NCBI GenBank assembly: GCA_964632485.1
Contig: CAZWDO010000030.1
Location: 1 to 35,254 of the forward strand
DNA length: 35,254 nt
Reading direction: 5' to 3'
Origin: an uncultured bacterium
Lineage (GTDB): Bacteria; JAGOEH01
Made by a program: the position numbers and the translations under genes. The notes beneath the pieces were generated by a model. The model was not told the origin of the DNA. It saw only the letters and a list, made by a program, of their open reading frames with translations, and ran no database searches. Each line of letters opens with the position of its first letter. Positions within the stretch are counted from its first letter, which is position 1. Below are positions 1-35,254 of the stretch, in pieces.

Positions 1-659
1 TGGACGAAGTGTTTGAAACATGGAAAACTAAAAACACCCAAATTTTAAAAGCCCTCGAAAAAGGCTTAAAGCCAAAAGAAGTTATATACCGCATTTCGGA
101 AGACATTTTGGCAAAATACACGGGGAAAGCGTTGATGGACAAATACGATGTGTACCAGCATCTGATGGACTACTGGAACGAAGTAATGCAGGATGATTGC
201 TATTACATTGCAATGGAAGGCTGGAAAGCGGAACCCGTCATTATCAAACAAACCAAAACCGTTACCGAATGGGATTGCGACCTGGCGCCAAAATCGTTGG
301 TAATTGACCGCTATTTTTTAGCCGAAAAACAAGACATTGAAAAATTGGAAGCGGAAAAAGAAGCCATTGCATCGCAAATTTCTGAATTAGAAGAAGAACA
401 TAATACCGAAGAAGGATTATTTGCAGAGGTTCCCGATAAGATAAACAAAGGGAATGTGCATAAGCGATTGAAAGCCATTGATACACCCAAATTAAAAACT
501 GAAAATGCCGAAGAAATAAAGTTGTTAAAAGCTTACCTAAAGTTGATTGATGACCAGACCTCTATAAGTAAAAAGATTAAAGACGCTATTGCCGACCTCG
601 ATAAAAAAGTAATTGAACGCTACAAAACCCTAACCGAGGACGAAATAAAGCAACTGGTA
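1..659 (+). pseudogene. hsdM: Type I R-M methyltransferase subunit HsdM, C-terminal region, upstream of the IS630 insertion (gene begins before the window)
   Basis: Motifs DKYDVYQHLMDYWNEVMQDD and WDCDLAPKSLV are typical of long HsdM C-termini. The frame ...EDEIKQLV (GTA at 657-659) joins VDDKWM at 2116 once the IS is removed. Confidence 0.85.
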
Positions 660-690
660 TATAGAATCCAAAAATTAACTTGACAAATAG
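660..690 (+). mobile_element. First copy of the IS630 left end, running into the N gap
   Basis: tatagaatccaaaaattaacttgacaaatag is identical to 987-1017 and follows the TA at 658-659. Confidence 0.8.
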
Positions 691-700
691 NNNNNNNNNN

Positions 701-823
701 AAAATGATAGTCACTTAAATCTAATACACAATTATCATAATTCTCTGGATGAAATACTGGACAACAGCCTGTCACATTATCTTGTTCAGTATAACTGGGG
801 ATAACTCTTTGTATGATTGTCAT
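701..823 (-). CDS. N-terminal fragment of an uncharacterised protein with a TGCCP motif (hydrolase-annotated family), cut by the gap
   Basis: ATG at 823 is preceded by GGAGG; MTIIQRVIPSYTEQDNVTGCCPVFHPENYD. Unrelated to the hsdM context. Confidence 0.45.
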
Positions 824-841
824 AAAGAATCCTCCTTATAA

Positions 842-872
842 AAACATTGTACACTTTAAATGTACAATGTTT
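842..872. promoter_or_regulatory. Perfect 12-bp inverted repeat, operator-like
   Basis: AAACATTGTACA-ctttaaa-TGTACAATGTTT immediately upstream of the 823 start. Confidence 0.45.
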
Positions 873-986
873 GTTACTTTTTAAATTCTCGATATCCCAT
901 CCAAACCATCCAAACATAGGCACAAGTCTTAGGAATCATTAATATACCAACTAAGGGATACGTATCAGCCCATAGAACAACTGGTA

Positions 987-2113
987 TATAGAATCCAAAA
1001 ATTAACTTGACAAATAGTTTGAAATGGATTATATTCCTTTAACAGCAACAAGGAGGAATATAATGAGAAAAAGCCAATTGACGATCACCCATGAGAGAAT
1101 CAATGTTGATACGCTCAATGAGCTCATATCCGGCCACGGGCTGATGCGAACCGGATATCGGATTGCCATATTGCAAAGCGTATTGGCTCGCCAACCGATT
1201 GATCAGATTAGCATGGTACACGGAATATCCAGGCAAGGTATCTACGATTTGGTGGATCGGGTCAATCGTTTGGGCCTGAAGGGGCTGTAAGACGCGAAGC
1301 GTCCGGGTCGCCCAAGCCAATTGACGGGGGAGTTGGAGCAGGAATTGAAGCAGATTTTGCTGAAGCCTCCCTTTGAGTCAGGCTACAATCAATCACGTTG
1401 GGATGGTCCATTGGTGGGTCAATATTTACGAGATGTCCACCATATTGATCTGAGAAAAAGCCAGATTAACAATTGGCTGCATCAAATCGGATTTACATTG
1501 CAGCGGGGAAGAAAAAAATTTATCAAAGCGGATGAGGAAGAGCGGAAGGTCTTTATCGCGGAGATAAAAAAAAACTTGTGACCGGTGACCTGAAAGAGGC
1601 CTGGTTGTTTTCGGATGAAGCGGGCATTCAGTTGGACCCGACCCTTGCGGCCCAATGGGCGCCGCGTGGAAAGCAGCCCCAGATTGCCTCGGAGAGCAAA
1701 TTGGGACGAATCAGTCTTTGTGGAGTTGAAGACGCGCGAACCGGCGATGCGTATGTGAAACGAATCGAGCGAGGCAATTCACTGAATTTTATTGGGGCGC
1801 TTATATGGATTCTCAACCAGTTTGACCGCTATGATAAAATCCATCTGTATGTTGATAATGCCGTATGGCATAAATCCAAGCGGGTACGGAATTTTCTGGA
1901 AATGCAATCGAAACTGGAATTGGATTATTTTCCTCGTTATTGCCCGGAGCTGAATCCGACCGAATGGGAATGGCATGAATTGAGGCGACTGAAAACACAC
2001 ACGCGCCGGTTTCAATCCGAAGAAGAATGCTGGGCGGTGATTGATGAGCATTTCAGTTCAAGAAAAGGAACAAGCTCCCATTTTTTATGTCAAATTATTT
2101 AATGGATTCCATT
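987..2113 (+). mobile_element. IS630-family insertion sequence (about 1.13 kb) with TA target duplication
   Basis: Imperfect terminal inverted repeats (20/26 match: tatagaatccaaaaattaacttgaca vs reverse complement of tgtcaaattatttaatggattccatt), flanked by TA (985-986 and 2114-2115); contains an IS630 transposase. Confidence 0.9.
1063..2102 (+). pseudogene. IS630 transposase: HTH part with an in-frame nonsense codon, then a -1 frameshift into the DDE part
   Basis: AGGAGG RBS then ATG at 1063; TTGACA-N17-TATATT promoter at 1007-1035. TAA at 1288-1290 falls inside GL*DAKRPGRP. The A9 run at 1566-1574 shifts into the frame carrying FSDEAG, YVDNAVWH and PELNPTE (DDE_3 motifs). Confidence 0.85.
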
Positions 2114-2115
2114 TA

Positions 2116-2313
2116 GTAGATGATAAATGGATGACCGTTTTGGAGCGCAATGTTAAAACTGAAATGGAACGCATTAGCCAACGCCTTACCCAACGCATAA
2201 AAGAACTGGCCGAACGCTATGAAACAACCTTGCCACAACAAGTCACCGAAGTTAACGTCCTTGAAAGCAAAGTGAATTCTCACCTTCAAAAAATGGGGTT
2301 TGTATGGAAATAG
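2116..2313 (+). pseudogene. hsdM: HsdM extreme C-terminus, downstream of IS630
   Basis: VDDKWM...ERISQRLTQRIKELAERYE...HLQKMGFVWK is the usual end of this HsdM subfamily. Confidence 0.85.
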
Positions 2314-3353
2314 ACAAAACAAACAATAAACTATACTCCGACATTTGCAAGCTGGTTGAAGAAGCCAGAAGTTATGTGGCAAATACTGCCAATACAACCA
2401 TGACCCTATTGTATTGGAGAATCGGCGAACGTATTAATACCGATTTATTCGACGGACAGAGGGCTGCATACGGGAAACAAATTGTGTCGCAACTGGCGAC
2501 ACAATTGCAAGGCGCATATGGCAAACGTGGATTTCAAGAAAGAAATATCCGAAGAATGATGCAGTTTGCCGAATTATTTCCCGATTTTCAAATTGTGTCG
2601 GAGGTGGCGACACAATTATCGTGGTCGCATTTTATTGAACTGCTGACTGTAAAAGATACTTTACATCGCGATTTTTATACCCAAATGGCACTTTATGAAA
2701 AATGGGGCACAAAACAATTGCGTGCTAAAATCGACGGAATGCTTTATGAGCGCACACTCATAAGTGGCAAACCCGATGAATTAATCAAAACAGAACTTGC
2801 TAATATGCGTAAAGGTGAAACAATGTCGCCCGATATGGTGTTTAAAAGCCCTTATTTTCTCGACTTTACAGGATTAAAAGGTATGTACAGCGAAAAAAGT
2901 TTAGAAGACAGTCTCATTGTTTCGCTCGAACAGTTTATAATGGAACTGGGTGTGGGTTTTGCTTTTGTTGAACGCCAAAAGCGAATGATTATCGACGGCG
3001 AGGATTTTTACCTCGACCTGCTTTTTTACCACCGCAAACTGAAACGCCTGATTGCCATCGAGCTCAAACTGGGCAAGTTTAAAGCCGCTTACAAAGGGCA
3101 AATGGAACTCTACCTGCGCTGGCTTGATAAGAATGAAAAACAAACCGGTGAAGAAACACCTCTAGGCTTAATACTCTGTGCCGAAGGCGGACACGTGCAA
3201 ATAGAACTGCTGCAACTCGACAACGCAGGCATAAAAATAGCCGAATACCTTACCGAACTGCCCGACCGCAAACTTCTCAAAGAAAAATTGCATAAAGAGC
3301 TGGAACTGAAACGCCAACTCTTTGCAAACAGGGAGGAGGAAAATAATGAATAA
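2304..3353 (+). CDS. DUF1016 / YhcG-family PD-(D/E)XK nuclease-domain protein
   Basis: LYWRIGERI, LSWSHF, KSPYFLDF, GFAFVERQKR, DLLFYHRKLKRLIAIELK and GQMELYL are hallmark DUF1016 motifs; this family is common inside type I R-M operons. Confidence 0.9.
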   Translation: MEIDKTNNKLYSDICKLVEEARSYVANTANTTMTLLYWRIGERINTDLFDGQRAAYGKQIVSQLATQLQGAYGKRGFQERNIRRMMQFAELFPDFQIVSEVATQLSWSHFIELLTVKDTLHRDFYTQMALYEKWGTKQLRAKIDGMLYERTLISGKPDELIKTELANMRKGETMSPDMVFKSPYFLDFTGLKGMYSEKSLEDSLIVSLEQFIMELGVGFAFVERQKRMIIDGEDFYLDLLFYHRKLKRLIAIELKLGKFKAAYKGQMELYLRWLDKNEKQTGEETPLGLILCAEGGHVQIELLQLDNAGIKIAEYLTELPDRKLLKEKLHKELELKRQLFANREEENNE

Positions 3354-3379
3354 TTATCAATTATCAATTGTCAATTGCC
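3352..3379 (+). repeat. Four tandem heptamers (AATTATC, AATTATC, AATTGTC, AATTGCC) at the hsdS start
   Basis: Read directly from the sequence. Confidence 0.7.
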
Positions 3380-3965
3380 AAAGGGATATAAAAATATGGA
3401 GGTGGGCGTTATTCCTGAGGATTGGCAGGTGAAACCACTTTTAGAATGTTGTTCAAAAATCACTGATGGAACTCATGATACACCTAAGCCGGTAGAAACT
3501 GGTGTTCCATTTCTTACTGCGATCCACGTCAAAGAGAATAATATTGATTATCAAAGTTGTTATTATCTCCTTGAAAGTGTCCATAGAATAATATATAATA
3601 GATGTAATCCTGAAAAGAATGATGTTTTGATGGTTAATATTAGAGCTGGTGTCGCAACAACAGCACTTGTCAATGTTGATTATGAATTTAGCTTAAAAAA
3701 TGTAGCATTACTAAAACCCGCATTATCAAAAATAATAGGTTTATTTTTAAATTATTGGCAAATATATAGTAAATCAAGAATTATTAATTCAATTTCAACG
3801 GGTGGGGCACACCCTTTTTTGTCACTAAATCAAATAGAAATAGCCACTATCCTTTCCGATATGGATGCCGAAATACAGGCATTGGAAACCAAATTGGAGA
3901 AATACCGCAAAATTAAACTGGGGATGATGCAGAATTTATTAACAGGGAAAATTAGGTTGGTTTAA
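3375..3965 (+). pseudogene. hsdS: Type I R-M specificity subunit, half-size (one TRD) with an internal deletion
   Basis: N-terminal PKGYKxxEVGVIPEDW, TRD motif ITDGTHDTP, C-terminal IATILSDMDAEI...GMMQNLLTGKIRL. Only 196 aa, and it lacks the usual IPLPP..EQ segment. Confidence 0.8.
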
Positions 3966-4573
3966 TGGATAGGTTTCAAAATAAATACCGCATACCATCG
4001 GCACGTTTGCAAACGTGGGATTATCGTTGGGCAGGGGCCTATTTTATTACAATTTGCACCGCCGGTCGCGAATGTTTATTTGGGGATGTAATTGTAGAGA
4101 CGCATGGCCGTGCGTCTCTACAATTATCAGCCATTGGTCAAATTGTTAACCAAGAATGGGATAAATCGTTCGAAATTCGTTCTGAATTGTTTTGCGATGC
4201 GTTTATTATAATGCCCAATCATTTACACGCCATTTTACGAATCGAAAATAATAATTTGGGTTCGCACGGTTCGCACGTAGAGACGCACGGCCGTGCGTCT
4301 CTACAAACCCCACAAACCCCACAAACAATCCAACGCACGGGCGTTGCCTATCGTTCGCCAAAATCAATTTCATCGTTTGTCGCGGGTTTCAAATCATCGG
4401 CGACCAAACATATTAACGAATGGCGGGGAACGCCAAAATTACCTGTTTGGCAATCCCGTTTTCACGACCATATCATCCGCAATGATGCCGAATACCAACG
4501 CATCAACGATTATATTGAAACCAATCCCGAAAATTGGGAAAAGGATAAATTTTTTAAATCCGAGGAATTATGA
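3965..4573 (+). CDS. REP-associated / IS200-like Y1 (HUH) tyrosine transposase (RAYT-like)
   Basis: RLQTWDY..GAYFITICT, IMPNHLH (HUH), WQSRFHDHIIR, YIETNP (catalytic Tyr). Overlaps the flanking hsd genes. Confidence 0.85.
   Translation: MDRFQNKYRIPSARLQTWDYRWAGAYFITICTAGRECLFGDVIVETHGRASLQLSAIGQIVNQEWDKSFEIRSELFCDAFIIMPNHLHAILRIENNNLGSHGSHVETHGRASLQTPQTPQTIQRTGVAYRSPKSISSFVAGFKSSATKHINEWRGTPKLPVWQSRFHDHIIRNDAEYQRINDYIETNPENWEKDKFFKSEEL
4094..4304. repeat. Two 28-bp GTAG-type palindromes inside the RAYT ORF (4094-4121 and 4277-4304)
   Basis: GTAGAGACGCA(T/C)GGCCGTGCGTCTCTAC; the second copy is a perfect palindrome; both read as VETHGRASLQ. Confidence 0.9.
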
Positions 4574-7500
4574 GCAAAGTCGGCGATAAAGAACGAATAG
4601 CCCAAAACCGTGTGGTAAAACTGTTTCAGGACGAACTGAAATACCGTTATCTGGGAAACCTCGAAAAAGAAGAAAACAACAGCAATGTGGATGAAGCCTT
4701 GCTAACGGCTTTTCTTACCAAAAAAGGTTATACTAAAAACCAAATCAATAAAGCCCTTTACGAGTTTTACAAAGCAGTAAACATCAACACCCACGACGAC
4801 CTTTACCAAGCCAATAAAAATGTGTATTCACAGCTCAGCTATGGTATTTAAAGTAAAAGAAGAAGCGGGAGAAAACAAAGAAACGGTTTACCTGATTGAC
4901 TGGAATAATCCGCTTGAAAACGATTTTGCCATTGCCGAGGAAGTAACCATAAAAAGCGTTCATAACAAACGCCCTGACATTGTTATTTATGTAAATGGAA
5001 TTGCCTTAGGCGCTTTAGAACTTAAACGCAGTACGGTTTCAGTTTCCGAAGGAATCCGTCAGAGCAACGACAACCAAAAGCATATTTTCATTAAACCATT
5101 TTTCACCACCATTCAATTGGTTATGGCTGGTCAGGATGTGGAAGGTTTGCGTTACGCAGGTATCGACACATCAGAAAAGTATTATCAAAAATGGAAAGAA
5201 GTTAGCGTAGAATTTAATCCAAATGACACTTATCTGCTGGAACTCACAAAATCCATTCGGGAACAGGCATCTAAAGCCGAAAACCTGTTGGATAAAAATA
5301 TCATTGAAATGCTCAACAAAGAGCGTTTAATTGAAATAATTCACGATTTTGAAGTGTACGACCGCGGTCAAAAGAAATTTTGCCGTCCAAACCAGTATTT
5401 CGGAGTTAAGGCTGCTCAGGAAACACTTCGCAACAAAGAGGGCTGTATTATCTGGCACACGCAGGGAAGCGGGAAAAGTTTAACCATGGTTTGGCTTACC
5501 AAATGGATTAAAGAATACAACCCCAATGCCCGTGTTTTAATTGTAACCGACCGTGACGAACTCGACAAACAAATTGAAAAGGTTTACAAAGGCGTAAGCG
5601 AAGATATTTACCGATGCAAACCCCGAAACGGTAAAAGCGGCGGCGCTATTCTCATTGATAAACTCAACGATACCGAACCCTGGCTTTTGTGTTCGCTTAT
5701 TCACAAATTCGGCAACAAAGAGGAAGCCGATTACGATAGTTACCTGACTGAATTAAAAAACAGTTTGCCAAAAGATTTTTCACCCAAAGGTGATTTTTAT
5801 GTGTTTGTAGATGAGTGTCACCGTTCCCAAAGTGGCGACCTGCACAAAGCAATGAAGCAAATTTTGGGCGAAAAAGCCATTTTCATTGGTTTCACCGGTA
5901 CGCCTTTAATGAAAAAGGATAAACAAAAAAGCATTGAGGTTTTCGGTAAATACATTCATACTTATAAATTCGACGAAGCGGTTAAGGACGGTGTTGTTCT
6001 TGATTTACGTTACGAAGCGCGGGATATTGAACAGAAAATTACCTCGCTCGATAAAATTGATACTTGGTTTGAAACTAAAACGAAAGGCCTAACCGACTTT
6101 GCAAAAACAGAACTGAAACAAAAATGGGGAACCCTGAAAAAGGTATTCAGCTCGGTTGGCGTTTACAAAAGATTGTTACCGATATTCTACTCGACATGGA
6201 AACCCGTGAGCGTTTACAAAATGGCAGGGGAAATGCACTTTTGGTTTCCGACAGTATTTACAATGCTTGTCGTTATTACCAATTGTTTCAGGATTCAGGT
6301 TTTACCCGTTGTGCCATTGTAACATCATTTGCCCCCTCATATACTGATATTAAAGGCGAAGGCGAAAATCACACCGAGAAAATCATGCAATATGAGATTT
6401 ACCAAAAAATGCTCTATGGTAAATCACCCGAAGACTTTGAAGATGAAGTAAAAAAACGCTTCATTGACGAACCTGCTCAAATGAAACTGCTGATTGTGGT
6501 AGATAAATTACTGACAGGTTTCGATGCCCCAAGTGCAACCTATTTGTACATCGACAAAAGTATGCGAGACCACGGCTTATTTCAGGCAATTTGTCGTGTA
6601 AACCGTTTAGATGGTGACGATAAAGAATATGGTTATATCATTGACTACAAAGACCTTTTCGGAAGCCTCGAAACTGCATACAATGACTTTACCTCAAAAG
6701 CATTTGAAGATTACGACAAGGAAGATGTGGAAGGTTTGCTATGCGACCGTTTGAACAAAGGCAAAGAGCGTTTGGATGATGCGCTGGAAACCATTCGGGC
6801 TTTATGCGAACCGGTTGTACCTCCCAAAGGCACAAAAGAATATATTCAATATTTCTGTGGAAACCCTCAAATACCAGCAGATTTAAAAGACACTGAACCT
6901 CGCAGGCATGCACTTTACAAAGCAGTAATTTGCGTGATACGAGCCTATGCAAATATTGCAGACGAATTAGAAGAAGCTGGTTATAAACCTAATGAGATTG
7001 AGAAGATAAAAGCGGAAATCAAACATTACGAGAATGTCCGCAAAGAAATACAATTGGCAAGTGGCGACTATGTGGATTTAAAACAATACGAACCAGCCAT
7101 GCGGCATTTAATTGACAGTTACATTGGCGCTGAGGAAAGCCAAAAAATTTCAGCATTTGATGATTTTAGTCTGGTCGAACTGCTTGTTAAAGATGACGAA
7201 GATGCATTGGATAAAATCCCTGAGAGTATCAGGAAGAATAAAGATGCCATGGCAGAAACCATTGAGAATAATATGCGAAAAGTGATTATTGAAGAAAGTC
7301 CAACCAACCCGATTTATTATGAGAAAATGAGTGTCCTGCTCGATGAACTGATAAAAATGCGTAACGAAGAAGCAGAACGCTATGAAGAATATTTAAAGAA
7401 AATTGTTGAACTGGCTGTAAAAATTAAAAAACCTGAAACAAGTAGCGAATATCCAACAAGCATAAACACTCAGGCAAAAAGGGCTTTGTATGATAATTTA

Positions 7501-7695
7501 GAAAAGGACGAACCTTTAACTGTTGTTTTAGATAGTGCAGTAACTTATGGCAAATACGATAATTGGGAGGGTAATTTTGCCAAAGAAAGACATCTTAAAA
7601 ATAAAGTGGTAAAACCTGTTTTAGAAGATTACAACAAAGTAGAAGTTTTAGACCCTATTTTCGAGATTATCAAACAGCAAAACGAGTACAAATAG
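4570..7695 (+). pseudogene. hsdR: Type I R-M restriction subunit HsdR, split by two frameshifts (near 4847 and near 6155)
   Basis: Nuclease motif RPDIVIYVNGIALGALELK, Walker A HTQGSGKS, DECHR, FTGTP, LLTGFDAP and QAICRVNR are spread over three frames (SYGI/KVKEE; KKVFSS/RLQKIV). Confidence 0.9.
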
Positions 7696-7697
7696 AA

Positions 7698-8426
7698 ATG
7701 GAAGAAGTTAAAGTTTTACATATTACTTCAAATCTATCCATTGATGTAGTTCGAAAAGACATCAAGAATATGCATTTGGCTGTTTATCCGCCAACTGGCA
7801 GGGTTCGTATTGCAACACCTTTAAATGTAAACGACGAAGCTGTAAGACTTTTTGCTATTTCAAAAATTGCGTGGATTCGTAAACATCAGAGACATTTTAA
7901 AGCTCAGGACAGACAATCGCCCAGAGAATTTAAACAGCGGGAAAGTCATTATTTTCAAGGCAAACGGTTTTTACTGAGAATAACAGAACATGAAGCCCCC
8001 GCCAAAGTTGAGATAAAAACAAAAACTTATATTGATTTATTTATCAGACCAAACAGTACTATTGAACAAAAGCAAATTGCTATCAATGAATTGTATCGGT
8101 CTGAATTAAAAAAACTAATTCCAGAACTAATTGAGAAATGGGAACAGAAAATCGGTGTGCAGGTTTCTGAATGGCAGGTAAAACAAATGAAAACCAAATG
8201 GGGAACATGCAATATTGAAGAAAAAAGAATATGGATAAATCTGGAATTAGCAAAAAAACCGATTCATTGTTTAGAATACATCATCGTTCACGAAATGATT
8301 CATTTCATTGAGAGGCATCACAACGAGAGATTTATGGCTTTGATGGATAAATACATTCCTCAGTGGAAATTTTTTAAAGAAGAACTAAACAGATTACCAG
8401 TAAGTCACGGAGAATGGGATTATTAG
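7698..8426 (+). CDS. M48/YgjP-like (DUF45) zinc metallopeptidase associated with type I R-M
   Basis: VVRKDIKNMHLAVYPP, MKTKWGTC, EYIIVHEMIH (HExxH), HNERF. Confidence 0.88.
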   Translation: MEEVKVLHITSNLSIDVVRKDIKNMHLAVYPPTGRVRIATPLNVNDEAVRLFAISKIAWIRKHQRHFKAQDRQSPREFKQRESHYFQGKRFLLRITEHEAPAKVEIKTKTYIDLFIRPNSTIEQKQIAINELYRSELKKLIPELIEKWEQKIGVQVSEWQVKQMKTKWGTCNIEEKRIWINLELAKKPIHCLEYIIVHEMIHFIERHHNERFMALMDKYIPQWKFFKEELNRLPVSHGEWDY

Positions 8427-8593
8427 AAACATATAGCCAGCCCACAGTCGTAAGCGCATTTGCAGGCCCACACGAGCCAACGCTACAACCAAAGCTTATC
8501 AAAGAGTGTGTCTATCATAACGCACGGCAGACCGAAACGAAGTAGCAAATTGATAGGAAATGACTGAAAACAATGAACACCAGCGCCCGATAA

Positions 8594-8701
8594 AGTGTAT
8601 ATGCCATAAGGGTTCAGTGGGTATTTAAGCGTTGCAGCCCGCTCAAAATTTCGTGTCGATAAACAAGAAATTACTACGCAATCCCTTACGGCGCATACAC
8701 T
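8594..8701. repeat. Long imperfect hairpin resembling a degenerate attC-like intergenic element
   Basis: Arms AGTGTATATGCCATAAGGG (8594-8612) and CCCTTACGGCGCATACACT (8683-8701), 16/19 complementary. Confidence 0.45.
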
Positions 8702-8817
8702 CGAACGTATAGCATCGATGTGCTCTTTTAGTTGCAATCCAACTCGAAAATCAATCTAATTTTACATTTGCCGTCTTTTTTAAGTAGTTAAATCTACAGT
8801 CCATTTCATAACGAATT

Positions 8818-8854
8818 AAAAGCCGGGTCAGCATCGACGCTGCCCGGCTTTTTT
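8818..8854 (+). terminator. Intrinsic terminator downstream of the R-M operon
   Basis: AAAAGCCGGG(T)CAGC-atcgac-GCTGCCCGGCTTTTTT: GC-rich stem plus T tract. Confidence 0.75.
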
Positions 8855-8946
8855 CATTATTGGTCACACAGTTTTGCATTGTTTGTCACGACTTGATATG
8901 GCGCATTTCACCGGAATATGCATCCAATCGACTTCAATATTTTTCC

Positions 8947-8975
8947 TTGACATTTCCTGGATTCATTGTTATACT
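8947..8975 (+). promoter_or_regulatory. sigma70 promoter of the five-gene operon
   Basis: TTGACA (8947-8952), 17 nt spacer, TATACT (8970-8975) with an extended -10 TG; AAGGAG RBS before the ATG at 8996. Confidence 0.75.
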
Positions 8976-8995
8976 CTCAAAAAAGGAGTCATCAC

Positions 8996-10411
8996 ATGGC
9001 CAATACCCCCCTATCCTCTATACAAGATACCGCCCATGAACCGACCAAACGCAAACGCGGACGCCCCCGAAAGCAGGAGCATCCGGAGATGGAAACGTCT
9101 GAAATCCAACCATCCGCAGCGACTGAAACCCAACCGCTGGAGCCGTTAGCCGAAGCGATCCCCCCCGCTGTTGAATTATCTGCTCCCATGCCGGAACTCA
9201 CGTCGGCATCTGAACCGAATCTCTCCCTTGAAGCTAAGCCCGTCGTGCATGAACCACAAATTCAGGAAAGTGTCGAGTACGAATCCACTAGCAAACTGAC
9301 CGCTATAGCCGAACCACCGGTTCCATCTGAACCTGAACTCGAAATCGAGCAGGAAACGGAATCTGATGCGATATCAAAATCTAAATTGGAACCCGCTTCC
9401 GAACCACCGACTGCCATCATCGAAGCTCCCTCAGACGCTAAACATCCCCTCCCCGATGATTTCCCCCAACTGGAGATCGATCCGGAATTCGAGCAACTGA
9501 TCACTCCGCTGACCGAACAGGAATTCTACAATCTACGGGAATCGATCACAAGCTCAAACCAAGTGCGAGACCCCATAGTCGTCTGGAACAATATCATTGT
9601 CGATGGGCATAACCGCTACAAAATATGTCAGGAAACTAAAATCATTCCGCAGATTATATCTATCGAATTCGAGAACCGGAAGCAAGCCCGCGAATGGATT
9701 ATCCGCAACCAGTTTTCCCGTCGCAATCTCTCCTTGGCCAACAAGACGTATATGATCGGGAAATTGTATAACGAACTCAAGGGCGACCGTACTCAAAATT
9801 TACGGCAACGATCGAACGGTCAAAATGCCCGTTCGGGAAATACCGCCAAGCGCTTATCCAGCTTATTTAAAATGGAAGAGAAATCGATCAGGCGAGCAGA
9901 CGAGTTTGCCCAGGTAGTCGATCGTATTCAGAATGAAGCTATCCGAATGATGATCCTCAATCGGCATGGAAACATCAAGCTCAAGGAAATTTTAAATCTG
10001 CGGAAGCTTTCGGATGAAGACCTGCAACAGGCTGTGGCAGATCTGAATCCCGATGCCCAAAATACCGAAGCCATCATTTCCAGCACCGTGAAAATCAAGC
10101 GAAAACGAAAACCGTCCACGGAACATAATACGGGCACTCAACAGGTGACGGCAAATGCCAACATGGAATATCAACAACGGGAATTAAATCCGAAATTAAC
10201 AAAAATTCTGCCCGTGTTTCTGGAAGCGCTCAAACTGGAATTGGCGCAGCGATATGGGGATTTGGAGACGATGACCTGCCCCAATTGCCACAAGGCTTTG
10301 TACTGGACTGTTTTCGATAACATTCGGCTGACAAGTGACCCACTTCAAATATCAAATTCTGAATTCAAAGTGAAATGCAACCATTGCAAGCATGAATTTA
10401 AAAATTTTTAA
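8996..10411 (+). CDS. ParB/Srx-like domain protein with an N-terminal AT-hook, a Pro/Glu-rich linker and a C-terminal CxxC...CxxC zinc ribbon
   Basis: KRKRGRPRK; IDPEF..LIxPL..QEF..L..SI; DPIVVWNNIIVDGHNRYKIC; WIIRNQFSRRNLS; CPNCH...CNHCK. Start reassigned to the ATG at 8996 on RBS evidence. Confidence 0.75.
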   Translation: MANTPLSSIQDTAHEPTKRKRGRPRKQEHPEMETSEIQPSAATETQPLEPLAEAIPPAVELSAPMPELTSASEPNLSLEAKPVVHEPQIQESVEYESTSKLTAIAEPPVPSEPELEIEQETESDAISKSKLEPASEPPTAIIEAPSDAKHPLPDDFPQLEIDPEFEQLITPLTEQEFYNLRESITSSNQVRDPIVVWNNIIVDGHNRYKICQETKIIPQIISIEFENRKQAREWIIRNQFSRRNLSLANKTYMIGKLYNELKGDRTQNLRQRSNGQNARSGNTAKRLSSLFKMEEKSIRRADEFAQVVDRIQNEAIRMMILNRHGNIKLKEILNLRKLSDEDLQQAVADLNPDAQNTEAIISSTVKIKRKRKPSTEHNTGTQQVTANANMEYQQRELNPKLTKILPVFLEALKLELAQRYGDLETMTCPNCHKALYWTVFDNIRLTSDPLQISNSEFKVKCNHCKHEFKNF

Positions 10412-10472
10412 CGAAGGGATAAATTGGCAAACATCCTGAAATAAAATAATTAATCAAAATTGGAGGGAAACA

Positions 10473-13400
10473 ATGCTAAAAGCCTCATATTTGAAAACAT
10501 TGATCGATGACTCATTGCCGTCTTCTGATATTCCTATTGAAGCATTAAATGAGATGATTGGAAAATATCCAAGTGATGTTAATTTTTTACTTCAACGTTG
10601 TGCATATTTTCTTAAATTAAAACAATATGATAACGCAGGAAATGATTGTAGCCTAATAATCAACAATTTTCCAAATCATTTTTACGCTTATAACAAAGCG
10701 CTTTTATTTGATTCTTATATTAAAATCGTCACAGATTTATTTGACAAAGCATCAGATGAGATTGTGGAGGTTTTAAATACTATTAAAGGATTTGATTTGG
10801 AATTATCGGATTTATATTATCTTCTTGCAATGTCGAAAAATTACTTAGAAGATTTTGAGTCATGTTTAAATTATTGTGATATGGCTTTACAACTGAACCC
10901 CACTGAAATAGAAATTTTAGCCTTAAAAGCAAATGCAATCGCCCATTTAAGAATGCCTGATGAGGCATTCCAGATGTTTGATTGCCTAATTAATCAAAAT
11001 CCCGACGAACCAACGATTTATACCAGAAGAGCTGAAATATATGACTTGCAGGGGGATTATGAAAAAGCTCTTTTGGATTTAAATCATGCTATTGAAATCG
11101 ATCCAAACTCAGATCATTATTTGGAACGGGGGGATTATTATGAAAAACATGAGCAATTGGCTGAAGCTTTACATGATTTTACAAAAGCAATTGAAATTGA
11201 ACCAGTGTATAGAACTTTTTCTCACCGCAGCAGTTTCTATAAAAGGCATAATAATCCTGTCAATAGCATGAAAGATTTTAATCAGGCGATTAAACTTGTT
11301 GATAATGAACAGGATTGCCAACTTGAGGAATTAATTAGTAGAAATGATAAAAAACGAAAAATAATATGCCTAAACAGAGTTATCGAAATGAATCCGAGCG
11401 CTCAAAACTATTTAAAGCGTTCTGTGTATTATTTAAAACAACAGAATTTTAAAAAAGCCTTAAAGGATGTAAATAGATCAATAAAAATCTTGCCTCTGAG
11501 TATAGCTTATGCTGTACGTGGTCTCAACTATCAACAAAATGGGAACACTTTCAAGGCTTTAAATGATTACAATAAAGCCATTGAACTTGATGATACGAAT
11601 GCCAACCACTATATCTTAAGAGCTCAACTATACAGTGAACTCAATGACTATGAAAAAGCCTTAAATGATTACAATAAAGCCACTCAGCTTGATAATACAA
11701 AGTCCTCAATTTTTTTTAATAGAGCCCAATTATTTACAACACTTAATCAATATGGCAAGGCTTTAAATGATTGCAATAAAGCCATTGAACTTGATGATAC
11801 GAATGCCAACCACTATATCTTCAGAGCTCAACTATACATTGAACTCAATGACTATGAAAAAGCTTTAAATGATTACAACAAGGCAATTGAACTTGATAAT
11901 ACGAATGCCAACTATTATTTGCAAAGAGGATTGGTCCATCAATCCCTTTATGATTTTGAGAAAGCAGAAATAGATTTGAAGCAGGCAATCAATTACACCA
12001 ATTCACAAATTGCCTATAAAAGATTAGCTTATGTACAAACGTCAATGAAAAAATATGACGAGGCGATAAGTATGATAAATAAATGGGAACTAATCGACCC
12101 TGACAATACTGAAATTGTTCTATTTAAAGCCATGTACTACAATGAAAAAAAAGATTTTAAAACAGCATTATCTCTTTGTGAAGAAACAATTAAAATGCAT
12201 CCTGATTTATTTTGGACCTACCTTTTTAAACTTGAAATTTATGAAAAGCAGAAACTATATCATGAAGCCTTGACATTTTCAAATGAAATTGTTGAGCGCT
12301 TAAAACATTTATATCAACAAAATAATAGTATAAATAAAGAAGAATGCAATTTCATAGATTCGTCTGTGCTTTTTAATATGTTTCAAGCAACCCGTGCCTA
12401 TCTTCTGCTTCATTTTAAAGAGGAAGCTGATGCATATCAGGAAATAATCGATTGTAAAAATCTTCATGACTATTTGGACAAAAAACAATTAAATCGTTCG
12501 ATTCAAATGAAAGTTATATTTTATAACTTTAACAATCTAATAAAGAGAACGACAAACATATGGATAGAGTCCACTTTCACTTTTTTTCACCGGCTGCTTA
12601 TTTTGTTTTTTAATTTTGATAAAACCAAACACTCCAATGCCATATTTGAAGAATTGATGAGTGTCCTGGACAAGATGCCATATATTGAAGTACCATTAGC
12701 CGATGGACTGTTACCTTTAATGAGAAGGATTTTGGGGCCTCAAACCAATCCTGCCGATTTCACCGCTCATTTTAAGAAAGTGGGTAAAGAAATCTTCAAT
12801 TTAGAAGCGAGAATGGCGATTCTGCGCTATATTATCCGGGAAATCAACAAAGAAAAATTCAGCGGTATCTCTTCCTCTTTCAGCGATAAGGAATTCCAGC
12901 AAATGATGGACCTGTTCATCAATCTCGAAGAAGCATTCGAGAAAAAAAACAAAGAGCTCATCGAAGACCATGAAAAACAAGTAGCCGAGGCCAAGCTCAA
13001 AGCCAAAGATGAAATTATTCAAAGCTTCTCCCATAAAATGAAAAACACCTTCCCCAAGGCGATCGCCGCCATTGAGAACGTGTTCGAGGATTACCGTGTC
13101 CGTGGCGTAGAGATTCCCCAGGAGTTGGAGGCTTCTAAAAAACAAATTCAACGCATTGAAAAAATCGCTCATTCCATCAATTTTTCTTTTAAAGGCAGCA
13201 TCGATGATGTTCGGTTTGACACCTCCCAATATGACAATGCCAAAAACATGAAGCAAATTATCGTCGAGGCCATTGAAACCGGAATTGAAAACATCCTCGA
13301 TAAAACTGGCATCTATGCCGATTTTTCCCGAGGCTATTTTGATTTGAAAACCAAGAAATTAGCCCGAACGGAATTGCATGATGTCCGCCATCGGTCTCTT

Positions 13401-13799
13401 GAATTCTTGCAATCTTTACTAACCCAGTATTTTTTCGATCTGGAGTTTGAACCGGGAGTTTCCGATTCATGGATGATCGGAAACAATCGCCATACCTTGA
13501 CCAAATTCACTGAAATCTTCGATGAATTGATATTCAATGCCATCAAGTATTCATCGACGATCGAACGGTGCAATCGAAAAATTATCCTACGGCTCACGGA
13601 AGAAACCAATAAAATCATCTTTGAACTCAGAAACAACTGTCAAATAAACGAGAATACTCCCCGCACAACCGGCATTGGTCTGGAAATTATCAAGAATACC
13701 CTTTCCTCTCTCCAAATCCCATTTGAGATCAACAAATCACCGGATTTTTTCTCCATCCGTATCGAATTCGATCATTACTGGAAACCCGCACAATTATAA
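10473..13799 (+). CDS. Cytoplasmic TPR-repeat sensor histidine kinase with an atypical HATPase domain
   Basis: Many 34-aa TPRs (YEKALNDYNKAIELD), a coiled coil, an H-box-like IIQSFSHKMKN, N-box FDELIFNAIKY and G2-box TTGIGLEII; no obvious signal peptide or TM helix. Confidence 0.8.
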   Translation: MLKASYLKTLIDDSLPSSDIPIEALNEMIGKYPSDVNFLLQRCAYFLKLKQYDNAGNDCSLIINNFPNHFYAYNKALLFDSYIKIVTDLFDKASDEIVEVLNTIKGFDLELSDLYYLLAMSKNYLEDFESCLNYCDMALQLNPTEIEILALKANAIAHLRMPDEAFQMFDCLINQNPDEPTIYTRRAEIYDLQGDYEKALLDLNHAIEIDPNSDHYLERGDYYEKHEQLAEALHDFTKAIEIEPVYRTFSHRSSFYKRHNNPVNSMKDFNQAIKLVDNEQDCQLEELISRNDKKRKIICLNRVIEMNPSAQNYLKRSVYYLKQQNFKKALKDVNRSIKILPLSIAYAVRGLNYQQNGNTFKALNDYNKAIELDDTNANHYILRAQLYSELNDYEKALNDYNKATQLDNTKSSIFFNRAQLFTTLNQYGKALNDCNKAIELDDTNANHYIFRAQLYIELNDYEKALNDYNKAIELDNTNANYYLQRGLVHQSLYDFEKAEIDLKQAINYTNSQIAYKRLAYVQTSMKKYDEAISMINKWELIDPDNTEIVLFKAMYYNEKKDFKTALSLCEETIKMHPDLFWTYLFKLEIYEKQKLYHEALTFSNEIVERLKHLYQQNNSINKEECNFIDSSVLFNMFQATRAYLLLHFKEEADAYQEIIDCKNLHDYLDKKQLNRSIQMKVIFYNFNNLIKRTTNIWIESTFTFFHRLLILFFNFDKTKHSNAIFEELMSVLDKMPYIEVPLADGLLPLMRRILGPQTNPADFTAHFKKVGKEIFNLEARMAILRYIIREINKEKFSGISSSFSDKEFQQMMDLFINLEEAFEKKNKELIEDHEKQVAEAKLKAKDEIIQSFSHKMKNTFPKAIAAIENVFEDYRVRGVEIPQELEASKKQIQRIEKIAHSINFSFKGSIDDVRFDTSQYDNAKNMKQIIVEAIETGIENILDKTGIYADFSRGYFDLKTKKLARTELHDVRHRSLEFLQSLLTQYFFDLEFEPGVSDSWMIGNNRHTLTKFTEIFDELIFNAIKYSSTIERCNRKIILRLTEETNKIIFELRNNCQINENTPRTTGIGLEIIKNTLSSLQIPFEINKSPDFFSIRIEFDHYWKPAQL

Positions 13800-13811
13800 A
13801 GGAGCGTAGAT

Positions 13812-15068
13812 ATGGGAAAGATTCGCTATATCGAAGATGAGCCGGATGCCTATTTCATGATCAACGTCTTTCAGCATGTCCTGAGCCAGGGTGAAATGAT
13901 CAACCTCAAGGAAAGCGAGAATGACCCGGATACAGTCATGGAAGCCGTACAATCGAATCCCTATATGCAACTGGTTACCGATTTCACTCAGGCGATCCAA
14001 ATTTTTCAAGATGAATTGACCCATGAAGATTTATTGATTGTCGATCGTGATTTATATGGCAATGGAATGAAATATCAGACCACTCGGCTTCCCGATGAGC
14101 TTCATCCGCCATTTGATCAAACCTTCTTTAAACGGGAGGGTGATTTTCTGATTCATTTAGCTCGCAACAGAAAATTCGATTTGGAAAACCGGTTCTGGAT
14201 ATTTACCGGAAATGATGACCCCATCCGCGAACGGGACGATTTGAAATACACTTTGAGCCAACAATTCTTAAGCAACAACATCATTATCAAAGGCAGCGAA
14301 GGTAAAAATAAGCTATCCACAATCATCGACAAAAATTTTCATCTGCAAATCGAGAATAAGCCATACTTCGATATATTGGAAAAAAAGTTGAGTTCAATCA
14401 CTGACGATAATCAGTCAATATCCTCATCCGCCCAGGAATTTTTATTTATTCTGGAACACCAGGATGATGAATCGGAACCAGTTAAATTTGCAGTGTTGAG
14501 CAAATGCCGGATATTTATCGAAAATATCTGCCATCAAATCGCTCGTACCCATAACGCGCCGGACACGGTTTGGAAAAAGAACCAGCCTGATCAATTCGGT
14601 CTGGGGGAATTCATCGGCTGGATGAAAAAGTACAATCCCCAAAATCAGCCCTATATGGCGCACCAGAACGAATTCGAAGCGGCCAAGGAATTGATATCAT
14701 TGACCCGAAGGCGATTTAATCGGAATTATCAACTGCCGGATGATTATCAGTGGTATATGGGGAATATTTTGAAGGAAATCGCATTTCAGCTGAACGCACC
14801 GGATGAACTCTGGCATGACAAAGGGAAATGGCAGTTAAATATCAATCAATTTGAACGCTGGGTTAAGGAGCATACTGAACGAAACTGTTATCAGCTAGAT
14901 TCAAACATTATTATCGAACAGTTCCTATACATGATTCACCGGATTGCCAGTGGAATCGCCGTTCATCAAAATCTGCTCGATTATCCGGGATTCCGCCCCA
15001 CGTCCAATACGGTACATGCCTTGGTATCAGTGCTCAAAGAAATAATTCTTTGGTTTGGCCAATTATGA
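13812..15068 (+). CDS. Atypical response-regulator receiver-domain protein with an uncharacterised helical C-terminal domain
   Basis: IRYIEDE (acidic pocket), DLLIVDRDL (phospho-Asp), REGDFL, FWIFTG, IIKG; starts 12 nt after the kinase stop, with an AAGGAG RBS. Confidence 0.65.
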   Translation: MGKIRYIEDEPDAYFMINVFQHVLSQGEMINLKESENDPDTVMEAVQSNPYMQLVTDFTQAIQIFQDELTHEDLLIVDRDLYGNGMKYQTTRLPDELHPPFDQTFFKREGDFLIHLARNRKFDLENRFWIFTGNDDPIRERDDLKYTLSQQFLSNNIIIKGSEGKNKLSTIIDKNFHLQIENKPYFDILEKKLSSITDDNQSISSSAQEFLFILEHQDDESEPVKFAVLSKCRIFIENICHQIARTHNAPDTVWKKNQPDQFGLGEFIGWMKKYNPQNQPYMAHQNEFEAAKELISLTRRRFNRNYQLPDDYQWYMGNILKEIAFQLNAPDELWHDKGKWQLNINQFERWVKEHTERNCYQLDSNIIIEQFLYMIHRIASGIAVHQNLLDYPGFRPTSNTVHALVSVLKEIILWFGQL

Positions 15069-15095
15069 TAAAAATCACTGAACCCATACAAGGAG

Positions 15096-15614
15096 TTGGT
15101 AATGGTAATGATCGTTGATCATTTGAAACACATGCTGGTTGAATTGATGAATAAAATCCATGCCGAAAAATGGTTTGGCAAAGAACGGGAATGCGTCAAC
15201 CGCTTTGTTTTCTCCAAACTGGTTAAAGCCGTCGGCTGTTGTCCTGAATTTATGCATACCGAACAGATCGCATTCGAAGGACGCATGAAGCAGGTTTCGA
15301 GCTCCAGCAAAAAAGAAGTCTGCAAGGATTTGGTAATCTGGAAATACAAGAACCAAACCTGTTTTGCCACGGAAAATCTGCCGCCGCAGGGAATTATCGG
15401 ATGGAAACACCGGAAGAAGCAACCGTTTCCCTACGATATTGAGTGGCTGAAACACTACACGCAGTTTTATCCATCGTGTTTTGGGATTGCGCTCAACATC
15501 GAAAATGAATCGGAATACCGGGCCACGGGGGGGGTGATTACTCAGGGGAATGTGCAAGATGAACATTGGCTGGATTATTCGCCAGCAATTGCCAATACTG
15601 AAGGAGTTCAATAA
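15096..15614 (+). CDS. Hypothetical protein, PD-(D/E)XK-like fold suspected
   Basis: E..QIAFE...KDLVIW...IIGWK pattern; its stop overlaps the mrr start (TAATG). Confidence 0.45.
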   Translation: MVMVMIVDHLKHMLVELMNKIHAEKWFGKERECVNRFVFSKLVKAVGCCPEFMHTEQIAFEGRMKQVSSSSKKEVCKDLVIWKYKNQTCFATENLPPQGIIGWKHRKKQPFPYDIEWLKHYTQFYPSCFGIALNIENESEYRATGGVITQGNVQDEHWLDYSPAIANTEGVQ

Positions 15615-16525
15615 TGATACCGGATTTCCAAACTATCATGCTGCCGTTATTGCGGACTCTTGAAGACCAAAAGGAACATAAATTTCGGGATTTGATCGAA
15701 CAACTGGCCGATACATTTCAACTATCGGAAGAGGAACGAAAAGAGTTGCTCCCCAGCGGACTTCAAGCGATGTTTGACAATCGAGTCGCATGGGCGCGTA
15801 CGTATCTGAAAAAAGCCGGATTGATCGATACCCCCAAACGAGGCAACGCAGTCATAACTGATCGAGGAATCGATGTACTCAAAGAAAATCCGACCGTTAT
15901 CAACATAAAATACCTCAGCCGATTTACTGAATTTATTGATTTCAAAAATATGCGAAAAAACTCAGTTGAGCATGAAGAACCTGCCGATAAACAACCTTCA
16001 TTGACCCCCCAGGAACAACTGGATTCTGCCTATATAGGGCTCAGACAATCTTTGGCGGATGAATTGCTTCAGCGGATCATCAAGCAATCACCAACATTTT
16101 TTGAACAACTGGTTGTGGAATTATTGGTGAAAATGGGATATGGAGGATCGATCAAAGAAGCAGGCAAAGCCATCGGCAAAACGAATGACGAAGGTATTGA
16201 CGGTACTATCAAGGAAGATCGTTTGGGACTGGATATCATTTATATTCAAGCCAAACGATGGAAACCCGGAAATGTAGTCGGCAGGCCGGAACTCCAGAAA
16301 TTCGTGGGAGCATTGGCCGGGCAAGGCGCGAAGAAAGGAATTTTCATCACAACGTCGAGTTTCACCAAAGATGCTATTGATTATTCCCCAAAAAATGAAA
16401 CCAAAATCGTATTGATTGACGGCGAGCAATTGGCTCAATTGATGATCGACTATGGAATCGGCGTTTCTTCTGTTAAAACCTATGAAATCAAACGAATCGA
16501 CAATGATTATTTCGGCGATGAGTGA
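15614..16525 (+). CDS. mrr: Mrr family (type IV) restriction endonuclease
   Basis: Mrr_N (MIPDFQTIMLPLL...NRVAWARTYLKKAGLI) and Mrr_cat (FFEQLVVELL..MGY, DEGIDG, IYIQAKRW, GIFITTS, LIDGEQL). Confidence 0.95.
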   Translation: MIPDFQTIMLPLLRTLEDQKEHKFRDLIEQLADTFQLSEEERKELLPSGLQAMFDNRVAWARTYLKKAGLIDTPKRGNAVITDRGIDVLKENPTVINIKYLSRFTEFIDFKNMRKNSVEHEEPADKQPSLTPQEQLDSAYIGLRQSLADELLQRIIKQSPTFFEQLVVELLVKMGYGGSIKEAGKAIGKTNDEGIDGTIKEDRLGLDIIYIQAKRWKPGNVVGRPELQKFVGALAGQGAKKGIFITTSSFTKDAIDYSPKNETKIVLIDGEQLAQLMIDYGIGVSSVKTYEIKRIDNDYFGDE

Positions 16526-16605
16526 TGGCATTTGAAACATATCGATAAAATAAAATCATTCGCCCCTTTAGCTTAATGGCACACACTCATTTTTTAGCGA
16601 ACAAA

Positions 16606-16724
16606 TGTAAAAAAGTGGGGAATCGGTTTGAATCTGAGACTGGGGAATACTTTTAACCCTGGGGTGGGGAATGCTTCTGACCCTGACGGGCTAAAAAGTG
16701 GGGAATTCTGCTGGCCCCCTGACA
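16606..16724. mobile_element. Orphan IS21-family-like transposon end
   Basis: Four co-oriented TGGGGAAT boxes (16616, 16641, 16665, 16699) ending in ...CTGGCCCCCTGACA; no transposase adjacent. Confidence 0.6.
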
Positions 16725-16736
16725 CTTAGAAAAATT

Positions 16737-18053
16737 TCAATTACAATACTTTCTAATAAAATCGTATGCATCTTCCATACCTAATTCACCAGCTTTAGAC
16801 CAATCCAGGCAAGCTCTTTTGATGTCTTTAAGGTAATATTTTGATAATCCTCGATTATAATAAGCAAATGGGTCGTTTGGATATAACCTAATTACTTCAT
16901 TATAATCGGCGATTGCCCCCCAATAATCTTCCAAACGGAGTTTCACATTCCCCCGATTTCCATACGCAGCAACAAAATTTACATTTAACCGAATAGCCTC
17001 ATTATAATCGGCAATTGCACTCCGATAGTCCTTTAAATCAAATTTAATATTCCCTCGATTATGATAAGCATCAGCGTGATCCGGGTTCAACCGAATGGCC
17101 TCATTATAATCGGCAATGGCACCCCGATAGTCCTTTAAATTAGTTTTATCGATACCTCGACTATAATATGCATCAGCATTATTTGGATTTAAGCGGATTG
17201 CCATATCGTAATCAGCGACCGCATCCCGATAACATTGCAAATTCGATTTGACAATCCCTCGATTCAGATAAGCCCAATCATGATTTGGATTCAATCGAAT
17301 AATCTTGCTATAATCATCTATTGCACCTTGATACTCCTGTAAAGCTAATTTACAGTTGCCGCGATTAAAATAGGCCTCAGTTAAATTAGGATTTAACCGA
17401 ATCGCTTCATCGTAATCCGCTATTGCTTCCCGGTAGAATTGCAATTCATATTTTCTATTCCCTCGATTATAATAAGCATAAGCGTTATTAGGGTTTAAAC
17501 CAATCGCCGTATTGTAATCTGCTGATGCGCCCTGGGAATCTTGTATTTTTGCTTTTGCATTTCCACGATTAACATAAGCTTTATTAAAATTAGGATTTAG
17601 CCGGATTGCTTTATCGTAATCCACTATTGCTTCACGGTAGAATTGCAATTCATATTTAGCAAGCCCTCGACTCATGAAAGTTAAATCACAGATTGGGTTC
17701 AACCGAAGAGCCTCATTATAATCGGAGATCGCACCCCGATAGTCCCGCAGGTTGAGTTTGGCATTTCCCCGATTATAATATCCGTAAGAAAAATTTGGAA
17801 ATAATTTAATCAACGAATCTGATATGCCGATTGACTCCTGATTTTTTTCATCAATTAGTTTAAACCAGGCCTGGCAATATAAACCATATTCAGATTTAGG
17901 CGATAGATCGATGATTTGTTGGCTTATTTGTTTAAGTGAATCCATATCTTCAATTTTTAAAAGCTTTGAAAACAAAGCCTTCGCGGCATCATAGTTTGAA
18001 TCCGCCAATGCATTGGAAAGCAGTACCAATAATACGATTAACACGTTCCGCAT
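16737..18053 (-). CDS. Exported TPR-repeat protein
   Basis: Signal-peptide-like MRNVLIVLLVLLSNALA (ATG at 18053 after AAAGGA); about ten AYYNRG...AIADYxxAIRLNP repeats; C-terminal ACLDWSKAGELG cap. Confidence 0.85.
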   Translation of the reverse strand: MRNVLIVLLVLLSNALADSNYDAAKALFSKLLKIEDMDSLKQISQQIIDLSPKSEYGLYCQAWFKLIDEKNQESIGISDSLIKLFPNFSYGYYNRGNAKLNLRDYRGAISDYNEALRLNPICDLTFMSRGLAKYELQFYREAIVDYDKAIRLNPNFNKAYVNRGNAKAKIQDSQGASADYNTAIGLNPNNAYAYYNRGNRKYELQFYREAIADYDEAIRLNPNLTEAYFNRGNCKLALQEYQGAIDDYSKIIRLNPNHDWAYLNRGIVKSNLQCYRDAVADYDMAIRLNPNNADAYYSRGIDKTNLKDYRGAIADYNEAIRLNPDHADAYHNRGNIKFDLKDYRSAIADYNEAIRLNVNFVAAYGNRGNVKLRLEDYWGAIADYNEVIRLYPNDPFAYYNRGLSKYYLKDIKRACLDWSKAGELGMEDAYDFIRKYCN

Positions 18054-18534
18054 ACGGCTGTCCTTTCGTTTAGTATTTACAGATATAGCATACTGATACA
18101 CAGAACTTCAGTATTTTGCGTCAGTTTATCGACGTCTGTCGGATTTCTTGCGGTAAATTAAAAACGCAATCAATAATGCGTCTTTGCATATAATTCAATT
18201 CTCCCTGTACATATATCTCTAACATCATCAATACCCAAGCAATGCAAACAATATTGAACATAAGACACTTAAATGGGTTACTCCGATATGGATAATTCGG
18301 AATCCCTCGCGTAGGCTGTCGCCAATAATAGTTACATCGCATTCAATACCTGCCTTTCCATACAATTTACCTTCAAACCGACCGACACAACCTGTCGTTC
18401 CTTATGTCAAGCTCAACCATTCCCATTGAGATTGTCAAACTACTTTTATGCATTATTCATGCCAGTCCACTCATAAAAAATTTTATAGTTAGATTGCCGG
18501 AGGCATTATTCGCCTTATCATCATGAGTCGGCAA

Positions 18535-21080
18535 TCACTTTCCCACCATCACAAACGCTCCCCAGTAAAATGGGATATCGCGTCCGTAACGTTTCAATAC
18601 GATCTGTCTTATTTCCTGCTGGGCATTTCGAAACGAGGAATATTTATCTTTCGTTTTCAACCAATTCTGATAAAACAACGTCATCAGTTCCTGGGTCTCT
18701 TGATCCGGAACCGACCACAAACTCATCATTACAGCCTCGGCGCCAGCAAATTGAAATGCCCGACGCAATCCGAATACGCCCTCGCCGGCTTGTATCTCTC
18801 CCAATCCGGTTTCACATGCGCTCAGTACAACCAATTCAGTTCCCCGCAAATCCAAGTTAGCAGCTTCATACGCTGTGAAGACTCCATCATCCATATCACT
18901 GGATGATATATCGTTATTCGCTCCAGAAAAATATAAACCACTCCGAAGCAACGGATTTTCAATATATACCGATTGCAATTGATCATGATTTAATCCTGCC
19001 ATAAATTTGGAATAGTCAATTTTTTGCTCCGGCATAAAAAAGCCATGGGTCGCCACATGCAATACTTTAGCAGACTTTACCGCCTTCATATTTTCCTCGA
19101 TTGCTTGAAGACCGGTATAAACTTGCACCGGAATGCGATTTGAACTCAGCAAATAGTGAATCGATTCAATTTCTCTTTGAGTGCCGGGTAAATCGCCGAG
19201 GGGGCTTCGCTTTAAATCATGTGAATAAATGGACCGGGTATCTGCGGCTAATTCGATGTCTCCACCATGGCGACTCTGACGAATGGCGTTTGTATCCGCC
19301 GAAAATCGCGGATCGCCGAACAATATCCAATAACGATTCATTTCGGCTGAAGGATCGGTTTTTAGTATATCTTTCGTGCTGGATACATAGCGTAGTTCAT
19401 GAACATCGTTGAGAAAGCGACCCTGTGGATTTACCAGGATGCCCAGCGCGATTTGATTCAGTAATCCGTCGGGAGAAACAAACACCCGCTTGCTATTCGA
19501 CAGATAAGATTCCAGGGGTTTCCAGATAAAATCGTAGGTGTGGCTGGCGGATTTGAAATCCTTATCGGTGCGTTGGTTGATTTGCAGTTTATATTCGGTA
19601 TCGATTAACCATTTGAGATCGGATTCCGTTCCCAGCGTTACCAGTAAAGGATGATCCTGAATTTGAGGCGTAATGATCAATGCGCAATAAAGCATGGAAT
19701 CCGGAGATTTTGGGAAAGCAATAAATTCAATTGCCGCCTCATCGGAATGCAAGTGATCGCGGATATTTTTCCATTGAACGGTTTGCAACTCTTTTTCAGC
19801 TCTGTAAGCGCTGGATATTCTGGATAGTTCCTTTTCCAGCTCATCGGATTCCTGTTCGAGGATTTGGAGCTGTTGCTTGTATAATTCGACATTGTCAATT
19901 GGATTTGAGTAGAGATACGCCAATTGTTCCCGTTTGGATTTGAGGCGATTTAATGTCTCAATAGCCGTCGAATCGCCGCTTTCCAGGATACTGCGAACCA
20001 TGGCGCTTTGGCTGGTGAGAATGATCCCTTTATGCCACAAAAGCAGGTTGTATAGTTTAGTAATAATGGATGGGTTGGTTTTGGAGTATTCATATGCAAA
20101 CAGATAGTAATTGTAAAAATAACCATTGACTGTTTTCAGAAAATCTTGTTTGCTTTTTTCTGATGAATACATAAAAAGACGTTCAAATTGATTAGATAAA
20201 TTTATCAAAACACGGTTAAATAGCGGTTCCGCTTCTACATATCGGCCTTGAATTCGGTATAACTCGGCTAGATTATTTAAACTTAATGCCACATCGGGAT
20301 GTTCGGAACCAAGTATTCTTTCTCTTATTTCCAATGATCGTTTATACATGGGTTCCGCTTCTTCGTAGCGGCCTTGATCGCAATATAGTAAAGCCAAATT
20401 ATTCAAACTTGTTGCCACATCCGGATGATTAGAACCAAGTATTCTTTCTCTTATTTCCAATGCTTGTTTATACATGGGTTCCGCTTCCGCGTAGCGGCCT
20501 TGGATTCGGTATGATTCGGCCAGATTATTTAAACATGTTGCCACATCTGGGTGGTCCGGACCCAATACTCTTTCAATAATTTCCAATGCTTGTTTATACA
20601 TGGGTTCCGCTTCTTCGTAGCGGCCTTGATCGCAATATAGTAAAGCNNNNNNNNNNNNNNNNNNNNNNNNNNNNNNNNNNNNNNNNNNNNNNNNNNNNNN
20701 NNNNNNNNNNNNNNNNNNNNNNNNNNNNNNNNNNNNNNNNNNNNNNGTTTATACATGGGTTCCGCTTCTTCGTAGCGGCCTTGATCGCAATATAGTAAAG
20801 CCAAATTATTCAAACTCAATGCCATAAACGAAGGATACTGATTTATTGATTTCTCAGAAATTTGTAACGCCCATTTATAGATTGATTCTGCCTCTATATA
20901 TTTATTTTGATCAGTATACATATTTGCCACACTATTTAGACTTTCAATTACATCAAAAATTTTCCCTTGAACTAATAGTTCTTCAACTTTCTCTCTGTAT
21001 AAATCCCGACATTCATCTTGAGCTATTACATTAATACTGAAGCTCAAAACAATCAAGATTGTAATTAATATTGATTTCAT
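18535..21080 (-). CDS. Exported TPR (kinesin-light-chain-type 42-aa repeats) plus CHAT caspase-like protease; one gene spanning the assembly gap
   Basis: Signal peptide MKSILITILIVLSFSINVIA; HPDVAxSLNNLAxLY..QGRYxEAEP repeats; CHAT dyad LHVATHGF and VLSACETG; FYWGAF terminus. The sequences on either side of the gap duplicate each other. Confidence 0.85.
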
Positions 21081-21184
21081 AATCTCTTCCTTTTAAAATG
21101 TTGATTTCGCACACATATTAAAAAAGTACATACTATCCATATCCAATAATATAATAATTACTCTCGCAATTCTGGCATTCATAC

Positions 21185-21643
21185 TTATTCTATTCTCAAG
21201 ACACACTTGACGGCGACACATTGAATTTGTGCATCGCCGAACGGAATCGTGTCGTTCCATTGAATCGAATCCCGGATTGTTGAAACGGCATTCCGGTATC
21301 GAGTGTAAATCTGGCTGGCGGGAGGCATCCAATCGCCCCGGTCGATCACGTTAGAATAATGAACATAGGGCATCAATCGGTCGATATTCCCGATATGGTC
21401 ATTATCGTAATGCGTTGTCAATACATAATCGAGAGTATCGATATTCAGCCGGTTCAAAAGCTGAAGGATGGTGTCCCGAGCGGCATTCGTATATCCGGCA
21501 TTGATCAGCATGGCGTAGGTATCGGCCTGAATCAGGATGGCATCGCCCTGGTCTACATTGATGGCGTGGATCGTGAGATTCTGGGCGTAAAGCGAAAATG
21601 AACCGACACCAAACATCATCAGAATTAATATGCCCCGGAACAT
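21185..21643 (-). pseudogene. ComEC/Rec2-like MBL-fold metallohydrolase, C-terminally truncated
   Basis: Signal peptide, INVDQGDAILI, THYDNDHIG (HxDxDH); ends after 152 aa without the second half of the fold. Confidence 0.7.
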
Positions 21644-21697
21644 AAAACCATCCTTTCAATCACGGCTTCGTAATATCGATTCCATAATATTCGATTC

Positions 21698-21715
21698 GGG
21701 GAGCTGCCGCTCCCC
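21698..21715 (-). other. GC-rich hairpin with a GGCA tetraloop (candidate DGR target cruciform)
   Basis: Minus strand GGGGAGC-GGCA-GCTCCCC, with no U tract on either strand; 57 nt past the FISUMP stop codon once the intron is removed. Confidence 0.5.
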
Positions 21716-21772
21716 AAACCTCTCGCTTAAAAATTCAAATAGACAAATTGATAAATAGTCAAATAATCGCCA

Positions 21773-23696
21773 GTCGAGTAGGCAAAGGCATTTCAGCCTA
21801 AGCCTCTCACAGAACCGTACGTGATAGTCTCCCATCATACGGCTCTTCCAGACAAACTCAGCCAGTAAAGCCATAACTCCAATGCACAAATGTATCCGGA
21901 TAATATTTTACCATGCGTTTCATCCATCTATACGATTTTGAATAGGTCTTCAACTTGTACTTGTTTCTTGCCCATTTCGCTATCCTGATGTTTAACAACC
22001 GAAATACTCTTTGCAGTTCTGATATCCGATGCTTTCCATAATAATTTATCCAGCCTCGTATCTTCGCTGACAGGGCTTTTGCTATGTCCTGAAGACTATG
22101 CTTTACCCATCTCTGGATTGTTAATTCCCTGAGTTCTTTAAGTATCCGTTCTTCACTCTTCTTGCTTATTGCCGGTCGATAACCCCAGAACTTCTCTCCA
22201 TCTGATTTTAAACATATCCTCGGTTTAAAGGTGTATCCAAGAAAATCAAATGCCACTGGGATTCTCTTGTCCTCCTTGTAATACCTCGCTGTCCGATAGC
22301 AATATACTATCTTTGTCTTTTCCGGATGGACTTCTAATGAGTAATTTTTCAACCGCTGCTTCACTTTTTCCAATATGAAGTTCGATTGTTTTATACTCCG
22401 TGTGTGAATGACTATGTCATCCGCATACCGTTCAAATACTATCAGTGGCTGGGTCGTTGTTATCCATTGGTCAAAGGCTTCATCCAAATAAAGATTGGCT
22501 AACAACGGACTTATTACGCCTCCTTGTGGAGTGCCTTTTTCTCTCTTCTCCTTTGTGCCATTCCTTCTCTGTATCGGCGCTTTTAACCATCTCTCGCAAT
22601 ATAGCAATATGTGGCGCTTACTGGTGTACTTCCGCAATATCTTCATCATCTGTTCATGGTTTATGTTGTCAAAGAATCCTTTGATATCTAAATCTACTAC
22701 ATACCACCTCTCCCAACTGTACTTCGCACATTGTTCCAACGCCTGATGGGCGCTTTTTCCCGGGCGATAACCAAATGAACTGCCATGAAAGTAAGGTTCT
22801 ACTCTCTGCTCTAATTCTTCTCTGATTACTTCCTGCGCGACTCTGTCTAAGATTGTTGGTATGCCCAATATCCTTTCTTTGCCGTTTCCTTTGGGGATGG
22901 TCACCTCTTTCACCGCTGGCGGATAATAACTGCCGCCGGCTAATCGATTCCACAAAGGATACAAGTATTTGCGTGGATTCGTTGCTATTTCCTCCATCCC
23001 TATTTCATCTACTCCCCTCCCTTTTCCGCCTTGCTTTATCTTCTTCCACGCTTTCCATACCTGCGCTTTACTTACTGTCTGCGTTTTCGTATCTAACTCC
23101 TCAATCATCCTCTGTTTAAGTTGTTGCTCTTGTTAAACACTGTCCGGTGAAGCCCTTCGCTCCATTCTCATTACAAGAACTTCTTCACTACTACGGCTTC
23201 ATCCGCCACTCGCTAATGCCTCTCTACTTTTGACCTCACAGTTTCTCTGCTTGTGTCTTTTCGTTTTACATCATCAGCGAGCTTCCCCAGTTCCATATAC
23301 AAGCCTTTATGCAATTCCTGCTGTCTTTATGCCGAGCGTCAACACAGTCAGTTTCTCTTCCAGGTCACTTCTGTGCTTTTCCCAAAATAGACTGAGTTAT
23401 TTTGGTTTCTAACGCCGTCTATGTCAATTTCGACACCTCTGCGACAGTTCACTTGCGTTCAGCTCTTGCATAATTACCTGAAATGCTTCTTTCAGCATTC
23501 CTTTTCCCTGTCCGCTCAATACCTCTGTCTTTGGACAAAAGCACCGCAGGGCGGTTTGGCAGATTCTCCTGGTAACTCCTGCCGGTGGGTCAGTTCTGCA
23601 AACCCTTCTGTTTACAGTCCACTATCTTGTATTATAGTTCACACATCTGATTTATTAGTAGTGTGCCTCTACTATCATTTGTGTTTCTGGGCGCAC
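21773..23696 (-). mobile_element. Complete group II intron (IIB-like, class D-type RT, no En domain), 1924 bp
   Basis: 5' end GTGCG at 23696; domain V GAGCCGTATGATGGGAGACTATCACGTACGGTTC; domain VI ending CCTACTCGAC at 21773; EBS1 stem-loop at 23382-23405. Confidence 0.93.
21858..23108 (-). CDS. ltrA: Group II intron reverse transcriptase/maturase
   Basis: GVD, LWNRLAGGSYYPPAV, IPKGNGKERILGIPTILDRVAQ, GYRPGKSA, DLDIKGFFD, GTPQGGVISPLLAN, RYADD, FDFLGYTF, maturase IRGWINYY; no HNH domain. Confidence 0.95.
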   Translation of the reverse strand: MIEELDTKTQTVSKAQVWKAWKKIKQGGKGRGVDEIGMEEIATNPRKYLYPLWNRLAGGSYYPPAVKEVTIPKGNGKERILGIPTILDRVAQEVIREELEQRVEPYFHGSSFGYRPGKSAHQALEQCAKYSWERWYVVDLDIKGFFDNINHEQMMKILRKYTSKRHILLYCERWLKAPIQRRNGTKEKREKGTPQGGVISPLLANLYLDEAFDQWITTTQPLIVFERYADDIVIHTRSIKQSNFILEKVKQRLKNYSLEVHPEKTKIVYCYRTARYYKEDKRIPVAFDFLGYTFKPRICLKSDGEKFWGYRPAISKKSEERILKELRELTIQRWVKHSLQDIAKALSAKIRGWINYYGKHRISELQRVFRLLNIRIAKWARNKYKLKTYSKSYRWMKRMVKYYPDTFVHWSYGFTG

Positions 23697-24788
23697 TCAG
23701 TCCTTGACGCAACGAACAGAGAACCCGTACCGGTAGCCGTAAATGCTTAGAACGGCGTAGTGGCCATAGCTGGATAAATATAGATACCACGCATTGTAGT
23801 CAGGATATGGCGTTGCTGCCCAAAACCGAGCATAGCCAGAAATACCATAGAAATAACCACCGTGGGTGCGGCAACCCCCTAACAGCGCATTGAATCCCGA
23901 TGAGCCGCCATCAATCAGGGCGTTATAACGGTCTCTATTATTTGTCCCAACCGCATCCAGCAATTCCTGAAACTCTTCCTCGGTGGGTACATGGAAGCCT
24001 TCCGGAGCGATATTTCGAGAGTCCGTCACCGCGTACCAATTGTATAAATTTCCATACATCTGTGCATTGGCTTCACTATTATTATATGCGCACAATGCTC
24101 CGGTAGCCAAACCCTTCCAGTCAGCTTTATCTGTTACATTCGGGATTGGATCGCCATTTCGATAATGTGTTACCTTTAAATTTTCAGCCATCCATAGCTG
24201 ATTACCAATCATTACAACTGAGTACACATTACCATCAATATCAGTTACCGTAGTTGGCCACGATTCTGTTGTAAAGATCATATCATCACTATTTGTCATA
24301 CCGCCAGAATTAGTGGCTTTTACTCGGTAATGATACGTCGTGTTATGCGTCAATCCCGATAAACCCACCGAAACCGCAACTTCATTCGCGCCATTGGCAA
24401 CCGGGCTTTGGCTGGCATTGATCACCGTCCCGTATTCCGTCGTCACCCCGTATTCGAATACTACTATTGTTATGCCACCATTGTTTGGATTGACCGTCCC
24501 GTTCAGGGTCGCATGCGTTTGGGTTATATTTGTCGCCGCCAGGGTCGATACCACCGGATACGATGCAAACTGGATGCTGTCAATATCGCCCGCATTATAA
24601 TCCACAGTCGATAAATCGGTCTTATGTACTCGAATCGTGTTGGTCGTGGGATAGGTTACTTCAGTGAAATCATCGAAATAGTTAACAACCTTAGTCCCAT
24701 CGGTTTTGAAAATCACTATCGATTTGGCCGCCAGAATGCCCAGCATCGCCAATACCAACGCCATCAACCATATAAGGGTTCTACTCAT
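23697..24788 (-). CDS. Exported protein with an FN3-like domain and a C-terminal FISUMP (Fibrobacter succinogenes major paralogous) domain
   Basis: AGGAGG RBS; signal peptide; ATLNGTVNP..FEYG..YHYRVKATN; DIDGNVY..VMIGNQLWMAENL, YGNLYNWYAV, PEGFHVPT, GFSVRCVKD*. Confidence 0.9.
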   Translation of the reverse strand: MSRTLIWLMALVLAMLGILAAKSIVIFKTDGTKVVNYFDDFTEVTYPTTNTIRVHKTDLSTVDYNAGDIDSIQFASYPVVSTLAATNITQTHATLNGTVNPNNGGITIVVFEYGVTTEYGTVINASQSPVANGANEVAVSVGLSGLTHNTTYHYRVKATNSGGMTNSDDMIFTTESWPTTVTDIDGNVYSVVMIGNQLWMAENLKVTHYRNGDPIPNVTDKADWKGLATGALCAYNNSEANAQMYGNLYNWYAVTDSRNIAPEGFHVPTEEEFQELLDAVGTNNRDRYNALIDGGSSGFNALLGGCRTHGGYFYGISGYARFWAATPYPDYNAWYLYLSSYGHYAVLSIYGYRYGFSVRCVKD

Positions 24789-25032
24789 AAATCCTCCTGA
24801 AAAATGAAATGATGTTATTGTATAAAAATATCAAATACTCATTAGTATTAATAGTATCAATTATAAATTGGATATAATACAAAAAAAATGTCGTAGTTTC
24901 CGCGTTTAACTCAAGATTCCCTGAATACCTCGCCGCCCCCATGCTTCCTCCCGTAAACCGTCCAAAGTCCACTACCGTTGGTCATTCACATTCCTTTCCC
25001 TTACGTTTTTCTCCACAGGCCACATTATTTTC

Positions 25033-25061
25033 ATTATAATATTAGAATTTCAAATTGTCAA
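25033..25061 (-). promoter_or_regulatory. Perfect-consensus sigma70 promoter pointing towards the FISUMP gene
   Basis: Minus strand TTGACA-N17-TATAAT, about 245 nt upstream of 24788. Confidence 0.7.
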
Positions 25062-25234
25062 GCAAAAAAAAGTATCTCAAAAAAAATGGCAGAGAGAGAC
25101 ATTTCATCCCCCCACCTATCCATTGCATCCCCTTTCTTCTACGCCGCGACCCACAGCCATCTGAGTTCCGTAACCTTCGCCGGTTCATGGCGGGTGTCGA
25201 TCTCGTAGCCCCAGTCCTCATCTCGAGCGCAATC

Positions 25235-25420
25235 CTACTCGAACAATAACCGCACTACCTGACCCGGCGCCATCAGCTCCTTTACGATCTCCGGCAGCAG
25301 GGTTTGGGCGAAATGCCTGGCGTAATAATCATCCATCGTTATCCAGCCATCTTCATAAAGATAAAACAGGGCATGGCATTCCGCCCGATCGAATTTCATC
25401 CCGGGATCAAGCCGCCGCCT
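25235..25420 (-). pseudogene. Fragment of an unknown protein (…LLPEIVKELMAPGQVV…), paralogous to a fragment near 33037-33072
   Basis: 32/36 nt identity with 33037-33072, with mostly synonymous differences. Confidence 0.35.
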
Positions 25421-26034
25421 ATAAATCCAGCATCCGATTCCACTTTTCCAGCTTCTCCGGCTGGTCCGCCAGGGTTTCTCCATTGCGTTTGTAAACCTCA
25501 TGGCCGCGCAGGAAATAGAGCGCGCAGCGGTCGATAAACAAACGGAGTCGCGCCCAGATACCGTTGATGTTAAATTCCCCTTCCGCTAAGGCGATCAGAT
25601 AAATGGAAAACTGAATATCATTGGTTACAGCCACCGTATCCGGTTTCATTTTGCCGGATTTAAAATCAACCAGAACTTTCTCGCCGGATTCGAGTTGACG
25701 TACCTGGTCAATGACGCCTTCATACATAATGCCGCCGATCTTCACCCGAAAGGGCGCTTCGGACAAAATCGCCGTACAGTTCCGGTTGTAGAGCTTATTC
25801 CGGTAATTGGCGATGATCTCATGGGCGTTGGCGGCATAATCTGAAATTTCCTTGTCGCGGTCTTCCCATTTGACGGGTATCTGATGGTCGCGTCCCTGGT
25901 ATATGGAAACTAATAATCTGGGTCTCGTTAAAGTCATAACTGAAACGTTCGATGCCACGCCATGCACATTCTGGAAAGATCGATCCGAAGAGATTTACAT
26001 TACGCGGGAAGAAATCGGCCGGGCATTGGGGCAT
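25419..26034 (-). pseudogene. RecB/AddB-like PD-(D/E)XK nuclease (PDDEXK_1) remnant
   Basis: QCP at the N-terminus in another frame; SEAPF, EGVIDQV, LVDFKSG, QFSIY; C-terminus lost. Confidence 0.7.
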
Positions 26035-26101
26035 ATCCTAAGCTGACACTCTATACTACTAAATCATTACTCTTCATATTCTATTATCTACCTATGCGGA
26101 A

Positions 26102-29100
26102 TTATAATTCAAATTCTATAATACTCTGGGTTCCATTTTTATTTACAATATGATATGTACCTTTTTGCTGTTCAACAAGCATTTTAATGATAGTAAGGCC
26201 AAACCCGGGGGATTTATTTTCTACAATTCGTTCATTGATTCCAATACCATTATCATTTACAATCAGTGTGATTTTATTTTCAATTTTTTCAATAGAGATA
26301 GATACTGAACCATTGCTGCGACCTTTAAACGCATATTTGAAAACATTGGTCAGAAGCTCATTTATAATAATACCGATATGAACTATTGATTTTGCATTAA
26401 GATTAAAATCCATAATCTGTTTTTCAATTGCAACATTTTCACTTTCAGGAAATACGGCAACAATCGCATCAATAAGACTTTCGGTGTAGGCTTTAACGGA
26501 GACATCCTGATAATCTTTACCTATCAATAATTTGTCATAAAGGATTCGCAGGCCTTGAACTCGTGTAATCGCATTCTGAAGCGCGGAAATAGCCTCTGGA
26601 TTGCGGATAGATTGCAATTGCATTGATAATAAGCTTTCAATAGAGACGATATTGTTTTTAACACGATGGTGGACTTCTTTGAGGAGAGTTTCTTTTTCGA
26701 TCAGTTGTTTCTCAATTTTTTTCTCCGATCGTTTGCGCTCGCTAATGTCTATATAGGCTCCAATAGCGCCACGAACTCGACCGGTATCCTCATACAGCGG
26801 TACAGCGTTTCCCAAGGCATAAATCCGGTGGCCATCCGGGAGTTCATAGGTCAACTCCTTATTTAGTACAGGTTGTCCGGTGGCGATCGCTTGCTGCATT
26901 GGAAGTTGATCCGCGCAGAGTTCCCGTCCAACGCTGTCTAAGTGTTTGATTTTGAAAGACAAATCTTTATCCACAACAGACTGTGATAGATTGGCGCCGG
27001 AGGGAACGCCAAACAGCTCGGTGACGGCTCGATTGCCAATGATATGACGACATTCAGAATCAAGAGAAATCCAAGTCATTACCGGAAGGGCGTCAAGCAA
27101 TGTGGAAAGCTCTTCATTTTTACGGCGCAGCGTCTCATCGGCTCGCTTTTGTTCTGTAATATCAATAAAACTTATGATTATTTCTGAAATTTCATCATCC
27201 TTGATTGTTGGAAATCCATTGACCATTAACCATATAACGTCGTTTAACTTTCGACAGACGCCTATAATCTGATTTCTTATTGCTTTTTTACTATTGATAA
27301 TCCGCATAACCGGATAATCATTGAGCGCTAATTTCGCATTGTCTTCATTAATAAACTTCCAATATGGATCTATTGCCACTTTTCCATTCATCTGTTCTGT
27401 ACTCAACCCTAATAATTCAGATGAACGAGTATTACACAAAATTATTGAAGTATCCTTGGCATGAACAACAACGCCTGCTTCGAGATTAGTTAATAATCTG
27501 CGATACCTCTCTTCGCTTTCTTCGGCTTTTTCTTTGGAAATTCTTAATTTATCCTCCATTTTTTTTCTATCATTAATATCAATATGAACACCGACAGCCC
27601 GATTCGGTTTTCCAGATTCACCATTATAATAACTTTTCCCTTTTCCTAATATCCATTTGAAAGAACCGTCTTTACATTTCAGACGGAATTCAACTTCATA
27701 AGGTTTGCCAGCTTCAATACTATTCTGAACTATTGGCATAACAATATTGGTGTCATCTTTGTGAATAAGCTTCATAAAGGTATCAAGATTCATCGGTAGT
27801 TCTTTGTCGAAGTATCCAAGCATGGTATAATAAGATGGGCTAAAATACGTATTATTAGTGATGAGATTCCAATCCCAAAATCCATGATCCCCTGCATCAA
27901 TGGCCAGTTCCAAGCGGATTTTAGTTTCTTCAATTATTTCATTTACTTTAAAAAGTTCATTATTCGTTTGATTTAGCTCTTCGTTAATTTGCGCGAATTC
28001 TTCATTTTGAGCTTCAAATTTTACACTTTTTTCCTGAAGTAAAATTTCAGCGCGCTTGCGCTCAGTAATATCGTGGTAATTTCCCAAAATCCCTTGTATA
28101 TATTGATCGTGCAAAAGATTTATTACACTAATTTCTATCCATACATATTCTCCATCTTTACGCTTGTACAACAGTTCGGTTGTTCCGGTAGCGTTGGGTT
28201 CAGTTAAGATTACGCGAAAAAAATCCCAAGCATCTTCCAAACAGTTCGGGTGAAGATTATCCCAGACGCTTTTGCCAATAAGTTCTTCGGGTGTCCAACC
28301 GAACAATTTGGTAATATTCGGACTTTTATATTTTATTATTCCATTTGGGTCGATAATGACTATTACATCGCCAATATTTGAAACCATTGCATTTTTTATT
28401 GCTTCGCTCTTCCGTAGCGCTTGCTCTGCCTGCTTGCGTTCGGTGATGTCGTCCTGCAAGCCCCATATTCGCAGCAACTCACCATCCTTTATCTCGCCGT
28501 AAAAGTTTTCGATCAGGAAAACAACGTTCCCATCTTTGTCCAGATCGCGAGTCTCCATTTTTTTCACGCTATTGCGCTCCGCGTCAAGCACGAACGATGC
28601 CCTGACGCCGTAATCCGGGGAAAAATCGGTAGCCGGCCTGCCAACCATCTCTTCCGGCCGCAGGCCATACATGGATGAGAGCGCTTCGTTGACTTCCGAC
28701 AAGACCGCCCGCTTGTTTATTGCTTCGATGAGCTCTTCCCGGGGAAGGGAGATGGGTACCGGGGGCGCTATATCGACGCGGTATATCCCCTCGCTGGAAT
28801 GGGTCACCAGATCTCGGATACGCTCTTCGCTCTGACGCAGAGATTCTTCTTTCTTTTGCTCCTTTAACTTTGAATCAAATAGCTTTAAAGCCATTTTAAT
28901 CGACGCATTAAGAACAACAATTCCGCTATTCTTTACGACATACCCATACGATGTAATCTTTTCTGTCTTTTCCACCACCTCCGGTTCGGTATGAGATGAC
29001 AAAAATACTATTGGAATATCTTTATGATTTAGTATTTTTTCGGCAGCTTGTGTGCCATCGATACCGAGACCAAGGTCGATATCCATTAGAATTACAGCAA

Positions 29101-29254
29101 AAGAGGCGCTATTGTTCAACGCTTGCTGAATGGCTTCTTCGCCATTTGATACATGCTGAACAGAATAACCCATATTCTCCAATTGCCGCTTTTCAAGCAT
29201 TGCGATTAAAGGTTCATCTTCAACCAGAAGGATTTTTCTTTTATTTATATCCAT
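26102..29254 (-). CDS. Hybrid REC-multi-PAS-HisKA_2 histidine kinase
   Basis: ILLVEDE, LMDIDL, FLSS, YVVK (REC); five PAS/PAC units with DITERK-type linkers; LKEVHHRVKNN, INELLTNVFKYAF, DNGIG, GFGL. Confidence 0.93.
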   Translation of the reverse strand: MDINKRKILLVEDEPLIAMLEKRQLENMGYSVQHVSNGEEAIQQALNNSASFAVILMDIDLGLGIDGTQAAEKILNHKDIPIVFLSSHTEPEVVEKTEKITSYGYVVKNSGIVVLNASIKMALKLFDSKLKEQKKEESLRQSEERIRDLVTHSSEGIYRVDIAPPVPISLPREELIEAINKRAVLSEVNEALSSMYGLRPEEMVGRPATDFSPDYGVRASFVLDAERNSVKKMETRDLDKDGNVVFLIENFYGEIKDGELLRIWGLQDDITERKQAEQALRKSEAIKNAMVSNIGDVIVIIDPNGIIKYKSPNITKLFGWTPEELIGKSVWDNLHPNCLEDAWDFFRVILTEPNATGTTELLYKRKDGEYVWIEISVINLLHDQYIQGILGNYHDITERKRAEILLQEKSVKFEAQNEEFAQINEELNQTNNELFKVNEIIEETKIRLELAIDAGDHGFWDWNLITNNTYFSPSYYTMLGYFDKELPMNLDTFMKLIHKDDTNIVMPIVQNSIEAGKPYEVEFRLKCKDGSFKWILGKGKSYYNGESGKPNRAVGVHIDINDRKKMEDKLRISKEKAEESEERYRRLLTNLEAGVVVHAKDTSIILCNTRSSELLGLSTEQMNGKVAIDPYWKFINEDNAKLALNDYPVMRIINSKKAIRNQIIGVCRKLNDVIWLMVNGFPTIKDDEISEIIISFIDITEQKRADETLRRKNEELSTLLDALPVMTWISLDSECRHIIGNRAVTELFGVPSGANLSQSVVDKDLSFKIKHLDSVGRELCADQLPMQQAIATGQPVLNKELTYELPDGHRIYALGNAVPLYEDTGRVRGAIGAYIDISERKRSEKKIEKQLIEKETLLKEVHHRVKNNIVSIESLLSMQLQSIRNPEAISALQNAITRVQGLRILYDKLLIGKDYQDVSVKAYTESLIDAIVAVFPESENVAIEKQIMDFNLNAKSIVHIGIIINELLTNVFKYAFKGRSNGSVSISIEKIENKITLIVNDNGIGINERIVENKSPGFGLTIIKMLVEQQKGTYHIVNKNGTQSIIEFEL

Positions 29255-29470
29255 TGCATTTCATCTTCCCTAAATTTATATTATGCCGACATCTCCACGG
29301 ATGGCGTTCCAAACCATTTGTCGTGATATTGTAAATAATGGGAGGGCTTTTTTAGCGAAGTTTCCGTTGGAAATTTCCCGCAATTTACAGCCTACTTTCA
29401 ATTCCAGCATTTAAAACCAACAATCCAGTACCTTACAACCAATTCAAAAGGCTCATCACATTTTCATCCT

Positions 29471-29499
29471 ACTATAATCAATCCTCAGTCGATTGTCAA
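29471..29499 (-). promoter_or_regulatory. sigma70 promoter upstream of the hybrid kinase
   Basis: Minus strand TTGACA-N17-TATAGT. Confidence 0.55.
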
Positions 29500-29674
29500 G
29501 TGAATAAACCATTTTTTTAAATTTTGTATTTCAATTGTAAGATACTTTAATTTTTACGATACCAAAAACCAGAATATTAATATTGCAGCGGCATTATCAT
29601 GTAATATTCTCCAAAATATAGCGCCTCTTCCTCTTGTCATTTTTACAAAATCGGGAATTAATCTTCTTCAATAG

Positions 29675-29760
29675 ATGACGGATCAGGGGATCGCAAGTCG
29701 GGAGAATATTGAGCTGCTGAAAAGCAGAAACTTAACTTATATTATTATTGCCTCATTGAA
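29675..29760 (+). pseudogene. Tiny DDE transposase remnant (IS1634/IS4-like)
   Basis: DQGIASRENIELLKSRNLTYII resembles the DRG...N+..L......YI motif around the second catalytic Asp. Confidence 0.4.
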
Positions 29761-30022
29761 ATCTGTTGAAGCTCTCCGAACCACATCTATATCCACTTCA
29801 AAATCCCCGTATTATTGTTGGAAAATCCCCGTATTACTATGGAAGCCATATTCAACTAAGTTATTGAGCTAGCTAAATGTTAGCGCCTGTAATGAAAAGC
29901 TCTAATATATTCTATCATATAGGGTTATTGTCATGACCCTATATTTTACCTATCAAAAAAAATTGAAGGTGAAAAGAATACTTAACAAATAAGATTGGGC
30001 GTTGTATACAAAATGAATGAAA

Positions 30023-32611
30023 TCATGGGATGTTTATGGCGCCGTTCACTTTCTTGTTTTGCTTCAGATGCGTGATGTCAATAACCATTCCCTGATATTT
30101 CAATATCTGGCCATCGCCATTCCTGACCGACTCGCCCGACGACATCAGCCAGCGAATCGAACCATCCCGATCAACGACCCGCCATTCGAGATTCAGTTTC
30201 TCGCCCTTGCCGACCGCTTCCCTGAGCTTGAGTTCCACCGCCTCGCGATCATCCTCATAGACCGATTCGCGCCAACTGTCGTAGGAAGGCTTGCAACCGC
30301 CGGGCTCCAGGCCATATAGCTCCCAAAGCTCCTGCGACCAGTAATTCTCATTCGTACGGACATCCCAGGTCCAAATGCCCGCTCGCGCCGCTTTCAGCGC
30401 CTCATGCAGCCGTTCCCGGGATTGCAGCAGCTCTTCGCTCATTTGCCGCAGATCCCATGCGCGGCCGATCATCTCCGCGATCGCCTTCAACAGCTTCACT
30501 TCATAATCCAGAAATATCGGATCGTCGCCCATCGCCGGAAGCGCCACATAACAAACCTCGACCAAACCGGGATATTCGCCCCCCAAATCGATCCTGGATT
30601 CCAGCCGGTATTCGGTTTCCTTCCAGCTTCTGGAAACAAACTCACTCCCATCCATCCGGATGCGCGCGGCGGCCAGTTCGGCATATTGCATGGCCTGAGG
30701 CAGCGCCGTTACGATTTGCTGCAAAATTTCGCTGAAATTCAGTCGATCATCCCATAAACAATCGGAAACCCGATAGAGGCAGTTGAGTTCCTTGGCCCGC
30801 TCCGTCAGTTCCAGATTACGCCGAAGCAATTCGTTCTCCTGCTTGCGGTAAGAGGTAATGTCCGTGGCTACTCCGCACAGCGCGATGGCAGCCTGGCGCT
30901 TGTCATAGATGATCTGGGCGCGGCAATCCATGATATGTTCGGTTCCATTGCGGTCATAATTGACGATTTCTCCCCGCCAATAGCCGTCCCGGCGCGTTCG
31001 TTCCACGATTTCCCGCTGGGTGGCCCCCCGTTGAGAATCCTCTCCGTACACTTGGGTGGACTGGCCGATCAATTGCTCTTTTTCATAGCCCAAAGAAACC
31101 GTCTGGGCCTGGTTGGTGTACTGGATGATCCCATTCAGGTCGGTGATCGTGACGTGATCCTTGACCTGATCGAGAACCAGAGATTTCAAATAGATTTCTT
31201 CCTCGGCCTCTTTACGCTCGGTGATATCGCGCGCGACAATATAGGAACGAATATAGCTTCCGTTTTCATCATAAATGAACGTGGCCCGGTCCTCGCGCCA
31301 GATATAATGTCCCAGCCGATGCCGGGCCCGAAACGTGTAGGTCAATTGAGGCTGATGGCTCCTGATGGCGCTGTCGATTTCATGGGATACCCGCTGGCGG
31401 TCATCAGGATGGACGATTTCCATGATCGAGCTCACATTCCGACCGGCTTCTTCAGCGGCTGAATATCCCAAAATTTTCAAATAGGAAGGCGAGACATAAA
31501 TGATCGAGCCATTCTCGAACACCATCAGGCCGTCGGAGGAATTTTCCGTGATCGACCGGAATTTCTCCTCATTTTTCTTCAATTCCGATTCGAATTCCAG
31601 GGATTCCTGCTGCAATCGTATTTTGTAAAGAGCCAGACTGACATGTTTGGCGGCATATTCAAGAAACTCGAGGTCTTCCCGGGTCCATTCGCGCGGTTCA
31701 AGGATTTGATTAATCGTAAAGAGATAATAGCCGTGTTCGTCAAAGGCCAGGGGATACCAGAGCAGACTTTTGATATTCAAGTCATGGTGAAGAATTTTTT
31801 CGGCATCGGCGCCGATGAAGGTTTCGTTTACCGCGTCCACATGGCTTTTCAAATAGGCTTTCGTCCGTCTGATTTGATCAAACGCGGCTCTGAACATGTC
31901 CAGCGAGCTATATCCCCCTTTGGTAGAAACAATGGCGGGATCTTCCCGGCTGAGCCATTCACACAGCCCGGTGATGCGGTTTTTCTCGAATGAGATGTCG
32001 TAGATCAAAACCCGGTCAACCGCCAGGGTCTCGCCAATAATGGCGTTGACGGTTTCGAGAAGCGCCTCTTTGTCCATAATCTCGATGGTGACTTCGGCGA
32101 TGCGGTTCAACGCCCGAGTGACGACCAACTGTCGGTCGCGTTCCATTTGCGCCCTAAGCCGCTCAACCAGCTCGCCTTTCAATCGTTCATTGACTTCGAA
32201 CAGGCGGAATGCCATTTTGATGGAGGCGATCAGCACCGTTTCCCCGGAATTCTTGACAATATAGCCGTAGGAGGTGATGCCTTCGGTCTTCGCGACGACC
32301 TCCCGTTCCGTATGCGACGACAGAAAGACCACCGGCAAATCATGCCGCTCGAGGATCAGCGTGGCCGCCCGGGTGCCGTCCATACCCGCTCCCAAATCGA
32401 TATCCATCAAAACCAGATCGATCTCGGTATGGGCATTCACCATTTCCAACGCTTGTTCGCCATTGCCCGCGATGATGACCCGATACCCGTATTTCTGCAA
32501 CATCATTTTTTCTCCCAGGGCGATCAAGGCTTCATCTTCCACTAATAAAATCGTTTTCAAAGCAGTATCCATCATCAACTCCAAAAGGTATGTATTTTTA
32601 GGCCCAATCAT
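30023..32611 (-). CDS. REC-GAF-multi-PAS signalling protein lacking an output domain (probably truncated)
   Basis: The REC domain is highly similar to that of 26102-29254; GAF (PREWTREDLEFL), PAS units and an ERAKELNCLY module follow; the ORF ends shortly after the last PAC (VIDITH). Confidence 0.85.
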   Translation of the reverse strand: MIGPKNTYLLELMMDTALKTILLVEDEALIALGEKMMLQKYGYRVIIAGNGEQALEMVNAHTEIDLVLMDIDLGAGMDGTRAATLILERHDLPVVFLSSHTEREVVAKTEGITSYGYIVKNSGETVLIASIKMAFRLFEVNERLKGELVERLRAQMERDRQLVVTRALNRIAEVTIEIMDKEALLETVNAIIGETLAVDRVLIYDISFEKNRITGLCEWLSREDPAIVSTKGGYSSLDMFRAAFDQIRRTKAYLKSHVDAVNETFIGADAEKILHHDLNIKSLLWYPLAFDEHGYYLFTINQILEPREWTREDLEFLEYAAKHVSLALYKIRLQQESLEFESELKKNEEKFRSITENSSDGLMVFENGSIIYVSPSYLKILGYSAAEEAGRNVSSIMEIVHPDDRQRVSHEIDSAIRSHQPQLTYTFRARHRLGHYIWREDRATFIYDENGSYIRSYIVARDITERKEAEEEIYLKSLVLDQVKDHVTITDLNGIIQYTNQAQTVSLGYEKEQLIGQSTQVYGEDSQRGATQREIVERTRRDGYWRGEIVNYDRNGTEHIMDCRAQIIYDKRQAAIALCGVATDITSYRKQENELLRRNLELTERAKELNCLYRVSDCLWDDRLNFSEILQQIVTALPQAMQYAELAAARIRMDGSEFVSRSWKETEYRLESRIDLGGEYPGLVEVCYVALPAMGDDPIFLDYEVKLLKAIAEMIGRAWDLRQMSEELLQSRERLHEALKAARAGIWTWDVRTNENYWSQELWELYGLEPGGCKPSYDSWRESVYEDDREAVELKLREAVGKGEKLNLEWRVVDRDGSIRWLMSSGESVRNGDGQILKYQGMVIDITHLKQNKKVNGAINIP

Positions 32612-33256
32612 GAAAAAAATATGAGCAAGCTTTAGCGGATAGGGGGTTCAAAAGGCCATGCCCTTTCCGGAAAAACGAGTCAACCTAACATTATTAAAAT
32701 AACACCCATTTCAGAATTTGTCAATAAAAAACTTTATTTTATAATTCGGCGCTGACAGGGCATAAAAGCCAATTACCAAGGAGATGCAGCGGCCTGCTAC
32801 CCAATTCGCACAGGGCACTGTTGCAGAACAATCTGATGCCGGAACGCTCCTCAAGCGACTCAATTTTATACGAAAGTTCAATACTAATTGATTTACCCCC
32901 ATCAATGTTAAACTAAATTTTCATTGGGGTTTGATGAGTTAACTGGTATATTCAACTCTTTATGACCAAACCCCTGTCAAACTCAAGTAGCTCCTTGATG
33001 GCGGTTATCTTTTTCAAGAGTTCAAAATAGCGCGCCACCTGACCGGGCGCCATCAGCTCTTTCACGCTCTCCATTAATTCCAGATACAGCTTTATATTTT
33101 AAACAATTACTTTATTAACCACTTGCTTTTTGTTGAATATTTTGTTATATTTTTTCTGTATTTGCAATCGAAAATTGGACATCAATATCTTGATATTGAA
33201 TCCAGGTTAATTGTTATTAACCGAAAAGGAGAAATTGTTGAAACACGCGTTCATGC

Positions 33257-33547
33257 TTGGTTGCATTTTATTTTGGAGCATTTTATGTTCAAAGGATCAA
33301 AAATGGCAACAAATTGGATTTCAGTCTATCACTGACCACGACTTTGGCTCCAAATAGGGATGGAGTCGCTGCTAAAACAGCAAGTCCACTATTGGAAATG
33401 AACTATAACTCCCCAATGAATTGGACTTTAGGCGCTCAAATTGGTATTTCCTATTTAAAATTGGAACGGAAAGGCTATGAGGCGAATTCCTTAATCCGAT
33501 TTGGAAATCCCATATTGCGATTCGGATTTCAATTTAAATATCGATAA
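33257..33547 (+). CDS. Hypothetical protein, possibly a fragment of an outer-membrane beta-strand protein
   Basis: Alternating hydrophobic pattern ending in LRFGFQFKYR; no clear start. Confidence 0.3.
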   Translation: MVAFYFGAFYVQRIKNGNKLDFSLSLTTTLAPNRDGVAAKTASPLLEMNYNSPMNWTLGAQIGISYLKLERKGYEANSLIRFGNPILRFGFQFKYR

Positions 33548-33667
33548 ACCGAATGGAATCATGGAAAAGACCGCCAAACCATACTGGGGCATACGGTTGG
33601 CATTTGATTGGGATAATGGCGTTCGCGTTTAATATGAGTTTCACTTATTTTCAGGAGAACTATTGAA

Positions 33668-34354
33668 ATGGATCGAACTCAATTGTATGATTACGCAGAT
33701 GGCAGGCGTTTTATCGGCAAGACGGCAAAAGAAATTTTCACCGAAATAGAGCGCAACAATGTATGGCTGGATTCGGAATCGGTTTCGGGAACTGGTTCTT
33801 CGGCGCAGCAGACTGGTGAACTGATACGGCAATTACCAGGGCTATTCCATCAATACCATATTCAATCCATATTCGATATTCCCTGTGGCGATTTCAATTG
33901 GTTTCGCCATGTGCGGTTAGATGGAATAAGATATCGGGGAGGAGATATCGTGGAATCGGTGATCCAGCGCAATACGGCGCGTTTTCAGCAGGAATCGATC
34001 TCTTTTATCCATTTCAATCTGCTGGAAGATGAGATTGAACCCGTCGATCTGATTTTTTCCCGGGATTGCTGGGTTCATTTTTCCTTTTCGGATGTCTATC
34101 AGGCTTTGAAACAAATTCTGCAAAGCGGAAGCATTTACATAATGACGACTACATTCCCCGGGCAATTGGTCAACAGCGATATTCCCACCGGAGGTTGGCG
34201 TCCGCTGAATTTGGAAGTGGAACCATTCAATTTCCCCGCGCCCGAATTTCTATTGAATGAAAAATGCACGGAAATGGACGGTGTCTTTCATGATAAATCA
34301 TTGGGATTATGGAAAATCGATTCATTGAGGAGCATATTGAAATTTAAAATTTGA
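33668..34354 (+). CDS. Class I SAM-dependent methyltransferase
   Basis: SVSGTGS, IFDIPCGDFNW, YRGGDIV, DLIFSRDCWVHFS, WRPLNL..PFNFP; AGGAG RBS. Confidence 0.88.
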   Translation: MDRTQLYDYADGRRFIGKTAKEIFTEIERNNVWLDSESVSGTGSSAQQTGELIRQLPGLFHQYHIQSIFDIPCGDFNWFRHVRLDGIRYRGGDIVESVIQRNTARFQQESISFIHFNLLEDEIEPVDLIFSRDCWVHFSFSDVYQALKQILQSGSIYIMTTTFPGQLVNSDIPTGGWRPLNLEVEPFNFPAPEFLLNEKCTEMDGVFHDKSLGLWKIDSLRSILKFKI

Positions 34355-34508
34355 TAAGGGTAAAAGCGGCTGATATGCCACTGGATTGGATAGCATTTTC
34401 AATCGAAGATAGAGTGGCTCATTTTTCAATTTTAATGCGCAGACCCTTTCACAGGGATAGACAGCCAAACTGAATAACAATGCGTCATCCATGGGTAACC
34501 CTCCGCCG

Positions 34509-34761
34509 GTCATGCCGGACTTGATTGCCGGGCTGGCGGGTCGCGCCCGGCATCCACGGGACAACAGCGTCATGCCGGACACCGATCCGGCATCCATGGG
34601 ACAACAGTGTCATGCCGGACACCGATCCGGCATCCATGGGACAACAGCGTCATGCCGGACACCGATCCGGCATCCACGGGTAAAAGAAAGACTGGATTCC
34701 GGGTCCGGAGCCGGACTGGCGGTCAAGCCCGGAATGACAGAAAAGAGGTGCCCGGAATGAC
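34509..34761. repeat. REP-like palindromic tandem array between convergent genes
   Basis: GTCATGCCGGAC...CCGGCATCCA units at 34509, 34569, 34609 and 34649 (40-bp period after the first unit), then inverted-type GGATTCCGGGTC...CCCGGAATGAC units. Confidence 0.85.
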
Positions 34762-34772
34762 AGAGAAGGTGA

Positions 34773-35254
34773 TTATTCGTTATCCGGCGTTATCTCTTCC
34801 ACCGTAACCTCGCAGCCGATGAAACGCAGCAGGTAGCCGCGCAGCTCCATGCCCGCATGGCGCGGCAGATGCGCCAAATCCCACTTCACCTGAGCGATCC
34901 CCTCCTGACGCTGAGCCTCGACCCGCGCCGCGTCCTTCGCCGATTCCAACGATAAATACTTCAGCTCGATCGCCGCTTCCACCTTCACCTCGCGCATCCG
35001 CGCCTTCAGATAAATATCCGCGTAACGCCGCTCCAGCTCATATTCGCTGTGCACCATATAGGCATTGCTCAGCATCAGATAGGCCATCATTACCATCTTG
35101 ACGTGCTTCTCATTCATCTGAATACTGTCGCGGTTGGAATACTTCGCCAGCGCTTGGGAAACAATCTCCGCCAGGGGCGCAATATCGCCGTTCAACGCTA
35201 GTCGTTCGATGCCGCTGCGGATTTCTGTTACATTCACATCGATTCGACTGTCGC
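34773..35254 (-). CDS. C-terminal PD-(D/E)XK nuclease domain of an AAA-ATPase-like (DUF1703/PDDEXK_9-type) protein; partial
   Basis: YSNRD...NEKHVK, SEYE...YADIYL, AIELKY; the frame stays open to the window edge. Confidence 0.75.
   Translation of the reverse strand, partial: DSRIDVNVTEIRSGIERLALNGDIAPLAEIVSQALAKYSNRDSIQMNEKHVKMVMMAYLMLSNAYMVHSEYELERRYADIYLKARMREVKVEAAIELKYLSLESAKDAARVEAQRQEGIAQVKWDLAHLPRHAGMELRGYLLRFIGCEVTVEEITPDNE

Follow-up and report, generated by a model that had tools for sequence, protein, structure and literature searches.

A probable mobile group II intron without endonuclease and the likely homing of its lineage to the stop-codon ends of FISUMP genes

The window, a stretch of 35,254 nucleotides of DNA from an uncultured bacterium, carries an intact and probably mobile group II intron whose protein is devoid of an endonuclease (En) domain. 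From the comparison of its sequence with those of its relatives we consider it very likely that the lineage homes to the last codons and the stop codon of FISUMP genes. Selection maintains the tail of the FISUMP proteins, RC(V/I/L)(K/R)(D/N)-stop, across a family with 4 to 67 domains per genome. Such a site suits the intron because the tail is held constant in a multicopy family and because an insertion at or after the stop codon yields the same protein whether the intron is spliced or not.

The intron and its host gene

All features described here lie on the minus strand, and all positions refer to the window. The intron occupies positions 21773–23696 (1924 nt, 5′ GTGCG … CTCGAC 3′) and has as its 5′ exon a FISUMP gene of 363 aa (23697–24788) which matches PF09603 (E=1.5e-38, 133.4 bits, cut-off 33.9) and TIGR02145 (112 bits, cut-off 41.65). 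The C-terminus of the encoded protein reads ...GFSVRCVKD-TGA, and the reading frame ends in GTC AAG GAC TGA with the TGA at 23699–23697. The GTGCG at 23696–23692 follows immediately, so the first base of the intron adjoins the stop codon, as had been stated in the earlier note on this DNA. Domains V and VI lie at 21773–21847 and match RF00029 over its complete length (model positions 1–77 of 77) with 69.5 bits at a cut-off of 40 bits; this match sets the 3′ end of the intron at 21773. The 3′ boundary reads ...GAC (21775–21773), and both termini agree with the 5′ GUGYG and 3′ AY of such introns. A domain V of 34 nt with the AGC triad as well as a bulged branch A seven nucleotides from the 3′ end can be read from the sequence. 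The conserved part of domain I (23476–23604) is recognised by RF01999 (group-II-D1D4-2) with 65.3 bits and E=4e-11 (cut-off 36 bits).

The fold of domain I is backed by covariation, as is expected of a mobile group II intron; in the consensus fold of 27 relatives calculated with RNAalifold, 66 of the 96 pairs show a compensatory change, and the fold of the intron has a z-score of −5.14. The ribozyme portion outside the open reading frame amounts to 673 nt, with only 588 nt between the 5′ end and the start of the frame. The intron is present in a single copy in the 4.45-Mb assembly.

A further hallmark of mobile group II introns is the reading frame for a reverse transcriptase (RT) and maturase placed in domain IV (21858–23108). 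The frame is intact and codes for a protein of 416 aa with RT and maturase (X) domains which reaches 377 bits with TIGR04416 (cut-off 300), matches PF00078 (RVT_1, 7.4e-44) and PF08388 (GIIM, 8.8e-10), and contains the YADD motif. In the profile search RVT_1 and GIIM were the only domains found, and there was no match to an endonuclease (D/En) domain. The nearest solved structure is that of the GsI-IIC RT (E=3.4e-46).

The 3′ exon contains tandem octamers of the type TATTTGAC (21740–21765), which begin 8 nt past the 3′ splice site, and further downstream a GC-rich inverted repeat, GGGGAGC-GGCA-GCTCCCC (21698–21715), read from the sequence; a terminator scan did not list this repeat, and no T-run follows it. 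Octamer arrays follow several intron copies, and we considered that the array travels together with the intron. This idea was discarded, as such arrays also follow FISUMP stop codons without intron (L164, L176, L192); they are therefore part of the 3′ untranslated region of the gene and not of the intron. The genome of the window has no second array of the TATTTGAC type, no match was obtained in the three genomes covered from its order and phylum, and in five genomes a pattern of two octamers was no commoner than the reversed control.

Pairing between intron and exon

The earlier note had placed the exon-binding site EBS1 in a stem–loop at 23382–23405, and this assignment stands. The hairpin CCAAAATA / ACTCAGTC / TATTTTGG is found at 23405–23382 in the minimum-free-energy fold and also in the RNAalifold consensus of the 27 relatives. 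Its 8-nt loop ACTCAGTC presents EBS1 TCAGTC (23395–23390), a hexamer without a second occurrence in the intron. It is fully complementary to IBS1 GACTGA (23697–23702, exon positions −6 to −1), which consists of the Asp codon and the TGA stop. The pairing of IBS1 and EBS1 is shown by covariation: in alignment A2 (27 rows) 98.6% of the cells pair and all six pairs (6/6) display compensatory changes, and in a replicate with 41 further metagenome copies 213 of 223 cells are paired. The length of the EBS1 helix is 6–7 bp.

The same note had proposed TTGAC (23423–23427) as EBS2, and the pentamer is indeed complementary to IBS2 GTCAA (23704–23708, exon positions −12 to −8). Covariation supports this candidate only moderately (about 69% pairing). 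In alignment A2 68.9% of the cells are paired, and the replicate gave 110 of 158, a value also attained by the highest of 500 permutations. A register-free test yielded a mean helix of 4.59 compared to 4.22 for shuffled exons (maximum 4.70), which is not significant. TTGAC (23427–23423) is unpaired in the consensus fold of the relatives and is pulled into a small local hairpin in the single-sequence fold. The structure as a whole reaches 84.5% versus 72.9% in the shuffles, none of which was as high (0/500), and 46.9% at most when the partner columns are slid.

At other sites EBS1 is matched to the respective exon, for example GGTTAT/ATAACC in L022, GATAAC/GTTGTT in L015, GATAAC/GTTATC in L092 and L111, AATTAA/TTAATT in L114, GAATAA/TTATTC in L032, and GGTTTA/TAAACC in L110, where IBS2/EBS2 read GGCAA/TTGCC. 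The commonest EBS1 of the lineage is TTAGTC, present in 20 of 67 rows, and it faces the exons GATTGA (6), GACTGA (5), GATTAA (4), GATTAG (3), GACTAA (1), and GAGTAA (1). Through G-U wobble an EBS1 of UUAGUC allows pairing with GAY followed by UAA, UAG or UGA. It may thus act as a reader of Asp plus any stop codon (GAY-URR), so that one intron could enter every paralogue irrespective of the stop codon used. The UCAGUC of the window's intron is an all-Watson–Crick fit to GAC-UGA.

Distribution, mobility and alternative explanations

RT sequence was the sole criterion for the choice of relatives, which comprise 80 loci of species genomes and 80 of metagenomes. A tree of 58 RTs, from which 11 rows of clade A were left out as too short, splits into clade A with the window's intron and its sister clade B (SH-aLRT 100 each); by best tblastn hit 118 of the 160 loci belong to clade A and 42 to clade B. 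As a strict criterion for the gene tail we took the motif [RK]C[VILM]x[DNE] followed by 0–2 residues and a stop, with its end 555–720 nt upstream of the RT start. With junctions picked by eye among regex candidates, this motif is found at the junction in 61 of 79 evaluable copies of clade A, the window included, and in none of the 36 evaluable copies of clade B; in 1.65 Mb of background the motif has 34 hits, which corresponds to 0.0034 per interval of this size. The loci are related to one another and some are near-duplicates (L116/117/118, L086/087, L137/138, L145/148, and L009/L016), so that the counts exceed the number of independent events.

Most of the 18 clade-A copies that miss the motif occupy variants of the same site, and four copies (L022, L028, L110, L152) reside at sites without FISUMP evidence. 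Open reading frames upstream of the introns match PF09603 (Fib_succ_major) at E≤0.001 in 20 of 22 cases. The copies of clade B are found about 9 nt after hairpins. Tabulation of the 5′ exons, as recommended in the earlier note, hence bears out its proposal that the lineage is specialised on the VKD-stop tail: the FISUMP tail is enriched in the RT clade of the window. Also its view that the cognate site leaves the protein intact agrees with the data. The junction falls ahead of the stop codon, within it, immediately behind it or 1 nt behind it, and where both exons are present, splicing makes no difference to the C-terminus in nearly all copies.

Unoccupied sites exist next to occupied ones. 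In five host genomes with 4, 14, 67, 18, and 30 FISUMP domains, clade-A RTs were found at 1–3 places, and FISUMP ends without an intron are present in genomes that also carry introns (again L164, L176, and L192). The genome of the window itself has two more VKD-stop genes which are unoccupied, C48 (GTCAAGGACTAA) and C43 (GTGAAAGATTGA); by our own reading the tail of C43 would pair with EBS1 at 6/6 positions, and downstream of both genes a search for intron remnants gave only short matches at chance level. For the window's gene the intron-free junction, GGACTGA joined to TGGCGATT, had been predicted. In another metagenome, run X2, a single contig (679 nt, depth 5.4, shorter side 37 nt) joins position 21767 to 23692 and skips exactly 1924 nt with an ambiguity of 3 nt at the joint; over the 75 nt placed on the 3′ exon it is ~92% identical. 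This contig is consistent with the predicted intron-less allele, but it could represent a paralogue instead.

The association is clade-wide and could in principle also stem from one ancient insertion into an ancestral FISUMP gene which was then spread by duplication and descent or as a transferred unit, with no homing today. The broken RT reading frames in 12 of 82 copies and the 11 clade-A rows too short for the tree would fit such decaying residents. However, the upstream FISUMP segments are only 18–41% identical to that of the window while the RTs share 59–78%, the hosts comprise Bacteroidota, Chlorobiota, Ignavibacteriota, and the window's own small phylum, and EBS1 follows the sequence of each individual exon. 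Unoccupied paralogues and a skip of exactly the intron's length likewise argue against a single old event, as does the evidence for repeated entry: L091 and L151 are tandem intron copies, and the 3′ exon opens with the 5′ end of another, older intron in 12 of 86 clade-A copies, whereas this is seen in 0 of 33 of clade B. In addition, one genome (G005) harbours two introns of different subclades, L023 and L025, each behind a FISUMP gene. We therefore regard a single ancient insertion as improbable and prefer recurrent homing.

Two further readings assign the intron a role beyond homing. It could have been recruited by the host as a regulator, acting on the stability of the mRNA 3′ end, on the expression of the surface protein or on alternative C-termini. 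The intron would lie within the transcript of a surface-protein gene, and without splicing the reading frame gains 15 residues in L015, 7 in L092, and 7 instead of 2 in L106; an intron in a surface-layer gene of Clostridium tetani reportedly gives rise to alternative C-termini. Yet in nearly all two-exon copies splicing leaves the C-terminus as it is, occupancy is low in comparison to the number of FISUMP domains, many copies are decaying, and no conserved feature on the side of the host relies on the intron, which makes such a recruitment very improbable. The earlier note had furthermore called the FISUMP genes possibly diversified by diversity-generating retroelements (DGR), and the intron might then be directed to the 3′ end of a variable region of a DGR, both retroelements being functionally connected. 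In the surveyed targets as given in the available part of PMC5758913, Fib_succ_major/DUF1566-type domains account for 14%, and the intron is inserted just where the stretch that harbours such variable regions ends. Against this, the genome of the window (97.95% complete) has one RVT_1 match, which is the intron RT itself, and blastn of the last 200 nt of the gene within this genome retrieved only the 38-nt conserved tail of the paralogue C48 and nothing resembling a template repeat. The DGR suggestion is thus not supported in the window's genome, and we hold a functional connection of this kind to be hardly credible. Homing of the intron lineage to the FISUMP ends remains our preferred reading.

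Related introns, proposed mechanism and significance

One group II intron lineage linked to stop codons has been described, the proteobacterial IIB1 introns at start and stop codons (groEL; PMC12584367, citing Michel et al. 2007). It is the closest known system to the intron of the window, which is, however, not a member of it. According to the part of this source available to us, both lineages are monophyletic and tied to the stop codon, both show tandem integrations, transcription from the host gene is described for the groEL introns and probable for the FISUMP intron, and both leave the protein unchanged, the groEL introns by insertion between stop positions 2 and 3 with conversion of UAA to UAG. 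On the contrary, the groEL introns code for a CL1 RT with endonuclease domain whereas the FISUMP intron codes for a 416-aa RT without it, and they possess a subdomain Ia of 300–700 nt whereas the FISUMP lineage has no large 5′ insertion (about 110 nt extra at most among the relatives, in a variable region of alignment A2). They are also longer (about 3.2 kb compared to 1.9 kb for the window's intron) and inhabit proteobacteria instead of Bacteroidota and allied phyla. Finally, they insert into single-copy essential genes, and the FISUMP intron is aimed at a tail common to the members of a multicopy, fast-diverging family of surface proteins.

The IIC introns, which reside after terminator hairpins or at integron attC sites, share with the FISUMP lineage a harmless landing place just outside coding sequence at a motif that recurs many times per genome, and like the window's intron they encode an endonuclease-less RT. 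As described in the accessible parts of PMC3753933 and PMC4424553, they recognise a DNA hairpin with a short EBS1, have no EBS2, and possess a ribozyme of about 400 nt. The intron of the window differs in its 6–7-bp EBS1 which reads a coding tail, its EBS2 candidate, and its ribozyme of 673 nt. Assignment to class IIC was thus rejected: the RT is nearest to that of GsI-IIC, but the RNA is not IIC-like. The endonuclease-less IIB-like classes (D, E, F, g1–g4), compared by description only, resemble it in their RT/maturase and in having EBS1 and EBS2 in domain I; from the same part of PMC3753933, the ribozyme falls within the 450–700 nt given for IIE/IIF, and EBS2 appears to be less important than EBS1, as in the self-splicing of IIE/IIF. 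In the portions of the literature examined, no FISUMP or stop-codon specificity is described for these classes. Likewise, the literature searched contained nothing relevant on group II introns at stop codons of paralogous genes of Bacteroidales and nothing that ties group II introns to FISUMP/Fib_succ_major, where supplements may list such neighbourhoods; in the main text of Waldern et al. 2020 the terms "Bacteroid", "Fibrobacter", and "stop codon" are absent.

We suggest the following mode of propagation. A promoter belonging to the intron itself is not recognisable, and the intron lies behind the stop codon and ahead of the GC-rich hairpin; it would therefore form the last part of the FISUMP transcript. 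In the folded RNA, as covariation shows, EBS1 UCAGUC pairs with GACUGA and EBS2 UUGAC probably with GUCAA of the 5′ exon, and the maturase would assist in the excision of the intron by splicing. The resulting particle of lariat and RT may then reverse-splice into DNA with the same sequence as the ligated exons, which, judged from the distribution of the copies, would be the ends of other FISUMP genes in the same or another genome. Because the protein is without endonuclease, nascent strands at the replication fork would serve as primers for the cDNA; this type of priming is established for En-minus introns in the part of PMC4424553 available to us.

The target strategies of bacterial group II introns listed in that part of PMC4424553 are long homing sites, terminator hairpins, and attC sites, and the one specialised stop-codon lineage of PMC12584367 is, in the part at hand, known from proteobacterial housekeeping genes. 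The FISUMP lineage would represent a different solution, in which ordinary base pairing is aimed at the one stretch that selection holds constant in a large and otherwise fast-diverging family of surface proteins, and at a position where an insertion is without cost to the host. In practical terms, contigs of Bacteroidota and of related metagenome bins are likely to break at FISUMP genes, where one is also likely to meet mis-annotated "retron-type RT" genes.

The host stop codon may even have shaped the ribozyme itself, an idea that we put forward tentatively. The wobble reading by UUAGUC points in this direction, and so do the starts of the introns. Among 83 junctions of relatives, 22 start with TTGTG, GAGCG or ATGTG. 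Six copies inserted inside the stop codon, between its positions 1 and 2, start with GAGCG; with the A at intron position 2 the TGA is rebuilt, and the RT is intact in 6/6. Fifteen copies start with UUGUG and have a U at position 1, a U right after the stop codon (RT intact in 13), and one copy starts with AUGUGA, which places a stop two codons into the intron. The lineage offers a natural system for studying how an EBS trades specificity for breadth when G-U wobble covers three stop codons, whether splicing is influenced by ribosomes that terminate on the 5′ splice site, and how much variation the GUGYG 5′ end tolerates. If the variants still splice, nearly invariant nucleotides of the catalytic core would evolve under the translation-termination constraint of the host gene.

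Intron and host gene in the window

The host gene is a FISUMP open reading frame of 363 amino acids (23697–24788, minus strand; PF09603, E = 1.5e-38, TIGR02145 also far over the cut-off) with the C-terminus GFSVRCVKD followed by TGA. The group II intron (21773–23696, minus strand) starts with GTGCG and ends with CTCGAC, and we could confirm the earlier note in that it begins at the first base past the stop codon, position 23696 being the G of GTGCG. As the Rfam D5/D6 model is matched in full (21847–21773, minus strand, 69.5 bits), the final base of the intron is placed at 21773, and both ends together yield a length of 1924 nt. Part of domain I matches RF01999 (23604–23476, minus strand), and the 588 nt 5′ of the RT reading frame fold much better than shuffled sequences (z = −5.14). 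Domain IV contains a reading frame of 416 amino acids (21858–23108, minus strand) which matches the NCBIfam group II RT/maturase model with 377 bits. This protein has the RVT_1 and GIIM domains and the YADD motif, and the search with domain models found no endonuclease domain in it.

The window assembly, 97.95% complete with 4.45 Mb in 66 contigs, contains one intron copy, six FISUMP matches and one reverse transcriptase in total. The latter is the intron's own, and thus the aside that the FISUMP family might be diversified by a DGR is not borne out in this genome. Elsewhere in the window, a reading frame at 20529–21080 (minus strand) has a run of X in its translation, corresponding to a masked (N) stretch inside a TPR-repeat gene which carries on into a TPR/CHAT-like reading frame of 688 amino acids (18535–20601).

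Insertion site across the lineage

Relatives were gathered by RT sequence alone, the best 80 of 100 confirmed from one-genome-per-species contigs and the best 80 of 258 confirmed from metagenome contigs. A maximum-likelihood tree built from the first set (58 full-length RTs, 15 loci with a broken or masked RT reading frame being left out) resolves two clades with an SH-aLRT of 100 each, namely clade A with the window's intron (22 rows) and its sister clade B (36 rows). Assigned by best tblastn hit, the 160 loci of both sets comprise 118 of clade A and 42 of clade B.

The insertion site was scored with a tail test designed to be independent of hand-chosen junctions: the motif [RK]C[VILM]x[DNE], 0–2 further residues and a stop, ending 555–720 nt 5′ of the RT start codon. 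In these best-80 sets the tail is present in 61 clade A loci including the window and missing in 18 (14 with a partial region, 26 without the region), versus none present and 36 missing in clade B (4 partial, 2 without the region); since the loci share ancestry, some of them as near-duplicates, these counts are not independent events. The motif occurs 34 times elsewhere in 1.65 Mb on both strands, that is 0.0034 times per stretch as long as the one scored.

By our reading of their junctions, the 18 misses comprise four loci with the tail whose reading frame extends into the intron (L015, L026, L092, L106), three ending in CxKD-stop or CxKE-stop without the preceding R/K (L079, L081, L112), one with the tail and an internally deleted intron (L025), two with the intron within the tail (L018, L133), one with an upstream FISUMP domain whose junction is not settled (L160), one directly behind another intron copy (L091), two with the 5′ part swapped for other DNA (L029, L033) and four at sites without FISUMP evidence (L022, L028, L110, L152). 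The upstream reading frame segments match PF09603 in 20 of 22 cases (E ≤ 0.001); the non-matching L047 and L077 are short reading frames ending in SVRCVKD and SVRCIKD, and L047 has a frameshifted FISUMP domain farther upstream. When nine segments were scanned singly, three were over the Pfam cut-off, four under it (21.5–28.5 bits) and two without a match. The observation in the earlier note is confirmed and, the DGR aside excepted, its interpretation that the lineage is specialised on the FISUMP tail is supported.

The exact position of the intron relative to the stop codon was read from 83 clade A junctions, picked by eye among regex candidates. In the majority, the window included, the intron lies directly past the stop; in one subclade it lies 1 nt past the stop and EBS1 pairs with −6 to −2, and in L015 and L111 it lies just ahead of the stop with a 3′ exon starting with TAA. 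Six copies (L019, L021, L023, L031, L144, L146) are inserted between stop positions 1 and 2, and here the exon-final T and the intron start GAGCG make the unspliced RNA read TGA. Where such copies have a clean 3′ exon, the spliced stop is at the same codon (TAA in L023 and L144, TGA in L146), and the 3′ exon of L019 likewise starts with AA. The predicted spliced stop of L023 is confirmed by L164, an intron-free paralogue in the same genome, whose sequence GAC TAC TAA TTCATTTGATTTATTTG equals the ligated L023 exons. In the window copy CVKD-stop reads the same spliced or unspliced, and hence the claim that the intron leaves the protein intact holds.

The 5′ pentamers of the 83 junctions are GTGCG (38), GTGTG (23), TTGTG (15), GAGCG (6) and ATGTG (1). 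TTGTG (L007, L028, L032, L047, L084, L086, L087, L089, L091, L093, L095, L104, L116–L118) has a U replacing the nearly invariant G1, and the RT reading frame is intact in 13 of these 15 copies and in all six GAGCG copies. The U at intron position 1 sets a U right behind the stop codon, which might speculatively be of relevance. L111 starts with ATGTGA, so that a stop is reached two codons past the intron's 5′ boundary. A variable peripheral insertion of ∼90–110 nt (columns ∼160–260 of the 27-row alignment A2, window intron positions ∼85–105), ∼100 nt from the 5′ end, is found in most main-clade relatives and is missing in the window intron and in the GAGCG and offset-1 subclades.

Some loci are peculiar. 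In L018 (3341) the intron is inside the FISUMP domain tail, with Pfam profile positions 1–167 of 187 upstream, at a GATTAA which mimics Asp-stop in a different reading frame; L119 has the 3′ exon of L018 and a canonical CIKD-stop 5′ exon. L009, a 2.7-kb contig binned as 'uncultured actinobacterium', has the same RT and exon as L016 from a Bacteroidia bin of the same series, and is probably mis-binned. Within the order and phylum of the window, the searches covered no more than three genomes, so this phylum is sparsely sampled. The nearest relatives of the window's intron (RT identity 74–78%) are in Bacteroidota bins and metagenomes, which suggests transfer of the intron between phyla.

Pairing with the exon

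The putative EBS1 is presented by a hairpin with the loop ACTCAGTC (23405–23382, minus strand), which both the single-sequence fold and the consensus of 27 relatives contain. Its TCAGTC occurs once in the intron and is the complement of GACTGA, an Asp codon plus stop. The EBS2 candidate TTGAC (23427–23423, minus strand) is complementary to GTCAA at −12 to −8 and unpaired in the consensus fold. Both helices were counted on A2, in which each of the 27 copies contributes 20 nt of 5′ exon and 520 nt of intron. For IBS1/EBS1, 98.6% of the cells are paired and six of six pairs vary on both sides; for IBS2/EBS2, 68.9% are paired. Jointly, 84.5% of the cells are paired versus 72.9% after shuffling (0 of 500 as high) and at most 46.9% when the partner columns are slid by 1–3.

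The replicate comprised 41 of 52 metagenome junctions placed on the A2 columns; five near-duplicates were set aside, as were L025 and five others whose exon was too short or whose position was tandem. EBS1 pairs in 213 of 223 cells (permuted mean 190.6, maximum 200 in 500 permutations) and EBS2 in 110 of 158 (mean 95.9, maximum 110); a register-free test of EBS2 was not significant. The most telling rows are the copies at unusual exons, whose EBS1 loops have changed accordingly: L022 (IBS1 GGTTAT, EBS1 ATAACC), L110 (GGTTTA, TAAACC; IBS2/EBS2 GGCAA/TTGCC), L015 (GATAAC, GTTGTT), L092 and L111 (GATAAC, GTTATC), L016 (AATTAG, CTAGTT) and L032 (GAATAA, TTATTC). Of the two pairings put forward in the earlier note, the predicted EBS1 is thus secure by covariation, and EBS2 stands only in part, as a plausible but weak candidate.

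The commonest EBS1 is TTAGTC (20 of 67 rows), with the partners GATTAG (3), GATTAA (4), GATTGA (6), GACTGA (5), GACTAA (1) and GAGTAA (1). As RNA, 5′-UUAGUC pairs with 5′-GAYURR; because its G can face C or U and either of the two U at its 5′ end can face A or G, a single hexamer covers both Asp codons and the three stop codons. TCAGTC, the all-Watson–Crick fit to GAC-TGA, is found in the window row only.

Signs of homing and relation to known introns

Remnants and tandem copies point to repeated homing: 12 of 86 clade A 3′ exons open, within 2 nt, with another copy's 5′ end, versus 0 of 33 in clade B, and L091 and L151 are head-to-tail intron copies. There are also empty sites. Five host genomes have 4, 14, 67, 18 and 30 FISUMP domain matches versus 1, 1, 2, 3 and 1 clade A RT places; in one host genome (G006) each of the three RT places is just downstream of a FISUMP match. 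Two more genes of the window genome end in VKD-stop, both unoccupied. As to the intron-free junction, a 679-nt contig from a marine metagenome (run X2, which is not the probable source sample) connects 21767 directly with 23692, leaving out 1924 nt, exactly the intron length. The joint itself is ambiguous, as three letters fit either side, the five letters GTGCG and TGGCG differ at two places and local identity is ∼92%; on thin evidence the contig may be an intron-less allele or a paralogue.

Tandem octamers (T/A)ATTTG(A/T)C in 3–5 copies lie between some FISUMP stops and a GC-rich hairpin, namely in the window (21740–21765, minus strand), in L164, L176 and L192 and in the 3′ exons of L006, L007, L023, L038, L098 and L103. 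They occur with or without the intron in several phyla, and the window's 4.45-Mb genome has a single array.

We suggest that read-through from the FISUMP promoter would transcribe the intron, that the maturase would assist its splicing and that the lariat–RT particle would reverse-splice into FISUMP 3′ ends. Because the RT has no endonuclease domain, we propose that strands of the replication fork would prime the cDNA, a priming which the relevant part of PMC4424553 treats as established for endonuclease-less introns.

The same part of that review gives three target strategies of bacterial group II introns: homing sites, terminators and attC. The closest precedent is the IIB1 family. The sections of PMC12584367 concerned describe it as monophyletic, located at start or stop codons of proteobacterial housekeeping genes (in groEL between stop positions 2 and 3, changing UAA to UAG), with a subdomain Ia of 300–700 nt and a CL1 RT that carries an endonuclease domain. 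The way of working is similar; however, the window lineage lacks two of the defining features given in those sections, the endonuclease domain and a subdomain Ia of that size, and is therefore not a member of this family. Nor is it class IIC. Its size and endonuclease-less protein fit classes E/F as described in part of PMC3753933, a likeness by description only. Our literature search found no paper tying group II introns to FISUMP genes, though supplementary neighbourhood tables might.

Clade B (L034–L082 and L163, for example L068–L072) has RTs 48–57% identical to that of the window, the 5′ end GTGTGTCCTGCG, and is never at FISUMP ends. Its flavobacterial copies lie ∼9 nt past a hairpin GTAACAC...GTGTTAC CCTCTTGCT| and others behind a TGTTAGG..CTGGCT motif. 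This target behaviour is like that of class C introns, yet the clade B ribozyme is large.

The window's intron is an element of a known kind and belongs to a lineage that is new and specialised. Two features deserve experiment, namely the EBS1 that reads by wobble and the 5′ ends of non-canonical sequence interlocking with the stop codon.
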